The notes under the pieces were generated by a model. It did no database searches and was not told the origin of the DNA. It saw nothing but the letters and a program-made list of their open reading frames with translations. A program made the translations under genes and the position numbers. A stretch of DNA of 64,000 nt from Acidobacteriota bacterium (GTDB taxonomy: Bacteria > Acidobacteriota > JAAYUB01). Shown here piece by piece: positions 1 through 64,000 of this stretch; within the stretch, counting starts at the first letter, position 1, and each line of letters begins with the position of its first letter. Where the stretch lies: contig JAKQOW010000131.1 of assembly GCA_029565065.1 (NCBI GenBank), positions 6,901-70,900 on the forward strand, given 5' to 3'.

Positions 1-528
1 GGCCTGCTTCACGGTGTCGTGCACCTGGGCGGCGATGCGGCGCAGGTCGAAATCGCCGTAGCGCTCGCTCCAGAGCGTCAGCGCCAGGATGGGTACGTCG
101 TCGATGGAGCGCGGCTTGATGAGCGGCTGGGAGGCGCCTGGCGGGATGAGGTCGAAATTGGCGTACATCTTCTGGTTGAGCTTGACGATGCTGTCTTCCT
201 CGTCTTCGCCGACGTAGAAGCGGACAATGGCCATGGCCATCCCCGAGCTGGAGGTGGAGTAGATGTACTCCACGCCCGGGATCTCCCAGATCAGCTTCTC
301 CATGGGCTTGGTGACCCGCTCCTCGACTTCCTTGGCGCTGGCGCCGGGCATGGCGACGAAGACGTCGAGCATGGGCACCTTGATCTACGGCTCCTCCTCG
401 CGCGGGAGGCGCCACACGGCGAACGCGCCGAGCGCCAGCGAGGCGGCGATGAACAGCGGCGTCAGCTTCGAGTTGATCCACGAGCGGGCGAAGCGGCCCG
501 CGATGCCGAGCGGTTGCGGCTCTTTCAC
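1..528 (-). pseudogene. RND efflux pump (AcrB/CzcA family) N-terminal part, extends beyond window start; reading frame interrupted by in-frame TAG at 385-387
   Basis: Minus-strand translation from GTG at 528-526 gives [47 protein letters not shown], then TAG, then [31 protein letters not shown]... This aligns to the RND N-terminus (TM1 followed by LPxxxYPxIxxPxVxVxxxYPGAsaxxVExxVTxPlE). The GTG start overlaps the TGA stop of the upstream MFP gene (GTGA), and GGAGG lies 7 nt upstream. The gene is partial at the window edge. Confidence 0.6.
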
Positions 529-1673
529 GACCGAACCTCCACCTTCGCCCCGTCGGACAGGTCGGCGGTGACGGGGTAGATGATCGACTCGCCGGCGGCG
601 AGCCCGGAGAGAATCTCGCGGCGGCCGTCGCGTTCGGCGCCGGTGGTGACCATGCGCAGGCGGGCCGTGCCCTGGTCGGCCACGAACACCCACTGCAGCT
701 GGCCGCGGGTCCGGATGGCGTCGGCGGGCACCGCCAGCACGCGGCGGCTGCCCACGGCGAACGCGGCCCGGCCGAACAGGCCGGAGCGCAGGTCCGGCGC
801 GGCCGGCAGGTCGATCTTGACCAGGAAGGCGCGGGCCGCTGGATCGATGGTCGGGACGACGTCGGTCACCCGGGCGTCGATCCGGCGGTTCAAGGCGTCC
901 AGCGTGACAGCGACCGGCGTGCCGGGCCGGATCGAAGCCAGCAGCGATTCATCCACCGACGCTTCCAGACGGTATTCGCCGCGCCGTTCCAGGGTCAGCA
1001 GCGGCACTCCCGGCGCGGCCAGGTTGCCCGGCTGCACGGTCTTGTCTATGACCATGCCGGCGAAGGGCGCGCGGATCTCGGCGTAGCCGGCCATGATCTC
1101 GGCCGATCGGACCCCTTCTTCCGCCTGCCGGATCCTGGCCTGTAGTTGGCTCCGCTTCGACAGAGCCATCTCGTGGTTGGCCTCGGCCATTTTGAGGCGG
1201 GTGACGACCTCGTCGAATTCCTGGCGGGAGATGGAGCTCTTCTCGAACAGGTCGCTCATCCGCCGATGGGTGGCCCGGGCCAGCTCGAGGTTGGCCTCGG
1301 CGGCCCGGATGGCGTTATCCACCTCGGTCATGGCGTCGCGCGCTTCGGCCAGGCCGGCCTGGGCGGCCCGCAGGGCCGCCTCCTGGTCCCGGGCGTCGAG
1401 CAGCACGAGCAGATCGCCCGCGCCCACGGCGTCGCCGGCCTGGACGCGCACCTCGCGCACGTGTCCCATCACCTTGCTCGCGATCGTGGCGCTGGTCCGG
1501 GCGCGCACGGTGCCCACGGCTTCCAGGGTCGCCGGCCATTCGATTGGCTGGACGACCAGAGTCCCGACGGCGACGGGCGTTCCCTGGGCCGGCACGGCGG
1601 CCTTCTCGGGTGCGCCGCCGCAACCCGCCAGCAGGACGACCAGCAGGGCGACAGGCAGAATATTCCGGAACAT
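525..1673 (-). CDS. RND efflux periplasmic adaptor (membrane fusion protein, HlyD family) lipoprotein
   Basis: ORF 525..1772. The likely true start is ATG at 1673, giving [20 protein letters not shown], a lipoprotein signal peptide. It has a coiled-coil centre and a beta-barrel C-terminus typical of MFPs. It sits between the OMF and RND pump genes with overlapping stop/starts. Confidence 0.85.
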
Positions 1674-1768
1674 AGGATTGAACCTCCCTGAATTGAATGC
1701 GGCGGAATGGAATCGACGGATCCCGGCGTTGTTTAGTTGCTGCGTCATGGCGCTGTTCCTCCAGACGT

Positions 1769-3160
1769 TCACTGGAAGAGGGGGCTGTCGAGGTTCAGCC
1801 GACCGGCCGCCAGCTCGAGGTTGGCGTGGGCCAGGTGGTACTGGTAGATCGCCTGGCTCAGGCTGGTGCGGGCGGCCGTCAGCGCCGTCTCGGCGTTCAG
1901 CAGATCGGTGAGGGTGGCCAGGTCCGCCTCGTAGCGGTCCTTCATGATCCGCAGGCTTTCGTCCGCCTGGGCCACCGCCTCCGCGGCGACCTGGTGCTGC
2001 TGGTGGGCGGTGCCCATGCGGAGGAAGGCATCCTTGACCTGCAGGCCGATGAGCTGAGTCAGGCGCCGGAGCTGCGACTCGCGGGCGCGAGTGTTGGCCT
2101 CGGCCTCGGCCACCTTGGCTCCCTTGTACATGCCGTCGAAGATGTTGTACGACAGCTGCACGCCGAGCAGGTAGTTGGTGCCGGAGGAACTGGACCGCGT
2201 GCCCTGGTCGTATTCGAACGTGGCGAAGGCGCCGACCTGCGGCCGGTTGTAGCCGCGGGCCTCGTTGACCTGCTCCCGGCCGATGGCGATGGCGCGCTCC
2301 AGTTCCGCGATCTCCGGTCGGTTGGCCAGGGCGGCGGCCAGCAGCGACGCCTCGTCGGGCAGTGCGTCGCCCCGCATCGCCAGCGGCGTGGCCGGTTCGA
2401 AGACCTCGCCGAGCTGACGGCCCGTGTCGATGTCCAGGGCGGTGACGCTCAGCCGGAGGTGGTTTTCCGCCTCGAGCAGTTGCCGTCTCACGTCGGCGAT
2501 GTGGACCTGCATGCGGAGCAGGTCCGACTTCACCACCAGCCCCGAGTCGAACATGTTCTGGATGCGGGCGAGGCTGGCTTCGGCGGACCGGCGGGCGGCC
2601 TGGACGGTCTCCAGGTTCTGCCGGGCGAGCTGGATGGCGTAGTAGTGGGTGACCACCTCCAGCAGGAGTTGCTGCTGGGTTTGGTCCAGCCGTTCGGCGG
2701 CGATCTCCTCGCCCAGCCGGGCCATGGCGCGCCGCGCCTGCGTCTGGCCGCCCTGCCAGATCGACTGGTACAGGGTGAGCTCGGTCTTGAAGTTGTTGAT
2801 GGGATCCGGATTGTTCAGCATCTCGATGTCGAAGTCGGAGGCGGCGAACTTCTCCTGGGTCAGCTTCGATCCGAAAACATAAATCGGGTTGTTGCCGTTG
2901 GTGAAGCTCTCTCTGAAGTCGAGGCGCGGCAACTGCTGCGATTTCGCCTGCCGGCTCACCTGACGCGCGGCCTCCTGCTGCTCCCGGACCGCCTGAACCG
3001 ACGGATTGTGGGCCAGAGCCAGCTCCGCGGCCTCGCGGAGCGTGAGGGGACGCGGTCCGGGCGCATCCGCGGCGGCCAGCCAGGCCCCGAGCATCGCCAG
3101 CACCAGCCAGGACGACGCCAGTCTGCGGGGTGTCATCGCCATCTTGAGCTCCTTGATCAT
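1769..3160 (-). CDS. Outer membrane efflux protein (TolC-like OMF)
   Basis: The 463-aa product has a signal peptide and two repeated helical/beta OMF halves. It begins ...LTLREAAELALAHNPSVQA... and ends ...YQYHLAHANLELAAGRLNL, the TolC-family pattern. Alternative ATG starts lie at 3142 and 3136. Its stop overlaps the MFP start. Confidence 0.85.
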   Translation of the reverse strand: MIKELKMAMTPRRLASSWLVLAMLGAWLAAADAPGPRPLTLREAAELALAHNPSVQAVREQQEAARQVSRQAKSQQLPRLDFRESFTNGNNPIYVFGSKLTQEKFAASDFDIEMLNNPDPINNFKTELTLYQSIWQGGQTQARRAMARLGEEIAAERLDQTQQQLLLEVVTHYYAIQLARQNLETVQAARRSAEASLARIQNMFDSGLVVKSDLLRMQVHIADVRRQLLEAENHLRLSVTALDIDTGRQLGEVFEPATPLAMRGDALPDEASLLAAALANRPEIAELERAIAIGREQVNEARGYNRPQVGAFATFEYDQGTRSSSSGTNYLLGVQLSYNIFDGMYKGAKVAEAEANTRARESQLRRLTQLIGLQVKDAFLRMGTAHQQHQVAAEAVAQADESLRIMKDRYEADLATLTDLLNAETALTAARTSLSQAIYQYHLAHANLELAAGRLNLDSPLFQ

Positions 3161-3190
3161 AAATATAGTGCGTGTTGCATCATGATTTTC

Positions 3191-3664
3191 TCAGCGAATG
3201 GTCCACGCGGGTTCCATCGCCCCGATCAGCCGGCGGCAGCGAGCCGCCTCCGTCTCGTCCTCCAGCAGCTCCGCCAACACCATCCGGGTGCAGACGGTGG
3301 CTCCGGGATCGGCGTGACGACACAAGTCGCCCAGCCGGACCCGAAGGCCGCCGATGAATTCTGCGGGAAAACGGCGGCCGTACTGGCGGATCCGGCCGGT
3401 GTCCAATGCCGGGCTCGCCGACAGGATCCGGTGGACGGTGTCGGAAACGTCCCGGCAGCGCAACTGCACGGCGTGGCAGACGAGCAGGGCATAGAGGGCC
3501 TGCTCCCGCTGGACTTCATCCGCGGCCAGCGCCTCGAATATGGGGACCGCACGATCCGTTTGGCCTTCCGCCAGGTATTTGTTGGCCAGCATCGCATTCA
3601 TGGTGTCGTCGGCAACCTCCTCAGCGCACTCGTGACCTCGAGTCCATTGCATTTCAAGTGCCAA
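3191..3664 (-). CDS. Hypothetical protein, possibly helical/TPR-like; start uncertain (TTG at 3664, or internal ATG about 63 nt downstream)
   Basis: The 157-aa ORF has high GC3 and consistent codon usage. I recognise no family by eye. The annotated TTG start is embedded in a sigma-54-like TTGGCAC-N5-ATGCA motif, so the real start may be internal. Confidence 0.4.
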   Translation of the reverse strand: MALEMQWTRGHECAEEVADDTMNAMLANKYLAEGQTDRAVPIFEALAADEVQREQALYALLVCHAVQLRCRDVSDTVHRILSASPALDTGRIRQYGRRFPAEFIGGLRVRLGDLCRHADPGATVCTRMVLAELLEDETEAARCRRLIGAMEPAWTIR

Positions 3665-3820
3665 TTGCGCATTAACTATGTAATATATTTTAAATCAAAT
3701 AATTAGATCGAATAGAGCACTAAATTGAATGTTGCGCGTGTGTTGCAATTAGAAACTTGTGTTGCGTTAAAATGCAACTATATGCAACTCCCGATTCGTT
3801 GTCTTCAGTCTGGTGGGGAT
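3665..3820. promoter_or_regulatory. AT-rich intergenic region with repeated TGTTGCG / TTGCAAT / ATGCAAC motifs and a perfect inverted repeat GTTGC-N8-GCAAC (about 3760-3777); a probable promoter/operator region
   Basis: This is a sharply low-GC island in a high-GC context. It lies between the kinase stop (3821) and the start of the upstream minus-strand gene. It contains several direct and inverted repeats visible by eye. Confidence 0.4.
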
Positions 3821-6355
3821 TTACAGTGATCGTGTCTTTCGGTAAACGATGTCCCGGAGAAATTCCTTGAGCTCTTCGCTGGCGGGGCTGAGCGGGATGA
3901 GCGAGTTGACGATGTCCAGCGCCTCGTCGATCCGTTGTTCCTTCAGAGCGATGCGCGCTTTCTCCATCTCCGCCTTGATGTGCTCCTCTTTTCGGTTTTC
4001 CATGTCCAGGTTGTCTTTCAGTTCCTGGAACACGGGCTCGTCTTTCATGAGCTTGAGGCTGAGGGTGCTGTCCAGAAGCGCGGCGGCCTCCTGGAAGGAG
4101 CCCGCGGCAATGGCTTTTTCGATCTTCTCCTGCTGTAGGCTGACCAGGCGTTTCTTGAGTGCCTGCGACAACGTGATCAGGGCGTCTTCGTTGGGGAATC
4201 GGTCCATCAGGGTCAGGGCGAGCTCCGCCGCCTGGTACAATTCGCCGTTTTTCTCGAGGCGGTCCAGTTCCTCGAGGCCGGTAAGCAGCTCCTCGCGATC
4301 GCGCGTCTCCTTGTCGGACTTGATCTTCAGGTAATTGGTGTACAGGAACGTGTGCTCCGGATTCTGCGCCATCAGCTCGCGGATGATCTCCAGCGCCTTG
4401 TCATAGGCGCCCTTCGAGGCCAGGTTCACGGCGCTGGCCAGCCGGGACTGGCTGCATTCGAGCAGATCTTCGTTCTGGAAGCTCAGCCGCAGGTTGTCCA
4501 GTTCATGCTTGAAGATCGACACCTGCTTTTCGTTCGGATACGCTTCGGTGACCAGCTTGTACAGCTCCTCCGCCTTGCCGAGTTCGCGCGCGTCCAGCGC
4601 GTCGCGGATTTCGCTGAATGACCGCTGGAGCTCGATCTGATTGGCCACCTCGATCATCTTCTCTTCGAACGGCGCCGTGCCGGGGAACTTGTCCAGCAGT
4701 TTCATGAGATAGATCTGCGCCTGTTCCGTCTGATCGGACTTGAGCAGGGTGTTGACGATCTTGATCTGGTCGCTGACGAAATGCTGCATCGATTCCTGAC
4801 GGTCCTGCTCCAGCTTGGTGGCCATCAGGGTGTTGTACTTCTCCACAAGCTCCCGGTTTTTGGAATACATGCGGAGCAGGGGCCGCAGCAGCGCCACGGC
4901 CTCCTCCAACCGGCCCGACTCCTCCAGCGGAACCAACTGTTCGAACAGGGAGTCGATGTCGCTCTTCTCGCGACGGTTCTCCAGGTGCTCGCGGCGGGCG
5001 ATGTAGTCCTTCACTTTGCCGAAGAGACGGTTCCCCGCCTCGATATGGGCGGCGAGTTCATCCCAGCTGCCGCGGTTGGCCAGTTTCTCGCCCTCTTCCG
5101 CCCACTCGTTGATCTGCCACGTTGACTCCCGCGTGGAGATCAACCGGTCCAGCTTGCTGATCTGGGGCGACGACGGATCGAGCTTGAGCAGCGTCTCCAG
5201 CTCCAGCCGGGCCAGTTGGAAGTTGTCCTCGTCGAGGAGCCGCAGCGCATCCTGGTAGTGCTTTTGGAACATGGCCCGCTTGTCGAAGGATTCTTTCTCC
5301 TGGCGCAGCTGGCGGTAATAGGTCTGGAATTCGGGATCGTGCTGGTAGGTCTTGTGATGCTCCTTGAGGAGTCCGATCGCCTCGGTCAACCGGCCGTCCG
5401 ACGCCAGCGCCCGGCTCTGGTTGAGCAGCTCGCTGAGCGTCAGCCAGGATTTGGTGTCGGACCCTTTCTTCTCTCCGGACCTGGGCGAGGCCGCCGGTTC
5501 CACCGTCACGGTCTGCTGGAGCTGGAGCGTGTCGTCGGCCGCGACCGTCGCATAGAGCTGGGACAGCACCCGGCCGAATTCGTCGAGGTTGGGATAGCGC
5601 TTCTCGCGGTCTTTCTGGAGGCTCCGCAGGACGGCGGTCTCCAGCGCCTCGGGACAGTCGTCGCGGATGGCCCGGATGGGGATGGGCGGCTTGTTGAGGA
5701 TGGCCTGGATCGTGGTGGGAATGTCTTTTTCCAGAAACGGCTTGTTGCCCGTGATCAGCTCGTACAGGATCACCCCGAGCGAATACTGGTCCACGCGGCC
5801 GTCCACCTTCTGACCGATGATCTGTTCGGGGGGCATGTAGCCGAGCGAGCCCAGCAGCATGCCGGCCTGGGTCATGGTGGACGTCAGGACGTGAGCCACG
5901 CCGAAATCCAGGATCTTCACCAGACCGTCGGAGCAGATGAAGATGTTCGCCGGCTTGATGTCGCGGTGGACGACCCCGTTCTGATGAGCGAAATGCAGTC
6001 CCTTGCTCGTCTGGATGGCGATGTTCAGGAGCTTCCGATAGGGCCAGCGCTGGTTGGACTGCATCATGGTCTTCAGGTCGGTCCCGTTGAGCAGCTCCAT
6101 GACGATGTAGGGCGTCTTCTGCTCCTCGCCCAGCTCGAAGATGGTGATGATGTTCGCGTGCCGCAGGCTGCCGGCCGCCTTGGCCTCGGTGTTGAAGCGC
6201 TTGCGGAGCTGCGGGTCCGTCATCAGCTCCGACGTCATGGTCTTGATGGCGACCTTGCGCTCAAGAGCGGTGTCGAAGGCGATGTAGATCACGCCCATCG
6301 ACCCCTTTCCGAGGGTTCCCTGGATCTGGTACTTGCCCAGTGATTTGTGCTGCAT
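3821..6355 (-). CDS. Ser/Thr protein kinase (Hanks type) with about 570-aa C-terminal TPR/coiled-coil repeat region
   Basis: The N-terminus carries the glycine loop LGKGSMGVIY, VAIK, the catalytic loop HRDIKPANIF, DFG (DFGVA) and APE-like GYMPPE. The C-terminus is a long helical repeat region. The stop is TAA. Confidence 0.9.
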   Translation of the reverse strand: MQHKSLGKYQIQGTLGKGSMGVIYIAFDTALERKVAIKTMTSELMTDPQLRKRFNTEAKAAGSLRHANIITIFELGEEQKTPYIVMELLNGTDLKTMMQSNQRWPYRKLLNIAIQTSKGLHFAHQNGVVHRDIKPANIFICSDGLVKILDFGVAHVLTSTMTQAGMLLGSLGYMPPEQIIGQKVDGRVDQYSLGVILYELITGNKPFLEKDIPTTIQAILNKPPIPIRAIRDDCPEALETAVLRSLQKDREKRYPNLDEFGRVLSQLYATVAADDTLQLQQTVTVEPAASPRSGEKKGSDTKSWLTLSELLNQSRALASDGRLTEAIGLLKEHHKTYQHDPEFQTYYRQLRQEKESFDKRAMFQKHYQDALRLLDEDNFQLARLELETLLKLDPSSPQISKLDRLISTRESTWQINEWAEEGEKLANRGSWDELAAHIEAGNRLFGKVKDYIARREHLENRREKSDIDSLFEQLVPLEESGRLEEAVALLRPLLRMYSKNRELVEKYNTLMATKLEQDRQESMQHFVSDQIKIVNTLLKSDQTEQAQIYLMKLLDKFPGTAPFEEKMIEVANQIELQRSFSEIRDALDARELGKAEELYKLVTEAYPNEKQVSIFKHELDNLRLSFQNEDLLECSQSRLASAVNLASKGAYDKALEIIRELMAQNPEHTFLYTNYLKIKSDKETRDREELLTGLEELDRLEKNGELYQAAELALTLMDRFPNEDALITLSQALKKRLVSLQQEKIEKAIAAGSFQEAAALLDSTLSLKLMKDEPVFQELKDNLDMENRKEEHIKAEMEKARIALKEQRIDEALDIVNSLIPLSPASEELKEFLRDIVYRKTRSL

Positions 6356-6401
6356 GCCGCCCGTTCCGATCTGCTGAGAAAGACAAAGTCATTATAGCAA
6401 A

Positions 6402-6430
6402 CGGACCACCTGTGACAATCGATTTCCGAA
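6402..6430 (+). promoter_or_regulatory. Candidate sigma-70 promoter GTGACA-N17-TAGAAT upstream of the MFS gene
   Basis: A manual hexamer match with 17-nt spacing, about 100 nt upstream of the ATG at 6528, in a moderately AT-rich divergent intergenic region. Confidence 0.3.
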
Positions 6431-6527
6431 TTGCTAGAATACATTCCGCCCGTAAGCAGTGGTTTTTAGGGCAATCCGGATTTTCCCGCTCGAGCGGGAC
6501 GAAAAACGCGGGGTGTAGGCCACCGGC

Positions 6528-7763
6528 ATGCTGCGACACGTGATCAGCCTGTATCGGGATGCGTTCGGGGGATTGGCCCGTGAGACCTGGGTGCTGGTGG
6601 CGGTGGCGCTCGTCAATCGCGCCGGAACCATGGTGCTGCCCTTCCTGACGCTGTATCTAACCCGGGAGCTTCGGTTCGACAAGAGCGAGGCGGGCTGGGT
6701 GATCTTCGCGTTCGGTCTCGGGTCGGTGATCGGCACCTTCGCCGGGGGCCGACTGAGCGACCGGGTGGGGGCGATCCCCGTCCAGCTCTTCAGCCTGATT
6801 GCCGGCGGGGCGGGCTTTTTGCTGCTGGGGCTGCTGCGCACGGTGCCCGCGCTCATGGCGGGTTTCGCCGCGCTGGGGATGCTGGGCGACGCGTTCCGGC
6901 CGGCCTGCATGACGGCGGTGGCCGAATCGGCGTCACCCGAGACGCGCACCCGCGCTCTGACGCTCCTCCGGATGGCCATCAATCTGGGCATTACGGTGGG
7001 GCCGCTTGTCGGGGGCATGCTGGCTCTCGTCGATTACTTCTGGCTGTTCGTGGTGGACGGGAGCACCTGCTGCCTGGCGGCCGCACTGCTCTGGGTGACG
7101 GTGGGGCGCCGGTACCGACGCCAGGGCGCCGCGGCGGCTCCGGCGGCACCGGTCTCACCCGGGCCGCCGGCGCGGAAGCGGGACTGGCCGTTCCTGGGGC
7201 TGCTGGCGGTGCTGTTCGGGCTGGCCATGGTGTTCTTCCAGACGATGGGGACGCTGCCGCTGTACTACCGGGAGCATTTCGGCCTGCTGGAAAACCGAAT
7301 TGGGATGTTGTTCGGGCTCAACGCCCTGATCATCGTGATCGTGGAGATGGTCCTCGTCCATCGGCTGCAGCAGTGCGATCATCTCCGGATGATGGGCTGG
7401 GGCTGCCTGCTGGTCTGCCTCGGCTTCGGCCTGATGCCGTGGGGCTCGGGCTGGCCGTACGCGGTTTTCACGGTGCTGGTCTGGACCGCCGGCGAGATGT
7501 TGGCGCTGCCGTTCGCCAACAGCCTGGTGGCGGCCCGCGCCGGCACGACCGACGTGGGGCGGTACATGGGGGCCTACACGGCGCTGTTCGCCGTGGCGCT
7601 GGTGATCGCACCGGCGACGGGGCTCTGGATCTACGCCCGGTTGGGCGGCACCGCCCTATGGTCCGCGGCCGGAGTGCTCGGGCTGGTCCTGTGGGCCGGG
7701 TGCGCAGCCCTGGCGCCGCGGTTCCGCGTGCACGGGCGCCCGGCCGGTCCGGCCGGGCGTTGA
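6528..7763 (+). CDS. MFS transporter
   Basis: The 411-aa product has 12 predicted TM segments. It carries MFS signatures (GxLaDRxGrr-like GGRLSDRVG after TM2) and a cytoplasmic loop between its two six-TM halves. Confidence 0.85.
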   Translation: MLRHVISLYRDAFGGLARETWVLVAVALVNRAGTMVLPFLTLYLTRELRFDKSEAGWVIFAFGLGSVIGTFAGGRLSDRVGAIPVQLFSLIAGGAGFLLLGLLRTVPALMAGFAALGMLGDAFRPACMTAVAESASPETRTRALTLLRMAINLGITVGPLVGGMLALVDYFWLFVVDGSTCCLAAALLWVTVGRRYRRQGAAAAPAAPVSPGPPARKRDWPFLGLLAVLFGLAMVFFQTMGTLPLYYREHFGLLENRIGMLFGLNALIIVIVEMVLVHRLQQCDHLRMMGWGCLLVCLGFGLMPWGSGWPYAVFTVLVWTAGEMLALPFANSLVAARAGTTDVGRYMGAYTALFAVALVIAPATGLWIYARLGGTALWSAAGVLGLVLWAGCAALAPRFRVHGRPAGPAGR

Positions 7764-7773
7764 GCGGCGCCGC

Positions 7774-10700
7774 TCACGGCGCGGTCGAGTCCTCCGGGGA
7801 CACGGCCGCCGTGTCCGTTTTCCCGAACCGGATGGTAAACCGCTCCTCCGCATGCGGTCCCTTCGCCTTCACCGCATCCCCCTTGAATACCGCCCAACCG
7901 CCCAGGTCGCGCTGGAACCGGCGGGTCATGGCGTGGAGCTGGAGTTGGGAATTGGCGGCGAACAGGTAGAGGACCCGTTTCGGGTTGAAGGGGTTGGGGA
8001 GCACGAGCACCAGCCCGTCATCCGGATCGGTGTAGACGCGATCTTGCCAGCGGAACCAGTTGCGGCCGAAGGCGGCCGGCAGACGGCCCGACTGGGCGAG
8101 ACTGGCGGCCAGCGCGTTGTCGCTGGGGCTGCCCATTACGATCAGGTCGTGCGCGGCCGTGTCCGGTGCCGAGAGCTCGCAGTCCTTATGAACCGGCGGC
8201 AGGATCTCGGCATACGCGTCGGCCAGCGTGAGGGCCCAGCGGTCGGCGGCGGAGTGGTTCGCCTCCACCTGTCGGGTGGTTCCGTAGATGATCCAGGTGT
8301 CGTGAAAGTCGTCGATGAAATTGGACCAGGTGTAATACTGTTCCCGGTTCACAGGGATGTCGAAGCCGGGGTTGAAGGTGATCGCGTCGGGTGGCTCCGC
8401 CAGCGTGAAGCGGAACTTCTGGTCCGGCGCGTCAACTTCCAGAATCTCATAGCGGATCTGCTGGCCCGTCCGGATGGCCAGGGCGGTGATGAAATGGTAC
8501 GGCGACCCGTTCTGGTGGACGCTCACGGTGAGCTCGACGCCCGAATCGGTGGGGGCGGAAACGGCCGCGGTGACTCGGGGATCCGGCAGGTCGTCCCGAT
8601 CGGTCCACTGGCGGACGAACGCCGTCAGCTCGCGATCGGCGGCCAGGCCGGCCGTCGCGATAAACTGGGCGGTGGTCATGGGTGTGTCGGCGTACTGGTC
8701 GTGCACCGCCGCCATGACGCGGGCGAACGCCGCGTTGCCCAGCAGGAGCCGGAGCTGGTGGAGCAGGTAGATGCCCTTGATGCGCGGCACCTGATACGGC
8801 GTGTAGCGGTCGTAGGCGCGGCGGGCCGCGGCAGGGGCCAGCGTGCCCTCCCGGGCGGTCAGGTACAGGTACCGGTCGTTGAGCTCGCCGAAGATCTGGC
8901 GCAACTGGGTCTCCACGTCCGCGGCCTTTTCCGGAAAATCCCGCAAGATCCGCCAGTAGGCGGCTGAGCCGGAGACGAACCAGTTCTCGGCGTCGGTGGC
9001 CGGCATCACGGTGTTGTGCCACAGCTGCTCGCGCGGGTAGGCCAGACAGCCGGCGATCGCCTGCCGATCCAGCTCCGGATCGACAGGCCGGGCCGGCGGC
9101 TCGGGTGCCAGGGCCCGGGCGGCGTGCAGCCGCTCGGTGATGACGACCGGGCTGAAGGCCGTCCAGCCCAGGGCCAGGTGCGGCTGCGCGCCCGGCAGGT
9201 CGGGGATCCAGCGACCGCCGACGGTTTTGTCCCGCAAGGTGGCCTTGCCGTGGTGCGCCAGGAAAACGAGCTGCTCGGCCATCTCGGCGGTGGTGACCTT
9301 GGCGTCGCAGGCATGGGCGCGGTTGATGGGTGAGGAGGCGGCGAGATTGGCTGCGGCGATGGAATCGATGCGGCCGTCGCCGAAGCGGCGATAGAATTCA
9401 TTGAAGGCGACGTCACGGTTCCAGGGGCCGAACGCGAGATCGTACGGGGCGTTTTCAGGGTGGGCAATATACTCCCGCGTCACCGCCGGGTCGCGGTTGT
9501 TGTTGTTGGCCCAGATGAAGTCGCGCAGGCCGCCCGGCGTGTCCGCGACGGCGGCGGCGGTGCCGGTGCGCCACAGCCGTGAGGCATGGGTGCCCAGCAG
9601 CAGGACGGCGCCCTCGTCGGTCTTGGCGTCGGCCATGGTCCAGTCGTTGGTGTACATCCCGTTGTTGTGCTCTCGCAGGATGGCGCAGGCCTCGTCGATG
9701 CTCGACGCGTACTGGGCGGCCTTGCGGATGCGGTTCGCCTGGGGTGTCCCCTCGGCGTTGAAAGGGGTCTGCCCCACGGTGGTCTCTCCGATGACGAGGC
9801 CGGCCGCGTTGATGTAAAAGTCGGCGCCGGAGTGAATGCCGCCGGGAAACGTCTGGTACACCAGCCGGTGGCCGGCGCTGGGCTGGACGTCGACGATGAT
9901 GTTCCAGTGGACGCCCGTGTAGCCGTTCCACATGAAGAGCTGGTTGAAGACGAACCGGCTGTCCGTGGTGGCCGTGCGGGTGGCCACCATGGAGGAGCAG
10001 CGGTTCCGATCGGCCGGGACGTCCATCTCCTCCTCGGGCTTCAGGAACTTCCGGCCGCTCAGCGCGTGGGGGGTGCGGTCCAGCGCGTCCTCCAGGCTGT
10101 CGAGATCGATGAAGGCGTTGATCGTCACGAGGTCCACCAGGTCCAGCGGCCGGCCGTCGTAGCGGGCACCCGCGGCGGCGGCCCCGTCGGCGATGCCGCG
10201 CATCTCCAGGAGGAACTCCTCGTCGAACCGGCGGAGGAAGAGGGCGTCCGCCATGAAGCGCAGCTGCTGCCAGCCGCGGGCCGGCTCCTGAGCGTGGCGC
10301 TGCACGGCCAGCTTGGACAGGTACTGGACGATCTCGTCGGCGACCAGCGAGCCGTACTGGAAGCCGCGGGCGTACGGTTCGCCCTCGATGTGGACGAAGG
10401 TCCAGCCCTGGTCGTCGTAGCGGTAGGCCGGCCCGTGCCAGCGGACCGTCTCCAGGGGGATGAACTCGGCGATATCCGTCACTTCCTCGAGACGCAGCTC
10501 GTCGAACCAGGCGCGGCCCGTGGCGGTGCCATTGCGGCCCAGGTGCAGCTGGACGCGGTCCACGCCCTTCGTGGCGATGAAGACCGTGCTCACCGCGGTC
10601 CAGTCGGAATCGGCGCCCACGGCCGGGGCGTGATTGGTGAAGGGGAAGGAGAGCATGCTCAGGGTGGCGGGCACGGCGGTGGGATACCGGCTGAGCGGGT

Positions 10701-11118
10701 CGGACAGTGCCCCCTCGGTCCGGATCCAGCCGCTGAGCCGGTAGATGCGCCCCACGGTCAGTCGGATCGGTTCGGAAACGACCGTGACGCGTTCCGGGCG
10801 GGGACAGTCGATGAGGAGACTGGCCGTGCCGGCGTGCCGCACGGCGGCGCTTCGGGTGACCACCGCTGCCCCGGGCGAAGCCGGCTCGGTGACCTGCCAG
10901 CCGGCGGGTGTCGCGCCTCTGCCGGCGGTCTCGAACCCGGCGTTCGTCAAGGCCGGCGGCTGGGCGGCGGCCGGCAGCGCCGGCGGCGGAGCCGCCCACA
11001 GACTGGCGGCCAGCGCAATCACGGCGGCTCCGAGAGCCGGCGATATCCGGCGTGCGCGTCTCGGGCTCGGGTGCCGTTGCAGGGGGGGAGGAACCAGGCG
11101 TCGGTCGGGTTGCATCAT
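7774..11118 (-). CDS. Large secreted multidomain protein: N-terminal CBM-like beta-sandwich (NAGFE...GWQ) and a putative C45-like Ntn-hydrolase/acyltransferase region (tentative)
   Basis: The 1114-aa product has a signal peptide and an N-terminal CBM4/9-like motif (TNAGFETAG...GWQV). A central region (...DRNRCSSMVA...NDWTMADAKTDEGAVLLLGTHAS...) is reminiscent of the C45 peptidase/acyl-CoA:6-APA acyltransferase Ntn fold. The remainder is unassigned. The domain calls were made by eye only. Confidence 0.6.
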   Translation of the reverse strand: MMQPDRRLVPPPLQRHPSPRRARRISPALGAAVIALAASLWAAPPPALPAAAQPPALTNAGFETAGRGATPAGWQVTEPASPGAAVVTRSAAVRHAGTASLLIDCPRPERVTVVSEPIRLTVGRIYRLSGWIRTEGALSDPLSRYPTAVPATLSMLSFPFTNHAPAVGADSDWTAVSTVFIATKGVDRVQLHLGRNGTATGRAWFDELRLEEVTDIAEFIPLETVRWHGPAYRYDDQGWTFVHIEGEPYARGFQYGSLVADEIVQYLSKLAVQRHAQEPARGWQQLRFMADALFLRRFDEEFLLEMRGIADGAAAAGARYDGRPLDLVDLVTINAFIDLDSLEDALDRTPHALSGRKFLKPEEEMDVPADRNRCSSMVATRTATTDSRFVFNQLFMWNGYTGVHWNIIVDVQPSAGHRLVYQTFPGGIHSGADFYINAAGLVIGETTVGQTPFNAEGTPQANRIRKAAQYASSIDEACAILREHNNGMYTNDWTMADAKTDEGAVLLLGTHASRLWRTGTAAAVADTPGGLRDFIWANNNNRDPAVTREYIAHPENAPYDLAFGPWNRDVAFNEFYRRFGDGRIDSIAAANLAASSPINRAHACDAKVTTAEMAEQLVFLAHHGKATLRDKTVGGRWIPDLPGAQPHLALGWTAFSPVVITERLHAARALAPEPPARPVDPELDRQAIAGCLAYPREQLWHNTVMPATDAENWFVSGSAAYWRILRDFPEKAADVETQLRQIFGELNDRYLYLTAREGTLAPAAARRAYDRYTPYQVPRIKGIYLLHQLRLLLGNAAFARVMAAVHDQYADTPMTTAQFIATAGLAADRELTAFVRQWTDRDDLPDPRVTAAVSAPTDSGVELTVSVHQNGSPYHFITALAIRTGQQIRYEILEVDAPDQKFRFTLAEPPDAITFNPGFDIPVNREQYYTWSNFIDDFHDTWIIYGTTRQVEANHSAADRWALTLADAYAEILPPVHKDCELSAPDTAAHDLIVMGSPSDNALAASLAQSGRLPAAFGRNWFRWQDRVYTDPDDGLVLVLPNPFNPKRVLYLFAANSQLQLHAMTRRFQRDLGGWAVFKGDAVKAKGPHAEERFTIRFGKTDTAAVSPEDSTAP

Positions 11119-11140
11119 GTCGCTCCTTCAGGAACTGGGG

Positions 11141-11734
11141 TCAGATCGTGGTGGTGGCGGCCAGCCGCCGGATTTCCGCGTGTCGGTAGCAGCTCACCAG
11201 GTGGTCGTTCACCATGCCGGTTGCCTGCATGTGGGAATAGACGACGACAGGACCCGCGAAGCGGAAGCCGAGCCGGCGCATCTCCCGGCTGATCGTCGCG
11301 GCCAACGGCGTCTGGGCGGGTACTTCCCGGAGCTCCCGCCATCGGTTGACGACGGGACGGCCGTCGGTGAACGACCAGATCCACCGGTCGAAGCTGCCGT
11401 GGGCCGCCTGCACCTCGAGGAACACCCGGGCGTTGACGATGGCCGCGTCCACCTTCAGCCGGTTGCGGACGATGCCGGCGTCCGCCAGCAGCCGCCGCCG
11501 GTCCCGTCCGTCGAAGCGAGCCACCCGCTTTGGATCGAAGCCGGCGAAAGCGCGCCGGAAATTGTCCCGCTTCTTCAGGATGGTCAACCAGCTCAGGCCG
11601 GCCTGAAAGGTCTCCAGGACAAGAAACTCGAACAGTCCGCGGTCATCATGCAGGGGGACGCCCCACTCCAGGTCGTGGTATGCTAGGTACAGCGGATCAC
11701 CCAGACACCAGGCGCAACGCGGTTTGTCGTTCAC
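11141..11734 (-). CDS. tag: DNA-3-methyladenine glycosylase I
   Basis: The product begins RCAWCLGDPLYLAYHDLEWGVPLHDDRGLFEFLVLETFQAGLSWLTILKKRDNFRRAF, the canonical Tag family pattern, including Zn-binding Cys/His near the N and C termini. The start codon is GTG. Confidence 0.9.
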   Translation of the reverse strand: MNDKPRCAWCLGDPLYLAYHDLEWGVPLHDDRGLFEFLVLETFQAGLSWLTILKKRDNFRRAFAGFDPKRVARFDGRDRRRLLADAGIVRNRLKVDAAIVNARVFLEVQAAHGSFDRWIWSFTDGRPVVNRWRELREVPAQTPLAATISREMRRLGFRFAGPVVVYSHMQATGMVNDHLVSCYRHAEIRRLAATTTI

Positions 11735-11883
11735 TGGCGCTCCTGCCGCCCGGATCCGTGCCGGCCGGGCGGGTCGTCTGGCAGTATACGATATCCGGAT
11801 GAAAAGTTCTGCCGCGGCCGTCTATTCCGGTCGGGAATCCGGGTGGCGGATCAGGATCTGTATTTCGAGTCAAAGGAGGCCAT

Positions 11884-13221
11884 ATGAAAACTGTGCGGGC
11901 TCTAGCCGTCTGTGTCGGGATGATCGCCCTGTTGGGGATGATGGCGCCGGTCCACGGCGGCGTGGACACGCTGCTGAACCCGGCTGGCGGCAAGGTCTGG
12001 TTCGTCTCGGCCAAGACCGGCAGCAACAGCAACCCGGGAACGCAGGCGCAGCCGTTCAAGGACATCGACAAGGCGATCAAGGTCGCCCAGACCGGCGACA
12101 CGGTGGCCGTCGCCGAGGGTGTCTACAGCGGCACTTTCAACATCGGCTACATGGAAATCGACAAGCCGCTCAAACTGTACGGCAGCTTCGCCCAGGATTT
12201 CTCGGCACGCGACATCCGGCGCACGCCCACCCTGTTCCAGCCCGACAACGCCAGCGCGGGGAATGCCCGGAAGGCCGTGCTCACCTTCACGCGCGAGATT
12301 GACGGCGCGGTGGTGGACGGATTCGTCTTCGACATGGGCCTCCGGAACGCCTACTCGCCGGTCGAGGGAAAACCGGCCGGGTGCGAGACGGGGATGCTGT
12401 TGCTACCGCCGGAAAAGGGGCCCGCGGCCAACGCCACGGTGACGGAGCCCATCCTGTCGGTGCCCAGCGCGGCCAACGGCGGCGAGCTGCTCATCCAGAA
12501 CAACGCGTTCATCAACGGCGCCAGTTTCGGCGTGCAGATCGGCCTGCGCAGCGGGACCTGCCGCATTCTCAACAACGTGTTCGTGGCCAACCGCATGGCG
12601 GCCATCGAGGTGTACGGCACCTGCCGGAGCACCGGCGGCCCCAAGACGCTGAGCTTGTGCGGCCAGGTGGAGATCGCCCACAACACCATCCTGTTCAGCT
12701 GGAGCCGGCTCAAGGATTTCAAGGACATGGGCTACGGCGTGCGGGTGATGACCAAGCTCGAGTACAACATCCACCACAACATCATCGGCGGGAACATCCA
12801 GGGCGGCGTGGACCACACCCGGTTCAACAAGAACGAGTGGGTGCGGATGGACGACAACGTGTTCTTCGTCAACAAGACGGCGGACCTGTCGTTCAGCCCG
12901 GCCAGCAACACCATGCTGGATCTCCGGGTTAACCAGTTCGGTGATCTGGAGTTCGCCAGCGCCCGCGGCAACCGGGAGGAAATCCCCAAGACGCTCCCGG
13001 TGGACAAGAGCTACCTGGAGGGTTATCTCAGTGCGCGGTATTCGGAGCAGGCGGACTTCGACCGGAATTCGCCTGCCAACCAGTGGCGCTCCATCCTGGG
13101 TCTCAACCTGCAAGGCAAGCTGACCACGAAGGTCTCGATGTTCGGGAACCGGTACGCCTGGCAGAAGGCGCTGGAGCTGTTCGGCGCGGTGCCCGGTGTG
13201 GGAGCCCAGTCATTCCGCTGA
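11884..13221 (+). CDS. Secreted right-handed parallel beta-helix repeat protein (pectin-lyase-fold)
   Basis: It has an AGGAGG RBS and a signal peptide. Repeated N-x-F/I-x-G-N / NN-x-F turns (IQNNAFINGA, ILNNVFVAN, HNTILFS, HHNIIGGN) are typical of PbH1 repeats. Confidence 0.7.
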   Translation: MKTVRALAVCVGMIALLGMMAPVHGGVDTLLNPAGGKVWFVSAKTGSNSNPGTQAQPFKDIDKAIKVAQTGDTVAVAEGVYSGTFNIGYMEIDKPLKLYGSFAQDFSARDIRRTPTLFQPDNASAGNARKAVLTFTREIDGAVVDGFVFDMGLRNAYSPVEGKPAGCETGMLLLPPEKGPAANATVTEPILSVPSAANGGELLIQNNAFINGASFGVQIGLRSGTCRILNNVFVANRMAAIEVYGTCRSTGGPKTLSLCGQVEIAHNTILFSWSRLKDFKDMGYGVRVMTKLEYNIHHNIIGGNIQGGVDHTRFNKNEWVRMDDNVFFVNKTADLSFSPASNTMLDLRVNQFGDLEFASARGNREEIPKTLPVDKSYLEGYLSARYSEQADFDRNSPANQWRSILGLNLQGKLTTKVSMFGNRYAWQKALELFGAVPGVGAQSFR

Positions 13222-13263
13222 TCGTGGCGGCCGGCCGGCGGACGGTCGGACAGGCCGTCCGCC

Positions 13264-14040
13264 TCAGGCCGGCGGCGATGGCTTTCGGGCCACCAGCAGG
13301 AGCTGGTCCGATTGGCCGGGATCGAAGGGGCGGCCGTCGTAGCCGTTCCAGCGCGCCGCCTCTTCGAACCCCGCGGCGGCCGCCATCCCGGCCAGGCTGT
13401 CGGGACCGAGGGGGCGCTGGGCGGCGGTGAGCACCTGGGTGTCCGCCCGGCCGTCATCGGCGCGGCTCACCGTGACCAGGTGCAGATCGATGACGGACTC
13501 GTGGTGGTGAAACACCCGGAGGGTGGTGACGGGGCGTCCGTCCAACTCCACGATAATCGCCGGCATGATCTTCAATCCCGCGGCGGCCACGCGGTCCCAG
13601 TTGAACACGTGCACCACCGCGATCCCGCCGGGGCGCAGCACGCGGTGCATGGCGCGCCATGCCGCCGCCACGTCGTCGTCGGTGGGCGCCAGGGTGAGGG
13701 AGTTGCCGATGCACAGGACGGCGTCGAAGGCCGCCGCCGGACCGAACGCCGCGTCCAGGCCGGTGAACGAGGCGGTTCGGAAATCGGCGGCAACGCCGGC
13801 GGCGCGGGCGTTGGTCCGGGCGGCCTCGATCATTCGCGGGGACAGGTCGGAGCCGCAGGCCTGGTATCCCCACTGGCTGAGGGCGATCACGTGCCGCCCG
13901 GTGCCGCAGGCGCAGTCGAGCACCGTCTGGACGCCCGCCCCTTCGAACAGGCGGCGCAGAAACGGCCCCTCCTTGGCCAGGCGGGTCTCCCAAGGGAACA
14001 TCCGGTCATAGATTGTCGAGAACTCGTTGAACACGGTCAT
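13264..14040 (-). CDS. Class I SAM-dependent methyltransferase
   Basis: Motif I VLDCACGTGRH is present, followed by acidic motif II and motif III (GGIAVVHVFNW). The true start is ATG at 14040 (MTVFNEF...) with a GGAG RBS. The track ORF extends upstream artefactually. Confidence 0.8.
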   Translation of the reverse strand: MTVFNEFSTIYDRMFPWETRLAKEGPFLRRLFEGAGVQTVLDCACGTGRHVIALSQWGYQACGSDLSPRMIEAARTNARAAGVAADFRTASFTGLDAAFGPAAAFDAVLCIGNSLTLAPTDDDVAAAWRAMHRVLRPGGIAVVHVFNWDRVAAAGLKIMPAIIVELDGRPVTTLRVFHHHESVIDLHLVTVSRADDGRADTQVLTAAQRPLGPDSLAGMAAAAGFEEAARWNGYDGRPFDPGQSDQLLLVARKPSPPA

Positions 14041-14131
14041 GGATTTCTCCTGACGGGGAAGCGTTCGCCAGCCGGTGTGAACGCCGGCCTGTCCCTCGTG
14101 GTTTGGGATAGGCAGAGTCGATGGCTCTGCA

Positions 14132-15346
14132 TCATGGTTGTCCGTTTCCGCCGGTTTTGATGTAGGCTTCATGACGGTTCCGGAAGATGACCTTGCAGCG
14201 GGCACAATCCCGATAGAAATGTCCGCTGAACAGACCGTCCCGATACCGCCAGGCCTCCTCGCTGTTCCAGATGGCGGGAAAGTCCTCCGCCAGCAGATTG
14301 CCGATCCGGGTCTCGCCCTCGCAGCAGAAGAACACGTCACCGTTCTCGAAAACCTGGACCTGCCGCCAGGGGTAATGGCAGGGCAGACTCATGTCGCGGC
14401 GGGGCGGCCGCCCGATGAACCGGCGGCCGTACGCCCCGATGAACCGGATCAGGCGCTCGCGGAAGAGCCGCGGATCGTCGCGGAGCATCCGCCCCGCCCG
14501 AACCACCAGCGGCGGCCGCCGCCGAAGCGGGCGCAGCTTCTGCGTCAGCCGGTGCGCGCCCCAATTGCCGCTGACGCGGGTGTTGAGCTCCGGCCACATC
14601 TCGCATTCAACGGGGATGCCGACGGTGTGGGCCGCCCGGACCTGCTCGCGCGCCAGACGGGTCAAGTCGGGATCCTGGAGGATCGATTCGGTCTGCAGTT
14701 CCCGGCTGAACACCCAGAGGCTCTTGTATTGGATCCGTGAAGCATCCAGTTCGCGGGCCAGGCGGGCCGCCGGGACGATGTCATCCAGGTTGCGCCGCAT
14801 GACGATGAATCCGATGACCAGCGTCTCCGGTTTGCCCATCTCCCGGCGCACTTCGCGGATGAAATCCAGATTGCGGCGGATCAGCGGGAACCGGCTGCCG
14901 GTCATGACCCGGTCGTAGCTGCCCACGCCGTTGAGCGAGATGTGTACCTCATTGAAAAACGGCAGCAGGCGGGCGGTGTGCTCCCGGCTGGAGAAACAGG
15001 TGCCGTTGGTGAACGTGAGGAGGTAGGCGTCGCGGTGCCACTCCCGGATTTGCGCCAGCCGGTCCAGGATCCGCCCGGCGAACAAGGGCTCGCCGCATCC
15101 GCCCAGGTTGATGATATCGGCCCGGGCGACGAGCGGCTGCAGCCAGTTGAACACCTCATCCGGCATGTCGGTGAAGGTGGCTGGATCGACTGTCGAACCC
15201 TCCATGTGGGCGTTGCACATGAAGCAGCGCAGGTTGCAGCGGCTGGTGAGATCGAGGATCAGCGAACGGGGATATTCCTCCGGCCTGGGGGTCTGGTGCC
15301 CGCCGGAGCCCGCCCGCTGCGCCTCGTGTCTGAAAGAGGGATTCAT
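14132..15346 (-). CDS. Radical SAM protein with C-terminal SPASM/twitch-type auxiliary cluster domain
   Basis: It has a CxxxCxxC radical-SAM motif (CNLRCFMC) near the N-terminus. It has a C-terminal Cys-rich segment (CHYPW...FFCCEGE...CARC) typical of SPASM domains. It is translationally coupled to the upstream B12-rSAM gene (4-nt overlap). Confidence 0.85.
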   Translation of the reverse strand: MNPSFRHEAQRAGSGGHQTPRPEEYPRSLILDLTSRCNLRCFMCNAHMEGSTVDPATFTDMPDEVFNWLQPLVARADIINLGGCGEPLFAGRILDRLAQIREWHRDAYLLTFTNGTCFSSREHTARLLPFFNEVHISLNGVGSYDRVMTGSRFPLIRRNLDFIREVRREMGKPETLVIGFIVMRRNLDDIVPAARLARELDASRIQYKSLWVFSRELQTESILQDPDLTRLAREQVRAAHTVGIPVECEMWPELNTRVSGNWGAHRLTQKLRPLRRRPPLVVRAGRMLRDDPRLFRERLIRFIGAYGRRFIGRPPRRDMSLPCHYPWRQVQVFENGDVFFCCEGETRIGNLLAEDFPAIWNSEEAWRYRDGLFSGHFYRDCARCKVIFRNRHEAYIKTGGNGQP

Positions 15347-16899
15347 CGCCGCAGGCTCTCCCGGGCGGCTTCAGACGGTCGCGCGAGCGCCGGCACGAAG
15401 AACGGCGCGTGGTTGGAAGTGAACTCGGGCGGCGTCCGGCGCAATATCTCCGCGATGGCCGGCTGCCGGTTGAACTCCCGATCCAGAAATCTCCGGACCG
15501 CCAGGCGGTCCCAGCCCAGCGGATGCCGATAATCTTCGTACAGCGACAGGTCGCCGTCGGAAAACGGCCGGGTGTCCAGCGCGGCCGCCTCATCGCACCC
15601 GCGCGGCAGGTTGAAGATGGACACGTTCAAGAAGCCGATCGCCGCCGCGTGCGCGGCCGCGAAATCCAGCGTGCGCCGGGCGGCCGGCTCCGCCTCCCAC
15701 GGCGTGCCGAACAGCAGGTAAACGTACGTCCCGATCCCCGCCTCGCGCAACCGGTGCAAGGTCAAGCCGGCCGCCGCCAGGTCGATGCCCTTGCGCATCC
15801 GGGCCAGGACGTCCGGGTCGCCGGACTCCAGCCCCAGTTGCAGCATCCGGCAACCCGACCGTCGCAGCGCGCGGCAGAAATCCGGCTCAGCCAGCTCGGG
15901 GGTGAAGCGCGCGAATCCGTACCACGGCGCACCCGGCGGATCGGCGATGAGGGCGCGGAGCGCCGCCGGGCTCAGCGCGTTGTCCAGCAGGTGGACGAGC
16001 GCCGGCCGGTATCGGGCGGCCGACTCGCGCAGGCGCGCCGCCGCGTCTGCAGGAGTCCAGGCGAGGTACCGCCGGTCCTCGGTGCGCTCGGAGCAGAAGG
16101 CGCAGCGGTTCCAGTAGCAGCCTTCCGAAAAGCTGATGCCCAGAATAAGGCCCGGCGCGAGGTATTCCTCCCCGCGGAACGGATTGAAATCCGGCACGGG
16201 AAAATCGTCCGGCTCGCCCGGCAGCTCCGCCGCCCGGAGCAGCGGGCGCTCGCCGGCGCCGGCGATCCATTCGTCAGCCAGGTCGCGGAACGGATCGGCC
16301 CACCCCGGCCTACCCAGCCATGAGCTCACCAGGCCGCCGCCCACGAGGATGCGCACACCGGGGTGGTCGCGGCGGAGAATCCCCAGCAGGGCGAACGCGC
16401 TCAGGGCCTGGTTTAGAAAATTGATGGAGAGGCCGACGATCCGCGGCGCGGTCCCGGACAGCGCGCGGTCGAGGCGCTCGCGGAAAAAGGCGCACAACGG
16501 GTGGTGCTCGGGCGCGGCGGCCTGGGCGATCAGATCGGCGCTTCGCAACGGCGACCGGGCCGGATCCGTGTAGTCGGCCAGGCGGATGCCTACGCCGGCG
16601 GCGTCGCCGTGGGCCTCCAGGAGCCGGCTCAAACCGCGGACCGCGGTGGTGTAGGTGTCCAGGCGCCGGTACGTCGTCGCGTCGCGGATCGCCGCCAGGT
16701 TGCGGTTCCGCTGCTTCACGGCCCGCCGCGTCCAGGTGTCGCCGGCCGGTGGATCCGCGCCGATGAGGTGCAGTTGCGCGTCCAGGTTGAGGTCCAGCAC
16801 CGCCGCGCGTCCGCCGGCGGCGGCGACCGCCCCGGCCAGGCGGGCGAGCCCGGCGGGCGGCTCGGACGCCTTGGTGAAGGGCGGATGAATGAGCAGCAT
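15343..16899 (-). CDS. B12-binding-domain radical SAM enzyme (class B rSAM, methyltransferase-like)
   Basis: An N-terminal cobalamin-binding Rossmann-like region is followed by the radical SAM core with CYWNRCAFC. The 518-aa length is typical of class B rSAMs. Confidence 0.85.
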   Translation of the reverse strand: MLLIHPPFTKASEPPAGLARLAGAVAAAGGRAAVLDLNLDAQLHLIGADPPAGDTWTRRAVKQRNRNLAAIRDATTYRRLDTYTTAVRGLSRLLEAHGDAAGVGIRLADYTDPARSPLRSADLIAQAAAPEHHPLCAFFRERLDRALSGTAPRIVGLSINFLNQALSAFALLGILRRDHPGVRILVGGGLVSSWLGRPGWADPFRDLADEWIAGAGERPLLRAAELPGEPDDFPVPDFNPFRGEEYLAPGLILGISFSEGCYWNRCAFCSERTEDRRYLAWTPADAAARLRESAARYRPALVHLLDNALSPAALRALIADPPGAPWYGFARFTPELAEPDFCRALRRSGCRMLQLGLESGDPDVLARMRKGIDLAAAGLTLHRLREAGIGTYVYLLFGTPWEAEPAARRTLDFAAAHAAAIGFLNVSIFNLPRGCDEAAALDTRPFSDGDLSLYEDYRHPLGWDRLAVRRFLDREFNRQPAIAEILRRTPPEFTSNHAPFFVPALARPSEAARESLRR

Positions 16900-17105
16900 G
16901 CGATGACCTCACGGCGCCGGACGGGGTCAGCGGGCGCCCGGACCGGGGATGACTACGGGGGCATTGTAGCAGAGTCGTTCGAGCCGGTGAAGCTCGCCGC
17001 GCCTCTCGGGTGTCGCCGGGATCATCCAGTGATGAGTTGACCGGCGCAGAGCCGGACTCTACAATCAGCACCATGACGGATCCAGCCAGTTTCACAGGAG
17101 GCGAC

Positions 17106-18650
17106 ATGCAGCGAGGGAGCCACCGCCGATTAGCCCGGTTCTATGTGATCGGAATCATCCTGATCCAGTTGGCGTGGGCGGCCGCGCGCTGTCCGGCCGC
17201 GCAGACAACCGGCGCCTCATCCGCCGCGGACCAGCTCGTCGCCCTGACGCACCGCATCGGAAGCGACGAGCTGATGGGAACCGTACGGGAGCTGTGCGAC
17301 CCGAAGTATGACGGCCGGCTCACGGGCACGCCCGGCTACGACGCGGCGGCCGAATGGGTGATCGACCGCTTGCGTACGTGGGGCTACCGGCCCGGCGGCG
17401 AGGACGGGCGGTGGACGCAGGATTTTCACAACCCATACACGCAGGTCATGGCGCACGGTGCGCTGGCGCTGCGGCTGCCCGCCGGCGCCGACGGTTGGAT
17501 CGAGAAAGCATACCGGTACGAGGACGAATACTACCCCGGGGCGACCTCCGGCACCGGCGAGGTCACCGCGGAGGTGATCTACGCGGGCTACGGCATCACC
17601 GCGCCGGAGCTCGGCTACGACGACTACGCCGGGGTGGACGTGCGGGGCAAGATTGTGCTCGTGGATGTTGAAGCGCCCGTGGCTCCGGACGCCGGCGCCG
17701 ACGCGTTCCTGAAGTGGCGGCCCTACAGCTTCCACCAGTACAAGGTGGCCAATGCGTGGAACCACGGCGCCGCGGGGATGCTCTACCACTATCACATCGT
17801 CAACCCAAACTGCGCCTATATTCCCGGGCTCGGCTTGACCTATGTGAGCCGCGCGGTGGTGGACGACCTGTTCGCTGGGACCGGCCGGGACTGGAAGGGC
17901 ACAGTGGCGGGCATCCGTAAAAACTTGCAGCCGGCTTCATTCGCAACAGGCAAGACGGTCCGAATGAGCAACCGCACCGAGCACCATTCGGCGGGCGTCG
18001 GCCGCACGGTGATCGGCTTTCTGGAGGGCGCCGACCCGGTGCGGCGTCATGAGACGATCGTGGTGGCGGCCCACCTGGATTTCCTGGGTCGCAACCCCGC
18101 GCTGCTGGTGGGCGCCAACGACAACGCCTCGGGCGTGGCGGTGGTGATGGCCGTGGCTCGGGCGCTGGCGCAGTCGCCGGTGCCGCCCGGCCGCTCGGTG
18201 GCGTTCGTCTTTTTCGGGGCGGAAGAGCAGGGCGTGCGGGGATCGGAATTCTACCTGGAGCAGCCGCTGTTCCCGCTGGCGCAGACCGTGGCGTGTTTGA
18301 ATTTCGACGGCGTGGGCGTCGGCGAGGAGATCCGCGTGCTCGCCGGTCTGAATTTTCCGAAACTGTGGGACTATTTCGACCGGGCCAACGGGCGCTGGGT
18401 GCACCGGACCTGCGAGCCCTCGCAGACGGCGAACCTGGGACGTCAGCGCCTGGATGCCGCGCACTTCCTGAAGGCGGGGATTCCCACGCTCTCCTTCAGC
18501 ACCGGCGGCGGGCCCGAAGGCGGCCCCCCCACCTACCACACCACCCGTGACCGGCCGGAGATTCTGAATCCGGAGATCATGGAAGACCTGGCGCGGATCG
18601 TTTTTCGCGGACTCGTGGAGCTGGCGGCGGACGACCGGCCGCTGCACTGA
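17106..18650 (+). CDS. M28 family metallopeptidase with PA (protease-associated) domain, secreted
   Basis: It has a GGAGG RBS before the ATG at 17106 and a signal peptide. The PA insert carries VRGKIVLVD. The M28 metal-binding pattern is HLDF...NDNASG...EEQG...H. The track ORF starts earlier at 17010. Confidence 0.85.
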   Translation: MQRGSHRRLARFYVIGIILIQLAWAAARCPAAQTTGASSAADQLVALTHRIGSDELMGTVRELCDPKYDGRLTGTPGYDAAAEWVIDRLRTWGYRPGGEDGRWTQDFHNPYTQVMAHGALALRLPAGADGWIEKAYRYEDEYYPGATSGTGEVTAEVIYAGYGITAPELGYDDYAGVDVRGKIVLVDVEAPVAPDAGADAFLKWRPYSFHQYKVANAWNHGAAGMLYHYHIVNPNCAYIPGLGLTYVSRAVVDDLFAGTGRDWKGTVAGIRKNLQPASFATGKTVRMSNRTEHHSAGVGRTVIGFLEGADPVRRHETIVVAAHLDFLGRNPALLVGANDNASGVAVVMAVARALAQSPVPPGRSVAFVFFGAEEQGVRGSEFYLEQPLFPLAQTVACLNFDGVGVGEEIRVLAGLNFPKLWDYFDRANGRWVHRTCEPSQTANLGRQRLDAAHFLKAGIPTLSFSTGGGPEGGPPTYHTTRDRPEILNPEIMEDLARIVFRGLVELAADDRPLH

Positions 18651-18695
18651 CCGGCGGCGTGAACGCCGGCAGGATCCGTTTGTGGTCAAGGCAAC

Positions 18696-19205
18696 ATGAC
18701 GAACTGGTTCACCTGGTATGACCTGGCGGTGCCCGTGGTTCTGGCGCTGGCGCTGGGCGGCGGCTTCGTCGCGGCCGAACGGTGGCCGCCTCTCCGGGCG
18801 GCGTACTATCGCTCCATCCGCTGGCTCCTGGCGCCCGTCGTGGCGATGTCGGGGCTCCTGACGCGTTGGGAACGGCGTCTCCGCCCGCCGCGGTGGAAGC
18901 TGTCCGGCGGATGCAACCGGTGCGGCGAATGCTGCGAACTGCTCGCGGTGAGCATCACCCCGTCACTGGCGCGGCATCCGGCCGCCGTCCGGTTCGTGCA
19001 GCGGTTCCATGAGGTGAACTACGAATTCGTCTATGAGGGGTACGAGGCGGGGAAGGGCCTGCTGTTCGGGTGTCCCCACCTCGGGCCCGACCGGCTCTGC
19101 CGGATCTACGATCGCCGGCCGCGGCTGTGCCGCGAATACCCGTCGGCGTACGCGGCCTTTCCGCCGGACCTGCCGTCTGCTTGCGGCTTCCGCTTGGAGG
19201 AATGA
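18696..19205 (+). CDS. YkgJ-family Cys-cluster (CxxCxxCC) zinc/iron-chelating domain protein
   Basis: The CNRCGECCE motif is present, plus downstream GCPHL...LCRIYDRRPRLCREYP, typical of the UPF0153/YkgJ family. Confidence 0.75.
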   Translation: MTNWFTWYDLAVPVVLALALGGGFVAAERWPPLRAAYYRSIRWLLAPVVAMSGLLTRWERRLRPPRWKLSGGCNRCGECCELLAVSITPSLARHPAAVRFVQRFHEVNYEFVYEGYEAGKGLLFGCPHLGPDRLCRIYDRRPRLCREYPSAYAAFPPDLPSACGFRLEE

Positions 19206-19309
19206 TCAATCCACCCGTCCGGGCGCACATCTAACAGCCTGCGGACCGGCTGTGGAAACATTGAGGGCCGGTCCTTCGTTTATAGTGGTGAGCGGCCGGG
19301 AGACGCCCC

Positions 19310-20614
19310 ATGACCATCGTCCGATTTCTGATTCCTCTGGCCATCTGCATCGGTCTGGACATCTACGCTTACCAGGCCGTTCGGGTGATCGCCAACCGCT
19401 GGCGGACACTTGGCTGGGCCCGCCGCGCCTACTGGTGGGTGCACGCGTTGTTCTACCTCTCCCTGGTTGTCACGCCGCTGGCGGCCATGGCGGGCCACCG
19501 CCTGCCGCCGCGCGGGTATTTCTACCTGATCACCGTGTTCGTCTTGCTGTACGTGCCCAAGCTGGCGGCCGCGGCGGTGCTCCTGCTCGAGGACGCCAGC
19601 CGGATGGTCCGCTGGATCTGGCAGCGGCTGGCCCGTTGGCTGAGGCCCGCCCCGTCGCCGGTGACGGCGTCGCAACCGGCGGCCGGCATCAACCGGAAGG
19701 AGTTTCTCAGCCTGACCGCGGTGGCGCTGGCGGGCATCCCGCTCGCCGGCATCGTGCACGGCGTGGTGCGCGAGCGATATGCCTTCACCGTCCGCCGGGA
19801 GCGCGTCACGCTGCCCGGTCTGCCACCGGCTTTCGACGGTTTCCGGATCCTCCAGTTGTCGGATATCCACGTCGGCAGCTTCGACGACCTGGCGGCGGTG
19901 CGCGACGGCATCACGCTGGCCAACGCCCAGGGCGCCGACCTGATTGTCTTCACCGGCGACCTGGTGAACGACGTGGTGGATGAAGTGGGCGCGTACGGCG
20001 AGGTGTTCGCGGCTCTGCGCGCGCCGCTGGGCGTGCTCTCCGTGCTCGGGAACCACGACTACGGCGATTACCATGCGTGGCCCAGTGACCGGGAGCATGC
20101 GGCCCACTTCCAGCGCATGCTGGACTGCCATGAAGCGCTGGGCTGGCGGCTGCTCCGGAACGAGCACGCGGTGTTCGCACGAGGGGATGATCGCCTCGCC
20201 GTGATCGGCGTTGAAAATTGGAGCAACCGCCACGGTTTTCACAAGCGGGGTGACCTGGAGCGGGCGACCCGGGGCTTGCCGGTTGGGGCGGCCCGGATCC
20301 TCCTCACCCACGATCCCTCCCACTGGGACAGCGAGGTGCGGCCGAATTTCGGCGGCATCGGACTGACTTTGTCCGGCCATACTCACGGCTTCCAGTTCGG
20401 GGTGGAGGTGCCGGGCTTCCGCTGGAGCCCCGTCCAGTACGTCTACCGCCAGTGGGCCGGACTCTACCGGGAGGGCGGGCAGTACCTCTACGTGAACCGC
20501 GGCTTCGGCCACATCGCCTTCATGGGCCGGGTGGGGATCCGGCCGGAAATCACCGTGTTCGAGCTGGCGCGCGAGGCGCCCGACCACCGCGATCCCGGAC
20601 CGGATCTGGCTTGA
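19310..20614 (+). CDS. Membrane-anchored metallophosphoesterase (calcineurin-like)
   Basis: Three N-terminal TM helices are followed by the phosphoesterase motifs DIHVG, GDLVN, GNHD and GHTH. Confidence 0.85.
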   Translation: MTIVRFLIPLAICIGLDIYAYQAVRVIANRWRTLGWARRAYWWVHALFYLSLVVTPLAAMAGHRLPPRGYFYLITVFVLLYVPKLAAAAVLLLEDASRMVRWIWQRLARWLRPAPSPVTASQPAAGINRKEFLSLTAVALAGIPLAGIVHGVVRERYAFTVRRERVTLPGLPPAFDGFRILQLSDIHVGSFDDLAAVRDGITLANAQGADLIVFTGDLVNDVVDEVGAYGEVFAALRAPLGVLSVLGNHDYGDYHAWPSDREHAAHFQRMLDCHEALGWRLLRNEHAVFARGDDRLAVIGVENWSNRHGFHKRGDLERATRGLPVGAARILLTHDPSHWDSEVRPNFGGIGLTLSGHTHGFQFGVEVPGFRWSPVQYVYRQWAGLYREGGQYLYVNRGFGHIAFMGRVGIRPEITVFELAREAPDHRDPGPDLA

Positions 20615-20659
20615 CAGCCCCGCCGTCGCTCCTTAGAATCAGATCGGGTGTTTGAGCGA

Positions 20660-20830
20660 AACCGTTGACCGGTGCCCTCGGGCGAATCGGGAAAGTGGTG
20701 CGAATCCACTGCGGGCCCGCCGCTGTGACCGGGGACGAAGGCCGCACATCGCCACTGTCCGGACGGATTCCGGATGGGAAGGCGCGGCCGGAGGACGATC
20801 CGGAAGCCAGAAGACCGGCCGGTCGATGTT
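20660..20830 (+). promoter_or_regulatory. Cobalamin (AdoCbl) riboswitch
   Basis: The sequence carries the conserved core GGTGCC..GGGAAagtGGTGcgAATCCactGCgGgCCCGCcgCTGTgAcCGG, plus GCCACTG...GGGAAGGC and the B12 box AGCCAGAAGACCGGCC (20805-20820). It is followed by a GC palindrome and a T-run, a possible attenuator. It lies directly upstream of the btuF-like gene. Confidence 0.85.
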
Positions 20831-20972
20831 TTCACTGGACTCCTCGCGGAGACAGGATACAGTGATGCCCCGCTGGCTTTCCATCCTCGCTGGCCGGCCC
20901 GATGCTTTCGGGCCGGCGCTCATTGCCGGTCAAGTCAACCGCCGTTCGGCGGGACTGCCCCTGCCACGTTCC

Positions 20973-21839
20973 ATGCGCAGCCGGTGGGCGCTGATCGCCC
21001 TGGCAGTCGCCATCTGGGCGGTGCTGCCGGCGGCGGCGCCGGCACCCGGCGCCCGCCGGGTGGTGTGTATGGCGCCCGCGTTCACCGAGATCTGCTTCGC
21101 GCTGGGCCATGGCGACGCCGTGGCCGGCGTGACCGACTACTGCGACTTTCCCGACGCCGCTCGGCGCTTGCCCCGTGTGGGCGGCTTCCTGAATCCCAAC
21201 CTCGAGGCGATCATCCGGCTTGCGCCCGATCTCGTGCTGCTGGTACCCGAGGAGGCGGAGCTGGCGCAGCGGCTGGGCGCGCTGGGGATCCGCGCCGAAG
21301 TTCTCTCCCTCTACACGCTGGCGGATATCGAGGACGCCATGCGCGTGATCGCCCGGCGGCTGGGCGACCCGGCGGCGGGCGCGGCGCTGGCGCGTTCGTG
21401 GCGTCGGGAGCTCCAGGCGGCGGCACGGGAGGGGCCGGCGGGCACGGCCCCGCGGGTGATGGTGGTCGTGGGGCGCAACCCATCCAGCCTGAACAACGTG
21501 TTCGTGGCCGGCCCGGAGACGTTTCTCGGCGAGTTGGTGCAGCTCGCGGGCGGCCGGAACGTCTACCAGGGGAAGATCCGCTATCCCAGCCTGTCCCTGG
21601 AGGGAATCGCCCACGCCGACCCCGAGGTGATCGTCGAGCTGTACCCGGGGATGAAGCTGGACGCCGCGCAGATGGCGGCGCTGGCGCGCGACTGGGACCG
21701 GCTGCCCGCACTGGCGGCCGTGCGGAGCCGGCGCGTGCATGTCCTGGCTGACGCGTATCTGGCCATCCCCGGCCCGCGGGCGGTGGCCATCGCCCGCGCC
21801 CTCCGCGAGTGCATGGCTGGGAAGGGGGATCCGCGATGA
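20973..21839 (+). CDS. btuF: Periplasmic cobalamin/siderophore-type ABC substrate-binding protein (BtuF-like)
   Basis: It has a signal peptide (MRSRWALIALAVAIWAVLPAAAP) and the class III PBP fold pattern. It is under the B12 riboswitch and is first of a btuF-D-C-like operon. An alternative start lies at 20865. Confidence 0.75.
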   Translation: MRSRWALIALAVAIWAVLPAAAPAPGARRVVCMAPAFTEICFALGHGDAVAGVTDYCDFPDAARRLPRVGGFLNPNLEAIIRLAPDLVLLVPEEAELAQRLGALGIRAEVLSLYTLADIEDAMRVIARRLGDPAAGAALARSWRRELQAAAREGPAGTAPRVMVVVGRNPSSLNNVFVAGPETFLGELVQLAGGRNVYQGKIRYPSLSLEGIAHADPEVIVELYPGMKLDAAQMAALARDWDRLPALAAVRSRRVHVLADAYLAIPGPRAVAIARALRECMAGKGDPR

Positions 21840-22633
21840 CCGGCGCGCTCCTCGATGTGATGGGCCTGGGTTACGCCCCCGAAGGGAAGCGGGTACTGGC
21901 CGACGTGTCGTTCGACGTGGGCGAGGGTGAGTTCGTCTCCGTGCTGGGGCCTAACGGGGCCGGCAAGTCGACGCTGCTCAAACACCTGAACCGCCTGCTG
22001 CCGGTCCGGGAAGGAGCGGTGCGCCTGCAGGGCCGGTCGGTGGCCGACTACGCGTTTCGCACTCTGGCCCGCCTCCAGTCGTACGTGCCGCAGGCCAAGG
22101 GCTACATCCCGCCGTACCGCGTGGCCGAGTTCCTGCTGATGAACCGGTTCCCCTACCTGCAGGCGCTGGGAGCGCCCGGACCGCGGGACCGGGCCGTCGT
22201 CGAGGACGCGCTGGCGCAGGTGGCCATGACCGAATTCCGCGACCGTTTCCTGGACACCCTGAGCGGCGGCGAGCGCCAGAAGGTGTTCATCGCCGCCGCC
22301 GTGGTCCAGGAGACGGACGTCATCCTGCTGGACGAGCCCACCACCTTCCTCGATCCGCTGCACGCGCAGGAGATTTATCAGCTCCTCGGACGGCTGCATG
22401 CGCCGGGCGGGAAAACGATTGTCATGGTCACCCACGACGTGAATGCCGCCCTGGCGCTTTCGAGCCGACTGCTCTGCCTCAAGGCAGGCCGGGCGGTGTT
22501 TTTCGGTCCGCCGGCGGATTTTCTGGCCGGCCGGATTCTCGACAGACTGTATGACACACCGTTCCGGCGCTACGAGTGCCCCGACGATCCGGCCGGGCCG
22601 CCCGCCTACCTGCCCGGGAGGTCCGCGCCATGA
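21836..22633 (+). CDS. btuD: ABC transporter ATP-binding protein (FecE/BtuD-like)
   Basis: Walker A GPNGAGKST, the ABC signature LSGGERQ, Walker B ILLDEPT and the H-loop are present. Its ATG overlaps the btuF stop (ATGA). Confidence 0.9.
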   Translation: MTGALLDVMGLGYAPEGKRVLADVSFDVGEGEFVSVLGPNGAGKSTLLKHLNRLLPVREGAVRLQGRSVADYAFRTLARLQSYVPQAKGYIPPYRVAEFLLMNRFPYLQALGAPGPRDRAVVEDALAQVAMTEFRDRFLDTLSGGERQKVFIAAAVVQETDVILLDEPTTFLDPLHAQEIYQLLGRLHAPGGKTIVMVTHDVNAALALSSRLLCLKAGRAVFFGPPADFLAGRILDRLYDTPFRRYECPDDPAGPPAYLPGRSAP

Positions 22634-23640
22634 AGCGCGCATCCCGCCGGCCGCTCTGGATCGCCGGACTCCTGGCAACGGCCCTGGTCGTGACGCTGAT
22701 CCTCGCGCTCGCGGGGACGCCGGCCATCTCGCCGGCCCGGCTGCTGGATCCCGCCTTCGCCGGGAGCGCGGACGGGCGGATCTTCTGGCAGCTTCGTCTG
22801 CCCCGCGTCCTGCTGGGCTTTCTGGCGGGTGCGGCGCTGGCCATCGGCGGAATGGTTTTTCAGGCGGTGTTCCGAAACCCGCTGGCTACGCCGTTCACGC
22901 TGGGCGTTTCCACCGGCGCCTCGTTCGGGGCCGCCGTGGCGGTGAAGCTGGGACTGGTGGCCGGGCTGCTCGGATTCTCGTCGGTCAGTCTGTTCGCGTT
23001 TCTCGGCGCCGCGCTGACCGTGGGCATCATCTATCTGCTTGCCACCGTGAAGCAGGAGTTCTCCACCGAGGTGATGCTGCTCGCGGGCGTGGCGCTGAGC
23101 TTCCTGTTCTCCTCAGCCATCCTGCTCGTCCAGTACCTGAGCGATTTCACCGGCTCCTACCAGATGGTGCGCTGGCTCATGGGCGACCTGAACGCGGTGG
23201 GGTTCCAGCGGCCGCTGCAGCTGGCGGCGGTGCTGCTGCCCGGCGCCCTGGTGGTGCGCTGGCTCTGCCTGGACCTGAACCTGATCCTGGTGGGGGATGA
23301 CTTCGCGCGCAGCCGCGGGGTGGACGTGCGGCGGGTCCGATTGGTGCTGTTCGGCGTGGTCTCGCTGCTCACGGGGGTGGTGGTCTCGTTCTGCGGGCCC
23401 ATCGGATTCATCGGGATGATGGTGCCCCACATCCTCCGGCTGCTGATCGGGGCGGAGCACCGGTGGCTCTTCTGGGGGAGCCTGCTCGGCGGCGGGATTT
23501 TTCTGGCGTGCTGCGACTGGGTGGCCCGCGGGCTCATCTTCCCGGCGGAGGTGCCGGTGGGGATCATCACGGCCCTGCTCGGGGGCCCCTTCTTCCTCTG
23601 GCTCCTCATCCGCGGCCGCTCCAGCCGGTACTTTATGTGA
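22630..23640 (+). CDS. btuC: ABC transporter permease, FecCD/BtuC family
   Basis: It has about 9-10 TM helices. The FecCD signature region is ...NPLATPFTLGVSTGASFGAA... Its ATG overlaps the ATPase stop. Confidence 0.9.
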   Translation: MKRASRRPLWIAGLLATALVVTLILALAGTPAISPARLLDPAFAGSADGRIFWQLRLPRVLLGFLAGAALAIGGMVFQAVFRNPLATPFTLGVSTGASFGAAVAVKLGLVAGLLGFSSVSLFAFLGAALTVGIIYLLATVKQEFSTEVMLLAGVALSFLFSSAILLVQYLSDFTGSYQMVRWLMGDLNAVGFQRPLQLAAVLLPGALVVRWLCLDLNLILVGDDFARSRGVDVRRVRLVLFGVVSLLTGVVVSFCGPIGFIGMMVPHILRLLIGAEHRWLFWGSLLGGGIFLACCDWVARGLIFPAEVPVGIITALLGGPFFLWLLIRGRSSRYFM

Positions 23641-23705
23641 CCGGCCGTCAAGCCGCGGCCGCGTCCGCCGGACGGGGCTGGGGAATACGGCCCTGTCTGG
23701 CGATT

Positions 23706-23728
23706 GGCCGCGCCCGCCGGGCGCGGCC
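23706..23728. terminator. Perfect GC-rich palindrome (GGCCGCGCC-cgcc-GGCGCGGCC) between the convergent btuC and Fe-S genes; a possible bidirectional terminator hairpin without a clear U-tract
   Basis: A 9-bp stem with a 4-nt loop abuts the TAG stop of the minus-strand gene. Confidence 0.3.
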
Positions 23729-25068
23729 TACTGCGCGGGGAGGACCAGGGCTTCGGCGACAAGTTCGCAGACGGTCTTGATGGCGACGCCCAGTTTGTAC
23801 TCCTTGTTCAACTCGGAGAGTTGGTCCATGCAGTTGTGGCACGGCGTGGCCACAACCTTTGCGGCGGTGGCGCCGATCTGGTCCGCCTTGATCCGGCCGG
23901 CTTGCAGACGACGCTGGGCGTAACGGGTCATGGCCAGCTGGCCGCCCCCGCCGCCGCAGCAAAAATTCTTCTCCCGGTTGGGTGTCATCTCGACAAACTG
24001 CTGAACGGCGTGTCGGAGAACGAAACGCTGCGCCTCCACCACGCCGCCGAGGCGCACCAGGTTGCACGGATCGTGGAGCGTCACCGGCTCAGTGTGCTTC
24101 GACGGATCCAGCGTGATCCGGCCGTCGCGGATGTACTCCGCCAGCAACTCCAGCACGCTCCGCACCCGGAAGGGGTAGCGCTTCGACAGCCATTCGGGCG
24201 CCGCCCAGCGGTTGGCGTTGAAGCCGTGGCCGCACTCACCCAGGATCAGCTCCTGGCAGCCGAGACGCTCCACGGTCCGCACCAGCCGGTCCGACAGCTC
24301 GCCGGCAACGGGCGCCTCGCCGCTGTACAATCCGTAATTGGTCACGTCGTAGTAGTCGGTGGCCAGCGTCCAGCTCTCGCCCGCGGCGTAGAACACCTTG
24401 CCGGCGGCCAGCAGCGACAGGGGGAAGAATTTCGGCTCGCGCGGGTTGACGGTGTAGAGCATCCGCGCGCCGTGGAGGTCGAGGGGCATCCGGGCGGTCG
24501 GGTCGCCGGTTTCGGCCTGCAGCTCCTCCTCCAGCCACTGCACCGTTTCCACCCAGTCGTTCTGGGCGATGCCCATGTTGTTGCCGGTGGTGTACGCGGT
24601 GGTGATGGTGGACTGCAGCTCGGGCGGAATGAGCCCGATGGCGGTGAGCGCGGCCCGGGCCGCGGTGATCAGCGCGGTGATGTTGAGCCCCACCGAGCAG
24701 TTCAGGTTGCAGCGGCCGCAGAGCGAGCAGCGGCCGAACAGCACGTCCACCCACTCACGGGTGAGCGTCTCGTCCAGCTCCCGGGCGCCCACCCAGCCGG
24801 GGACGGTCCGGCCCAGCCGGGTGAAGTAGCGCTTGAACACCGCCATCACCAGGTTGACCTTGTAGGCCGGCGGGTTCTCCGGCTCATCCGAGGTGAGCGC
24901 ATAGTGGCAGGTGTCGGCGCACAGCCCGCAGTGGACGCAGGCGTTCAGGTCGGCGGCGCCCTGGTGCCCCAGCGCGGCGCGAAAAGTCTCGACGGCTTTC
25001 CGGATGTCGGCGGGGGTGAGTCGCCCGAGACGCTCTTCCAGGATGTCTTTGGTGGGCTCGGCGGTCAT
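23728..25068 (-). CDS. Fe-S oxidoreductase with two [4Fe-4S] ferredoxin motifs and two CCG (Cys-rich) domains, HdrD/DsrK/GlcF-like
   Basis: Motifs CVHCGLCADTCHY and CSLCGRCNLNCSV are present, then CCG domains (...DPCNL..., ...FCCGGGGGQ...). The true start is ATG at 25068 (MTAEPTK...), overlapping the stop of the upstream membrane-protein gene. The stop is TAG. Confidence 0.8.
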   Translation of the reverse strand: MTAEPTKDILEERLGRLTPADIRKAVETFRAALGHQGAADLNACVHCGLCADTCHYALTSDEPENPPAYKVNLVMAVFKRYFTRLGRTVPGWVGARELDETLTREWVDVLFGRCSLCGRCNLNCSVGLNITALITAARAALTAIGLIPPELQSTITTAYTTGNNMGIAQNDWVETVQWLEEELQAETGDPTARMPLDLHGARMLYTVNPREPKFFPLSLLAAGKVFYAAGESWTLATDYYDVTNYGLYSGEAPVAGELSDRLVRTVERLGCQELILGECGHGFNANRWAAPEWLSKRYPFRVRSVLELLAEYIRDGRITLDPSKHTEPVTLHDPCNLVRLGGVVEAQRFVLRHAVQQFVEMTPNREKNFCCGGGGGQLAMTRYAQRRLQAGRIKADQIGATAAKVVATPCHNCMDQLSELNKEYKLGVAIKTVCELVAEALVLPAQ

Positions 25069-25706
25069 GGCTGCGACTCCCGCGGCCGCGGCGGCAGCAC
25101 GCCCCGCCGGCCGAAAAAGATGCCGAACAGGATCCGGCTGTAGAAAAAGAAGAAGCAATGGCGGATTTTTCCCAGCGGTATATATAGGAAGAGCAGGGCG
25201 GCCGTCGCCAGAAGGACGGTGTCCGCGCCCGGAATCCACAAGCTGGCGATGGCCGCAGCCAGCAGCAGGTCGACCAGCACGTTGGCGGCGAAATCGTCCG
25301 GGCAGCTGATGCTGCGGAGCACCGGCTTGACCGCGCGCTTGACCAGCAGGCCGATCCCGCCGGCGGCGCCCGCCGCGAAGACGGCGGTGAGCGGAATCCT
25401 CCATTCTGCGGGCAGGGCGACGCGGCTCATCACGGTGACGAGATAACCCAGGGCGGCGAACACCGCGCCGTGATACCCGATTCCGGTCAGGTAGGTGGGC
25501 AGGTGCCGGGCGGCGCTCTCTTTTCCCCACGGCATCATGCCGGGCCCGAATGCGTAGGCGATACCCTTCAGGGAAACGCCCGCCGCTGCCGAATGGATCT
25601 CATGGCGACCGAACCGGTACGCGCGGACGGTCTGGAAAACCAGCGCCGCCAGGCACCACGCGGCGGCGGCCAGCACGGCCAGACGGAGCGGATCGAGCCC
25701 GGCCAT
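25065..25706 (-). CDS. Integral membrane protein, possibly NarI/DsrM/HdrE-like heme-b subunit (tentative)
   Basis: The 213-aa product has about 5 TM helices with several His residues in TM regions. It is translationally coupled to the downstream CCG Fe-S gene. Confidence 0.55.
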   Translation of the reverse strand: MAGLDPLRLAVLAAAAWCLAALVFQTVRAYRFGRHEIHSAAAGVSLKGIAYAFGPGMMPWGKESAARHLPTYLTGIGYHGAVFAALGYLVTVMSRVALPAEWRIPLTAVFAAGAAGGIGLLVKRAVKPVLRSISCPDDFAANVLVDLLLAAAIASLWIPGADTVLLATAALLFLYIPLGKIRHCFFFFYSRILFGIFFGRRGVLPPRPRESQP

Positions 25707-25713
25707 CGGCGGT

Positions 25714-26040
25714 TCACACGCAGCCGTCGGGCTTCGGGAGCCCCGCCAACTTGCACGCGCCCTTGGCCGGACCAGACGGGAACATCTCGTAAATCTGGCG
25801 CAGCGGGAAGCCGGTGGTCTTGCAGATCGCCCGAACCATGGGCGCGAGCTGCTTTTCCAGGAAGTATGCCCGAATGAACTCGATCACCGCCCAGTGGGCC
25901 GGGGAGAGCTCCTGCAGGCCTTCTTCCTGACGAGCCAGCGCCGCGGCGATATCGCGGTCCCACTCCATGGGATTGACCATGAAGCCTTCCTCGTTGAGCT
26001 CGTGCTGTTTGCCGTTCACTTCAATTACGCCCATTCCCAA
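25714..26040 (-). CDS. DsrC/TusE-family sulfur carrier protein (two C-terminal Cys, DsrC-type)
   Basis: The C-terminus ...GACKLAGLPKPDGCV has the conserved penultimate Cys and a second Cys 11 residues upstream, as in DsrC. It carries the TusE/DsrC helix-turn-helix-like fold signature (...HWAVIEFIRAYFLEKQ...). Confidence 0.85.
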   Translation of the reverse strand: MGMGVIEVNGKQHELNEEGFMVNPMEWDRDIAAALARQEEGLQELSPAHWAVIEFIRAYFLEKQLAPMVRAICKTTGFPLRQIYEMFPSGPAKGACKLAGLPKPDGCV

Positions 26041-26124
26041 TCTCCTGTGTAGTTAATATGTAAAGATTTATCTTTATTGAAATTGAAATACTAAAACAGT
26101 CAACGTTCGGAAGCAAGCGGTTCT

Positions 26125-28152
26125 TTACGGGAGCAGGCGCCGGTCCTTCAGCATCAGGAGCAGGTGGGCGGCGGTCCAGCTGAAGTGGGATGCCCGCAGA
26201 CCGTGCCCGGTGACGGGATCGTAGTTTTCGCGAAGCGGCGCGGGGGAATCGGCGGCGCCCCGCAGGTTGGCCAGGAGCTGTTCGGCCAGCGCATCCGCTT
26301 CCTGTCGGAAGCCGCAGCGGCGCAGGCCGGCCAGACCGAAGAAGGCCTGATCCAGCCAGACGGGCCCCCGCCAGTAGCCGTCCAGGGCCGCGGCGGGATG
26401 GTCGGCGGACAGCGTGGGGAAGGGAAGATGGGTGCGGAACCGGGTCGGGTCCATCAGCGCGTCGCGAACCCGCTCGGCTTGGCGCCGGGTGGCGACGCCG
26501 GCCCACAGGGGGATCCAGGCCTCCGGGCCCGGCGCCCGGACGAACGCCCCGTCCGCGAGGCGGATGTCGGCGAACAGCCCGGCTGCCTCGTCGAACATCC
26601 GGCTGCGGATGAGCCGCCGGAGCCGTCCGGCTTCCCCCGCCAGCCGATCGGCATCGCCCCGCCGCCCGATGAGCCGGGCCAGCCGGGCCAGGCAGCGCTT
26701 CTCGGCGTACAGGTAGGCGTTCAGATCCGCCGACGCCTGGTCCAGCGTCCAGGCGCCGGGACCGTGGGCGACGAGCCGTGCGTCGTCGAAGCGGGCGGCG
26801 TTGTCCATGCCGCTCTCCCATTTGGCGGCGGTCAGGTCGTCGCAGGTGGAGCCGTACTCGCACAGTCCGTCGCGATCACGGTCCCGCTGCGCGTACCACC
26901 AACGGTGGTATCGCCAGAGCCGCGGATACACCTCGCGCACGAACTCCCGGTCGCCGGTGGCGGCGTACACCGCGGCCACGGCCCAGGCGGCGAGCGGCGG
27001 CTTGGTGTTGAGCCAGTTGTCCTGGGAACTGTCGGCGAACACGCAGTCGGCCACCATGCCCGCGTCGTTCTGCCGCTCCAGCATGGCCCGGACCTGCGAG
27101 CGGGCCAGCTCCGGTTCAAACTCGGCCAGCGCGGCGGCGTGCTTCCACGAGTCCCAGGCCCAGAATCCGTTGAAGTACCCCACCGCGCCGGAAGGGATGA
27201 CGCCGTCGTGGCGCAGTGCGCCCGCCGGGGCGCGCCAGTTGTTCACCAGCGTCATCACCGCCTTGACCGCCAGGCGGCGGCCGGAGTCGCGGCGCAGAAG
27301 CGGTGCATCGCCGCCGAGCGCCCGGTCCAGATAGCCCTGCCAGCGTTCCCGGTTGCGGGCGAACGCGGCGCCGGTGTCGGCCAGCGCCGCATCGGCCACG
27401 GCGAGTTCGGGATCTCCACCGGACGGCGACCGCACCAGAACCAGGGCGAGCGCGGTGGCGGCACTGCCGCCGGGCGCGATCACTGTGGGCGCCGGGAAGT
27501 CGGCACGGTAGCCGGTGGAACCGCCGCCGGTGACGCGCCACGCCGTCGCGTCCGGCGGCACCACGTGCAGCGCCCCGGCGCCGGCGCCCCAGACCGCGCG
27601 AATGCTCGCATCGCCTGTCTCCAGCCGGGCGGCCGCGTCGAGGAGTTCGCCTTCCCATCGCCAGAGGACGGCCAGCGGTGACGTCGACCGATTGGTCACT
27701 TCCGCCCGCACCAGGGCCGTCGCCGCCGACGCGAAGAACAGTTCCAGCCTAACCGTTGTGCGGTCCGTCTCCGTCGACAGCCGCAGCAGTCCCGGGTAGA
27801 CCGTGCGGATCATCACCGCCGGTTGCGGGGGCAGGAGCGGGGAGCCGGTGGCGGCGTCCACCGGCACGAACCGGGCGATCGAGCGGCTGAGCCACCGGCC
27901 CGGTTCCGTGAGATACGGACCGGCGAAACCGACGGCGGTTCCATCCGCCGGGATGGCGTAGCCGTGCCAGGCTCCGCAATCAAACAGGCAGCCGGGCGCC
28001 GGTTCATCGGCGCAGCACGGCGTCTGGCTCAGGTCGAGCACATCGGCGAAGTGGCTCCAGGTGGCGGTGGGGGCAGTCGCGGGACGTGGGGCCGCCGCGG
28101 CCATCGCTGCCAGGAGCAACCAGCCCATAACCATCGAACGGACACGAGCCAT
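26125..28152 (-). CDS. Secreted (alpha/alpha)6-barrel glycoside hydrolase, GH63 / GDE_C (amylo-alpha-1,6-glucosidase)-like
   Basis: It has a signal peptide and a catalytic-region motif WESGMDNAARFD (GMDNS-type). A Trp/Tyr-rich C-terminal barrel (YWRGPVWLDQAFF) is typical of GH63/GH37/GDE_C. Confidence 0.75.
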   Translation of the reverse strand: MARVRSMVMGWLLLAAMAAAAPRPATAPTATWSHFADVLDLSQTPCCADEPAPGCLFDCGAWHGYAIPADGTAVGFAGPYLTEPGRWLSRSIARFVPVDAATGSPLLPPQPAVMIRTVYPGLLRLSTETDRTTVRLELFFASAATALVRAEVTNRSTSPLAVLWRWEGELLDAAARLETGDASIRAVWGAGAGALHVVPPDATAWRVTGGGSTGYRADFPAPTVIAPGGSAATALALVLVRSPSGGDPELAVADAALADTGAAFARNRERWQGYLDRALGGDAPLLRRDSGRRLAVKAVMTLVNNWRAPAGALRHDGVIPSGAVGYFNGFWAWDSWKHAAALAEFEPELARSQVRAMLERQNDAGMVADCVFADSSQDNWLNTKPPLAAWAVAAVYAATGDREFVREVYPRLWRYHRWWYAQRDRDRDGLCEYGSTCDDLTAAKWESGMDNAARFDDARLVAHGPGAWTLDQASADLNAYLYAEKRCLARLARLIGRRGDADRLAGEAGRLRRLIRSRMFDEAAGLFADIRLADGAFVRAPGPEAWIPLWAGVATRRQAERVRDALMDPTRFRTHLPFPTLSADHPAAALDGYWRGPVWLDQAFFGLAGLRRCGFRQEADALAEQLLANLRGAADSPAPLRENYDPVTGHGLRASHFSWTAAHLLLMLKDRRLLP

Positions 28153-28289
28153 CGGGGACTCCGAACGGATGTCAGATCGTCATGGCATGTCATCATCCGG
28201 TAATCCCGTCCAAAAATCAAGTCGCCGACGGCACGATACTAGTCACGGATGAGACGCTCCTGTTTTATGCTTCCATTAAAGTTTTATGA

Positions 28290-28318
28290 TTGTACCTTCC
28301 ATGTAATTTTGTTAAAAT
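28290..28318 (+). promoter_or_regulatory. Candidate sigma-70 promoter TTGTAC-N17-TAAAAT upstream of the hydrogenase operon
   Basis: A manual hexamer match in the AT-rich intergenic region, about 70 nt upstream of the ATG at 28387. Confidence 0.3.
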
Positions 28319-28386
28319 GCCGACTCTGTTTTACAGATGGTCGGTACCACGCGGCATTTAGGAATACTCGCTCGGAGCAGTAGTAT

Positions 28387-29838
28387 ATGGATATGCAGAC
28401 GACGGTACTGTTGGTCATCGGCGTCCCGCTGCTCGGGTCGCTGCTGATCCCGCTGCTGGGCTGGTTCAAGCTGCCGAAGGTGACAGGCTACGTCTGCGTG
28501 GCGCTCATCGGCGCCGCCCACGTCCTGTCCTGGACGCTTCTCGGCCCCGCCCTGGGCGGGATCACCACCCACTGGAGCAAGCCGCTGTACGAATGGGCCA
28601 GCTTCAGCCTGACATTCGACGCGCTGGCCGCCTTCATGGCGTTCACCGCCTCCCTGATCGCCACGCTCATCGCCATCTACTCGCTGGGTTACATCGAGCA
28701 CGGCGAGGACGAGCCGGAGTACTATTTCGTCGTGACCCTCTTCCTGGGCGCGATGATGGGGCTGGTGTTCTCCTCCAACCTGTTGTTCCTCTACTTGTTC
28801 TGGGAGATCTCGGCGCTGGCCTGCTGGCGGTTGATCGGCTACTTCCGGGAGCCCGACTACATCTGGAAAGCCGACAAGGCGTTTCTGGTGACCTTCGGCG
28901 GCGCGGTGTTCATGCTGTTGGGATTCGCCCTGGTGTTCGCTCAGTACGGCACGTTCGAGCTCGCCGAGCTGCGCGGCCAGGAGATCGGACCGGTCGCCCT
29001 GCTCCTCATCCTGCTCGGCGTGTTCTCCAAGAGCGCCACGGTGCCGCTGCACACGTGGCTGCCCGATGCCGGCGTGGCGCCCTCCACCATCACCTCGCTG
29101 CTGCACGCCGCCATCCTCGTCAAGATCGGCCTGTACGGCTTTGCCCGCATGTTCGCCAACGGCATGGTGATCCCGCCGGCCTGGGAGACGGGCATCCTCA
29201 TCGCCGCCCTGGTCAGCGCGTTCGTGTCGGCCTGCGCAGCGCTGCGTGAAACCAACATCAAGCGCATGCTGGCCTACTCGACGGTGAGCCAGATCGGCTA
29301 CACGTTCCTGGGGCTGGCCGCGTTCACCCATTTCGGGTACATCGGCGCCCTGCTGTACATCATGGCCCACGGCCTCGCCAAGGGCGGCCTCTTCCTCTGC
29401 GCCGGCATCATCGAGCACGGCACTCACACCAAGGACATGACCAAGATGGGCGGGCTCATCCAGAAGATGCCCATCACGGCTTTCTGCTACATCGTCTGCG
29501 CCCTGAGCATCGCGGGCATCCCGCCCATGGCCGGGTTCTTCTCCAAGTACTTCGTCATCTCCGGCCTGGTCGAAGGCGGACACACCTACATTGCCGGCCT
29601 GGCGATCCTGACCGCGGTGGTCACGCTGCTGTACATGCTCAAGAGCTTCCACGTGATCTTCATGGGAGCGCCGCGCGGCGAGTCCCACCACGAGGGTTCG
29701 CCCGTGATGGTGGGCGTGGTGGCCGTGCTGGCGGTGCTCACCGTCATCGTGGGAGCCCTGATGCATCTGCCCTTCGAACTGGCCCGCGTGGCCGATGGGG
29801 AACGCCTGGTCCAGGTGTTCACCTTCCTGTGGAGGTAA
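28387..29838 (+). CDS. Hydrogenase membrane subunit, MrpD/NuoN/NuoM-like antiporter module (1 of 3)
   Basis: It has 14 TM helices and the conserved antiporter motifs (WLPDAG...; TxxxLLHAAxLVKxGxYG; AYSSxxQxGY). Confidence 0.85.
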   Translation: MDMQTTVLLVIGVPLLGSLLIPLLGWFKLPKVTGYVCVALIGAAHVLSWTLLGPALGGITTHWSKPLYEWASFSLTFDALAAFMAFTASLIATLIAIYSLGYIEHGEDEPEYYFVVTLFLGAMMGLVFSSNLLFLYLFWEISALACWRLIGYFREPDYIWKADKAFLVTFGGAVFMLLGFALVFAQYGTFELAELRGQEIGPVALLLILLGVFSKSATVPLHTWLPDAGVAPSTITSLLHAAILVKIGLYGFARMFANGMVIPPAWETGILIAALVSAFVSACAALRETNIKRMLAYSTVSQIGYTFLGLAAFTHFGYIGALLYIMAHGLAKGGLFLCAGIIEHGTHTKDMTKMGGLIQKMPITAFCYIVCALSIAGIPPMAGFFSKYFVISGLVEGGHTYIAGLAILTAVVTLLYMLKSFHVIFMGAPRGESHHEGSPVMVGVVAVLAVLTVIVGALMHLPFELARVADGERLVQVFTFLWR

Positions 29839-29841
29839 GCC

Positions 29842-31659
29842 ATGAACGCTGACGTCCTGTTGTTGCTACCCATCATCGTGCCCCTCGTCTGCGCCGGGCT
29901 GATCCTCCCCATCTTCCGCAAGCGGAGCGTGGCGATCGCCTGGCTCGCCCTGCTGGCCGTGGTGGTCTCCGCCGCGGCGTTCCTGCTGGTCGCCGGCGGA
30001 CCGGCGGTCCAGTTCGCCATCCCCTGGATGGAGCTGTTCCGGCTGGAGTTCAGCCTGACGGGCTGGAAGGCGTTTCTCCTCTTCTTCGTGTTCGCGTTCC
30101 AGTTGATGACCGCGGTGTACTGCCTGGGGGCGATCCGCCGGGTAGCCAAGCCGCTGCTGTTTCTCGCCTTCGTCCTGGTCGCCTTCGCCGCCGCCTGCGG
30201 CGTCATCCTGACCGACAACCTGCTGTTCCTGCTCATCGCCTGGGAGGTCTTCCTGGTGGCCCTCTACGCGGTGATCCACAGCTCCGGCGACGGGGCCGAG
30301 GGTGTGGCCATGAAGGCCCTGGTGATCGGCGGGAGCAGCGACTTCCTGATGATCCTCGGGCTGATGCTCTACTTCGCCGTCTCCGGCGGCATGGCCATGG
30401 ACGCCCACCTGCCGGTGGCGCAGAGCACCGCATCGTTCCTCTCCTTCCTGTTGCTGTTTCTCGGCGCCGGCGCCAAGGCGGGCATGTTCCCGTTCCATAC
30501 CTGGATCCCCGACGCGGCCGAGGTGATGCCCGCCGCCGGTTTCGCGGCCCTGCCGGCCTCGCTGGAAAAGGTGCTGGGGATCTACTTCCTGTTCATCGTG
30601 AGCTACCAGATGTTCGCGCTGAACGAGGCGGCCCGGATCGTGATGTACGCGTTCGGCCTGATCACGGTGTTCGTGTCCATCGTGCCGGCACTGGTGGAGG
30701 AGAACCTGCGCAAGGTGCTCGCCCTGACGGCGATCTCCCCCGTCGGCTTCATGGTCGCCGGGCTGGCCACGTCGGAAGTCGCCGGCATGGCCGGCGCCCT
30801 GCTGTACATGCTCACCCACGCCACCTACAAGTCCTGCATGTTCTTCGCCGTGGGCCAGTTTGAGGAGCACGCCGGCGGCGCCCGCCTGTCATCGCTGCAG
30901 GGGATCGCCCGGCTGCTGCCGTTGTCGGGCCTGGGCTTCCTGCTGGCGTTCACCGCCGCCGTCTCGCTGCCGCCCACCGGCGGCTTCATCGCCAAGGATT
31001 TGATCTTCGAAGGGGTGGTGGAGCGCGGCCATTACCTGGTGTTCCTCGCGCTGTGGATTGGAGCCATCCTGAACATGGCCGTATTCTGCAAGGTCATCGC
31101 CGTCCTGTGGGGACGCGGCGAGGACCGGCCGGTGCCCGCCGCGGCGACTCTGACGGCGCCGGTGCTGGTGCTGGGAATCGGCGCGGTGCTGACGGGCTGG
31201 ATCTTCACCCTGGCCGCGCCGGTGTTCGGGGCCGTCCTCCCCGTGGAGCACGCCGGCTGGATCGCCGCCGTGTGGCACCTCTCCCCGCTGACGGTGGCCT
31301 CCTACTCCATCTACCTGTTCGGCGCCCTGCTGTTCTTCGCCGCGCGCGCGCGCGCCGCGGAGCCCGCGGCGACCTTCGCCTCGCTCCGGCAGTCGCCGGT
31401 GCTGGGCCGCACACTGGAGCTGGCCCGCCAGAAGAAGTTCGACGGTTACGAGATCGGCGTGAAGGTGGTCAACTGGATCGCCGAGTTGGTCTTCCGTCGG
31501 TTCGAGCGGCTCATCGACGAGGTCGCCGACTGGATCATCCGGACCGGCCGCGCCTTCTCCGGCGCCCTGCTCAGCGCCCCGCACGACGGCACCTACAGCA
31601 CCTACCTGGGCTGGGTGATCGTGGGGTTGGCGATCGTAGCCGCTCTGATTTTTGTGTAA
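29842..31659 (+). CDS. Hydrogenase membrane subunit, NuoL/MrpA/MrpD-like antiporter module (2 of 3)
   Basis: The 605-aa polytopic protein has the TWIPDAAE motif and a C-terminal extension, resembling NuoL/HyfB-type subunits. Confidence 0.85.
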   Translation: MNADVLLLLPIIVPLVCAGLILPIFRKRSVAIAWLALLAVVVSAAAFLLVAGGPAVQFAIPWMELFRLEFSLTGWKAFLLFFVFAFQLMTAVYCLGAIRRVAKPLLFLAFVLVAFAAACGVILTDNLLFLLIAWEVFLVALYAVIHSSGDGAEGVAMKALVIGGSSDFLMILGLMLYFAVSGGMAMDAHLPVAQSTASFLSFLLLFLGAGAKAGMFPFHTWIPDAAEVMPAAGFAALPASLEKVLGIYFLFIVSYQMFALNEAARIVMYAFGLITVFVSIVPALVEENLRKVLALTAISPVGFMVAGLATSEVAGMAGALLYMLTHATYKSCMFFAVGQFEEHAGGARLSSLQGIARLLPLSGLGFLLAFTAAVSLPPTGGFIAKDLIFEGVVERGHYLVFLALWIGAILNMAVFCKVIAVLWGRGEDRPVPAAATLTAPVLVLGIGAVLTGWIFTLAAPVFGAVLPVEHAGWIAAVWHLSPLTVASYSIYLFGALLFFAARARAAEPAATFASLRQSPVLGRTLELARQKKFDGYEIGVKVVNWIAELVFRRFERLIDEVADWIIRTGRAFSGALLSAPHDGTYSTYLGWVIVGLAIVAALIFV

Positions 31660-31696
31660 GCCCGTCGACGGGAACGTAACGCCTCTGAGGTAGCTT

Positions 31697-33136
31697 ATGA
31701 TTACGAATATCGGATTGATGCTGCTGCTGCCGCTGGCCGCCGTCATCCTGATGCCGTGGGTGTCCCGGCTGCACCGGCGCGCCGCGGACGTCCTGGCCGC
31801 GCTGGCCGGCCTCGGCCTCGTCGGCCTGTGTTTGCGGTTCATCCCGCTGCGCGGGGAAACCCTGACGCTGCGGGTGCTGAACACGCAGTTCTCCGTGGAC
31901 GGCCTGAGCCTGCTGTTTCTCGTGGTGGTCAACGTCGTCGCGTTCTTCTGCATCCTCTACTCCATCGACTACATGAATCACTACGACGGCCGGGGCAAAT
32001 TCTACGCGCTGCTCCTGCTGATGGTGCTCGGCCTGAACGGCGTGCTGCTGGTGCGCGACCTGTTCAGCCTGTACGTGTACCTGGAGATCGTCTCCATCGC
32101 CTCCTACGTCCTGGTGGCGTTCGGCCTGAAGTGGGACGGCATCGAGTCGGCGCTCAAGTACCTGCTGCTGTCGGTAGTGGCCACGGGCCTGATCCTCGTC
32201 GGCCTGGGGATCATGTACCTGAACCTGGGCACGCTGGAATTCGCCGAGCTCAAGCTGCTGCTGGCCGCGGGGAGCGGGCCCAACACCGTCTTCCTGCTGG
32301 CGGCCGCGCTGTTCATCGCCGGCTTCGGGCTGAAGGCGGCGATCATGCCGTTCCACGCCTGGCTGCCCGACGCCCACCCGTCGGCGCCGGCGCCCATCTC
32401 GGCGATGCTGAGCGGCGTGGTGATCAAGGTGGCCGGCGTCTATGCCCTGACCCGGCTCTTCTTCGACATCTACCCGTCGCCGGCCCGGGTCCTGAACGTA
32501 TTCCTGATCCTGGGTGTCGCCTCGATGATCGGCGGCGCGCTGATCGCCTATTTCCAGAGCGACATCAAGCGGATGTTCGCCTACTCCAGCATCAGCCAGA
32601 TCGGCTACATCCTCATCGGCCTGGGCCTGGGCAACCCGCTGGGCCTGATCGGGGCGCTGTTCCATGTGCTCAATCACGCCCTGTTCAAGTCCCTGCTGTT
32701 CTTGAACAGCGGCGCCCTGCAGTACCGGACTCACACCCGCGATATGAACGAGATGGGCGGCCTGGAGCACCGGATGCGCGTCACCGGGATCACCAGCATC
32801 TTCGGAACGCTGTCGATCGCCGGAGTGCCACCGTTCAACGGGTTCTGGAGCAAGCTGTTCATCATCCTGGGCGCGCTGGCCGCCAAGCAGTACGTCGTGG
32901 CGGTGCTGGCCATTTTCCTGAGCGTCTTCACCCTGGGCTATTTCCTGCTCATGCAGCGACGGGTCTTCTTCGGCAAGCTCAACCTGAAGTGGCAGGATCT
33001 CAAAGAAGTGCCGCTGACCATGTCGCTGGCGATGATCTTCCTGGCGGCGCAGTGCCTGCTGGTGGGCATTTTCTTCAACGAGGTGCTCCGGTACCTGGTG
33101 GAACCCGCGGCTGCCATTCTGCTGGGAGGGAAGTGA
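31697..33136 (+). CDS. Hydrogenase membrane subunit, MrpD/NuoN-like antiporter module (3 of 3)
   Basis: It has 14 TM helices and the motifs AWLPDAHP, AMLSGVVIKVAGVY and AYSSISQIGY. Confidence 0.85.
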   Translation: MITNIGLMLLLPLAAVILMPWVSRLHRRAADVLAALAGLGLVGLCLRFIPLRGETLTLRVLNTQFSVDGLSLLFLVVVNVVAFFCILYSIDYMNHYDGRGKFYALLLLMVLGLNGVLLVRDLFSLYVYLEIVSIASYVLVAFGLKWDGIESALKYLLLSVVATGLILVGLGIMYLNLGTLEFAELKLLLAAGSGPNTVFLLAAALFIAGFGLKAAIMPFHAWLPDAHPSAPAPISAMLSGVVIKVAGVYALTRLFFDIYPSPARVLNVFLILGVASMIGGALIAYFQSDIKRMFAYSSISQIGYILIGLGLGNPLGLIGALFHVLNHALFKSLLFLNSGALQYRTHTRDMNEMGGLEHRMRVTGITSIFGTLSIAGVPPFNGFWSKLFIILGALAAKQYVVAVLAIFLSVFTLGYFLLMQRRVFFGKLNLKWQDLKEVPLTMSLAMIFLAAQCLLVGIFFNEVLRYLVEPAAAILLGGK

Positions 33137-33137
33137 C

Positions 33138-33632
33138 ATGCTGCTCTACGCTTCACTCGTCTTGCTGGTCATCTTTGCCATCCTGGTCTGCTTCTTCCGG
33201 GATCTGCTGTACGCGGCCGTGTCGCTGGCGCTGGCGAGCGTGATGCTGTCGGTGGTGCTGTTCCAGTACGGAGCCAACATCGCCGCGGTGTTCGAGCTCA
33301 GCGTCTGCGCCGGACTGATCACGGTGCTGTTCGTCTCCACGGTGAGCATGACGAAGGACTCGGACCAGGCGAACGAATCCCGACTGCCGGCCTACTTCCT
33401 TCCCTTCATCCTGGTGCTCTTCCTGGGCCTGGACTTTTTCCTGGTGAAGTGGCTGGCGGGCTCGACCCTCGTGGGCGCCGGCTTTCCGGCGACTCCCGGC
33501 CTGACCTTTCAGAACGCGTTCTGGGGACAGCGCATGACCGATATCGTCGGCCAGGTGAGCCTGATTCTGGTGGGCGTGTTCGGCATCCTAACCATCATGC
33601 GGGCGTTGTCCGAGAGGAGGAAACATGACTGA
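33138..33632 (+). CDS. Small polytopic membrane subunit, MrpB/MnhB-like
   Basis: The 164-aa product has 4-5 TM helices. It is translationally coupled within the operon, in the position typical of Mbh/Mrp B-like subunits. Confidence 0.6.
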   Translation: MLLYASLVLLVIFAILVCFFRDLLYAAVSLALASVMLSVVLFQYGANIAAVFELSVCAGLITVLFVSTVSMTKDSDQANESRLPAYFLPFILVLFLGLDFFLVKWLAGSTLVGAGFPATPGLTFQNAFWGQRMTDIVGQVSLILVGVFGILTIMRALSERRKHD

Positions 33633-33933
33633 GGACGTCATCCTGCTGCTGCTCAGCGGCCTGCTGCTGTTCATGGTGGGCGTATATTTGATGTTCGCCT
33701 ATCGCAATCTGCTCCGGATCATCCTCGGCGTCGAGGTCATGGCCAAGGGCGTCACGCTGGTCCTTCTGGCTGCGGGCGTCTTTCGGGGCAGCGTGGAATA
33801 CATCCAGGCCCTGATCGTGACCTTCATCATCGTCGAGACCATCCTGGCCGCGGTGGTGCTGGCGCTCACCTTTGTCGCCCAGCGGATTTACAACTCCCTC
33901 GACATCCGCAATCTGTCGAAGTTGAAGGGGTAA
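33625..33933 (+). CDS. NuoK/MrpC-like membrane subunit
   Basis: The 102-aa product has 3 TM helices and a conserved Glu in TM (GVEVMAKG...IIVETI), as in NuoK/MnhC. Confidence 0.7.
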   Translation: MTEDVILLLLSGLLLFMVGVYLMFAYRNLLRIILGVEVMAKGVTLVLLAAGVFRGSVEYIQALIVTFIIVETILAAVVLALTFVAQRIYNSLDIRNLSKLKG

Positions 33934-33937
33934 TGCC

Positions 33938-34270
33938 ATGGACCTGAACATTCTGCTCTCTCCGCCGGTCGCGTTTGTCACCTTCCTGGGACTCAGCGCC
34001 CTGCTGTACCTGGTGGGCCGGTTGATCGGCGCCCGGCCGAATCCGGAGCCGGGCAAGGCCGAAACCTACGCCTGCGGTGAGAATTTCCACCCCGACAAAT
34101 TCACCTTTGCGTACCGCCGCTTCTTCATTGCGGCGATCTTCTTCACCGTCATGCACGTGGCCGTGCTCACCATCGCCACGGTGCCGGGTGGCGCGCTGGC
34201 CTTCCGGGCGTTGGGCTACCTGGCGGTGATCGCGCTGTCGGTATCCATCCTGTTCGTGGATTTTGACTAG
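33938..34270 (+). CDS. NuoA-like membrane subunit
   Basis: The 110-aa product has 3 TM helices and the YACGE motif characteristic of NuoA-type subunits. Confidence 0.6.
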   Translation: MDLNILLSPPVAFVTFLGLSALLYLVGRLIGARPNPEPGKAETYACGENFHPDKFTFAYRRFFIAAIFFTVMHVAVLTIATVPGGALAFRALGYLAVIALSVSILFVDFD

Positions 34271-34291
34271 ACTTCTGCAAGGAGTGCTGCC

Positions 34292-34726
34292 GTGTTCAAG
34301 AAACTGGTGAAGTGGGCCCGGGTCAAGTCCCCGTGGATCCTGCATTTCAACTCCGGGGCGTGCAACGCCTGCGATATCGAAATTTTGGCGTCGCTGATGC
34401 CCCATTACGATCTGGAGCGGTTCGGCGTCATGCTCAAGGCGTCACCCCGCCACGCGGATGTGCTGATCTGCAGCGGCCCGGTCTCCAAGCAGATCGCCCC
34501 GCGGCTGCGGCGGATCTACGAGCAGATGCCGGATCCCAAGTTTGTCGTCGCGGTGGGTGCTTGCGCATGCAGTGGCGGCGCGTTCCGGGGATGTTATAAT
34601 GTAATGGGCGGTATAGATTCTGTAGTGCCGGTCGCCGCCTATGTTCCGGGTTGCCCGGTCAAGCCGGAAGCGCTCATCGACGGCGTGGCCAAACTGTTGG
34701 GCGAACTGAACAAAGAGTCGGCCTGA
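34292..34726 (+). CDS. [NiFe]-hydrogenase group 4 small subunit (NuoB-like, proximal 4Fe-4S)
   Basis: The four Cys ligands are in the conserved pattern NSGACNACD...CSGP...GACACSGG...VPGCP. Confidence 0.9.
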   Translation: MFKKLVKWARVKSPWILHFNSGACNACDIEILASLMPHYDLERFGVMLKASPRHADVLICSGPVSKQIAPRLRRIYEQMPDPKFVVAVGACACSGGAFRGCYNVMGGIDSVVPVAAYVPGCPVKPEALIDGVAKLLGELNKESA

Positions 34727-34741
34727 GGGCAGGAGGAAACC

Positions 34742-35206
34742 ATGAAATTCGATTATGAAAAGGAGCTGCAGACGCTCTTTCCCGCGGGTGAGGCGCGCAA
34801 GACCGCCGAGCGGCGGTACTGGGTCAACGTGCCCCCGGGGGAGCTGCACGACGCCGTCCGCACGTTGCGCGGCAAGCTGGGCATCGTGCATCTGTCCACC
34901 ATCGTGGGCGAGGATCTGCGCGACGCGTTCCTGAACAGCTATATTTTTTCCGGCGAAGTGGTGGTGACGATCTGCGTGCGCATTGACCGGGACAAGCCGG
35001 AAGTCCCCTCGCTGGCACCCGTTGTCGACGGCGCCATGGTCTACGAGCGGGAAATCCATGACCTGCTGGGGATCGTCCCCGTGGGGCACCCCGACCTCCG
35101 CCGGCAGATCCTGCCGGAGGACTGGCCGGAGGGCGTGTACCCGCTGCGCAAGGATTACGTCGTCGCCCAGGGACCGACCGAGACTGAAAAGAAGGAGGAG
35201 GCTTAA
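34742..35206 (+). CDS. Hydrogenase NuoC-like (30 kDa) subunit
   Basis: It has NuoC fold motifs (...VYEREIHDLLGI..., ...PLRKDY...). It sits between the small and large subunits. Confidence 0.85.
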   Translation: MKFDYEKELQTLFPAGEARKTAERRYWVNVPPGELHDAVRTLRGKLGIVHLSTIVGEDLRDAFLNSYIFSGEVVVTICVRIDRDKPEVPSLAPVVDGAMVYEREIHDLLGIVPVGHPDLRRQILPEDWPEGVYPLRKDYVVAQGPTETEKKEEA

Positions 35207-35207
35207 C

Positions 35208-36407
35208 ATGGCTGAAAGCACCATCAAGATCCCCGTCGGCCCTCAGCACCCGTTCCTCAAGGAGCCGTGCAAATTCGAATTCGAGATCAGCGGTGAGGAG
35301 ATCCGGGGCGCCAAGATCCGGATGGGCTACAACCACCGTGGCATGGAAAAGGCGTGCGAAGACCGCAACTATTACCAGTGTCTGTACCTGTTGGAGCGCA
35401 TCTGCGGCATCTGCTCCCATTCGCACACGACGGCCTACATCCAGGCGGTGGAGAGCCTCCTTGGACTCGAGCTCCCCAAGCGCGGCCTGTACCTGCGGAC
35501 GCTGGTCTGCGAACTGGAACGGCTCCACAGCCACCTGCTGTGGCTGGGGGTGGCGGCCCACGAGGTGGGCTTCGACACTCTGTTCATGTACACCTGGCGC
35601 GACCGCGAGCTGGTGATGAACATCCTCGAGGAGATCAGCGGCAACCGGGTCAACTACGCGATCAACACCGTCGGCGGCGTGCGGCGTGACATCACCGCGG
35701 AGCAGCGCAAGAAGATCCTCGACTTGACCAAGGTGGTGCGGGAGCGGGTGGCTTATTACGCGAACATCGGCACCAACGAGCCCAGCTTCATGGCCCGGAT
35801 CCAGGGCGTGGGCAAGATGAGCACGGAGCGGGCCATTGAAAAATGCGCCGTCGGCCCCTTCGCCCGGGCCAGCAATGTGGACCGGGACGTGCGGCGGGAC
35901 GATCCGTACGCCGCGTACGGGGACCTGGAGTTCAAGGTCATCACGTCGGACAGCTGCGACATTCTTGGCCGGGTGGTCGTCCGGGTGCTGGAGATGGTGG
36001 AATCCTGCAAGATGATCGACCAGTTGCTCGACAAGTTGCCGGAAGGCGAGATCGCCGTCCAGAAGGTGCCGCGGCGCGTGCCGGCCGGAGCCGCCGTCAG
36101 CCGCTACGAGGCGCCGCGCGGCGAGGACGTCCACTACGTCAGGTCCAACGGCACCGACAAGCCCGAGCGGGTCAAGGTGCGCGCGCCCACGCTGTGCAAC
36201 CTCGAGGCGGCGGCTGAATCGGTGGTGGGCTCCTATGTCGCCGACATCCCCATCGCCATCGCCTCCATTGATCCGTGCTTCTCCTGCACCGACCGCACGA
36301 CGGTCCTGCTGAACGACCGCCGGCGCGGCGTCCGGATGGCCACTTGGGAAGAGCTGCGGCGCCACGGCGTGGACTGGTACCGCCAGAACAAGGGAATTCG
36401 CTTCTAG
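35208..36407 (+). CDS. [NiFe]-hydrogenase group 4 large subunit (NuoD-like, Ni-Fe ligating Cys retained)
   Basis: The N-terminal L1 motif RICGICSHSH (CxxC) and the C-terminal L2 motif DPCFSCTDR are present. Both Cys pairs are retained, unlike true NuoD. It has an AGGAGG RBS. Confidence 0.9.
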   Translation: MAESTIKIPVGPQHPFLKEPCKFEFEISGEEIRGAKIRMGYNHRGMEKACEDRNYYQCLYLLERICGICSHSHTTAYIQAVESLLGLELPKRGLYLRTLVCELERLHSHLLWLGVAAHEVGFDTLFMYTWRDRELVMNILEEISGNRVNYAINTVGGVRRDITAEQRKKILDLTKVVRERVAYYANIGTNEPSFMARIQGVGKMSTERAIEKCAVGPFARASNVDRDVRRDDPYAAYGDLEFKVITSDSCDILGRVVVRVLEMVESCKMIDQLLDKLPEGEIAVQKVPRRVPAGAAVSRYEAPRGEDVHYVRSNGTDKPERVKVRAPTLCNLEAAAESVVGSYVADIPIAIASIDPCFSCTDRTTVLLNDRRRGVRMATWEELRRHGVDWYRQNKGIRF

Positions 36408-36419
36408 CAGAGGGAGTGT

Positions 36420-37388
36420 ATGGAAACCGTCAAGGTGATGCTGTATGTCCTGGTCTTTCCAGGATTCCTGTTCCAGATGATCTATTCAACCTATCTGGAA
36501 TGGGTGGACCGGAAGCTGTATGCCCGCATGCAGAACCGGCGCGGGCCCCTCTACACCGGCTGGAGCGGCGTGCTGCAGCCGGTGGCGGACATCGTCAAGC
36601 TGTTCGCCAAGGAGGATGTCACGCCGGCCGCTTCCGACAAGTTCATGTTCAACATCTTGCCGCTGGTGGCCCTGGCCTCGGCATGCACCGCAGGCCTCTA
36701 CCTGCCCGTATGGCACCTGACCGGGTACAATTCGTTCCAGGGCGACCTGATCGTGATGGTCTACCTGCTGGCCATGCCCTCGTTCGTGCTGTTCCTGGCC
36801 GGCTGGTTCTCCGTGAGCCCGTTCAGCCTCATTGGCGCCACCCGCGTGCTCACCCAGCTGTTCGCCTACGAGGTGCCGTTCTTCCTGGCCCTGCTGACCC
36901 CGGCGGTCGTGGCCGGCAGCTGGAAGATCGCCGATATCGCCAAGTACCCCTGGGCGAGCGGCAACTGGTGGGTGATCCCCCTGCAGGTGCTGGCGTTCAT
37001 CGTCGCCGTGCTGGCGCTGCAGGCCAAGCTGGAACGCGTGCCGTTCGACATCCCCGAGGCCGAGACCGAGGTGGTCGCCGGGCCGCTCACCGAGTACAGC
37101 GGCAAGAAACTGGCGGTGTTCCGGATCCAGAAAGACATTTCCATGTACGCCGGCTCCGCCCTGATCGCCGCGCTCTTTCTGGGCGGCTTCGGCGGCGGCC
37201 TGTACTTGGGCGCGCTCCAACTGGTGCTCAAAACCCTGCTGGTGGTGGCTCTGCTGAGCGTGATCCGGGGCGCCTGCGCCCGCATCCGCATCGACCAGAT
37301 CGTGTCCTTCAGCTGGCGTTACCTGGCGCCCATGAGCATCGTCCAATTCCTGATCGTGCTGCTGCTGAAGGGCGGAGGAGTGATCTAG
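36420..37388 (+). CDS. Hydrogenase membrane subunit NuoH-like (EchB/HyfC/MbhM-like)
   Basis: It has 8 TM helices and a conserved NuoH N-terminal pattern (...ERKLLARMQNRRGP..., here DRKLYARMQNRRGP). Confidence 0.9.
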   Translation: METVKVMLYVLVFPGFLFQMIYSTYLEWVDRKLYARMQNRRGPLYTGWSGVLQPVADIVKLFAKEDVTPAASDKFMFNILPLVALASACTAGLYLPVWHLTGYNSFQGDLIVMVYLLAMPSFVLFLAGWFSVSPFSLIGATRVLTQLFAYEVPFFLALLTPAVVAGSWKIADIAKYPWASGNWWVIPLQVLAFIVAVLALQAKLERVPFDIPEAETEVVAGPLTEYSGKKLAVFRIQKDISMYAGSALIAALFLGGFGGGLYLGALQLVLKTLLVVALLSVIRGACARIRIDQIVSFSWRYLAPMSIVQFLIVLLLKGGGVI

Positions 37389-37390
37389 CC

Positions 37391-37786
37391 ATGAAGAAAG
37401 TCGGACTGCTGTTGCCTGAAATGATGAGCCACCTGGCCCACAAGCCGGTTACCCGCCTCTATCCGTTCGAGAAGGTGACCGCGCCCGAGGGCTTTCGCGG
37501 CACGCCCCGGTTCAAGCCGAACAACTGCATCGGCTGCAAGGCCTGCGTTCGCGATTGCACCGCCGAAGCCATCGAGATCGACGTCCACAAAATTGATCCG
37601 CCCCCCGGCTCGCCCGAGGGGACCAAGCCGACGAAGAAGATGGTCTGCACCATCTACCTCGATCGCTGCGTGCACTGCGCCCGCTGCGTCGAAGTCTGCC
37701 CCAAGGACGCCCTGTACATGGACACGGAGTTCGAGGTGGCCAACTTCACCCGCGACGCGCTGAAAATCGTGCAGGAATCGGATTGA
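37391..37786 (+). CDS. 2x[4Fe-4S] ferredoxin subunit NuoI-like (EchF/MbhN-like)
   Basis: It has two CxxCxxCxxxCP motifs (CIGCKACVRDCTAEA ; CVHCARCVEVCP). Confidence 0.9.
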   Translation: MKKVGLLLPEMMSHLAHKPVTRLYPFEKVTAPEGFRGTPRFKPNNCIGCKACVRDCTAEAIEIDVHKIDPPPGSPEGTKPTKKMVCTIYLDRCVHCARCVEVCPKDALYMDTEFEVANFTRDALKIVQESD

Positions 37787-38313
37787 TGGACCGTCCGGCG
37801 GACCGCCTGCGCGCCCTGCTGGACGCGGCGCGCCGGGCAGACCGGAAAGTGGTTGTGTTGGGAATTGGGAACGAGCTCCTGGGCGACGACGCCGTCGGCG
37901 ATCGCGTCGCCCGGGAGCTCGCGCCGTTTAACGACCACCGTTTTGAGGCTATCCCCGCCGGCAACGCACCCGAGAACGGCGCCTACATGGTCAGTCGGGC
38001 CGCCCCCGATGTGCTGATCATCATCGACGCGGCCGGGCCGGCCGGCGGAGCAGGGGAAGGCTCCGACAGCGCCGCGCCGTGGGATTTCTATCCTGCCGAT
38101 TCACTCGACACGTTCTGCCATTCCACCCATTCGGTGCCCCTGAGCATGCTCGTGAGCGTCTGGCGGCAGGAGCGGCCGCATCTCGATGTGCGGTTCATTG
38201 GCATCGCCATCCGCGAGACTTCGTTCCTGGCGCCGCTGTCCTCGTCGGTGGACGCCATCCGCGCCGAGATCGTGGGAGTGTTCCGGTCGGCGGTGGGGGA
38301 TGGTAAACAGTGA
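37786..38313 (+). CDS. hycI: Hydrogenase maturation endopeptidase (HycI/HybD family)
   Basis: The motif VVLGIGNELLGDDAVG is present with a downstream conserved His (HSTHS). Its ATG overlaps the NuoI-like stop. It is the last gene of the hydrogenase operon. Confidence 0.85.
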   Translation: MDRPADRLRALLDAARRADRKVVVLGIGNELLGDDAVGDRVARELAPFNDHRFEAIPAGNAPENGAYMVSRAAPDVLIIIDAAGPAGGAGEGSDSAAPWDFYPADSLDTFCHSTHSVPLSMLVSVWRQERPHLDVRFIGIAIRETSFLAPLSSSVDAIRAEIVGVFRSAVGDGKQ

Positions 38314-38575
38314 ACGGTGAACGGTGAACAGTGAAGAGATAGGAGATAGGGGATAGGAGATTGGAGTGTCGAGTATAGGTGGGTTCGGGATTCGTAATCG
38401 TAATATGTAATCGTGATCGTAATCGAGGCTCAACCCTCGACCCTCAACCCTCAACCCTCGACCCTCAACCCTCAACCCTCGACCCTCAACCCTCAACCCT
38501 CGACCCTCGACCCTCGACCCTCAACCCTCGACCCTCAACCCTCAACCCTCAACCCTCAACCTCCACCCCCAATCC
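38305..38575. repeat. Heptanucleotide-periodic microsatellite tract of about 38 units, in successive blocks: (AACRGTG)x4, (AGGAGAT)x4, a CGTAAT/CGTGAT hexamer block, then about 19 copies of (R)ACCCTC
   Basis: Direct reading gives aacagtg aacggtg aacggtg aacagtg aagagat aggagat aggggat aggagat ... gtaatcgtgatcgtaatcg aggctc (aaccctc/gaccctc)x~19. It is intergenic between the hycI stop and the convergent NSS operon. Confidence 0.85.
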
Positions 38576-38778
38576 TTTTGTTCTCATCCGTGCGATCGGC
38601 GACTCGAGGCCTGGCCGCAGCGACTATCTTCAGTGGCGCGCGTTCGATGAACGCACGCCAGAAGTACCTCGGGCTAGAGGCCGCTAAGTACAGCGGGCCT
38701 CCGGTGAACGCTGCCAACTGGCGGGCAAATCTGTTGTGACGAAATATATCTGGGGCGAAGCGGGACAGGTGGCCGCGG

Positions 38779-39045
38779 TTATCGCACCACGGCGAAGATG
38801 ATGAAGAACACCAGCGCCAGGTTGATGGAGGCGATCCAGCTGTAGAAGAGGGGGCCCGTCCGGCCGGATTCGGCCCGGGTCACAGTGCGGTACCGATTGA
38901 GGTAGCTCGGGATCATCACCCGCAGCCAGATGAAGCTCACCCGCTCGCCGCGCCGGCGGAGCGCCTCGTAGAGGCACACGGCCGTCCCGACGGCCCACAG
39001 CGAGCACATCACACCCAAGCTCAGAAGAACTATTTGCGGGAACAT
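38779..39045 (-). CDS. Small membrane protein downstream of the NSS transporter (possible accessory/small subunit)
   Basis: The 88-aa product runs from ATG 39045 (MFPQIVLL...) with an AGGAGG RBS. It has two TM helices. It is co-oriented 108 nt downstream of the NSS gene. Confidence 0.5.
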   Translation of the reverse strand: MFPQIVLLSLGVMCSLWAVGTAVCLYEALRRRGERVSFIWLRVMIPSYLNRYRTVTRAESGRTGPLFYSWIASINLALVFFIIFAVVR

Positions 39046-39153
39046 GGCGGGCCTCCTGCACACCGTATCGTCGTCAAACCGATAGTTTGGCCAACCCGGC
39101 TCGGATAGCAGCGCTTGGGTCCAGTCGCCCGGCAAGACGGTGTGAGGGAGTCG

Positions 39154-40827
39154 TCAGGCGCCGTCGCTCTTGCGGCGCCAGGCCTTGTGGATCATCCAGA
39201 AGGTGATGCCGGCGAAGGCGGCCATGAGGATCCGGGCGCCCCAGAGGTACGGCTTGTCTGCCGCCGGCTTGCCGTCCATCAGCAGCTGGCCCACCGCTTC
39301 CTGCCACGTCCAGGTCGCGAGCAGCACCAGGATGTAGAGCGGGGTGATGTACTTGAGGATAAATTTGAAGATCCGCGGAACCCGCAGATCGGCCCCCTGA
39401 TGCATGTCCGCCCAGCTGCGCTCGATGCCGAAAATCCACGAAAAGATGACGATCTCGATGGCGGTGAGCACCACCAGGAAGAACGTGCCGGCCCAGAAGT
39501 CCAGCTCGTCCAAAAAGCCGTGGCGGAAGAACGCCACCACCAGCAGCGTGCTGAGGACGGCAATCCCCATGACCGTGTTGACGGCGCGCGGGCGGCGCCA
39601 GCCGAACTCGTCCTCGAGGAAGGCGACGGCCGGCTGGGCCAGCGCCACCGAGGTGGTGATGCCGGCGATGAAGAGCAGGCCGAACCACATCCCGCCGAAC
39701 AGCTCACCCATCGGGATTTGCTGGAAAATCACCGGCATGGTCTGGAAGCCCAGGTTGTAGGCGCCCTCGCCGGCGATGACCTGCGTCTCGGCCAGGCCGA
39801 AGAACGCCACGGCCACCGGGATGGCGATGGTGCCGCCCAGCACCACTTCGGCGCATTCGTTTGTCGAAGCCGTGCTCAGCCCGTTCAGGGTGACGTCATC
39901 CTGTTCCCGGAGGTACGACGCATACATGTTGATGGTGCCCTGGCCCAGGCTCAGGGTGAAGAAGATCTGTCCGGCGGCGGCCAGCCAGACCGACGCCTGG
40001 CCCAGCCGGCTCAGATCGGGGTTCCAGATGTAGGCCAGTCCCGTGGCAATACTCCAATCGGGCTGGGCCGGGTCGGGCGCGCCCAGGGTGAGCACCCGCA
40101 CCGCCAGGGCGATGCCGAACACGAAGAGCAGCGGCATGCCGATTTTTGCCAGCACCTCGATCCCCTTGGAAATGCCGCGGTAGAGGCAGAAGTAGTTGAT
40201 GGTCAGGGTCAGGGCCAGGAAGCCGAGCGCCGTCAGGATGGACGGGAAATCGGCGCTGGCCTCCACACCCTGGAAGCCGCGGAGGAACTCCCCCATGGCC
40301 GCGCGGTCGGTTTTGCCGGCGTAGCGGCCGGTCAGGGAGAACCAGGAGAACGCCATGCACCACGACTCGACGAACACGTAGTAGACCAGGATGGTGAACG
40401 GGGTCATGATCCCCAGAAAGCCGAGGTACTTGGCGGCCGGGTGCTTCCACATCGCGGCGAACATGCCGGGCGTGGTGCCGTGGCCGCGGACGCCGCCGTG
40501 GCGGCCGATGGTCCATTCCACCCACATCATCGGGATGCCCAGCAGCAGCAGGGCCAGAAAGTAGGGGATCATGAAGGCGCCGCCGCCGTTGTCAGCGGCC
40601 TGAACAGGAAAGCGCAGGAAATTGCCCAGGCCGATGGCGTTGCCCGCCATGGCCAGGATCAGTCCCACCCGGCTGGCCCACCGGTCACGGCCGGATTCGT
40701 CACCGGCGGCGAGCCCGCGCTTGCCCCCGAACAGGACGCGGGCGAAGCAGTACACCACCAGCGCGATGATCGCTCCCCACCCCAGGGTCAGGAACACCCA
40801 CCCGGCCGTGGTCAGTCCTTGGGCCAT
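39154..40827 (-). CDS. Neurotransmitter:sodium symporter (NSS/SNF, LeuT-like) family amino-acid transporter
   Basis: The N-terminus RVGLILAMAGNAIGLGNFLRFPVQAADNGGGAFMIPYFLALLLLGIPMMWVEWTIGRHGG matches LeuT TM1-TM2 nearly residue-for-residue. It has 12 TM helices. Confidence 0.9.
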   Translation of the reverse strand: MAQGLTTAGWVFLTLGWGAIIALVVYCFARVLFGGKRGLAAGDESGRDRWASRVGLILAMAGNAIGLGNFLRFPVQAADNGGGAFMIPYFLALLLLGIPMMWVEWTIGRHGGVRGHGTTPGMFAAMWKHPAAKYLGFLGIMTPFTILVYYVFVESWCMAFSWFSLTGRYAGKTDRAAMGEFLRGFQGVEASADFPSILTALGFLALTLTINYFCLYRGISKGIEVLAKIGMPLLFVFGIALAVRVLTLGAPDPAQPDWSIATGLAYIWNPDLSRLGQASVWLAAAGQIFFTLSLGQGTINMYASYLREQDDVTLNGLSTASTNECAEVVLGGTIAIPVAVAFFGLAETQVIAGEGAYNLGFQTMPVIFQQIPMGELFGGMWFGLLFIAGITTSVALAQPAVAFLEDEFGWRRPRAVNTVMGIAVLSTLLVVAFFRHGFLDELDFWAGTFFLVVLTAIEIVIFSWIFGIERSWADMHQGADLRVPRIFKFILKYITPLYILVLLATWTWQEAVGQLLMDGKPAADKPYLWGARILMAAFAGITFWMIHKAWRRKSDGA

Positions 40828-40867
40828 GATCCGTCGCCTCCGTGTGGGAATCGTGCGGCGCGGGCCG

Positions 40868-41473
40868 CTAGAAGTGGTAAATCAGCTTGTTGTTTTCTTC
40901 CGCCAGTTTGTTCTGGACGAACAGGGCGTCGATCAGCGTGTTGATCGTCGCTTCGGATTCCTTTTTCTGGAACAGGCCGTGGATGTGCTGATGCAAGGTC
41001 TTCCGGGTGCGGGGACGCCGGTTCTTGTGGATCTTCGACAGATTTTCCATCACTTTGTCCACCAACTCGTTGCTGAGGGTGAGCAACTCGCCCCGCTTGG
41101 ACAGCTCCAGGATGCTGTTGATGCGGCGGCAGGCGATGTGGTGCCGTTTCACGTAGCGGACCAGTGGATCGAATCCCGTGTCCTTCGACAGGATGATGAA
41201 GGACGCCGAGCGCTGGGCAGCGGCGCTGAGCCGGCCCAGGTAGAACGCGATGTGGAAGTCGAGGGCGTTCTTGCCGGTGCCGTCGATCTTCACCCATTCG
41301 ATGGAACCCCCGAATTCCTGGGCCGACCGGACCAGCTCGAAGGGGATCTTCTGCTGGCTTTCGCCCACGAAGATCTTGATCTCGACATCGCTGTCTTTCA
41401 GCGTCGGGAGATCGATGGTCTGGATGTTTTCGAAATCTATGAACAGAACGGTTTTTGCCATGCTCCGAATCAT
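40868..41473 (-). CDS. Hypothetical protein with N-terminal NYN/PIN-like nuclease-fold domain (tentative)
   Basis: An N-terminal TVLFIDFENIQ...IFVG...ILSKDTGFDPLV pattern resembles NYN/LabA-like domains. The gene has visibly lower GC than its neighbours and a TAG stop. The C-terminal helical region is unassigned. Confidence 0.45.
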   Translation of the reverse strand: MIRSMAKTVLFIDFENIQTIDLPTLKDSDVEIKIFVGESQQKIPFELVRSAQEFGGSIEWVKIDGTGKNALDFHIAFYLGRLSAAAQRSASFIILSKDTGFDPLVRYVKRHHIACRRINSILELSKRGELLTLSNELVDKVMENLSKIHKNRRPRTRKTLHQHIHGLFQKKESEATINTLIDALFVQNKLAEENNKLIYHF

Positions 41474-41557
41474 ACCATCATCACGGGAGATTGGCGAGAC
41501 GAGTCTGCGGGGTGCAGACGATCGCCCCGACGGTCGGCGCGACCAGCGGGACCGGGA

Positions 41558-41950
41558 TCATTTCTTGGTTTCGGCAAGCACCTGGCGGACGGTCGTGACC
41601 AGGACTTCCGGTGAGACCGGCTTTTCCAGAAAACGGCTCACGGGCAGCCACTTTTTGTCTTCCTCGCGGGAAAACTTCCATTTGTCGCTCATGTAGTCGC
41701 GCACGCACGTGAGCATGATCACCGGCACGTTGGGAAACTTGATGTCGATGTCGCGCGAAAGGTCGAAGCCGGAATCAAAATCCTCCATCATGCAGTCCAG
41801 CAGCATCACGTCCGGGGTGCCCTGATGCAGCACATCCCAGGCTTGCTTGGCGGAGAACGCCGGTGTGACCGTGAATCCCTCGGCTTCCAAGACCATGGTG
41901 ACGGCATCCACAAAATCACGATCATCATCGACCAGCAGGATGTTGGCCAT
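41558..41950 (-). CDS. Single-domain response regulator (CheY-like receiver)
   Basis: The ATG is at 41950 (MANILLVDDD...) with a GGAGGG RBS. The phospho-acceptor D (MLLDCMM), the conserved T (IMLTC) and K (LEKP) are present. The track ORF is over-extended upstream. Confidence 0.85.
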   Translation of the reverse strand: MANILLVDDDRDFVDAVTMVLEAEGFTVTPAFSAKQAWDVLHQGTPDVMLLDCMMEDFDSGFDLSRDIDIKFPNVPVIMLTCVRDYMSDKWKFSREEDKKWLPVSRFLEKPVSPEVLVTTVRQVLAETKK

Positions 41951-42081
41951 CAAGTCCCTCCAAATATCAGGTGTTGGCACACATTCTAGCAGAATGCATC
42001 GAGTCTGGCAATTCGGACGCATCGCCCGGCGGATCGGCGACAGCCCAAACCCGGCGGGCAGCCGCTGTCCGCCACCGGCGG

Positions 42082-42624
42082 TCAGACGGGCGGGCGGTCG
42101 AAAAAGGGATTCTTGGCCGTTGCCGAGAGCGGGATGCCGTAGATGACGGCTGCATCCGGCCCCAGCCAGCCCAGCTCCTTGACCGCCTGGCCGATGGTGT
42201 ACATGACCCGGGAGTCCATCCGATGGTCGGCGGCCACGCCCACGGCGGAACCCACCGCGATCCCGAGATCGCCGGTGTTGAACACGCACGGCACACCCGG
42301 ATGCTCCGCCTTGGACTCGCAGTCGGGGAATCCGCACATGCCGCAGATCTTCAGGCCGAATGGGGCGATCCGGGTGCCCAGCAGCACGACGGCGTCGGCG
42401 TGGGCGAGGTTGCCTGCGTCCCGTTCGAAAAAGGCCACGCCGCGGCGTCGGCCGAGGGCCCGCATCGTCTCGGCCAGCACGGCGATCTCGTCGCCGTCCA
42501 CCACCGCGGCGAGCAGGTTGTCGATGCCACGGCCCTTGGGAGCGGTTCGGGCGGCCACCAGCATGGCTCGTGCGGTCTCGAGCACGCGGGTTCGACGGAT
42601 CGAGTCATAGGTATACAGTGCCAT
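42082..42624 (-). CDS. Ferredoxin-domain protein (DUF2148-like; CGxCGFxxC motif)
   Basis: The 180-aa product has ICGMCGFPDC plus downstream VPCVFNTGDLGIAVGSAV, matching my recollection of the DUF2148 family. Confidence 0.55.
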   Translation of the reverse strand: MALYTYDSIRRTRVLETARAMLVAARTAPKGRGIDNLLAAVVDGDEIAVLAETMRALGRRRGVAFFERDAGNLAHADAVVLLGTRIAPFGLKICGMCGFPDCESKAEHPGVPCVFNTGDLGIAVGSAVGVAADHRMDSRVMYTIGQAVKELGWLGPDAAVIYGIPLSATAKNPFFDRPPV

Positions 42625-42678
42625 CAGTCCTCCTTGGGGTGTCCGGATCCGGATGTCACCGGCGCGGCGGCGGTTCCA

Positions 42679-43785
42679 TCACGGCAGCGGCGGTTTCGGG
42701 CGGGAGTAGTACGCCTGCCGCAGCGCCTCGACGAGGCGGCGGTCCACCAACCCGCGGGCGTTCCCTTCGTACTCCAGACCGCGGGCCTTGCGGAACGCGT
42801 CAACGGCCTCCATGGCTTCGTCGTCGTAGAGCGCGAAGGCGGTGTCGAACGCTTCGCGGCGGGCGCGGAAGGCCGCCAGCCGCTCCTCGTATGCCTTCGG
42901 GTCGCTGGTGCGAAGCGACTCGGGGATGTCGTACTGCGGCGGGTCGGGGAACGCGGCCAGCTCCTTGCGCCAGAACCCGAGCGCATGGAGCATCCGCTTG
43001 AGTTCGATGACGTCGCTGCCCCGGATTTCAGAAAACTCCCGCCAGCCGAGGCGGCCGGACGTCCGATAATAGATCCGCTTCAGCTCCTGGACCGGCTCGG
43101 GGTGTTCGCCCACCTCGATGGCCAGGCTGATGTGGTCGCCGCCCCGGCCGGGGTGGTTCGGGTCGGCCACCTTGACTGCGGCCGACTGGAACAGGCCCCA
43201 CCGCTTGTCGCCGCCTCGGGCCTGGCCGGCCTCCAGGGCCAGAATCAGGCGCTCTGCCAGCGGCATCCCGGTCCCCTCGGTCTGTTCGAAAAAGTCGGCT
43301 ACCGCGGCCACCACCTCGGGTCCCACCATGATGTTGGCCTGGACGGTGTAGTTCTTGCCCTGCCGGTCGCCGGCCCAGGCGCCGCACGCGGCGCCGGTGA
43401 ACGCGGCCGCTTCGCCCTTCATGTTGATGAGGCCGAGCTGCCGCCGGTCGGCGCCCACATCATCGGCCAGCAGCCGGCGGATCGCCTCGGCGGGCGGGAC
43501 GCCGTCTTTGAGCAGGTCCAGCCCGCGACGGCCGTACTCCACGACCGTCCACGACTGGGTGGCCGCGGCGCCGACTCCGGCCTCGACCCACGGCACCGCC
43601 CGGCCTACGAAAGCGACTCGGGTGGTGACGGCGGCGCCGCTCTCGCCGGTGGCCGGATCGATGGCGCAGATTGAGAAGGTGGCGAACAGGGTTTCATCCG
43701 TGGGATGAGCCGGCGCCGGCGTGGCGGCGCCCAGGCCGATCAGTGCGGCCCATGCGGCGCCCAGGATCAGGCTGCGTGGGATCAT
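42679..43785 (-). CDS. Secreted DUF1028 (Ntn-hydrolase-like) protein with C-terminal peptidoglycan-binding-like domain
   Basis: It has a signal peptide from ATG 43785 with a GGAGG RBS. The mature N-terminus ...FSICAIDPATGESGAAVTT resembles the DUF1028 start (TFSIVARDPETGE). The C-terminus has a PG_binding_1-like helix pair (VIELKRMLHALGF...). The track ORF is over-extended. Confidence 0.6.
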   Translation of the reverse strand: MIPRSLILGAAWAALIGLGAATPAPAHPTDETLFATFSICAIDPATGESGAAVTTRVAFVGRAVPWVEAGVGAAATQSWTVVEYGRRGLDLLKDGVPPAEAIRRLLADDVGADRRQLGLINMKGEAAAFTGAACGAWAGDRQGKNYTVQANIMVGPEVVAAVADFFEQTEGTGMPLAERLILALEAGQARGGDKRWGLFQSAAVKVADPNHPGRGGDHISLAIEVGEHPEPVQELKRIYYRTSGRLGWREFSEIRGSDVIELKRMLHALGFWRKELAAFPDPPQYDIPESLRTSDPKAYEERLAAFRARREAFDTAFALYDDEAMEAVDAFRKARGLEYEGNARGLVDRRLVEALRQAYYSRPKPPLP

Positions 43786-43930
43786 GCGGCCTCCTTGACG
43801 GATTTCGCCTCTACCATACCCCGGCGCCGGTTTCCCGGCAAGGGCAAACAGGTGGCGGTGTATGCGGCGGCGGGTTTCGCCGGCGAGCTCCTTGGGGTAC
43901 AATCGGCAGGACAGCCGCCGGTGAGCGGAC

Positions 43931-45637
43931 GTGCATCACCCGGAGGCCAAACCCCAAGGAGGTGCGACCGTGCGCATGTCGGAAATGTTGGCCCGGCCGG
44001 CCAAGGAGGCGCCCAAGGGAGCCACCCTGGCGTCGCACCGTCTGCTGGTCCAAGGCGGCTTTGTGCGCGAGACGGCGCCCGGGCTGTTCGCCGCACTGCC
44101 CCTGGGGCGGCAGGTGGCGGCACGGGCCGAAGCACTTGCCCGGGCGGCCGGGGCGGAACGCGGTCTGGTGGAGCTGGAGCTGCCGGCGTTGCAGGATGCG
44201 TCGGGCTCGGCGCCGGATCACGGGGGCTTCATCCTGAGAGACCGCCGGGGAGCCGAGCTGCGCCTGGGGGGAAATCCCGCGGCAGCCCTGCTCCGGCTCG
44301 CGGCTCGGGAAATCAATTCGTACAAACAGCTCCCCCGCCGCTTCAGCCAGATCGGCGTCCGGTTCCGGGACGGCTACCGCGCCCGGTCCGGCCTGTTTGA
44401 GGCGCGGGAGAGCCGCGAGTTTCGGGCTTGGGGGCTGGCGCTGGAACCGAACCACCTGGACGAGGTGACCCTTGCCTATCGATCCATCGTGGCGGACGTG
44501 GCGGTCGCCGCCGGCGTGGACGGCCGCTGGATCGATGACGGAACGGGGACGGCCGTCTGGGTCGTCAGTCTGGCTGAGGGTCCGGAGCGCATCCTGAGCT
44601 GTCCGGCTTGCGGCTACGCCGCGCGGGCCGAGACTGCCGAATCCCGGCTGTCGCACCCACCGCAGGACGCCGCGTGGCGCCCCATGGAAATGGTCTGCGG
44701 CCCGGGGCTGATCCAGCCGGCGCCGTTGGCCGAGTTTCTGGGCATCCCGGTCTGGCTGACGACCAAATTACTCCTGTTCCTGGCCGACGGCCGGCCGGTG
44801 GCGGTGATGGTGCGGGGCGACTGCGATGTGAGCGAGACGAAGGTCCGGCGCCGTCTGGGGGGCGGCCGGCTGGAATTGGCCCCTCCGGAGACGGTCCAGG
44901 CGCTCACCGGCGCCGAGGTGGGCTACGCCGGCCCCATCGGCCTAGCGGCCGACGTGCAGATCCTGGCGGACGCGCAGACCCGGGATCGTGTCAACTTCGA
45001 GTGCGGCGCCAATCGCACCGACCATCACCTCATCTGCGTCAATTTTGATCGCGACCTGCCCCGGCCGGAATTCGGCGACTATGCCGCCGCGGCGGCCGGG
45101 CACGGGTGCCCGCGCTGCGACGCGGGCCGGCTCGCCGACGGCGTCGCGGCGGTGATCGCCCGGGTGACGGGTTCGGGCGCGGCGCCGGCGGATCCGGACG
45201 GGCCGACGTGCCTGGATCAGGAGGGGAGATCCCGGTCCATCGGATGGGTTCAGCTGTCCCTGGATCTCACCGCGCTTGTCGCCGCCGCCGTGGAGCAACA
45301 TCACACTGCCGCCGGCATCGTCTGGCCCCGCGCTTTGGCACCGGCCGCGGTGCACCTGGTGGCACTCAACCTGGAGGACGTCGAGGTGGCGTATGCCGCG
45401 GCGGCGCTGTACACCGCGCTGCGGGCGGACGGAATCCCGGTGCTGTTCGACGACCGCGACGCCCGCGCCGGCGACAAGTTCGCCGGTGCCGACATGCTCG
45501 GCCTGCCGGTGGTCCTGACCCTGAGCCGGCGCACCCACCAGGCGGGCGAACTGGAGCTGCGGATCCGCGGCGGCGAGCGCGAGACGCTCCCCCGCGAGGA
45601 GGCGCTGGGCCGGCTGCGGATGCACCTCGGCGCCTGA
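43931..45637 (+). CDS. Prolyl-tRNA synthetase-like paralog: intact INS editing and anticodon-binding domains, degenerate class II motifs 1-3
   Basis: It aligns along its full length to bacterial ProRS (...SHRLLVQGGFVRE..., INSYKQLP, FRD..., the INS region MVRGDCDVSETK...GANRTDHHLICVNFDRDL, and a C-terminal ...IVWPRALAPAAVHLVAL...LFDDRDARAGDKFA...). But LGPTHEE becomes LGGNPAA, FRDEvRPRfGvmRsREFlMKDAYSF becomes FRDGYRARSGLFEARESREFRAWGLALE, and GCYGIGVSR is lost. The start may be GTG/ATG about 40 nt downstream, after GGAGG. Confidence 0.75.
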   Translation: MHHPEAKPQGGATVRMSEMLARPAKEAPKGATLASHRLLVQGGFVRETAPGLFAALPLGRQVAARAEALARAAGAERGLVELELPALQDASGSAPDHGGFILRDRRGAELRLGGNPAAALLRLAAREINSYKQLPRRFSQIGVRFRDGYRARSGLFEARESREFRAWGLALEPNHLDEVTLAYRSIVADVAVAAGVDGRWIDDGTGTAVWVVSLAEGPERILSCPACGYAARAETAESRLSHPPQDAAWRPMEMVCGPGLIQPAPLAEFLGIPVWLTTKLLLFLADGRPVAVMVRGDCDVSETKVRRRLGGGRLELAPPETVQALTGAEVGYAGPIGLAADVQILADAQTRDRVNFECGANRTDHHLICVNFDRDLPRPEFGDYAAAAAGHGCPRCDAGRLADGVAAVIARVTGSGAAPADPDGPTCLDQEGRSRSIGWVQLSLDLTALVAAAVEQHHTAAGIVWPRALAPAAVHLVALNLEDVEVAYAAAALYTALRADGIPVLFDDRDARAGDKFAGADMLGLPVVLTLSRRTHQAGELELRIRGGERETLPREEALGRLRMHLGA

Positions 45638-45747
45638 GAGGCGCTGGACGGCCGGCAAAGAAAATCACCAAAGGGGCTGGTGATTTTGAAACGTCTGACG
45701 GATAATTGACTCTATTTCTTGGACCGAATCTATCGGGAGGAACATCC

Positions 45748-46506
45748 ATGCGTGGAAAGTTGATCGTCGTCACCTGCCTGATCGCCGCTCTCACCCTGAC
45801 GCTGGCCGCTGCCGGTTTCTGGGAGAAGAAACCGTATACCCAGTGGTCGGAGAAGGATGCGCGCAAGATGCTGGAGAAGTCACCGTGGTGTTACGAGTTC
45901 AACTGGGGGCGGCAGAGCAATATCGGTTCGGACGTGACCGGACCGTCGATCGGTTCAGTGCCCAGCCCGACCAGCACCCCGGCCGATGACAGCCGGGGCG
46001 TCACCGACGCCGAACGGGAATTCATCACCATCGTGCGGGTCATGCTGTTCTCCTCCCGGCCCATCCGCCAGGCGTACGCCACCCTCATCGCCAAGGGTGA
46101 CAAGGCCCGGCTGGAAAAACTGAAGGATTTCGCCGAACGCGATTTCGGCGACGAGATCGTCATCGCCTGGGTGATCGATTCCAAGCCGAAGGGCGCGACC
46201 TCGGTCTTCGACCTGGACCGCCAGCTCCGCGCCCTGGCGGTGGGCGAATTGGCCAATGATACCTTCATCGCCAGCAGCAGCGGCAAAAAGGTGTACATCA
46301 AGGATTTCATCCCGCCGACGAGCGACGGCACCGGCGCCAAGTTCGTCTTTCCGCGGACGATGCCCGACGGCACGCCGTTCCTCACCGCCGCCGACAAGAG
46401 TTTCCGCTTCCAGACGCGGAAGTTCAAGATGAAGGATGACGCGGTTGCGGTGGACGCCACCTTCAAGGTGGAGGACCTCCAACTGGCCGGTCAGCTCGAG
46501 TATTAA
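45748..46506 (+). CDS. Secreted protein of unknown function, paralog A of a tandem pair
   Basis: It has a GGGAGG RBS and a signal peptide. Conserved blocks YWEKKPYTQWSEKDARKML, TIVRVMLFSSRP, KDFAERDFGDEIVIAWV and GTGAKFVFPR are present. It is about 65-70% identical to the next gene. Confidence 0.7.
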   Translation: MRGKLIVVTCLIAALTLTLAAAGFWEKKPYTQWSEKDARKMLEKSPWCYEFNWGRQSNIGSDVTGPSIGSVPSPTSTPADDSRGVTDAEREFITIVRVMLFSSRPIRQAYATLIAKGDKARLEKLKDFAERDFGDEIVIAWVIDSKPKGATSVFDLDRQLRALAVGELANDTFIASSSGKKVYIKDFIPPTSDGTGAKFVFPRTMPDGTPFLTAADKSFRFQTRKFKMKDDAVAVDATFKVEDLQLAGQLEY

Positions 46507-46731
46507 GCCTTCGGTACGCATCCGCAGATCGCATTCGAGCATTCAACGCCATCGGTGTCGGGCGAGTGTCCCGGCGCCGGTGGCGCTTTGGTCTGCCGAC
46601 CGGCTACGACGCCTTCGGCGACAACCTGAGGTTTCTTGAATCCGCGCGTCACCGGGAGACGTATAATGCATCTTGACCATTGGTGGGAACCGCGCCGAGC
46701 GGTTCAATTGCCCAAAGGAGGAACAAGCGTC

Positions 46732-47499
46732 ATGCGCCTGAGACTATTTATGGGGCTGATCGGACTCATCGCTCTGGCCGCCGCAACGCTGTCGGCCGCG
46801 GATTACTGGGAGAAGAAACCGTACGCGAAGTGGTCCGAGAAAGAAGCCCGTAAGATGATCATGCAATCGCCGTGGTGCGTCGAGTTCAGCTGGAGCAGCA
46901 CCGGCTCGAGCGGCGACAGCCTCACCCAGGATGCGACGGCCTATGAGCCGTCTTCGCCGGTGGGAACGGCGACGAGCCGGGGCGCCACCGACACCGTGGG
47001 CAGCGAGCGGGAAATTCTCACCATCGTCCGGGTCATGCTGTTCTCGTCGCGGCCCGTCCGCTCGGCGGTCGCCGTGCTCGCCGCGAAGGGGGATGCCGGC
47101 CGGATCGAGCGGCTGAAGGATTTCGCCGAGCGCGACTTCGGCGACGAGATCGTTGTCGCCTGGGTGCTGGATTCCAAGCCCAAGGGCGCCACGTCGGTCG
47201 CCGACCTGGACCGCCAGCTCCGCGCCCTGGCGGTGGGCGAGCTGGCCAACGAGACCTTCCTGGCCACCAGCAGCGGGAAAAAGGTGTTCCTCAAGGACTA
47301 CATCCCGCCCACGCCGGACGGCACGGGTGCCAAGTTTGTCTTCCCGCGCTTCCTGCCGGACGGCACGCCCCTGATCACCGCCGCGGACAAGACTCTGCGC
47401 TTCCAGACGAAAAAGTTCCAGATGCGCGATGACGACATCTCCGTGGATGCCACGTTCAAACTGGACAAGATGATCTTCAACGGCCAGTTGGACTACTAA
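46732..47499 (+). CDS. Secreted protein of unknown function, paralog B of a tandem pair
   Basis: It has an AAAGGAGG RBS and a signal peptide. The blocks are colinear with paralog A (YWEKKPYAKWSEKEARKMI ... GTGAKFVFPR...). Confidence 0.7.
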   Translation: MRLRLFMGLIGLIALAAATLSAADYWEKKPYAKWSEKEARKMIMQSPWCVEFSWSSTGSSGDSLTQDATAYEPSSPVGTATSRGATDTVGSEREILTIVRVMLFSSRPVRSAVAVLAAKGDAGRIERLKDFAERDFGDEIVVAWVLDSKPKGATSVADLDRQLRALAVGELANETFLATSSGKKVFLKDYIPPTPDGTGAKFVFPRFLPDGTPLITAADKTLRFQTKKFQMRDDDISVDATFKLDKMIFNGQLDY

Positions 47500-47526
47500 G
47501 CCGATCACGCAGACTGCTGATCATTG

Positions 47527-47568
47527 TCGGAAATCCGGCGGCCGGCTGAGACCCTACAGCCGGCCGCC
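47527..47568 (+). terminator. Rho-independent terminator
   Basis: The inverted repeat CCGGCGGCCGGCTG-loop-CAGCCGGCCGCCGG is followed by TTGTTTG. It lies 28 nt after the paralog B stop, between convergent genes. Confidence 0.55.
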
Positions 47569-47584
47569 GGTTGTTTGTGGACCG

Positions 47585-49303
47585 CTACATTTTCTCCAAC
47601 AGCCGTTCCACTTCTTTGAACACGGCGGAACCCGCCTGTTCCAATTCCGGCCTCAGGACCGCTCGGGCGTATTGAACGGCGCGCGCCGCGTCGTCGGACA
47701 GCACACCAAGCAGGTAGGCGATTTTTCCTTTCAGCCCGTGGATCGTGTTGAAGACGACCTCGCTGTGGAAGAGCAGGGGACGCGCGCACAGGATGTCCAC
47801 CTCGTTGGACCGCAGGAGCATGTCCGCCCGCAGGCGCTCCACCGCGTCGGCCGGGGGATTTCGCTGGGCGATGACGGGTTGCAGCACCACCCGGACGGCC
47901 TGCAGCACCTCCTGAGTCCGGCGGAGATGCCGCAGGCATTCCGCCCGGTGCAGGCTGAATTCCCGCTCGTCGGCCGGCGGCGGCTCCTTGGCTTCCTGCT
48001 GACCGTCCAGCTTGAAGATGGCGCGCAGGTGCTGGGTGGTCAGCGGACGATCACCGAACATGGCGTGCAGGCTGGACAGCACCATCAGGAGTTCACGCGC
48101 GTTGCCCGGCCAGGCATAGCCCCGCAGCTCGTTCAGGATGTCGTCCGGCAGCGCGCCCGTCGGATTGCGGGTGATGCGCTGCCAGAAATGCTGGGCCAGT
48201 CGGGGGACGTCGTCGAGATGACGCCGCAGAGCGGGCGTGCGGATGAGCATGCCCCGGAGGCGGTAGTACAGGTCTTCCCGGAACTCGCCGCGCTGGACCA
48301 TGCCGAACAGGTCGCGGTTCGTCGCCGCCAGCACGCGGACATCCAACTGGACGGGCTCCCGGGCGCCCAGGGGCAGAATGGCCTTGTCGTCCAGCACCCG
48401 CAGGATCTTGGCCTGTTGCGGCAGGGGGAGTTCGGCGACCTCGTCCAGAAAGATGGTGCCGTGATTGGCCGCCTCCCAGAGGCCGATCCGGTCAGCCTGG
48501 GCGTCGGTGAACGCGCCCTTCTTGTACCCGAAAAACTCGGACTCCAGCAAATTCAGCGGAATGGCGCCGCAGTTGACGGGCACGAAGCGGCTTTTTCCGC
48601 GCCGGCTCAGGCTGTGAATCTCCTGGGCGACGATGTTCTTGCCGGTGCCGGTGTCGCCGACGATGAGCACGGCGCATTCGGCCCGGGCCGCCTGGATGAT
48701 GAGCTGCCGGACCAGCTCGGCCTCCATGGATTGCCCGACGAATTTGGAGTCGAGCACCCTGGCCTCGGCATGGTAGCCGATGAGTTGGATCAGGGATCCG
48801 TCGCCGGCCGTCTCGGACTCTGTCTCCGGAGCGGTCGGAGCCGGAACGGCGGCTCCCGCGGCGCCCGCCGCGGGGGCGGCGGTCTCGCCGCCCGCTGGGT
48901 CGGGCCTGGCCATCGTCCACAAGCTGTCGAACAAATCCGGCGGGATGCCCACGATGGCGCGCAAGTGCGTGCTGCCGGAGCCGGTGTGTTTAAGGAAATC
49001 GCAGACGCTGCGCTGCAACTGACCGGTTGAACGGTAAACGCCTTCGACAAGCGGAATCTTGCCGGCCGGGCCGCCCGTGAGGTAGGTCTTCAATCCCTTA
49101 TGGACGTTCTTGATGCCCCGATCCACCACCAGATCGACCATGGTGCGGAAACCGGCCAGATCCGCGTTGTCGACCAGGTAGATCGCAGCCTGGGGCGGTT
49201 TGGGGACTTTTTCCAAATCCTGTGTCCGGTTACGTGGCAGCGCGCACCGGAATGGGCCTTCAGGCGGTTTGCCCGTCAGGTACTTCAACGCACGAGCAGT
49301 CAT
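47585..49303 (-). CDS. Sigma-54-dependent transcriptional activator (bEBP AAA+ core) with unassigned N-terminal domain and no recognisable C-terminal Fis-type HTH
   Basis: The central domain has Walker A GDTGTGKN, GAFTGA-type KGAFTDA, Walker B IFLDEV, the arginine fingers and sensor II. The 150-aa N-terminus and 170-aa C-terminus are not recognisable by eye. It is divergent from the sigma-54 promoter operon. Confidence 0.85.
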   Translation of the reverse strand: MTARALKYLTGKPPEGPFRCALPRNRTQDLEKVPKPPQAAIYLVDNADLAGFRTMVDLVVDRGIKNVHKGLKTYLTGGPAGKIPLVEGVYRSTGQLQRSVCDFLKHTGSGSTHLRAIVGIPPDLFDSLWTMARPDPAGGETAAPAAGAAGAAVPAPTAPETESETAGDGSLIQLIGYHAEARVLDSKFVGQSMEAELVRQLIIQAARAECAVLIVGDTGTGKNIVAQEIHSLSRRGKSRFVPVNCGAIPLNLLESEFFGYKKGAFTDAQADRIGLWEAANHGTIFLDEVAELPLPQQAKILRVLDDKAILPLGAREPVQLDVRVLAATNRDLFGMVQRGEFREDLYYRLRGMLIRTPALRRHLDDVPRLAQHFWQRITRNPTGALPDDILNELRGYAWPGNARELLMVLSSLHAMFGDRPLTTQHLRAIFKLDGQQEAKEPPPADEREFSLHRAECLRHLRRTQEVLQAVRVVLQPVIAQRNPPADAVERLRADMLLRSNEVDILCARPLLFHSEVVFNTIHGLKGKIAYLLGVLSDDAARAVQYARAVLRPELEQAGSAVFKEVERLLEKM

Positions 49304-49590
49304 GGGGCACCTCGTTGAGTTGATGATCGATTGTACCTGCGATGTTTGTCCAACTCAACATAATATTGCAAATTAATCGGTGAGTTGACTAACGGTTGAG
49401 TAGTATGGAAATCATAATGCAAATATTATAAATAACATGCGTTTGTAATCGGAAGAGAAGCCAATGAATTTTGAGTAAAAAATTGAGTTATGGGTCTGTT
49501 TCTCAACCATTCGGGCCAATTGAATGCCTAAATATCAATCTGTTCGGTTGAGAACTTTGTAACAAAAACAAAAATAAGAATTTAGTAATT

Positions 49591-49606
49591 TGGCATGCTC
49601 TGTGCA
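49591..49606 (+). promoter_or_regulatory. Sigma-54 (-24/-12) promoter TGGCATG-N4-GTGCAT
   Basis: GG and GC are spaced exactly as in the consensus TGGCACG-N4-TTGCA. It lies about 65 nt upstream of the ATG at 49670, in a 365-nt AT-rich intergenic region carrying multiple GAGTTGA/TCAACTC inverted repeats (candidate UAS). Confidence 0.55.
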
Positions 49607-49669
49607 TTCCCCAGGTTCAAAGCCGGCGATAAATGAAACAGGAACCGGCCGAACGCGAGGTGCACGAAC

Positions 49670-51916
49670 ATGGCCAAACTCAATCTCAATGGCGTGGAAT
49701 TCTGGAGCGGCAGCACAGTCCATGACACCGTGCGCCAGTTGGCCGGTCTCTGCGAGCAGGTGGTCCATGCGCCCATCCCCATCGCGCCGGGCGGCGACAG
49801 TTTCACGATGCCGTGCGATCCGGCGATGAAACGCCGGGGCATCCTGGGCATTGAGGGAAGATACAAGCCCGATGACGACATCGTGGAAATCGTCATTCTT
49901 CTGGTCGAGGGGCCGGCCCAGGCCCGAAGCGGCGTGTCGGCGGTGTTTCAGAAACTGGCCGCGCTGTCGGATCGGGTGCACTGTCTGGAGCCCGAGATCG
50001 ACAACGACCGCGTCGCACTGCGGATGCTGCTCAGCGTCAAGGCCTCGATGTTGTCGTTGAGTCGGCAGGAGAAGTTCATTGACGAGTTGACGAAGCTGGA
50101 CGACCTGGCCCGCTTGCTCCAGGAGGAGATCCCGTCTGACAAGACGGACCAGGAGCTGGAGGCGGCCTACCGGAAGGTGCGCGAGGTCGTCGAGCCGGTG
50201 CGGCCGCTGGCACAGGGCGAGGCGGATCTGGAACCGGCTCACGTGGCGTGGGCCCGCGAGATTCTGGATTACCTGGGTGGCGCCGCGCCCGTCGCCGTCG
50301 CGGCGCCGTCGCTGGCGCTCACGGATTACGCGCAGGCGTTGCTGGCCCGGGTGGCGATGGGCACGGGGGGAAGTCTCGGGCGGCTGGCGGTGCCTTCCGT
50401 CAACACGCAGGGTCTGGTGGAGTTGGTGCGCCGCGCGCCGGGCTTCGTGGTGGTGCCGGTGGAGAGCATCAGTCTCGGCGCCAGCCGCTACGAACTGGGG
50501 AATGAGGTCCGCGCCCTGCTGGCGACCCTGGTGGCAGGGGGGAGGTCCCCGATCTTTACGGGGACCTATGAGGAGCTCCAGGGGGTGTTCCACGGGGGGC
50601 AGGGCGCGGCCTCGGACCCGTTGATGCCGGTGGTGCGGCACATCCCGAATGTGGCGCTGCCGGCGCTGGCCGAGGTGGCGGTCCAGGTGGCCAGCCGCCC
50701 GCACGGCGGCCTGCCGCCGGCCCGACGGAAGGAGCTGACCCGATGGGTGTTGGCGGCCCTCGACGGGCGGAGCGACTCCCAGCAGCAGCGGATCCTGCCG
50801 CTGGTGGCGCGCAAGGTGGTCACCGATTATTTCGCCGGGCGCTACCTCGGCCCCGATGCAGCCAACGGGTTCGCCGACCGCTCCGCCGCATTGAGTGAGA
50901 CGTTTGCCGGTCTATGCGTCCGCCCGCGGGCGATGCGGACGGCGGAAGTCCAGGCGGCGTGGGTGCGGACGCTTGCGTCGCCGGAGCTGCTGGCCACCTT
51001 CCGCGAACACCTGCTGGCTCAGGACCGGGCGCTCGAGGCGCTCAGCCGGCGGCTGACCATGGAAGTGCTGACGCGGCCGCTGCATCAGCCCCTCCGCTAT
51101 TGCGCCCAGGGAACGCCCGGCACGGGCAAGTCGGAGAGCGCCCAGCTCCTGGCCCAGGTGCTGGACGTGCCGTTCGTGGTCATCGACGCGGCGAGCATGT
51201 CCGACGCCTACACCGTCACCAGCCAGCTGCTGGGGTCCAGCCGGGGGATCGTGAACTCCTACCAACCCGGCCGGCTGGAACAGGTGGCCAAGCACCACCG
51301 TGGCGCCGTGGTGGAGATCTGCGACATCGACCATGCGCCGCCGCCGGTGCAGTCGGCCCTGGCGGCGCTCTGCTTCCAGGTGCTGGAAAACGGCGAGGCG
51401 CAGAGCTCGGCCGGCGGGATGTTCTCCTGCGCCAACCTCATCTTCGCCTTCACGATGAACCTGCCGGGGGGCATGGATGAGGCGGTCCGCCGCGACGGCA
51501 TCGGCTACAACAACGCGCCCACGGCCCGGACGGTGAAGAACAAGATCGTGAACGAGATCAAGGGCATGCTCAGCGGCGCCTTCCTGAGCCGGATCGGCAC
51601 GCCCATCCTGTTCGAACCGCTCGACGGCGATGCGCTGGCGGCGATCGTGGAGCGCGCCGTGGCCGAGGCGGTGCGCGCCGCCGCCGAGCGCCTGGGCCGA
51701 CCGGTACCGGCGGTGGCCGTCGGTGCGGGGGTGGGCCGGGCGGTGCTGGCCACGCTCGAGGCCAGCGTCATCGCCTTCGGCGCCCGCGCCATCCTGGAGC
51801 ACGGCCGCGCCCTGGCGGCGGAAGCGGTGCTCCGCTGGGAAGGCGGGGCCGCCGCGGACCAGCCGGTGCGCGTCGAGGCGCGCGGCACCGGCGAGCTGGA
51901 CATTCTGACCGATTGA
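49670..51916 (+). CDS. Diverged ClpA/ClpB-family AAA+ protein: degenerate D1-like region plus C-terminal AAA_2 (ClpB D2-like) module with atypical Walker B
   Basis: The C-terminus has Walker A GTPGTGKSE. The segment ...LGSSRGIVNSYQPGRLEQVAKHHRGAVVEICDIDHAPPPVQSALAALCFQVLENGEAQSSAGGMFSCANLIFAFTMN is colinear with ClpB D2 (...[68 protein letters not shown]), but DE becomes CD/DI. A central region resembles ClpB D1 without Walker A. Confidence 0.8.
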   Translation: MAKLNLNGVEFWSGSTVHDTVRQLAGLCEQVVHAPIPIAPGGDSFTMPCDPAMKRRGILGIEGRYKPDDDIVEIVILLVEGPAQARSGVSAVFQKLAALSDRVHCLEPEIDNDRVALRMLLSVKASMLSLSRQEKFIDELTKLDDLARLLQEEIPSDKTDQELEAAYRKVREVVEPVRPLAQGEADLEPAHVAWAREILDYLGGAAPVAVAAPSLALTDYAQALLARVAMGTGGSLGRLAVPSVNTQGLVELVRRAPGFVVVPVESISLGASRYELGNEVRALLATLVAGGRSPIFTGTYEELQGVFHGGQGAASDPLMPVVRHIPNVALPALAEVAVQVASRPHGGLPPARRKELTRWVLAALDGRSDSQQQRILPLVARKVVTDYFAGRYLGPDAANGFADRSAALSETFAGLCVRPRAMRTAEVQAAWVRTLASPELLATFREHLLAQDRALEALSRRLTMEVLTRPLHQPLRYCAQGTPGTGKSESAQLLAQVLDVPFVVIDAASMSDAYTVTSQLLGSSRGIVNSYQPGRLEQVAKHHRGAVVEICDIDHAPPPVQSALAALCFQVLENGEAQSSAGGMFSCANLIFAFTMNLPGGMDEAVRRDGIGYNNAPTARTVKNKIVNEIKGMLSGAFLSRIGTPILFEPLDGDALAAIVERAVAEAVRAAAERLGRPVPAVAVGAGVGRAVLATLEASVIAFGARAILEHGRALAAEAVLRWEGGAAADQPVRVEARGTGELDILTD

Positions 51917-51925
51917 GGAGGAATC

Positions 51926-52939
51926 ATGGCTGGCAACGTTTACAGCGTCTGCGATCCGGAGCAGTACCGGAAGGCGGGGCCCACCGATCTGGTGGAGCTG
52001 CTGCCGCCGCCGGGGGGCAATCCGCTGTACCTGCAGAAATGGCTGGTGGAGACTCTCGTGTTCGCCATCGTCCACCATGAATTCGTGCACCTGTCGGGGC
52101 CCACCGGGAGCGCCAAGAGCTCGCTCCTGGAGGCGCTCTACACAGTTCCGGAGAACTTCCGGGGGGTGTGCGACGGCCTGGGTTGCGCGTCGCGGCCCCT
52201 GAAGCTGTTCCCCATCGAGATGGCGACCTTCGAGGCGCCGGGCGAGCTGTACCAGCGCCGGGCGCTGAAAGACGGCACGACCTACGACGAGCCGAGCCGG
52301 CTGGTGGCCGCTCTGGCGGCAGCCGCCCGGTGCGCCGGTTCGGCGTACCCGCTGATCTGGCTGCGCGAGATCGGACGAGTGCACTCGTCCAGCGTCCAGG
52401 GCGGCTTGCTCAATCTGATGACGCGGGCCGAGATCGTGCTGCCGGACGGGACGCACTTTCCGGGGCAGGGCATCGCCTGGGTGGCCGACAGCAACTATCA
52501 GGCCGAGCAGAGCGCCACCCATACCCTGGTCACCCTGGACGACGCGCTGAAGCGGCGGTTCACCATCAATCTGACGCTGGACTACCTCACGGCCGAGCAG
52601 GAGGTCCAGGTGCTGGAGCACATTTTCAACGGCAACGGCGGCGCCCCGGTGCCCGCCGAGCTCATCGTGAAGGTGGTGCAGCTGGGCAACGTCGTCCGGC
52701 GCCACCGCAGCGAGGGGAACCTGCAGACGCTGACGCCGCCCACCATCTACGGCTACATGGCCTTCCTCCGGACGGCCCGGGCGCTGCCGCATCTGAGCTT
52801 GCAGCAGGTGGCGCTGGCCACGCTGCTCGGCAACGCCGGCTCCGAGGACCGCAAGCACGTGGCCGGTGTGTTCAATGAGGTGTTCGGCCTGCAGACCGAG
52901 GAGGAGGAAGACCCGACGATGGTGGGGAACCTGTTCTGA
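51926..52939 (+). CDS. MoxR/CbbQ/NorQ-like AAA+ ATPase (AAA_5) with variant Walker B
   Basis: Walker A is GPTGSAKSS. The sensor/Walker B region LIWLREIGRVHSSSVQGGLLNLMTRAEIVLPDG parallels MoxR's [27 protein letters not shown], but DE is replaced by RE. It is 337 aa. Confidence 0.8.
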   Translation: MAGNVYSVCDPEQYRKAGPTDLVELLPPPGGNPLYLQKWLVETLVFAIVHHEFVHLSGPTGSAKSSLLEALYTVPENFRGVCDGLGCASRPLKLFPIEMATFEAPGELYQRRALKDGTTYDEPSRLVAALAAAARCAGSAYPLIWLREIGRVHSSSVQGGLLNLMTRAEIVLPDGTHFPGQGIAWVADSNYQAEQSATHTLVTLDDALKRRFTINLTLDYLTAEQEVQVLEHIFNGNGGAPVPAELIVKVVQLGNVVRRHRSEGNLQTLTPPTIYGYMAFLRTARALPHLSLQQVALATLLGNAGSEDRKHVAGVFNEVFGLQTEEEEDPTMVGNLF

Positions 52940-52972
52940 TTGTCCGGGAGTGCACGGGATTGGGGAGGATCC

Positions 52973-55093
52973 ATGAAACCGAAACGAAAGACGGCCAGGA
53001 CGGCGACGGAACGGACGGGTTATTCGTTCGCGCTTCGCTCGCGCCGGAACAAGTCCGATTGGGCCGGCATCGGCATCGCTGACGCGTTCAAGCAGAACAT
53101 CGACTACTTCCACCGGTCCCAGGCCCAGCGGCTCTTCTACCGCCAGCTCAAGAAGACGGTCCGCGCGGTGGCCAAGCTGGACGGCACCGAGGCCCCGCAC
53201 CTGTTGCAACCGCGGGTCAAACCGCAGCTCTCGCCCTGCTACTCCAGCTATCCGGCGGGGCTGGCGGTGTACGCGGCCATCGGCCTGACGGCGTTTCTGG
53301 AATTCAAGGCCCGGATCTCGGACAGCCGGTTCCTGTCGTATCTGAACACCCAGCTCGGCGTGCAGATGGCGGACAGCGACGTCCGGGCCGATCCCGAGCT
53401 GGCCGAGCTCACTGCCCACAGCGTGGCCAACTGGATGCACAGCCGGCTGCTCATCGAGGACCTGGCCCGGCGGGCGGCGCTGTCCGCCATCGAGGTGTAC
53501 CGCCTGTTCGCCGCGGCCCAGGAAGACCTCCGTTTTGCCACCGTGGACGACATCATCCGCGCGGTGATCCTCTACGGCGACGTCCTGTGCGAGCCGTGGC
53601 ATCTGAACCTGCATCCGCTGACCGCCCGGATCCTCCGGGATCTCATTGTGGCCAGCGCGCCGTTCTACGAACGCCTGCCCGAGGTGCCGGACCGGGACTT
53701 GCTGGAGATGGGCGCCGCCTGGTCCTGGCGGCTGATGGCCGTTCTGCTGCGCTACCTGCCGCCGCCCGGCCAGCCAGAGGAGAAACAGCCCAAGGAGGCG
53801 CGGAAAGGGCGGAATCGGCTGATGGAACTGCTGGGCGCCTCCATGCCCGCCGACGAAAGCATCCGCGGCGACAGCGAGTTGGCCCCGTTCGACGGTCCCG
53901 TGCCGCCGGTCGTCAACCGGCCGGAGAATCCCCTCGACTGGCTCATGAACCAGTTGTCGGGCGGGACGGGACGCGACCGCATCCGCGACGCCGATAAGCT
54001 GGCGACGGTCGAGGATGGGATCTATAAAACCCTGGAGGAATTTCAAGCGGCGCTGGGCGGCGCGGCGGGCCAGTCCGGCAACTGGGAGGACATGCGGTCC
54101 GATCTGCTGGAGAACTCGCTTCGCGCGATCCCGTTCGCGGCCGGACCCATCGAGGGGAACCCGGCCGACGGGCATGAGGTCAAGGTGTCGATGTACGGCG
54201 ACGAGCGCGCGATGGGGGAGCTGTTCGACCGCCCCGTGGCGCCGTCGGACGACGTGGCGGCATGTCACAGCCTGGTGGAGGATGCGGCGCCCCTGACCGC
54301 AACCCTGCGCCAGAACCTCTATCCGAACATCGAGCAGCGGCCGGAGATCCAGCGCCTGCGCTGCAGCGGCGGGCTGGACGGCGCGCGCCTGCCGCTGGCG
54401 GAGTTTTCCGAGACGGTCTTCCGGCGCTACCGGATCCGCGAGGTGGCCGATCCGCGGGGATCGCCGGTGCTGGTGATCGCCTGCGACGGCTCCGGCTCAC
54501 TCAACGAGAAGCAGATGCGGATGGTCAAGCTGTTGTCGGCTGCCTATCTGCAGTCCACCGCCCGGAGCAGTATCCAGGTGCTCGCCGCCCTCTACCACAG
54601 CGGCGACATCCGGCCGGGCGTTTCGGGGCCGCTGGTCCAGTGGATGTACCATCCGCGCAAGTCCATCGCCCGGAGCCGCCAGGACGCCGTGCGGAGCGTC
54701 GTCACGTTGCCCGACACCGGTACCGGCGTGCAGAGCGATGCGCTGTCCATCGCGTTCATCATGGACGAGGCTCGCCGGATTGCACGCGGCCACATGATCT
54801 ACCTGGTGCTCATCACCGACACCAGCTGGAACCGCAGTTTCAACCGGTCCGAAACCGGCGCCGAGGAGGTTCGCGGCTATTTCGAGGACCTCTATGAACG
54901 CTTCCCGGGCCAGGTGCACACGACTCTGGTGGCGTTGGGCGTGGCGGCGCCGACGGGCTTCGAGGACCTGCTCAACGCGGTCATCGGAGTCACCCACGAG
55001 GAATTGTCCGACAGCGCCGCGGTGGCCGAGAAAGTCGGCGTATACGTCGCCCGCTGCATTCGCGAACGCACCCGGCTCATCGCCCGGGCCTGA
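52973..55093 (+). CDS. Large VWA-domain protein (CbbO/NorD-like partner of the MoxR-type ATPase); N-terminal about 480 aa unassigned
   Basis: The C-terminal VWA domain has the MIDAS motif VLVIACDGSGS and downstream T/D ligand positions. It has a GGAGGA RBS before the ATG at 52973. It lies directly downstream of the AAA_5 ATPase, as in CbbQO/NorQD pairs. Confidence 0.75.
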   Translation: MKPKRKTARTATERTGYSFALRSRRNKSDWAGIGIADAFKQNIDYFHRSQAQRLFYRQLKKTVRAVAKLDGTEAPHLLQPRVKPQLSPCYSSYPAGLAVYAAIGLTAFLEFKARISDSRFLSYLNTQLGVQMADSDVRADPELAELTAHSVANWMHSRLLIEDLARRAALSAIEVYRLFAAAQEDLRFATVDDIIRAVILYGDVLCEPWHLNLHPLTARILRDLIVASAPFYERLPEVPDRDLLEMGAAWSWRLMAVLLRYLPPPGQPEEKQPKEARKGRNRLMELLGASMPADESIRGDSELAPFDGPVPPVVNRPENPLDWLMNQLSGGTGRDRIRDADKLATVEDGIYKTLEEFQAALGGAAGQSGNWEDMRSDLLENSLRAIPFAAGPIEGNPADGHEVKVSMYGDERAMGELFDRPVAPSDDVAACHSLVEDAAPLTATLRQNLYPNIEQRPEIQRLRCSGGLDGARLPLAEFSETVFRRYRIREVADPRGSPVLVIACDGSGSLNEKQMRMVKLLSAAYLQSTARSSIQVLAALYHSGDIRPGVSGPLVQWMYHPRKSIARSRQDAVRSVVTLPDTGTGVQSDALSIAFIMDEARRIARGHMIYLVLITDTSWNRSFNRSETGAEEVRGYFEDLYERFPGQVHTTLVALGVAAPTGFEDLLNAVIGVTHEELSDSAAVAEKVGVYVARCIRERTRLIARA

Positions 55094-55105
55094 CAGGAGG
55101 AAGCC

Positions 55106-56221
55106 ATGGGCAACCGCACCACGACCACCGACACGCTGACGCTGCCGAAACCGGCAGGCGGCTGGTCATCGACGTTCGACTATGGCACCGGCGACTGGTG
55201 GAGCCGCCGGCCGGAGGTGGATCGCCGCAAGGCATTGGCGCCCGTTCTGAATCAGCTCCAGCGGCTGGACGCCCAGCGCCTCCGGCTGGAGCGGGAAGGG
55301 GGGACGGTGAAGGATCTGGCCGTCCTGACCCGCATCCTGAGCGAGCCGCTGCGCGTCGAGGGCCACTACGGCCCCGCGACCTGCTCATTGCGGGATCCGC
55401 GCGCGCTGCGCACGGCGCTGCTGGATGTCGACTACGATCTGCACCACGATGTGCGGCAGCTGCCCGACCTGCTGCCGGTGTACTACGTGAGCCGGACGCG
55501 CCGGGACTACTGGGGCGAGTACAGCCTGGTGGTGGAGGATTTTCACCTGAGCCCCGGCTACCCGCTTCAGGACGAGCGGTTCGTGCGCCTGATGGACGTC
55601 GGCCACGAGGTATACTTTCTGCGGCTGGCGCACCTGCGGGACGCCGCACGGGCCATGCTGGGGGGCGCCGGCTCCGGCGACGGGGCGGTGGACGCCCTGT
55701 TGTACGACCTGGGGCGGCACGTTTTCCAGGCCGCCTGGCATGAGGACCAGCGGCTGGGCATTCTGGTGGCTGATCATTTCCGCCTGACGGCGTTCCGGCA
55801 GGCCATCGAGCTGCTTTACCTGTGCCTGAGCGGCGAGCTGTGCGAACTGCGGCACGCCATCACGCCGGATATGCTGCGGTTTTTCGTCGAGGCCTACGAG
55901 CAGCCCGCGATCCGCCGCTTCCTGGAACGGCTGCACGACCTGGATGGCGCCATGATCACCGATCTGCCCCGGCAGGGCCGGGTGCTCTACAAGCGACTGG
56001 GACACGCGTTCAGCCGGTGCCTCGGCACCGAGGTGCTGTGGGGGTTCGGCCGGCGGATGATCCCGCTCTGGAAGGTGGTCTATGGCAACCTGACCCGGTT
56101 GGAGGCGGTCGGCCGGCAGTTGCGGGCCGATCCGCGGGTGATCACCGCGTGCGGCCGGCTGGAGAAAGAAGCCGAAGCAGTCATTGATGAACTGGCGGGA
56201 GGCGGAACGTCAGCGCGGTGA
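55106..56221 (+). CDS. Hypothetical protein, last gene of the sigma-54 AAA+/VWA operon
   Basis: The 371-aa ORF has an AGGAGG-like RBS (CAGGAGGAAGCC ATG) and coding-like GC3. No family is recognisable. Confidence 0.6.
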   Translation: MGNRTTTTDTLTLPKPAGGWSSTFDYGTGDWWSRRPEVDRRKALAPVLNQLQRLDAQRLRLEREGGTVKDLAVLTRILSEPLRVEGHYGPATCSLRDPRALRTALLDVDYDLHHDVRQLPDLLPVYYVSRTRRDYWGEYSLVVEDFHLSPGYPLQDERFVRLMDVGHEVYFLRLAHLRDAARAMLGGAGSGDGAVDALLYDLGRHVFQAAWHEDQRLGILVADHFRLTAFRQAIELLYLCLSGELCELRHAITPDMLRFFVEAYEQPAIRRFLERLHDLDGAMITDLPRQGRVLYKRLGHAFSRCLGTEVLWGFGRRMIPLWKVVYGNLTRLEAVGRQLRADPRVITACGRLEKEAEAVIDELAGGGTSAR

Positions 56222-56319
56222 GCGGGCTCGCCAACGCACTCAGAGCACGAAGCCCAGTTGAGCAATGGGAGCTAACGACAAGTAACCATACGATGTAGCA
56301 GGCGAAATCGAAAAGTATC

Positions 56320-58137
56320 TCAATCGGCCGATGGCCGGTTGAGGCGGATGATTTTGAAACCGGCGCCGGCGAGAAAACGGGGGAGCTGCCGCACCGGCTC
56401 CCGATCCTGGTCGCGCACCGGTTCGGTGAGCGCCTCCCACGGCACCAGGTAGGGTGAGATCTTCCGGTCCACGTCCTTGGCGGGACCCGGGCGCCAGCCG
56501 GCGCGGCGGCGCTCGTCCACCCACCGGTCATGCTCCAGGCGGGCCAGACGCTCCACCTCGTCGGCGGTGAACGCGAAGAGCGATTCGTCCCAGTCCGTGA
56601 GCGGCGCCAGCGCGCAGCCCAGCTCGCGCAGCTTGACGCCGATGTGGGCGGCCTGGTCGCGGTTGGAGTCGCGCAAATGTTCCGGCAGCTCGTCCCAGGG
56701 CACCATGGCCGGGTTGGTCGCCGGCGTCTCGCCGCGCTCCCGCTGATGCCGGCAGTAGTCGGCATGGATGGCCCGGGCCAGGGCCTCGTGGGTGCCGGCC
56801 AGGATCTGCTCGGGGCGGCAAGCCTGGTCCAGCAGGCTGAAGGCCTGGATGGCCGGCGGGGCGCCGGGCGCGGCCTCGTCGCCGCGCAACAGCGTGGCCA
56901 GCCCCGCGTCCCCCGTCATCCGGACCACCACGGGTATGCCCAGGGTTCGCGTGCGGGGCTGGATGGCCAGTGCCGCCGCCAGGCCCAGGGCGTCGTTGTC
57001 GAGACAGATGAACACCGCAGTCGCGCCATCCTGCGCCGGAAGATAATCGCCGCGGTGGAATTCGGGCGACTCCACGTCTATGTCCAGGGCGGTGAGACGG
57101 CAGGCCTGGGCCAGGCGGGGATAGCGGTGGCAGAGCGACGCCACCTTGGCGGCGGCGATCCGGTCGATCACGGTCACATGGAATTCGCCGTCGGCACCCG
57201 CGTCGCGCCATCCGCGCGCCGCCTGGACGAGCAGGCTCTCGCCCATGCGCCCCAGGCCCACCAGCGTGAGGTGCGGGGCCGGGAGCGGGCGGCCCTCCGG
57301 CCCGGTAGTGGCCGGATGGAGCGACAGCCACGAGCGGGCGCCGATGTCGAAGACGTTGAAGAATTCCAGGCGGTACGGGTCCCGGTGCCGGCGCTCCAGC
57401 TCCTGTTCCACGAGGAGGCGGCAGAGCTGCGGGTCCGTGATGTGGACCACCGCCTGCAGCGGCTGGCCCCGCCTCCATCGGGCGAGTTCCCGGGCGTGCA
57501 CCGCCACCTCGGCGTTGGCCCCGTCGTCGCCGCAGACGGCGACGACACAGGCGGCCTCGCCCAGCCGCGCCTTGCGCAGCATCTCGACATCGGTGGCGTC
57601 GCCCGGCAGCACGACGACTCCCAGGTCGCGGCACTGGGCGATGTGGTCGTTCCCCTCGTCGCGTTCGATGGCGACCACCCGCCGGCCCCCGGCGCGCAGT
57701 TCCCGCGCCAGGCGCAGGCCCTTCCGGCCCAGCCCGCAGATGACCACGTGGCTGCGCACGAAGCGCATCCGGAACAACTGCAGCTGCTCGCGGAACACCA
57801 GGGCGAAGGCTTTCACCGCGGCGATGGCGGCGATGCCGGGCGCGAGCAGTCGGGCCACCTCCAGTTCCCAGCCCACCGCCGGGCCGTAGACCGAGCCTGA
57901 CTCCAGGGTGAAGAGCTGCAGGGCCAGGTACAGGATGTCCCAAAACGAACGCGACTGGCCCGTGGCGGCACAGTAGTTCCGGAAACCGACGATGCCGAGC
58001 CCGATGGACGCGAGTGCCAGCGCGCCGATGATCAGCCACTGGTGGTCCTGCAGCGCGCGCAGGGCCCGTTTCCCGATGCTCTGCCCGTTTCCGCTCCGCG
58101 AAACGCCGTGGCCGGATGCCGTGTGGTCCATGGACAT
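56320..58137 (-). CDS. Membrane-anchored protein with tandem TrkA-N/RCK (NAD-binding) domains and a C-terminal RyR (ryanodine-receptor-like) domain
   Basis: It has two N-terminal TM helices and Rossmann motifs VVICGLGRKGLRLAREL and LTLVGLGRMGESLL. The C-terminal block NPAMVPWDELPEHLRDSNRDQAAHIGVKLRELGCAL resembles the bacterial RyR-domain signature (W..LPE...SNRDQA.HI..KL). Confidence 0.65.
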   Translation of the reverse strand: MSMDHTASGHGVSRSGNGQSIGKRALRALQDHQWLIIGALALASIGLGIVGFRNYCAATGQSRSFWDILYLALQLFTLESGSVYGPAVGWELEVARLLAPGIAAIAAVKAFALVFREQLQLFRMRFVRSHVVICGLGRKGLRLARELRAGGRRVVAIERDEGNDHIAQCRDLGVVVLPGDATDVEMLRKARLGEAACVVAVCGDDGANAEVAVHARELARWRRGQPLQAVVHITDPQLCRLLVEQELERRHRDPYRLEFFNVFDIGARSWLSLHPATTGPEGRPLPAPHLTLVGLGRMGESLLVQAARGWRDAGADGEFHVTVIDRIAAAKVASLCHRYPRLAQACRLTALDIDVESPEFHRGDYLPAQDGATAVFICLDNDALGLAAALAIQPRTRTLGIPVVVRMTGDAGLATLLRGDEAAPGAPPAIQAFSLLDQACRPEQILAGTHEALARAIHADYCRHQRERGETPATNPAMVPWDELPEHLRDSNRDQAAHIGVKLRELGCALAPLTDWDESLFAFTADEVERLARLEHDRWVDERRRAGWRPGPAKDVDRKISPYLVPWEALTEPVRDQDREPVRQLPRFLAGAGFKIIRLNRPSAD

Positions 58138-58407
58138 TCCCCGACAGTCTGATTGATCCTGGGCACCGTCAATCTAATCCACCGGCCGTTCAAAGTCAAA
58201 CCGGCGCTTCTGATTTTCCGTGAGTGTCGTCAATCGGTCCAAATCACACCAGACTTGCCGGCGGCCCGATTGCCTGCGGACACACACCGCGCAACATTGG
58301 CGCGTCACAACCGATAAGAATCGGTAGAACGGATGGACCGACGATGTTCGGCAGACCCTTGGCATCGGCCGGCCGGTGCTGGTACAATCCGAAGCACGGA
58401 GTGATCC

Positions 58408-59073
58408 ATGCCATCGAAATTCACCGAAAGCCTGGAACTGGCCCGTGAGCTGCTCAAGATCTACCATCTGCAGGGCGCGGACTCGTTTGTCGAATGTCTC
58501 CAGCGCTATGCCCGGCTCATCGTCGAGGACTGCCAGCAGGACACGCGCCGCCTCAACACCCGCTTCAGCACCGTGGTGTTCGGGATGTTGTCCATCCTGT
58601 TCGTCAACGACGCCGAGCGGATCATGCGGCAGGAAGTGGCGGTCACCGAGGGCTTCATCAACGAGGCGGGCGCGGCGCGCAAGGCCGAGCTGTTTGTCCG
58701 GGACGTCGCCCGGTTTCTGCGCGAGTACGAGGCCGAGCGCCATGAGCAGGTCTTCTCGGAGCGCCTGCTCATGCACCTGGCCTCCTGCCCGCTGACGGAA
58801 CTCAAGGAGATGACCCTCTCCGTGCTGGCTGAACGGTTCGATTACCATCCGAACTATCTATCCAACAAGTTCAAGAAGGAGAAGCGGTTCACCGTCCAGG
58901 AGGCGATCCTCAACGAGAAGCTGAATCGGGCGCTGTTCATTCTCCGCGATGAAACGGAACGCACCACCATCAAGGAGCTTTCATGGCGCCTTGGCTTCTC
59001 CGATCCCGCCTACTTCAGCCAGCTCTTCAAGAAGCGATTCGGCATGCTGCCCAAACAAATCCAGGCCACGTAG
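58408..59073 (+). CDS. AraC-family transcriptional regulator
   Basis: The C-terminus has a double HTH: ...LSNKFKKEKRFTVQEAILNEKLNRALFILRDETERTTIKELSWRLGFSDPAYFSQLFKKRFGMLP. Confidence 0.85.
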   Translation: MPSKFTESLELARELLKIYHLQGADSFVECLQRYARLIVEDCQQDTRRLNTRFSTVVFGMLSILFVNDAERIMRQEVAVTEGFINEAGAARKAELFVRDVARFLREYEAERHEQVFSERLLMHLASCPLTELKEMTLSVLAERFDYHPNYLSNKFKKEKRFTVQEAILNEKLNRALFILRDETERTTIKELSWRLGFSDPAYFSQLFKKRFGMLPKQIQAT

Positions 59074-59236
59074 GCCGCAACTACCGTACGCCGCATTCGA
59101 CGAATGCGGCCCGGCGGCAAACGGAAACAGGTAACGGCAGCTGAGGTCAGCGCCGTGACACCTCGTCGGGCTCCGGGCGCGCGTTCATCGAACGCGCGGT
59201 AAGGATGTCCAGTACGAGACAGCTGATGAAAACCGC

Positions 59237-59881
59237 TCAGGCGTTTTCCACCTTGAATTTCTTCTCGAACACGAGCCGGAAGACCATCACGATGGCGATG
59301 ATGAGCAACTCGGCGCTCAGGATCTCGCTCAGGATGGGCAGGAAGGGGAGGTACGGCGGGCAACCGATCAGGATCATCAGGATCCCGAGCACCACCCCGA
59401 TGGCGCCGGCCCGGCTGTAGCGCCAGAAGCCCCAGCGGTTGTCCTGCCGCAGCAGGTAATGGTGGTACCAGTTGATGAACACCGTCGCCCCCACGAACAA
59501 GACCAGATATTTGATGAGAACCGGCACCAGCGCCTCGGCATACTGGCTCCAGTTCTCCAGCAGGGGGTCGTAGATGTTCGCCCAGGCGGCCGCAGCGGCG
59601 GCGAGCGGTGTGGCGACGACCAGGCCTTTCCAGTACGCGTACTCCTGATGCTGGGCTCGACGAGTCTCCGCCACGTGGGTGGCCACCACGGGCACCAGCT
59701 CGGGGAAGTCCAGGACCTTCCGCCACGCCCCGCCCGCAGCACGGATCATGCTGTCGGCCGCCAGCCGGTTGGACCGGATCATTCCCATGACCGCCGCCGT
59801 GTCCAGACCCTGGTGAATCTTGCCGTCCACCAGCACGTCCCATCTCGCTGATGCGGTCATACCGCCGGTCGATCCGTTCAC
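59237..59881 (-). CDS. Membrane protein with N-terminal DUF4339 (GYF-like) domain (tentative)
   Basis: It likely starts at GTG 59881 after GGAGG. The N-terminal segment W.VLVDGKIHQGLDTAAVMGMIRSNRLAADSMIRAAGGAWRKVLDFPEL resembles DUF4339. It is followed by 4-5 TM helices. Confidence 0.5.
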   Translation of the reverse strand: MNGSTGGMTASARWDVLVDGKIHQGLDTAAVMGMIRSNRLAADSMIRAAGGAWRKVLDFPELVPVVATHVAETRRAQHQEYAYWKGLVVATPLAAAAAAWANIYDPLLENWSQYAEALVPVLIKYLVLFVGATVFINWYHHYLLRQDNRWGFWRYSRAGAIGVVLGILMILIGCPPYLPFLPILSEILSAELLIIAIVMVFRLVFEKKFKVENA

Positions 59882-60102
59882 GGGCAACCTCCAGGCAGGC
59901 AGGATGTTCGAATGCGTCTCCGAAATCATACTGGAATCGAACTGAAAACGGAATGTTTGGGTGAGGCACCGAACCATAACAGTGCGGCACAGGTTCGGTC
60001 GGATTCCGACTGTTCCCGCTGGCGCCCTGCAGTCGAGGCGATTACAATGACTGTGATTACAACCATGGAGAGGCTGCCGCAGGACATGCACCGGAGGGAT
60101 GT

Positions 60103-62787
60103 ATGGGTATCCGCATGCGGTTGGGATGTGCCTTGCTGCTGCTGACGGTGATCGGCGGAGTGTGCGTTCAGGCGGCGAGCGAATACTCCGAGGAAGACGA
60201 TGTCGAGCCCGCTGGTACCCTCATCCTGAGGACCGACGAATCGGGTGATGCTGAGGTGGATGCCTGGCTGCGGCTGGATTCGCCGGGTGGGCCGGCGCGG
60301 GTCTCGCCCGAACGGCTGCTGGGGCTCGTCCAACTAGCGGTGGGACAGCCACTGGCCGACTCCCGGGTCGTGGAGAACGACGGATTTCTTGCGGTGAGGG
60401 GGAAGCTCCGGCGGTGGGCGGTGCGCGACGGCCTCGTCGTGACGGCCACGGTGCGGATCAGCCCGCTGCAGGCCCTGCTGCGGGACGCGCATCAGCCGCG
60501 GCTGGAGCTGCGCCTTGGGCATCCCCGGCTGGGCTGGGCGGAGTACACGGGCTTCGAGCCGTCCCGCCGGTCCGCCGGCGCTCAGACGGAGCTGCGCCTT
60601 ATCGTCCGGGCGGGCACCCCGGCGGTGGCTACGGCGACCGTCCGCTGGGGCTATGACCGCTGGGGGCTGTGGTGGCGTCTGGCGCTGGCGGTGCTGGCCG
60701 TGCTGGCGCCCCTCAGCCTCATTCTGATCGCACGGCGCCGGTCGCTGCGGCTGGCGGCCGCCGATCCCATCGCCGCCTGGTTCGGATTCTGGCGGACGTA
60801 CCAGTGGGTGCTCGCGGGGGGTTGGCTGGCCTGGCTCTGGCTGGTTTTCGCCGGCCGGTGGGGGACTCTGGTTCAATTTCTCGCTGGTCCGGACCGTCCG
60901 GTCTGGCTGCTGGCGCTGGCCCTGCCGCCGGCGCTGGCGGGCGTCGCGTGCTTCCTGCCGGCGCGCGCGGTTTTCCGGCGGGTGCGCGGCATCCACCTCA
61001 CCCCGGCCGAGATGGTGCGTCAGGAGTTCTGGCGGCAGTTGGCGTTTCTCGCGCCCGCGACGTTGGGGCTGGTGGGCCTGGTCTGTCTGTTTGACGAGAC
61101 GCCCGTTGCCTGGCTGTGCTTCGGCCTGGCGCTGCTGAGCGCCTTGGTGGGGCTCACCGGCTACGCGTGGGCCACGGGCATGACCCCGCACCAGCTCATG
61201 TCCGGCGAGCTACGGGACCGCATGGAGGTGTTGGCCCGGCAGGCGGGCGTGACGCTCCGGCGGATCTTCGTCATGCCCGCCGGCCGTCTGCAGATCGGCA
61301 ACGCCTACGCCCTGCGCGGCAGCGACGTGATCCTGACCGACTACCTGCTGGAGCGCCTCAACCGGGCCGAGACCGACGCCGTGATCGCCCACGAGCTGGG
61401 TCATCTCAAGCGGGGCCACCATCGGTTGGTGGGGTGGGTGTTCGCGATCATCTTCGTGCTCCTGTTTTTCGTGGGTGGCACCGTGTTCGCGGTCATCGCC
61501 ATCCTGTGGCGCATGGCGGCGGAGGCGGCCGGGTGGGGCGGGGTGGACCGGCTGCCCGACCTGCTGGACGCAATGATCCTCATCCTGGCGCCCCTCGGTT
61601 TCGGGGCGGCGTTGTGGGGGCAACTGTTCGTCCGGCGGCGCTGCGAGCGCTCCGCCGACCGCGCGGCGGTGGCTCTCACCGGCGATCCGGAGAGCGCCAT
61701 CACGGCGCTGGTGAAGCTGTCGCGCATGAATCTCGTTCCCATCCGCTGGGGGTTCTGGGACGAGCAACTGGGCACCCACCCGGCGACGCTGCGGCGTGCG
61801 CAGACCATCGCCGCCGACCACGCCATCCCGGCCGAGCGGTTGGACGCGCTGCTGTTGACGCCGTCCGCGCCGGTAGCCGACGGCTACCCGGTCCCGGAGG
61901 AGATGCGCAACCCGCAGCGCCTCTTCACCGCGGAGTTCAAATCGCGTCAGGTGATGCTGAATCTGCTGGTCATGCTCGGCCTGTTCGCACTAGCGCCGGC
62001 GCTCTGGTTCCTGCGGCTGGAAACAGTCGGCTGGACCGGCACCGCCCGGTGGCTGGCCCTGGGGGCGGGGCCGCTGGTTGTGCTCGCGGTGTACCTGCTG
62101 ACAGCCAATTTTACCCAACTGTCGGGTTACGGCGCGGTGCGGCGGCAGTTGGCCGGCCGGCTGCGGCGACAGGGGGTGCTCACTGCCGAAGCGGACGGCG
62201 AGTTCGTCGGCCTGGCCCCCGAACCGCATCACCGTCTCTACGAGGGGCATTCGGTCTGGGACGTGGGATTTCTTGCCTGGAGCGATGCCGGGTTGGCCTA
62301 TGCCGGCGACCAGTGCCGGTTTCTCATTCCCCGCGATGAAGTGGCCGCGGTGGCGGCAGGCGCCGGTCCGCCCGGACTGCTGCGGACTGAGGAGATCCGC
62401 CTACACTGGCGCGGTCCGGACGGGCGGGAGCGGACGTGGCGGCTGACGGCGCTGGGCGGTGCCTCGCGGCTCGGGAACTCGGCACGGAGTCGAAGGCTGC
62501 GACAGCGGCTGGCGGCGTGGTTGGCCGGCCAACAATCCTCAGGTGGCGGCCTGCTCACGGCGAGCGAGCCGCCCCCGTCGGAACTGGACGAAGTGCGCGG
62601 CGACCACCCCCGCCGGCACGTGCAGGCGGGCGGCGTCATCTTCAGCCTGGTGGTCATCGGCTGCCTCGCGGCGGGCGCGGCCACAGCGCTTGGCATCGAC
62701 GGATGGGCTGTGCTCTACACACCGCTGGTCGCGGCGTTCGCGTTTGTCCTGGCCATCCTGCCCATGGCGCTGTATCGCGATCGCTGA
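60103..62787 (+). CDS. Large polytopic membrane M48-family zinc metalloprotease (HtpX-like core embedded)
   Basis: The HExxH motif IAHELGHLKRGHH is flanked by TM helices, with a downstream conserved E region (RRCERSADRAAV). The 894-aa protein has a signal peptide and more than 12 TM segments. Confidence 0.8.
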   Translation: MGIRMRLGCALLLLTVIGGVCVQAASEYSEEDDVEPAGTLILRTDESGDAEVDAWLRLDSPGGPARVSPERLLGLVQLAVGQPLADSRVVENDGFLAVRGKLRRWAVRDGLVVTATVRISPLQALLRDAHQPRLELRLGHPRLGWAEYTGFEPSRRSAGAQTELRLIVRAGTPAVATATVRWGYDRWGLWWRLALAVLAVLAPLSLILIARRRSLRLAAADPIAAWFGFWRTYQWVLAGGWLAWLWLVFAGRWGTLVQFLAGPDRPVWLLALALPPALAGVACFLPARAVFRRVRGIHLTPAEMVRQEFWRQLAFLAPATLGLVGLVCLFDETPVAWLCFGLALLSALVGLTGYAWATGMTPHQLMSGELRDRMEVLARQAGVTLRRIFVMPAGRLQIGNAYALRGSDVILTDYLLERLNRAETDAVIAHELGHLKRGHHRLVGWVFAIIFVLLFFVGGTVFAVIAILWRMAAEAAGWGGVDRLPDLLDAMILILAPLGFGAALWGQLFVRRRCERSADRAAVALTGDPESAITALVKLSRMNLVPIRWGFWDEQLGTHPATLRRAQTIAADHAIPAERLDALLLTPSAPVADGYPVPEEMRNPQRLFTAEFKSRQVMLNLLVMLGLFALAPALWFLRLETVGWTGTARWLALGAGPLVVLAVYLLTANFTQLSGYGAVRRQLAGRLRRQGVLTAEADGEFVGLAPEPHHRLYEGHSVWDVGFLAWSDAGLAYAGDQCRFLIPRDEVAAVAAGAGPPGLLRTEEIRLHWRGPDGRERTWRLTALGGASRLGNSARSRRLRQRLAAWLAGQQSSGGGLLTASEPPPSELDEVRGDHPRRHVQAGGVIFSLVVIGCLAAGAATALGIDGWAVLYTPLVAAFAFVLAILPMALYRDR

Positions 62788-62844
62788 GTTGTGTCCGGGG
62801 CGCACCTGCCGCAAACTCCATCGATGCCGGAGGCTCGTTCCTGC

Positions 62845-63005
62845 TCGTAAGTCGTAATCGTGATCGTAATCGTAATCGAGGCTCGGGACTCGGAGCTTGT
62901 TCCCGAACATCGGACAGCGGACCACGGACTTTCCAACCTCCCAACCTTCCAACCTTTCAACCTTCCAACCTTTCAACCTTTCAACCTTCCAACCTTCCAA
63001 CCATT
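62845..63005. repeat. Composite microsatellite: (CGTAAT/CGTGAT) hexamer block sharing a about 30-nt core with the 38.4-kb locus, then about 9 copies of an octamer (TTCCAACC / TTTCAACC)
   Basis: Direct reading gives gtcgtaatcgtgatcgtaatcgtaatcgaggctcgggactcgga... ttccaacc tcccaacc ttccaacc tttcaacc ttccaacc tttcaacc tttcaacc ttccaacc ttccaacc. It is intergenic between the M48 gene and the protease-like gene. Confidence 0.85.
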
Positions 63006-63373
63006 GAACAATCCTCAGAACAATAGCTGAAAAGTCCACTCGGTCGCGCAGGCAGTCTGTCCGAAGATGAGGGTTCCTGCAGACGGCTCGCGCTCGACGA
63101 GTCATGTTATTCCACGACAGGTCATCCCCCGTCAACGAACACTCGTCCCGTCCTGATCTCCTCTGGGAACCTCCCCTTGAGATGTTTCCGCCGGTTCTCG
63201 TACTAAATGCCAGCAGTCGATCCCACCCACGCCCCGGACGGCCTGGAAATGGAAAGCCGCCGCGGGGCCCAAAGGCCGGATCCGCACCCGGCCGGGAGGA
63301 AGCCGTGGAGATAACGGTGATAGGGGAGCGAACGATCGGTGCCCGGGTATGGCGACGGTGCTTCATCGGGGGG

Positions 63374-64000
63374 ATGCTGATGGCGGGAATCCTGATGGCA
63401 TCTCCATTGACGGCCCAGGTCGCCGAGCCCGTAGCGACCCTGATCGGATGGCAGGTGGAGCAGCTGGAACAGGCGTTCATCAATCGGGACCTGTCGGCCA
63501 TTCAGCCCCTGCTGGACAAAGAATTTGAAATCGCCGGCCAGCAGGGCGACAACGCCCGGCTGGTGCTGCAGGCTGCGATGGACCAGCTCAACCAGCTCGA
63601 GGCCATCCGGGTCACGGACATTCAGCCGCTCCCGGCGGGATACCGGGTGACGGTGGATGTACAGATGTATGGGCTCGCCATGGAGCGGGACCTGGTGCTC
63701 TCGCCGTCGTTCCGAATCCTCGAACTGAACCTCTTTCAGGTGGAGTTCCGGATCCTGGTCAGTTGGGAACCCCTGACGGCGGCACCGCCTCCGGTCATCG
63801 CCGACCGTTTCCGGCTGGCCGCCAACCTGGTGCTCGTCGACAACGTGCGCCTCAACGGGGTGAGCGGTAGCATGATCCTGGACACCGGGACCAGCACGAT
63901 GCTGTTGAACCTCCCGCGGCTCGATGGAGGGAGTGTCCGGCCGGCGGCCGATCACGGCGTCCTGGGCGGCGCCGGGGGGACCACCCGGGCGGTGAAACGC
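63374..64000 (+). CDS. Secreted protein with C-terminal retropepsin-like aspartic protease motif (partial, runs off window end)
   Basis: Manual translation from ATG 63374 gives MLMAGILMASPLTAQVAEP... (a signal peptide) and then ...LVLVDNVRLNGVSGSMILDTGTSTMLLN, a D-T/S-G-A/T-type aspartic protease motif. It is not in the ORF track because it has no stop within the window. Confidence 0.5.
   Translation, partial: MLMAGILMASPLTAQVAEPVATLIGWQVEQLEQAFINRDLSAIQPLLDKEFEIAGQQGDNARLVLQAAMDQLNQLEAIRVTDIQPLPAGYRVTVDVQMYGLAMERDLVLSPSFRILELNLFQVEFRILVSWEPLTAAPPPVIADRFRLAANLVLVDNVRLNGVSGSMILDTGTSTMLLNLPRLDGGSVRPAADHGVLGGAGGTTRAVKR

What the first reader, a model, noticed from the sequence alone, without database searches (positions are those of the whole stretch)
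49670..52939. Both AAA+ ATPases of the operon carry non-canonical Walker B motifs
In the ClpB-D2-like module, the position aligned to hhhhDE ([11 protein letters not shown] in ClpB) reads VVEICDIDHAP, so the catalytic Glu appears absent. In the MoxR-like protein, the segment aligned to LLADEINRA reads LIWLREIGRV, with Asp replaced by Arg and Glu kept. Walker A motifs are intact in both (GTPGTGKSE; GPTGSAKSS). Paired ATP-binding but hydrolysis-impaired AAA+ modules suggest a holdase, switch or substrate-trapping role rather than a processive unfoldase. This is unusual for Clp/MoxR families.
Basis: inference. Interest (0 to 1): 0.6.

Follow-up and report, generated by a model that had tools for sequence, protein, structure and literature searches.

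The report
Rewired Walker B in paired AAA+ ATPases
Two neighbouring ATPase genes really do lack the standard catalytic motif, the change is conserved across many bacterial phyla, and they belong to an undescribed sigma-54-controlled gene cassette, so the odd motifs are a functional design and not decay.

Summary
In ORF1 (Clp/Hsp100-like), profile alignment to ClpC/ClpA puts C551-D552 at the Walker B Asp-Glu positions. Across 77 family members this reads S/C/A then D, never D-E.

In ORF2 (MoxR-class; its model matches NorQ/CbbQ), R147-E148 replaces D-E in 120 of 121 homologues. Its nearest outgroup keeps D-E.

Both proteins keep the Walker A Lys, sensor 1 and the Arg finger. Both gained a conserved acidic residue nearby: E549 in ORF1 and D188 in ORF2. 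D188 and a Walker B Asp never occur together. ORF1 also has a motif-less pseudo-D1 tier and lacks the pore-loop Tyr. ORF2 lacks the sensor 2 Arg.

The genes sit in a cassette conserved in 40 metagenome-assembled loci from about ten phyla: a divergent sigma-54 activator, then the Clp-like gene, the MoxR-like gene, a vWA-like gene and an unknown gene. Neighbours are often TIR, NACHT, RelA/SpoT-RyR and NUDIX genes. dN/dS is 0.05-0.24.

The most likely reading is slow or conditional ATP-switch remodellers in a conflict or stress module. This resembles the MoxR-vWA ternary systems, but with a Clp-type third ATPase. Loss of hydrolysis is inferred, not shown, and rewired but active sites remain a serious rival.

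The parts
47585..49303 (-). Divergently transcribed sigma-54 enhancer-binding protein (572 aa). It has canonical Walker A (GDTGTGKN), a GAFTDA loop and Walker B (FLDEV), plus an uncharacterised N-terminal domain of about 130 aa.
   Evidence: Pfam Sigma54_activat 4e-61 and AAA_lid_14. NCBIfam matches RtcR/PrdR/NifA-type models over the AAA core only. Sequence. Present divergently upstream of the cassette in most of 40 loci. The N-terminal domain has no PDB match.
49314..49554 (.). AT-rich intergenic region with GTTGAG / CTCAAC inverted repeats. These are candidate activator binding sites (UAS).
   Evidence: Inverted pairs I2, I3 and I4. Three of the six exact GTTGAGT matches in the 64-kb window fall here. 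The function is inferred.
49591..49606 (+). Sigma-54 type -24/-12 promoter-like element TGGCATGctctGTGCA, 64 nt upstream of the ORF1 ATG.
   Evidence: Sequence. Sites matching at least 10 of 12 consensus positions occur upstream of ORF1 homologues in 15 of 33 loci, against 12 of 660 control windows.
49670..51916 (+). ORF1, a 748-aa Clp/Hsp100-like two-tier AAA+ protein.
   Evidence: Pfam AAA_2 1e-13, 52 bits against a cutoff of 27. PDB ClpC 2e-17 with the family profile. AlphaFold pLDDT 85.5. Foldseek aligns about 640 columns to ClpA/ClpC/ClpB D1+D2 chains, E 7e-22.
49718..50128 (+). ORF1 N-terminal domain (aa 17-153): helix, beta-sheet, long helix. Family-specific; it is not a Clp_N domain.
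   Evidence: Secondary structure of the model. No Pfam hit. No hhalign match to canonical Clp.
50234..50899 (+). ORF1 pseudo-D1 tier (aa about 189-410). It has an AAA+-like alpha/beta plus lid fold but no Walker A (AAPSLALT at the P-loop position) and no Walker B (IFTGTYEE).
   Evidence: Five strands alternating with helices, then helices 330-406. Foldseek alignments span both Clp tiers. Motif strings. There is no sequence-level similarity to D1, so this rests on the predicted fold.
51002..51913 (+). ORF1 D2-like AAA+ module (aa 445-748).
51110..51136 (+). ORF1 Walker A, GTPGTGKSE (K487, S488).
   Evidence: K and S are invariant in 77 of 77.
51233..51259 (+). ORF1 pore-loop region GSSRGIVNS. 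It aligns with GAPPGYVGY of Clp D2, so the Tyr is replaced by I527.
   Evidence: In the family this position is I 66, L 5, V 2, Y 2, F 2.
51305..51337 (+). ORF1 deviant Walker B, AVVEICDIDHA. C551 sits at the Asp position, D552 at the Glu position, and E549 is a new residue at position -2.
   Evidence: Register. Strand 546-551. Column counts.
51449..51463 (+). ORF1 sensor 1 (FTMNL, N597).
   Evidence: N in 76 of 77.
51581..51595 (+). ORF1 Arg finger (FLSRI, R641). It aligns with FLNRI of Clp D2.
   Evidence: R in 76 of 77.
51776..51790 (+). ORF1 sensor 2 (FGARA, R706). This is the GAR motif of Clp D2.
   Evidence: R in 76 of 77.
51926..52939 (+). ORF2, a 337-aa divergent MoxR-class AAA+ protein.
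   Evidence: AlphaFold pLDDT 85.4. Foldseek top hits are NorQ (3e-14) and CbbQ (4e-12). The family profile matches PDB CobS at 1e-6 and MoxR 2r44 at 1e-4. Pfam AAA_5 scores 21.9 bits against a cutoff of 22. dN/dS is 0.045.
52097..52123 (+). ORF2 Walker A, GPTGSAKSS (K64).
   Evidence: G58, G61 and K64 are invariant in 121 of 121.
52346..52384 (+). ORF2 deviant Walker B, YPLIWLREIGRVH. R147 sits at the Asp position, E148 is the retained catalytic Glu, and R151 corresponds to the Arg of MoxR DEhNR.
52481..52501 (+). ORF2 sensor 1 strand, VADSNYQ. N190 is sensor 1. D188 is a family-specific Asp where the outgroup has Thr (ATAN).
   Evidence: D188, S189 and N190 are invariant in 121 of 121. Among 73 representatives: 59 lack a Walker B Asp and have D188, 10 have a Walker B Asp and T188, 4 have neither, 0 have both.
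52538..52561 (+). ORF2 Arg-finger region, DDALKRRF (R210, R211).
   Evidence: Each R is present in 120 of 121. It aligns with DRF of MoxR and CobS.
52730..52750 (+). ORF2 sensor 2 position, LTPPTIY. T273 sits where CobS and outgroup proteins have the Arg of SPR.
   Evidence: CobS alignment. T in 113 and S in 7 of 121. Outgroup SPR.
52973..55093 (+). ORF3 (706 aa from the ATG at 52973, which has a GGAGG ribosome-binding site; the mechanical ORF starts at TTG 52940). Large N-terminal region plus a C-terminal vWA-like domain.
   Evidence: It follows the MoxR-like gene in all loci. No Pfam or PDB sequence match.
54452..55054 (+). ORF3 C-terminal vWA-like domain with a MIDAS-like pattern D516-x-S518-x-S520 ... 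G594-T595-G596 ... D627 (numbering from the TTG start).
   Evidence: The listed D, S and G positions are invariant in 28 of 28 sequences; T595 is predominant. hhalign to an integrin I-domain aligns only DGSGS plus helix 1 (E 0.0036, probability 9%). The assignment is inconclusive.
55106..56221 (+). ORF4, a 371-aa conserved protein of unknown fold. Candidate client, adaptor or effector. Invariant residues include H212, D214, Q215, E235 and R249.
   Evidence: Always the last gene of the cassette.
56320..58137 (-). Convergent neighbour, a 605-aa TrkA_N + RyR-domain protein. Possibly an accessory component.
   Evidence: Pfam. RyR-domain proteins flank the cassette in about ten loci, six of them as RelA_SpoT(+SLOG)+RyR proteins.

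Best explanation
The two deviant Walker B motifs are real, ancient, family-defining features of two partner AAA+ proteins. Both are encoded in a conserved cassette switched on through sigma-54.

The cassette has five genes: a divergent enhancer-binding activator, ORF1 (Clp/Hsp100-like), ORF2 (MoxR-class), ORF3 (vWA-like) and ORF4 (unknown).

Proposed working (inferred):
1. An unknown signal acts on the activator's N-terminal domain. The activator binds the GTTGAG repeats and fires the -24/-12 promoter.
2. ORF2 forms a ring that carries ORF3 through its C-terminal vWA-like domain, as NorQ carries NorD.
3. ORF1 forms a two-tier ring in which only D2 binds nucleotide.
4. In both ATPases the Mg-binding Walker B Asp has been given up and a new carboxylate sits nearby: E549 two residues upstream on the same strand in ORF1, and D188 on the neighbouring sensor 1 strand in ORF2. 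ORF1 also has Asp for the catalytic Glu, as in switch-type hhhhDD ATPases, and no pore-loop Tyr. ORF2 has no sensor 2 Arg.
5. The result is ATP-dependent assembly with slow or partner-triggered hydrolysis. The complex would clamp, time or gate a client (ORF4 or a foreign protein) and would not thread it.
6. The genomic company points to a conflict or stress-response role.
For: Shown:
- Motif register and family-wide conservation.
- MoxR-class fold of ORF2.
- Two-tier Clp-like fold of ORF1 with a motif-less D1.
- Pore-loop Tyr lost in 73 of 77 members.
- Near-invariant Walker A Lys, sensor 1 and Arg finger in both proteins, and the GAR sensor 2 in ORF1.
- E549 in 76 of 77 and D188 in 121 of 121. 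A Walker B Asp and D188 never occur together (59/10/4/0).
- In divergent relatives the old Asp position drifts (R, K, Q, H, S, M, V, L, P, I) while the Glu stays invariant in 73 of 73.
- Five-gene synteny in 40 loci from about ten phyla.
- Enrichment of sigma-54 promoter-like sites upstream.
- dN/dS 0.045-0.24.
- Flanking genes are rich in TIR, NACHT/STAND, RelA_SpoT-SLOG-RyR and NUDIX.

Background: in NorQ the Walker B Asp binds Mg2+ and the Glu is catalytic, and NorQ E109Q keeps about 2% of activity (PMC9976466). MoxR-vWA pairs with a third AAA+ protein whose N-terminal tier is inactive are predicted thresholding devices in conflict systems (PMC7159879).
Against: - No biochemical data exist for any member.
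- The D188 / Walker B Asp exclusivity may reflect a single ancestral event, so it is weak as statistics.
- Strong conservation of the Arg finger, sensors and Glu could equally mean normal, fast hydrolysis.
- The vWA identity of ORF3 rests on a motif pattern only.
- No PADLOC system matches, and the defence-type neighbours vary, so the conflict role is guilt by association.
- A strong sigma-54 promoter-like site was found in only 15 of 33 loci.
Confidence: 0.5

Rival explanations
1. The sites are rewired but fully active. Both ATPases hydrolyse ATP at ordinary rates. In ORF2, D188 replaces the Walker B Asp as the Mg2+ ligand and E148 remains the catalytic base. In ORF1, E549, D552 and D554 share the Mg-binding and base roles. 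The motifs are then only cosmetically non-canonical, and the proteins are normal remodelling motors.
For: Walker A Lys, sensor 1 and Arg finger are near-invariant in both, the Glu is invariant in ORF2 and GAR is kept in ORF1. New conserved carboxylates appear exactly where the Asp was lost. ORF2 is under very strong purifying selection (dN/dS 0.045). No canonical motor other than the transcription activator exists in the cassette, so some component must supply energy.
Against: ORF1 also lost the pore-loop Tyr and has a dead D1. ORF2 lost the sensor 2 Arg. Four ORF1 homologues have Ala at the Asp position. Glu to Asp at the catalytic position is typical of slow switch ATPases (own knowledge: the hhhhDD motif of STAND and DnaA). 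The geometry could not be tested.
Confidence: 0.25
2. Both are pseudo-ATPases. They bind ATP only as a structural cofactor for ring assembly, or bind nothing, and serve as scaffolds. Any work is done by host chaperones.
For: The Mg-binding Asp is lost in both. An Arg or Lys at that position in ORF2 could neutralise phosphates without metal. Pseudo-D1, loss of the pore-loop Tyr and loss of sensor 2 show a trend towards degeneration. Hsp70 genes flank two loci.
Against: Residues needed only for hydrolysis or gamma-phosphate sensing stay invariant across phyla: ORF2 E148 and N190, ORF1 N597, D552 and R706, and the Arg fingers. A dead site would be expected to drift, as ORF1's D1 did.
Confidence: 0.12
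3. At the system level this is a maturation or activase machine in the manner of NorQD, CbbQO or CobST, not a conflict system. ORF2 and ORF3, helped by ORF1, would insert a cofactor into, or reactivate, ORF4 or another enzyme.
For: The closest structures and sequences are NorQ, CbbQ and CobS. ORF3 has the NorD-like layout of an N-terminal domain plus a C-terminal vWA-like domain. ORF4 has invariant His, Asp and Glu residues and is always co-encoded.
Against: No known target enzyme is conserved next to the cassette. Flanks differ between genomes and are dominated by TIR, NACHT, RelA_SpoT-RyR and NUDIX genes. The distribution across phyla is sporadic. The cobalamin riboswitch in the window is 29 kb away and precedes ABC-transporter genes.
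Confidence: 0.15
4. The finding is an artefact: a misaligned register, sequencing error or pseudogenes.
For: None after testing.
Against: Pairwise, profile and multiple alignments and two predicted structures all agree on the register. The motifs are invariant in 77 and 121 homologues from independent assemblies. The reading frames are intact and dN/dS is well below 1.
Confidence: 0.01

Closest known systems
Class I Clp/Hsp100 ATPases (ClpA, ClpC, ClpB, Hsp104)
   Same: ORF1 aligns by sequence to D2 (AAA_2; ClpC 2e-17). Its predicted fold aligns to both tiers. Walker A, sensor 1 Asn, Arg finger and the GAR sensor 2 sit at the homologous positions.
   Different: D2 Walker B is S/C-D instead of D-E, with a new Glu at position -2. 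The GYVG pore-loop Tyr is Ile. D1 has no P-loop or Walker B. The N-domain is unrelated to Clp_N. The gene lies in an operon with MoxR-like and vWA-like genes under sigma-54 control.
MoxR-class AAA+ proteins with vWA partners (NorQ/NorD, CbbQ/CbbO, CobS/CobT, RavA/ViaA)
   Same: The ORF2 model is closest to NorQ and CbbQ, and its lid is similar in sequence to CobS and MoxR 2r44. It has the GxxGxAK[ST] Walker A, the E-x-x-R part of DEhNR, sensor 1 Asn and the RRF Arg finger. It is followed by a roughly 700-aa protein with a C-terminal DxSxS...T...D pattern, like NorD.
   Different: The Walker B Asp is Arg or Lys (other residues in divergent members, never Asp). The sensor 2 Arg is Thr. There is a new invariant Asp two residues before sensor 1. 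No known client enzyme is linked. The partner's vWA identity is not detectable by HMM.
MoxR-vWA 'ternary' conflict systems, especially the FtsH-type subsystem (Kaur, Burroughs, Iyer, Aravind 2020, eLife; PMC7159879)
   Same: A MoxR plus vWA pair combined with a third conserved AAA+ protein that has two AAA+ domains, the N-terminal one inactive. In the simpler FtsH-type variant the vWA protein has a large N-terminal domain. These systems occur in bacteria rich in STAND and TIR type conflict genes.
   Different: Here the third ATPase is of Clp/Hsp100 D2 type, not FtsH type, and its active tier is itself deviant. The MoxR lacks the Walker B Asp. The Pfam bpMoxR model does not match (14.5 bits against a cutoff of 27). 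The divergent sigma-54 activator here was not found mentioned in that paper's main text (text search).
Switch-type P-loop ATPases with an hhhhDD Walker B (STAND NTPases, DnaA) - own knowledge, not tested here
   Same: Asp in place of the catalytic Glu, combined with slow, regulated hydrolysis used as a timer or switch. ORF1 has Asp at this position in 77 of 77 members.
   Different: Those families keep the first (Mg-binding) Asp, whereas ORF1 has Ser, Cys or Ala there. They also belong to different AAA+/P-loop clades.

Membership tests
Clp/Hsp100 (class I, two-tier) | D2-type AAA+ module (Pfam AAA_2) above the gathering score | tested here: met
   52.1 bits against a cutoff of 27, E 1e-13. ClpC 2e-17 with the family profile.
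Clp/Hsp100 (class I, two-tier) | Walker B hhhhDE in D2 | tested here: not met
   The query has C551-D552. In the family this is S/C/A followed by D in 77 of 77; canonical Clp proteins have D-E in 9 of 9.
Clp/Hsp100 (class I, two-tier) | Aromatic pore-loop residue (GYVG) in D2 | tested here: not met
   I527 in the query. Family: I 66, L 5, V 2, Y 2, F 2.
Clp/Hsp100 (class I, two-tier) | Sensor 1 Asn, trans Arg finger and GAR sensor 2 in D2 | tested here: met
   N597, R641 and R706 are each present in 76 of 77.
Clp/Hsp100 (class I, two-tier) | Nucleotide-binding D1 tier with Walker A and Walker B | tested here: not met
   The fold is present: Foldseek spans about 640 columns of D1+D2 chains. The P-loop position reads AAPSLALT and the Walker B position reads IFTGTYEE. 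There is no sequence similarity to D1.
Clp/Hsp100 (class I, two-tier) | Clp_N N-terminal domain; ClpP-binding loop or ClpB M-domain | tested here: inconclusive
   No Clp_N Pfam hit. The ClpP loop and M-domain were not examined specifically.
MoxR-class AAA+ | MoxR-type fold (closest structures are MoxR members) | tested here: met
   Foldseek NorQ 3e-14 and CbbQ 4e-12, TM-score (target-normalised) about 0.7.
MoxR-class AAA+ | Pfam AAA_5 above the gathering score | tested here: inconclusive
   21.9 bits against a cutoff of 22. Some homologues carry a precomputed PF07728 hit.
MoxR-class AAA+ | Walker B D-E within the DEhNR motif | tested here: not met
   REIGR in the query, with R147 in 120 of 121. 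The Glu and the motif's Arg are kept in 121 of 121. Outgroup proteins have LLDE.NR.
MoxR-class AAA+ | Sensor 2 Arg in the lid (S/T-P-R) | tested here: not met
   It aligns to PPT; T273 in 113 of 121.
MoxR-class AAA+ | Walker A Lys, sensor 1 Asn and Arg finger | tested here: met
   K64 and N190 in 121 of 121; R210 and R211 each in 120 of 121.
MoxR-class AAA+ | Adjacent vWA-domain partner with a MIDAS motif | tested here: inconclusive
   ORF3 has an invariant DxSxS...GTG...D pattern and a beta-alpha layout. There is no Pfam, PDB or remote-homologue hit to vWA. hhalign to an integrin I-domain gives probability 9%.
MoxR-vWA ternary conflict systems (FtsH-type) | Third conserved component is a double FtsH-type AAA+ protein with an inactive N-terminal domain and a fully canonical C-terminal domain | tested here: not met
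   The third component is a double AAA+ protein with an inactive first tier, but it is of Clp D2 type and has a deviant Walker B.
MoxR-vWA ternary conflict systems (FtsH-type) | Match to the Pfam bpMoxR model, one MoxR model from these systems | tested here: not met
   PF20030 scores 14.5 bits against a cutoff of 27, over 32 residues only. bpMoxR belongs to the beta-propeller subsystem, so this is an indirect test for the FtsH-type.
MoxR-vWA ternary conflict systems (FtsH-type) | Association with conflict or effector genes | tested here: inconclusive
   Among 161 flanking ORFs: TIR 9, RyR 8, NACHT at least 6, RelA_SpoT 6, NUDIX at least 2. No background rate for these genomes was measured.
Catalogued anti-phage systems (PADLOC 2.0) | Match of the components to a system's models | tested here: not met
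   Only weak partial AAA hits for ORF1 (DolB 5e-6, PDC-M37B 9e-6). Nothing for ORF3 or ORF4.

The most novel reading that the evidence does not exclude
These two families represent a new kind of AAA+ active site in which the Mg2+-binding carboxylate has moved off the Walker B position. In the MoxR-like protein it moved to the sensor 1 strand (D188), with Arg or Lys filling the old site. In the Clp-like protein it moved two residues upstream (E549). Together with a vWA-like protein and ORF4, they would form an undescribed sigma-54-induced, three-AAA+ immune or stress machine that works as an ATP-timed clamp and not as a threading motor.
Probability: 0.3. Interest if true: 0.75.

Novelty: new variant of a known kind. 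Interest (0 to 1): 0.6.

Why it matters
The hhhhDE Walker B motif is treated as near-universal in working AAA+ motors, and its loss is routinely read as 'inactive'. Here two partner ATPases from different AAA+ clades both gave up the Mg-binding Asp. Both kept every other nucleotide-sensing residue under strong selection across about ten phyla.

If the new carboxylates (D188, E549) take over, this is a natural experiment in active-site rewiring, and it warns against motif-based calls of pseudo-ATPases. If they do not, the pair is a clean natural example of ATP-locked AAA+ rings used as switches.

Either way, the cassette is a compact, conserved and so far unstudied module. Only 155 representative ORF2-type proteins were found among 1.84 billion, and all 40 genomic loci found are from metagenome-assembled genomes. 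It links sigma-54 regulation, a Clp-like ring and a MoxR/vWA-like pair, and it often sits next to TIR, STAND and alarmone-type genes.

Tried and rejected
- **Degenerate D1 by sequence.** hhalign of ORF1 aa 1-440 against canonical Clp gave nothing (probability 0.1). The pseudo-D1 claim rests on the predicted fold and the Foldseek alignment span only.
- **vWA identity of ORF3.** Pfam on 28 members, PDB profile searches of the full protein and of the C-terminal domain, and a third large-database search with the C-terminal profile returned only family fragments and no vWA-annotated relative.
- **ORF4 and the activator's N-terminal domain.** No Pfam, NCBIfam or PDB matches.
- **Known defence systems and named families.** PADLOC and NCBIfam gave nothing beyond generic AAA hits. 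Megablast against plasmids found no match.
- **Programmed frameshift in ORF2 homologues.** Rejected. The frame change is +1 in some loci and -1 in others. Each case has a stop overlapping or abutting an ATG, and several have a GGAGG site upstream. These are split, translationally coupled genes.
- **Link to cobalamin.** ORF2's CobS similarity plus a B12 riboswitch in the window suggested this. Rejected: the riboswitch is 29 kb away and precedes ABC-transporter genes.
- **Literature.** Text searches found no description of this cassette.
- **Model coordinates.** Not exposed, so distances from D188, E549 and R147 to the nucleotide site could not be measured.

Full report
**1. What is at the coordinates**

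Two co-directional ORFs fill 49670-52939. ORF1 is 49670-51916 (748 aa) and ORF2 is 51926-52939 (337 aa).

Pfam places ORF1 aa 480-642 in AAA_2, the ClpA/B D2 type (1e-13, 52 bits against a cutoff of 27). ORF2 aa 56-177 matches AAA_5 at 21.9 bits, just under the cutoff of 22.

**2. Is the by-eye register right?**

Yes, for both proteins.
- ORF1: phmmer against PDB (ClpC 1.9e-11, ClpA 2.2e-11) and a 51-sequence family profile (ClpC 2e-17) pair E549-I-C551-D552-I-D554-H555-A556 with [8 protein letters not shown]. MAFFT alignment with nine canonical ClpA/B proteins gives the same pairing. The AlphaFold model (pLDDT 85.5) ends strand beta3 at residue 551. So the Walker B Asp position is Cys and the catalytic Glu position is Asp.
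- ORF2: phmmer against MoxR structure 2r44 pairs E148-I-G-R151 with E-V-N-R of the MoxR DEhNR motif. The model (pLDDT 85.4) ends beta3 at R147. So Asp is replaced by Arg and the Glu is kept.

**3. Conservation**

ORF1 has 76 full-family homologues at 35-97% identity, followed by a sharp drop to canonical Clp proteins at E about 1e-8. Column counts over 77 sequences:

| Position | Residues |
|---|---|
| Walker B Asp position | S 69, C 4, A 4 |
| Walker B Glu position | D 77 |
| -2 (canonical Leu) | E 76, D 1 |
| +3 | D 77 |
| +4 | H 77 |
| Walker A | K 77, S 77 |
| Sensor 1 | N 76 |
| Arg finger | R 76 |
| Sensor 2 (GAR) | R 76 |
| Pore-loop Tyr position (GYVG) | I 66, L 5, V 2, Y 2, F 2 |

ORF2 has 363 or more homologues, and the 120 listed are 57-99% identical. 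Over 121 sequences: R147 in 120, E148 in 121, G150 and R151 in 121, K64 in 121, D188-S189-N190 in 121, and R210 and R211 each in 120. T273 (113, plus S in 7) sits where CobS has the sensor 2 Arg of SPR.

**4. Wider relatives of ORF2**

A full HMMER scan of 1.84 billion representative proteins found only 155 hits at E of 1e-3 or better. Among the 73 representatives with both positions aligned:
- In the core family the old Asp position is R (32) or K (12).
- In divergent members it is Q, P, V, S, M, I, H, L or E. It is never D inside the family.
- The following Glu is invariant in 73 of 73.
- The weakest hits (E about 1e-4) are the nearest outgroup. They have canonical LLDE.NR; their sensor 1 reads ATAN or a close variant with Thr at position -2, and where the lid aligns some have SPR.

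An Asp at Walker B and an Asp two residues before sensor 1 never occur together:

| Walker B Asp | D188 | Count |
|---|---|---|
| absent | present | 59 |
| present | absent (Thr) | 10 |
| absent | absent | 4 |
| present | present | 0 |

In the AAA+ core sheet the strand order is beta5-1-4-3-2 (established knowledge). The sensor 1 strand therefore lies between the P-loop strand and the Walker B strand, so D188 is placed to reach the Mg2+/Walker A Ser region. This is an inference, and probably one evolutionary event, so it is not statistics. ORF1 shows a parallel change: it lost the Asp and gained E549 two residues upstream on the same strand.

**5. Architecture of ORF1**

Foldseek against PDB aligns about 640 columns to ClpA, ClpC and ClpB chains that contain both D1 and D2 (E 7e-22 to 1e-18). 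The model shows three parts:
- a family-specific N-domain (aa 17-153);
- an alpha/beta plus helical-lid module (aa about 189-410);
- D2 (aa 445-748).

The middle module reads AAPSLALT at the P-loop position and IFTGTYEE at the Walker B position. It is a pseudo-ATPase D1 tier. Sequence methods do not detect it, so this rests on the predicted fold.

**6. ORF2 fold**

The top Foldseek hits are NorQ (3e-14 and below) and CbbQ (4e-12). By sequence profile the best solved relatives are CobS (1e-6, lid region) and MoxR 2r44 (1e-4). ORF2 is a MoxR-class AAA+ protein.

**7. The cassette and its control**

Upstream and divergent lies a 572-aa sigma-54 enhancer-binding protein (Sigma54_activat 4e-61). 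It has canonical Walker motifs and a GAFTDA loop.

The 366-nt AT-rich intergenic region carries TGGCATGctctGTGCA at 49591-49606. It also carries several GTTGAG/CTCAAC inverted repeats.

ORF1 to ORF4 are tightly packed, and ORF2, ORF3 and ORF4 each have a GGAGG ribosome-binding site. ORF3 most likely starts at the ATG at 52973.

A pattern scan of 185,579 species genomes found 40 loci. All are metagenome-assembled genomes, from Acidobacteriota (two at 96-99% identity to the window), Nitrospirota, Thermodesulfobacteriota and Desulfobacterales, Myxococcota, Lentisphaerae, Brocadiia, Hydrogenedentota, Cytophagia and others. tblastn shows the order activator(-), ORF1, ORF2, ORF3, ORF4 in nearly all of them, as do two loci fetched through ORF1 homologues.

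Sigma-54 sites matching at least 10 of 12 consensus positions occur upstream of ORF1 in 15 of 33 loci, against 12 of 660 control windows.

Against the 88-98% identical locus L004, dN/dS is 0.24 for ORF1, 0.045 for ORF2, 0.17 for ORF3 and 0.22 for ORF4.

**8. ORF3 and ORF4**

Neither protein has a Pfam, NCBIfam, PADLOC or PDB sequence match, even using family profiles.

The last 200 or so residues of ORF3 show an alternating beta/alpha conservation pattern: invariant D516-x-S518-x-S520, G594-T-G596...D600, and D627 at the end of a hydrophobic strand. That is the MIDAS layout of vWA domains (DxSxS-T-D; PMC9976466). Its position after a MoxR gene and its N-terminal-domain-plus-vWA layout mirror NorD. 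Direct tests were inconclusive.

ORF4 (371 aa) has invariant H212, D214, Q215, E235 and R249. Its role is unknown.

**9. Neighbourhood**

Outside the five genes nothing is universal. Among 161 ORFs within about 4 kb of the cassette in 35 loci, the most frequent Pfam families include:
- TIR_2: 9;
- RyR: 8;
- NACHT/NPHP3_N STAND proteins with TPR, WD40 or Ank repeats: at least 6;
- RelA_SpoT: 6, as roughly 850-aa RelA_SpoT(+SLOG)+RyR proteins;
- NUDIX: at least 2.

The window's own convergent neighbour (56320-58137) is a TrkA_N + RyR protein. The loci carry DUF4062-NACHT and TIR genes next to the activator. These are typical parts of nucleotide-signalling conflict systems. No background rate was measured, so this is suggestive only.

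**10. Most likely mechanism**

Shown:
- A conserved operon under purifying selection with a sigma-54 activator and promoter.
- A MoxR-class ring protein and a two-tier Clp-like protein whose only P-loop is in D2.
- Family-wide loss of the Walker B Asp in both.
- Retention of the trans Arg finger and sensor 1 in both.
- Loss of the pore-loop Tyr (ORF1) and of the sensor 2 Arg (ORF2).

Inferred:
- Both bind ATP at subunit interfaces and use it for assembly and state switching.
- Hydrolysis is slow or needs a partner. In ORF1 the catalytic base is Asp, as in hhhhDD switch ATPases (own knowledge: STAND, DnaA).
- The Mg2+ ligand is supplied, if at all, by the relocated carboxylates.
- ORF3 docks on the ORF2 ring through its vWA-like domain and presents a MIDAS site to a client. 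ORF1 clamps that client and does not thread it.

This matches the 'thresholding by NTPase chaperones' idea proposed for MoxR-vWA ternary systems (PMC7159879). I put about 0.5 on this overall picture. Within it, the motif facts are near certain and the kinetic and functional claims are open.

**11. Comparison with known systems**

The cassette works most like the FtsH-type MoxR-vWA ternary systems: MoxR, a vWA protein with a large N-terminal domain, and a double AAA+ protein whose first tier is inactive. It fails membership on tested points. The third ATPase is Clp-D2 type and is itself deviant, bpMoxR does not match, and the MoxR lacks D-E.

ORF1 is a Clp/Hsp100 relative by homology but fails four defining features: D1 motifs, D-E, the pore-loop Tyr and Clp_N. 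ORF2 is MoxR-class by fold but fails D-E and sensor 2. No paper found in four text searches describes the cassette.

**12. Verdict**

Novelty: a new variant of a known kind. Interest: 0.6.

Noticed in passing
L002 9938-10952; L024; L026 9001-10016; L029-L033; L035; L038 (ORF2 homologues): In 10 of 42 loci the MoxR-like gene is split, at the variable loop around aa 235-248, into two translationally coupled genes: a core of about 240 aa and a lid piece of about 98 aa. In most the stop and start overlap (ATGA or GTGA), with a GGAGG-type site upstream in several. The frame offset is +1 in some loci and -1 in others, so this is gene fission and not a programmed frameshift.
   Followed up: yes
window 56320-58137 (-); L008 1902-4442, L013, L019 1437-4031, L021, L030 15521-18247, L042 16481-18952: RyR-domain proteins recur next to the cassette. 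In the window the neighbour is TrkA_N + RyR. In six other loci it is a roughly 850-aa RelA_SpoT (+ SLOG/LSDAT_prok) + RyR protein, and in some of them a small NUDIX gene lies beside it. This may be an accessory nucleotide-signalling arm.
   Followed up: partly
flanks of L001-L042 (within about 4 kb of the cassette): Flanking genes are rich in TIR_2 (9), NACHT/NPHP3_N STAND proteins with TPR, WD40 or Ank repeats (at least 6), Hsp70 (2) and radical SAM (2). Classical AAA (PF00004, 4) and AAA_5 (2) genes are also present, which might belong to a second MoxR-type system nearby (not checked). No background frequency was measured.
   Followed up: partly
window 49314-49554: There are several GTTGAG/CTCAAC inverted repeats in the AT-rich region between the activator gene and ORF1. 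They look like enhancer (UAS) sites for the sigma-54 activator.
   Followed up: partly
L025 9001-9969 and 15917-16885: One locus carries two paralogous copies of the MoxR-like gene (55% and 42% identity to the query). An ORF1-like gene lies between them, which suggests a tandem duplication of the cassette.
   Followed up: no
window 20653-20837 (+): A cobalamin riboswitch (Rfam RF00174, 120 bits) is followed by ABC-transporter genes (ABC_tran, FecCD). It is ordinary and unrelated to the cassette, despite ORF2's CobS-like lid.
   Followed up: yes
window 47585-49303 (-), aa 1-130: The activator's N-terminal domain of about 130 aa is conserved in many loci and matches no Pfam or PDB family. In some loci (L001/L007, 388 aa) it is missing altogether. 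It is probably the signal-sensing domain.
   Followed up: partly
window 52940-52975: The mechanically listed ORF3 start (TTG at 52940) is probably wrong. An ATG at 52973 is preceded by GGAGG, and it gives a 706-aa product, the same length as the ORFs extracted from L003 and L004.
   Followed up: yes

What the first reader, a model, noticed from the sequence alone, without database searches (positions are those of the whole stretch)
62845..63005. Second microsatellite locus sharing a about 30-nt core with the 38.4-kb locus but followed by octamer repeats
The sequence GTAATCGTGATCGTAATCG...AATCGAGGCTC occurs at both 38400-38432 and 62853-62884. At the first locus it is followed by (R)ACCCTC heptamers, at the second by TTCCAACC/TTTCAACC octamers (about 9 copies). 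A shared non-coding core with divergent downstream tandem arrays suggests a small dispersed element family (MITE-like or a protein-binding site nucleating slippage) rather than two independent microsatellites.
Basis: seen in the sequence. Interest (0 to 1): 0.55.

Follow-up and report, generated by a model that had tools for sequence, protein, structure and literature searches.

The report
Dispersed mosaic of short tandem repeats
The two microsatellite loci are copies of a previously undescribed family of intergenic elements, in a group of uncultured Acidobacteriota, that string 6-8-base tandem repeats together in a fixed order next to gene ends; what they do is not known.

Summary
Window 38407-38431 and 62854-62884 share an exact 19-mer, then GAGGCTC, with one extra hexamer at locus 2. 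The "core" is not a unique sequence. It is the junction between a (TCGTAA)n hexamer array and a (CGAGGCT)n heptamer array.

That junction recurs dozens of times in two related Acidobacteriota MAGs. A profile built from 88 of those copies hits the window only at the two loci (E 3.5e-20 and 6e-13).

The copies are mosaics of short-repeat modules in a fixed order: (GGTGAAC)n, (GGAGATA)n, (TCGTAA)n, (CGAGGCT)n, a GTTCCC..CGGA linker, (CATCGGA)n, then variable terminal arrays. AACCCTC and TTCCAACC are both recurrent terminal modules.

Orthologous loci in relatives keep the scaffold but differ in copy number: AACCCTC 21 vs 4, TTCCAACC 9 vs about 1. The ends abut stop codons in a fixed orientation.

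I found no target-site duplication, no empty site, no Rfam match and no stable RNA fold.

Best reading: an old, lineage-specific interspersed repeat family that changes by slippage and exchange between copies. A role in 3'-end termination is possible but unproven.

The parts
62830..62841 (+). GAGGCTCGTTCC: a leftover junction of the (CGAGGCT) module and the linker, from a preceding partial unit.
   Evidence: Exact match. The same 12-mer occurs 71 times in the family loci. Weak profile hit at 62821-62845, E 1.9.
62842..62877 (+). Module A: TGCTCGTAAG followed by a (TCGTAA/TCGTGA) hexamer array.
   Evidence: TRF period 6, 5.5 copies, 62845-62878; coordinates. There are 145 such arrays in the family loci, median 7 units.
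62854..62884 (+). The shared 'core': the A/B junction GTAATCGTGATCGTAATCGTAATCGAGGCTC.
   Evidence: The 19-mer occurs 62 times and this 31-mer 5 times in the family loci.
62878..62897 (+). Module B: three heptamers, GAGGCTC GGGACTC GGAGCT.
   Evidence: Sequence. AGCCTCG-type arrays are the commonest in the family, 72 arrays. A is followed by B in 83 cases.
62898..62914 (+). Linker L: TGTTCCCGAACATCGGA.
   Evidence: Sequence. Matches the family form GTTCCC-G-NNNNN-C-GGA.
62915..62928 (+). Module C: two degenerate CATCGGA-type heptamers, CAGCGGA CCACGGA.
   Evidence: Sequence. B is followed by C in 39 cases. The ortholog L096 has four such units and L097 has (CATCGGA)4.
62929..63005 (+). Terminal module: (TTCCAACC/TTTCAACC) octamer array, 9 copies. 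It contains no G and is about 50% C.
   Evidence: TRF 62931-63002, score 116. It is the longest G-free run in the window, 78 nt at 62928-63005, and the second-strongest C>G window. The ortholog at 86% protein identity has about one unit.
38302..38335 (+). Locus 1, (GGTGAAC/AGTGAAC) heptamer array. It contains the stop codon (38311-38313) of the upstream gene.
   Evidence: TRF.
38336..38366 (+). Locus 1, (GGAGATA) heptamer array.
   Evidence: TRF.
38391..38424 (+). Locus 1, module A hexamer array.
   Evidence: TRF 38392-38425. Profile hit 38384-38442, E 6.3e-13.
38407..38431 (+). Locus 1 copy of the shared core, GTAATCGTGATCGTAATCGAGGCTC.
   Evidence: This 25-mer occurs 31 times in the family loci.
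38432..38576 (+). Locus 1 terminal module: (AACCCTC/GACCCTC) heptamer array, about 21 copies.
   Evidence: TRF 38429-38576, score 219. The ortholog L071 has 4 copies. It is the strongest C>G window in the 64 kb.
60103..62787 (+). Upstream gene of locus 2: an M48-family peptidase of 894 aa. Its stop codon is 57 nt before the hexamer array (TRF start 62845).
   Evidence: Pfam PF01435, E 1.6e-25.
37783..38313 (+). Upstream gene of locus 1: a 176-aa ORF conserved in relatives, with no Pfam match. Its last codons and its stop codon are encoded by the repeat array.

Best explanation
Shown. Window 62830-63005 is one copy, and 38302-38576 a second copy, of a lineage-specific interspersed repeat family in a genus-level group of uncultured Acidobacteriota from anaerobic digesters. 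Each copy is a mosaic of short tandem-repeat modules with 6-8-nt units, joined in a fixed order and orientation. A full-length copy reads:

(GGTGAAC)n - (GGAGATA)n - CGTGCTCGTAAT(TCGTAA)n - (CGAGGCT)n - GTTCCC..CGGA linker - (CATCGGA)n - (CCTGGGA)n or other arrays - terminal (CATTCACC)n, (AACCCTC)n, (CAACCAT)n or (TTCCAACC)n.

The copies sit in intergenic DNA, preferentially at gene 3' ends. Their outer arrays abut stop codons in a fixed orientation.

How it changes, partly shown. Each module lengthens and shortens by replication slippage. The scaffold is inherited vertically at orthologous sites. Module content is also reshuffled between copies, most likely by recombination or gene conversion.

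Inferred. The family spread in an ancestor by an unidentified mechanism acting in trans, comparable to the way REP/BIME elements or MITEs are moved, and is no longer visibly mobile.

What it does, inferred. I think it most likely that the elements need no dedicated function. They are tolerated filler, and selection shapes their ends: only the orientation that supplies stop codons in all three frames can sit against a coding sequence. I give about 25% to a real role as a 3'-end insulator; see the first rival.
For: Family membership
- Exact shared 19-mer, 0.01 expected by chance.
71 of those stretches, holding 91 matches, came from two related Acidobacteriota MAGs or from apparently mis-binned contigs of the same lineage. 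The other 17 were GTGATCGTGATCGAGGCTC-type hits in unrelated taxa, which matches my own estimate of about 17 chance hits.
- An nhmmer profile built from 88 copies in other genomes hits the window only at 62842-62922 (E 3.5e-20) and 38384-38442 (E 6.3e-13).

Fixed module order
- Counts of one module followed by the next: A then B 83, B then C 39, C then A 31, I then A 19, C then D 17, reverse-K then M 15, D then M 12. Full-length copies are shown.
- Both window terminal arrays are recurrent family units: AACCCTC in 9 arrays and AACCTTCC in 4, within 502 kb.

Vertical inheritance with slippage
- Locus 1 orthologs L071 and L039 keep the same left-hand scaffold. AACCCTC has 21 copies in the window and 4 in L071.
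- Among locus 2 orthologs, L096 (86% protein identity) keeps a recognisable core (E 2e-9) but has about one TTCCAACC unit. L097 (84%) keeps only the CATCGGA array and an octamer array.
- Another orthologous pair differs by 11 vs 6 hexamers and by 2 vs about 26 GGTGAAT units.

Exchange between copies
- The positional ortholog is the best match in only 5 of 16 element pairs.
- Orthologous regions carry different inner modules.

Location and polarity
- By flanking-gene arrangement: convergent 23, divergent 9, tandem 32. That is 34% of convergent gaps against 15% of the other classes.
- Within 110 nt after a stop codon: GGTGAAY arrays 35 sense to 2 antisense, GGAGATA 17 to 0, TCGTAA 53 to 0.
- The stop codon lies inside the array in 16 of 45 cases.
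- This is not an ORF-calling artefact.
Against: - No mechanism of spread is shown. I found no target-site duplication and no filled-versus-empty site among the 16 orthologous pairs or the orthologs of the two window loci.
- No associated enzyme is identified.
- Elements of 150-400 bp persist at orthologous sites down to 86% protein identity. Given the deletion bias usual in bacterial genomes (general knowledge), that fits poorly with pure junk and hints at selection or continual regeneration.
- The similarity ranking is noisy for low-complexity sequence.
- Gene positions come from a rough caller based on GC content at third codon positions.
- The held loci were selected because they contain the core, so densities are biased.
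- For the window's own genome only about 73 kb was examined.
Confidence: 0.6

Rival explanations
1. The elements are functional 3'-end insulators. Read inward from either flanking gene, the RNA first carries G-rich arrays with stop codons in all three frames. These are GGUGAAY, GGAGAUA and GAGGGUU, whose periods of 7 or 8 are not multiples of 3, so any translating ribosome is released. The RNA then exits through long, unstructured, C-rich and G-poor arrays such as (UUCCAACC)9 and (AACCCUC)21. Those arrays act as loading (rut) sites for the Rho termination factor, giving termination in both directions between genes.
For: - The two loci are the top two C>G 70-nt windows on the + strand of the whole window (+0.54 and +0.49, against a mean of -0.02 and sd 0.09). 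They also hold the longest G-free runs, 78 and 49 nt. Each lies downstream of a + strand gene.
- Both regions fold less stably than every dinucleotide shuffle: z = +2.6 and +2.7.
- At locus 1 the mirror-image arrangement exists for the converging minus-strand genes. The H and I arrays are the strongest G>C window on the + strand.
- After stop codons, sense-strand skew runs from G-rich (-0.09 to -0.11) to C-rich (+0.02 to +0.07), including in 66 tandem gene pairs.
- Strong polarity of the stop-bearing arrays.
- Enrichment between convergent genes.
- The properties of rut sites quoted here are from general knowledge of E. coli Rho.
Against: - There are no transcript data.
- The inner modules (TCGTAA, CGAGGCT, CATCGGA, CCTGGGA) are not C-rich or G-poor, and this idea does not explain the fixed module order.
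- Some copies sit directly after a classical hairpin-plus-T-run terminator (L094 and L017).
- Repeat arrays and intrinsic terminators are not significantly exclusive at 3' ends: odds ratio 0.52, p = 0.43.
- The skew pattern follows automatically from the element's inverted end arrays.
- Any strand-asymmetric tandem repeat is poorly self-pairing, so the positive z-scores are expected whether or not there is a function.
Confidence: 0.22
2. It is a miniature transposable element (MITE) or similar non-autonomous transposon. Its terminal inverted repeats would be the inverted GGTGAAY arrays, and a transposase encoded elsewhere would move it.
For: - Dozens of dispersed copies share an internal order.
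- Full-length copies begin with (GGTGAAC)n and end with (xATTCACC)n, which is the reverse complement of (GGTGAATx)n.
- Synteny between the two MAGs breaks at some elements.
Against: - No target-site duplication was found at either window locus or in the ortholog comparisons.
- No presence/absence difference was found among 16 orthologous pairs.
- The two window copies lack the right-hand GGTGAAT-type array.
- Copy ends are ragged and modular rather than discrete.
- No hit in viral contigs.
- No transposase association was seen.
Confidence: 0.12
3. The arrays are non-B-DNA or protein-binding tracts (G-quadruplex, i-motif, or binding sites for nucleoid or RNA-binding proteins). This would make them like the GGGAATC repeats of Xanthomonas and the GGGGAYT repeats of Nostoc.
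For: - On the minus strand, locus 1 is (GAGGGTT)21, a run of three Gs every 7 nt. This satisfies the usual G3-N(1-7) quadruplex motif (sequence).
- Family modules CCTGGGA and ACGGGAG also carry GGG every 7 nt.
- Location resembles that reported for the Xanthomonas and Nostoc repeats: under-represented between divergent ORFs, close to stop codons, between the same genes in relatives but with variable length (PMC4692102).
- All modules are less GC-rich than the 66% GC genome.
Against: - The locus 2 octamer gives only GG tracts on the minus strand (GGTTGGAA).
- The core modules TCGTAA, CGAGGCT and CATCGGA have no G tracts.
- Structure formation and protein binding cannot be tested with these tools.
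- No function was found even for the Xanthomonas repeats (PMC4692102).
Confidence: 0.1
4. The two are independent microsatellites that resemble each other by chance, or a phase-variation switch for the neighbouring genes, or coding repeats, or a small structured RNA.
For: - Microsatellites can arise independently.
- The array at locus 2 lies upstream of the next gene.
- Mechanical ORFs run through the arrays.
Against: - Chance is excluded.
- Phase variation: array lengths are identical in four independent assemblies of the strain. The octamers end about 270-290 nt before the next gene's start. The family sits at 3' ends.
- Coding: the periods are 7 and 8. The copy-number difference 21 vs 4 equals 119 nt, which is not a multiple of 3. 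Several modules carry stops in all frames.
- Structured RNA: no Rfam family at gathering score, and folding is worse than every shuffle.
Confidence: 0.02

Closest known systems
Heptameric simple sequence repeats of large, GC-rich or cyanobacterial genomes: the STRR heptamers of heterocystous cyanobacteria (Mazel et al. 1990, from memory), and GGGAATC in Xanthomonas and GGGGAYT in Nostoc (Rehm et al. 2015, PMC4692102)
   Same: Units of about 7 nt repeated head to tail. Many dispersed intergenic copies. Scarce between divergent genes and close to stop codons. [quoted passage not shown] No known function (for the paper; here).
   Different: Those families are arrays of one motif. Here about a dozen different motifs are chained in a fixed order with conserved non-repeat joints, and whole chains are repeated in tandem with periods of 60-150 bp. 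Most modules here lack G tracts. The phylum is different.
BIMEs (bacterial interspersed mosaic elements) built from REP sequences in enterobacteria (from memory: Gilson, Bachellier and colleagues)
   Same: Interspersed, extragenic and modular, with a limited set of motifs combined by rules. Located after genes and between convergent genes. A second repeat family seems to insert specifically into one module, as some insertion sequences target REPs.
   Different: BIME modules are imperfect palindromes of about 35 nt that fold into hairpins and are moved by REP-associated tyrosine transposases. The modules here are strand-asymmetric tandem repeats that fold worse than shuffles. No such transposase was seen.
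TAACTGA heptamer direct repeats of marine Beggiatoaceae, cyanobacteria and Bacteroidetes (MacGregor 2015, PMC4679880)
   Same: Abundant intergenic heptamer direct repeats containing stop codons. They are lineage-restricted and have no evident spreading mechanism.
   Different: Those lie mostly a few nucleotides upstream of start codons and are a single motif. The arrays here abut stop codons and are mosaics.
MIRUs (mycobacterial interspersed repetitive units; from memory, Supply et al. 1997)
   Same: Variable-number intergenic repeats whose ends overlap the stop and start codons of flanking genes.
   Different: MIRU units are 40-100 bp and lie inside operons. The units here are 6-8 bp, and I saw no overlap with start codons.
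Rho utilisation (rut) sites (general knowledge of E. coli Rho)
   Same: The terminal arrays of both window loci are long (72 and about 145 nt), C-rich, nearly G-free, unstructured, and lie on the sense strand after a gene.
   Different: Natural rut sites are not tandem repeats or dispersed elements. Rho dependence is untested here.

Membership tests
Acidobacteriota mosaic short-repeat element family (defined in this report) | Matches a sequence profile of the A-B-linker-C core built from copies in other genomes. | tested here: met
   nhmmer: 62842-62922 at E 3.5e-20 and 38384-38442 at E 6.3e-13. No other hit in the window below E 1.
Acidobacteriota mosaic short-repeat element family (defined in this report) | Modules in the family's order and orientation. 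| tested here: met
   Locus 2 reads [B-L fragment] A-B-L-C-octamers. Locus 1 reads H-I-A-B(1 unit)-AACCCTC.
Acidobacteriota mosaic short-repeat element family (defined in this report) | Intergenic, with the left end facing a stop codon in sense orientation. | tested here: met
   Both loci lie after + strand genes. At locus 1 the stop codon is inside the GGTGAAC array.
Simple sequence repeat / STRR-type tandem repeat | Head-to-tail copies of a unit of 1-9 nt. | tested here: met
   TRF periods of 6, 7 and 8 at both loci.
Simple sequence repeat / STRR-type tandem repeat | Copy number differs between relatives at the same locus. | tested here: met
   21 vs 4; 9 vs about 1; 11 vs 6 and 2 vs about 26.
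MITE | Terminal inverted repeats. | tested here: inconclusive
   Full-length relatives have inverted GGTGAAY arrays at their two ends. Neither window copy has the right-hand array.
MITE | Target-site duplication. | tested here: not met
   None at the boundaries when compared with orthologs. The GAGGCTCG on both sides of the locus 2 hexamers is an internal module.
MITE | Filled and empty sites among close relatives. | tested here: not met
   No empty site in 16 orthologous pairs or in the orthologs of the two window loci. L097 lacks modules A and B but keeps other modules.
REP / BIME | Units are imperfect palindromes that form hairpins. | tested here: not met
   Folding is weaker than every shuffle, z +2.6 and +2.7. 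Only the CGAGGCT module is quasi-palindromic (CTCGAG every 7 nt).
REP / BIME | Associated REP-type tyrosine transposase. | not testable with these tools
   The complete genomes are not annotated in the material held.
Phase-variation (contingency) repeat | Repeat lies within a coding sequence or core promoter and varies in length within a population. | tested here: not met
   Identical in four assemblies. Located after a stop codon and about 270-290 nt before the next start.
Rho-dependent terminator (rut site) | A stretch of 60 nt or more that is C-rich, G-poor and unstructured, on the transcript after a gene. | tested here: met
Rho-dependent terminator (rut site) | Transcripts end there in a Rho-dependent way. 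| not testable with these tools
   No transcript data. The organism is uncultured.
G-quadruplex-forming repeat (Xanthomonas/Nostoc type) | Four or more runs of at least three Gs separated by 1-7 nt. | tested here: inconclusive
   Met by sequence on the minus strand of locus 1, (GAGGGTT)21. Not met at locus 2, the locus in the finding, where only GG runs occur. Folding into a quadruplex is untested.
Known RNA family (Rfam 15) | Match at gathering score. | tested here: not met
   The only hit in the window is a cobalamin riboswitch at 20653-20837.

The most novel reading that the evidence does not exclude
The mosaics are a purpose-built, two-sided gene-end cassette. From either flanking gene, the transcript first meets arrays that stop translation in all three frames. 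It then meets an unstructured C-rich, G-free array that loads Rho (or an analogous factor) and ends transcription. The middle modules would be tandem binding sites for one or more unknown proteins. That would be a modular terminator or insulator made entirely of tunable microsatellites, spread through a genome like a mobile element.
Probability: 0.15. Interest if true: 0.8.

Novelty: new variant of a known kind. Interest (0 to 1): 0.6.

Why it matters
Bacterial interspersed repeats such as REP/BIME, MITEs and the STRR heptamers are used as strain markers. They have also been linked to mRNA stability, transcription termination and chromosome structure. Heptamer repeats are known to be over-represented in large GC-rich genomes, with no explanation so far (PMC4692102).

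This family adds a case in which about a dozen different short repeats are assembled by a fixed order and placed with strict polarity against stop codons, in a phylum where nothing similar is on record in the library searched. If the order reflects function, it offers a sequence-defined system for asking why bacteria keep heptamer repeats at gene ends.

There are practical consequences either way. The elements break short-read assemblies: the Logan contigs (L005, L006) end at the core. Copies turn up in bins labelled as other phyla, so they may confuse binning. They also provide hypervariable markers for tracking digester Acidobacteriota strains.

Tried and rejected
- Rfam scan of the whole window: nothing at either locus.
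- RNA folding of both loci: less stable than every shuffle, so a structured-RNA reading was dropped.
- Linker hairpin. I suspected covariation in GTTCCC-G-NNNNN-C-GGA. Listing 114 linkers showed that the putative stem bases are essentially invariant and the variable bases do not pair consistently. This is uninformative, so I did not pursue it with pair counting.
- Promoter and terminator scan around locus 2: no promoter-like site, and no terminator-like site within the repeat.
- Replication-strand bias on the 5-Mb contig: 24 plus to 26 minus, with no pattern.
- Core orientation relative to transcription in tandem gene pairs: 18 co-oriented to 14 opposite, no bias. The polarity lies in the end arrays instead.
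- Mutual exclusion of repeat arrays and intrinsic terminators at 3' ends: odds ratio 0.52, p = 0.43, inconclusive.
- Search for empty sites and target-site duplications in orthologs: none found.
- Viral contigs: no match to the core.
- Full-text search for four of the repeat strings: only two chance hits in unrelated animal papers (zebrafish, snake). A search combining Acidobacteria with heptamer tandem repeats found nothing.
- My first guess that the gene before locus 1 is a hydrogenase maturation protease: no Pfam match at E up to 0.01, so I do not claim it.
- The window region 48257-48695 that resembled other loci is a paralogous 572-aa ORF, unrelated to the repeats.
Full report
**1. What is in the window**

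Locus 2 (the finding) lies after the stop codon (62785-62787) of an 894-aa M48-family peptidase gene. The next + strand gene starts about 63272-63296. From left to right the locus reads:

| Coordinates | Content |
|---|---|
| 62830-62841 | GAGGCTCGTTCC fragment |
| 62842-62877 | TGCTCGTAAG followed by TCGTAA-type hexamers (TRF: period 6, 5.5 copies) |
| 62878-62897 | three heptamers, GAGGCTC GGGACTC GGAGCT |
| 62898-62914 | TGTTCCCGAACATCGGA |
| 62915-62928 | CAGCGGA CCACGGA |
| 62929-63005 | TTCCAACC/TTTCAACC octamers (TRF: 9.0 copies) |

Locus 1 lies between convergent genes. The GC3 caller places it between a + ORF ending at 38310 and a - ORF starting at 38782. It reads:

| Coordinates | Content |
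|---|---|
| 38302-38335 | (GGTGAAC)5 |
| 38336-38366 | (GGAGATA)4 |
| 38391-38424 | hexamers |
| 38425-38431 | one GAGGCTC unit |
| 38432-38576 | about 21 AACCCTC/GACCCTC heptamers |

The exact 19-mer GTAATCGTGATCGTAATCG occurs at both loci, against 0.01 matches expected by chance. With one extra hexamer at locus 2, the shared string runs on through GAGGCTC.

But the 'core' is the joint between a hexamer array and the first unit of a heptamer array, not a unique sequence.

Locus 2 is identical over 560 nt in four independent assemblies of the same strain. Two short-read contigs stop exactly at ...CGTAATCGAGG, as expected where an assembly graph branches at a repeat.

**2. The core is massively repeated in relatives**

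I scanned one genome per species (185,579 species) for GTRATCGTRATCGAGGCTC.

- 71 of the stretches, holding 91 matches, come from two Acidobacteriota MAGs. One is JAXGLX01, which includes a 5.0-Mb contig; the other is JAGOHA01. A few contigs sit in bins labelled as other phyla but are 95-100% identical to these MAGs.
- The remaining 17 stretches are GTGATCGTGATCGAGGCTC-type matches in unrelated taxa, many of them clearly inside coding sequence. I estimate about 17 such hits by chance for a collection of this size.
- The two MAGs are about 87-95% identical in nucleotide sequence to the window where they overlap.
- In the 502 kb held from them, the 19-mer occurs 62 times, the locus 1 form of the core 31 times and the locus 2 form 5 times. 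There are 145 hexamer arrays.
- An nhmmer profile built from 88 copies, none of them from the window, finds the window only at 62842-62922 (E 3.5e-20) and 38384-38442 (E 6.3e-13).
- The core is absent from the viral contig collection.

**3. Anatomy of the family**

TRF on the 502 kb finds 355 arrays of period 7, 131 of period 8 and 104 of period 6. They are dominated by about a dozen units:

| Unit | Arrays |
|---|---|
| AGCCTCG | 72 |
| AATCGT | 60 |
| ACATCGG | 36 |
| AATCGGTG | 31 |
| AGATAGG | 28 |
| ACGGGAG | 26 |
| AATGGGTG | 22 |
| ACCTGGG | 18 |
| AACAGTG | 18 |
| AACCATC | 16 |
| AACCCTC | 9 |
| AACCTTCC | 4 |

The window's two 'divergent' downstream arrays are therefore recurrent family modules. 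They are also the longest of their kind seen: 21 copies against a maximum of 5.7, and 9 against a maximum of 6.6.

The modules follow a fixed order. I label them as follows:

- H = GGTGAAC
- I = GGAGATA
- A = the TCGTAA hexamers
- B = CGAGGCT
- C = CATCGGA
- D = CCTGGGA
- K = ACGGGAG
- M = CATTCACC-type octamers

A lower-case letter means the module in reverse orientation. The transition counts are A then B 83, B then C 39, C then A 31, I then A 19, C then D 17, reverse-K (k) then M 15, D then M 12, H then I 8.

A full-length copy reads H, I, A, B, the GTTCCC..CGGA linker, C, D, the sequence GGATCACAGAACCCAGATCC, then M. The A-B-linker-C block is also repeated in tandem at periods of about 60-150 bp in several loci.

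The two ends are inverted arrays of GGTGAAY.

**4. Position and polarity**

Gene positions come from a rough caller based on GC content at third codon positions. It recovers the expected genes around both loci.

- All family copies are intergenic.
- 23 lie between convergent genes, 9 between divergent genes and 32 between tandem genes. That is 34% of convergent gaps against about 15% of the others.
- The orientation of the core shows no bias with respect to replication (24 plus, 26 minus).
- It shows no bias with respect to transcription in tandem pairs either (18 co-oriented, 14 opposite).

The ends, however, are strongly polar. Within 110 nt after a stop codon:

| Array | Sense | Antisense | p |
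|---|---|---|---|
| GGTGAAY | 35 | 2 | 1e-8 |
| GGAGATA | 17 | 0 | 1.5e-5 |
| TCGTAA | 53 | 0 | 2e-16 |

- In 30 of 45 cases the first array starts within 15 nt of the stop codon, and in 16 cases the stop codon is part of the array. The window's locus 1 is one of these.
- The check for an ORF-calling artefact was negative. Almost no arrays lie inside ORF tails.
- Because the periods are 7 and 8, these arrays put TGA or TAG into all three frames within three units. This follows directly from the sequence.

**5. How the copies change**

Orthologs of locus 1:

- L071 and L039 keep H, I, A and GAGGCTC.
- L071 has 4 AACCCTC units where the window has 21.
- L039 has a different right-hand half plus extra inserted repeats.
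- The last codons of the upstream gene are encoded by the array and differ between genomes.

Orthologs of locus 2, found with the M48 protein:

- L095 (92% protein identity): the contig breaks inside the hexamers.
- L096 (86%): keeps degenerate hexamers, GAGGCTC, the linker and four CATCGGA-type units (profile E 2e-9), but has only about one TTCCAACC unit.
- L097 (84%): lacks modules A and B, and has (CATCGGA)4 plus three CTTYGAAC octamers.

So the scaffold is old and inherited in place. The octamer array in the window is a local expansion.

Other orthologous pairs differ by 11 against 6 hexamers and by 2 against about 26 GGTGAAT units. Some have different inner modules. The positional ortholog is the most similar copy in only 5 of 16 pairs. 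That suggests either exchange between copies or very fast internal turnover, though this measure is noisy for low-complexity sequence.

I found no empty site and no target-site duplication.

**6. What it does**

- Nothing in Rfam matches.
- Both loci fold less stably than every shuffle. A structured RNA is therefore unlikely.
- Coding and phase-variation readings fail on period, position and stability.
- The terminal arrays of both loci are the two most C-over-G-skewed 70-nt windows in the 64 kb. They also hold the longest G-free runs, and they lie on the sense strand after a gene. Locus 1 has the mirror-image arrangement for the converging genes.
- Together with the three-frame stop arrays, this resembles what a Rho-dependent termination zone needs.
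- Against that reading: the inner modules do not fit it, and some copies directly follow classical intrinsic terminators. The test for mutual exclusion was not significant, and the skew pattern follows from the architecture itself.

I therefore rank 'tolerated interspersed repeat whose ends are shaped by selection at coding boundaries' first. I rank 'functional 3'-end insulator' second, at about 0.2-0.25.

**7. Comparison with known elements**

The nearest described things are these:

- The single-motif heptamer repeats of Xanthomonas and Nostoc (PMC4692102), together with the cyanobacterial STRR heptamers.
- The TAACTGA repeats of Beggiatoaceae (PMC4679880).
- For modular organisation and 3'-end location, the enterobacterial BIMEs (from memory).

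The family differs from all of them in chaining many different short repeats in a fixed order with polar ends. None of its repeat strings appears in the searchable literature in a relevant context. I class it as a new variant of a known kind.

Noticed in passing
window 20653-20837 (+): Cobalamin riboswitch (RF00174), 120 bits, full-length match. Unrelated to the finding.
   Followed up: no
window 38302-38313; also L039 and L071: The last 3-5 codons and the TGA stop of the 176-aa gene are encoded by the GGTGAAC array. The C-terminal tail differs between relatives..VGDGKQ* in the window and ..MVNGEQ* in L039. With a 7-nt period, a stop appears in every frame, so slippage cannot create a long extension.
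   Followed up: partly
L076:2447-3302 vs L081:6822-7042; also L008, L017, L018, L025, L034, L036, L042, L048, L067, L078: A second repeat family ends in ..TTGCCAAA(A/T)TTTGGCAG-AAAATCGGGAGTAACTGA and always abuts the (GTAATC)n hexamer array in the same orientation. In L076 it forms an insertion of about 640 nt inside the array, relative to the ortholog L081, and it carries GC-rich palindromes. It looks like an element that targets the hexamer array. It is absent from the window.
   Followed up: partly
L039:627-872, L025, L049, L094, L035, L016, L043, L063, L021: Another repeat has 28-nt inverted repeats, GGTACCGCGAGCGGCAGCGAGCGGCGCG, about 200-230 nt apart. It includes a small ORF beginning MSKIKQPAGGRYRERQRAARG... 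It sits between the end of one mosaic and the start of the next. There are 15 exact matches in 9 loci. It is absent from the window.
   Followed up: partly
L043 vs L016 and L014; L020 vs L082: Synteny between the two related MAGs breaks at the repeat elements. One JAGOHA contig joins regions that lie at 4.93 Mb and 1.97 Mb in JAXGLX, and another shows an inversion. This is either real rearrangement at the repeats or misassembly.
   Followed up: no
L021, L052, L059 (JAKQDD01, 'Verrucomicrobiota'); L075 (JAKPRU01, 'Omnitrophota'); L069 (JAKPQH01): Contigs in bins labelled as other phyla carry the family. Where comparable, they are 95-100% identical to the Acidobacteriota MAGs (L021 vs L036 98.4%; L059 vs L034 95.4%; the flanks of the L075 copy match L053 exactly). 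They are probably mis-binned.
   Followed up: partly
L005 and L006 (Logan contigs), L095: Short-read contigs end inside the hexamer array or at the core (..CGTAATCGAGG). The repeat family fragments assemblies.
   Followed up: no
L031 (minus strand; listed): Short (GGTGAATC)3-4 arrays also occur alone, between a stop codon and the ribosome-binding site and ATG of the next gene, without the rest of the mosaic. The stop-adjacent arrays may therefore exist independently of the core.
   Followed up: no
window 47585-49303 (-): A 572-aa ORF has 68%-identical paralogous segments in L042 and L067. From its sequence alone it looks like a sigma-54-dependent AAA+ activator; I did not test this. It explains a BLAST hit unrelated to the repeats.
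   Followed up: no
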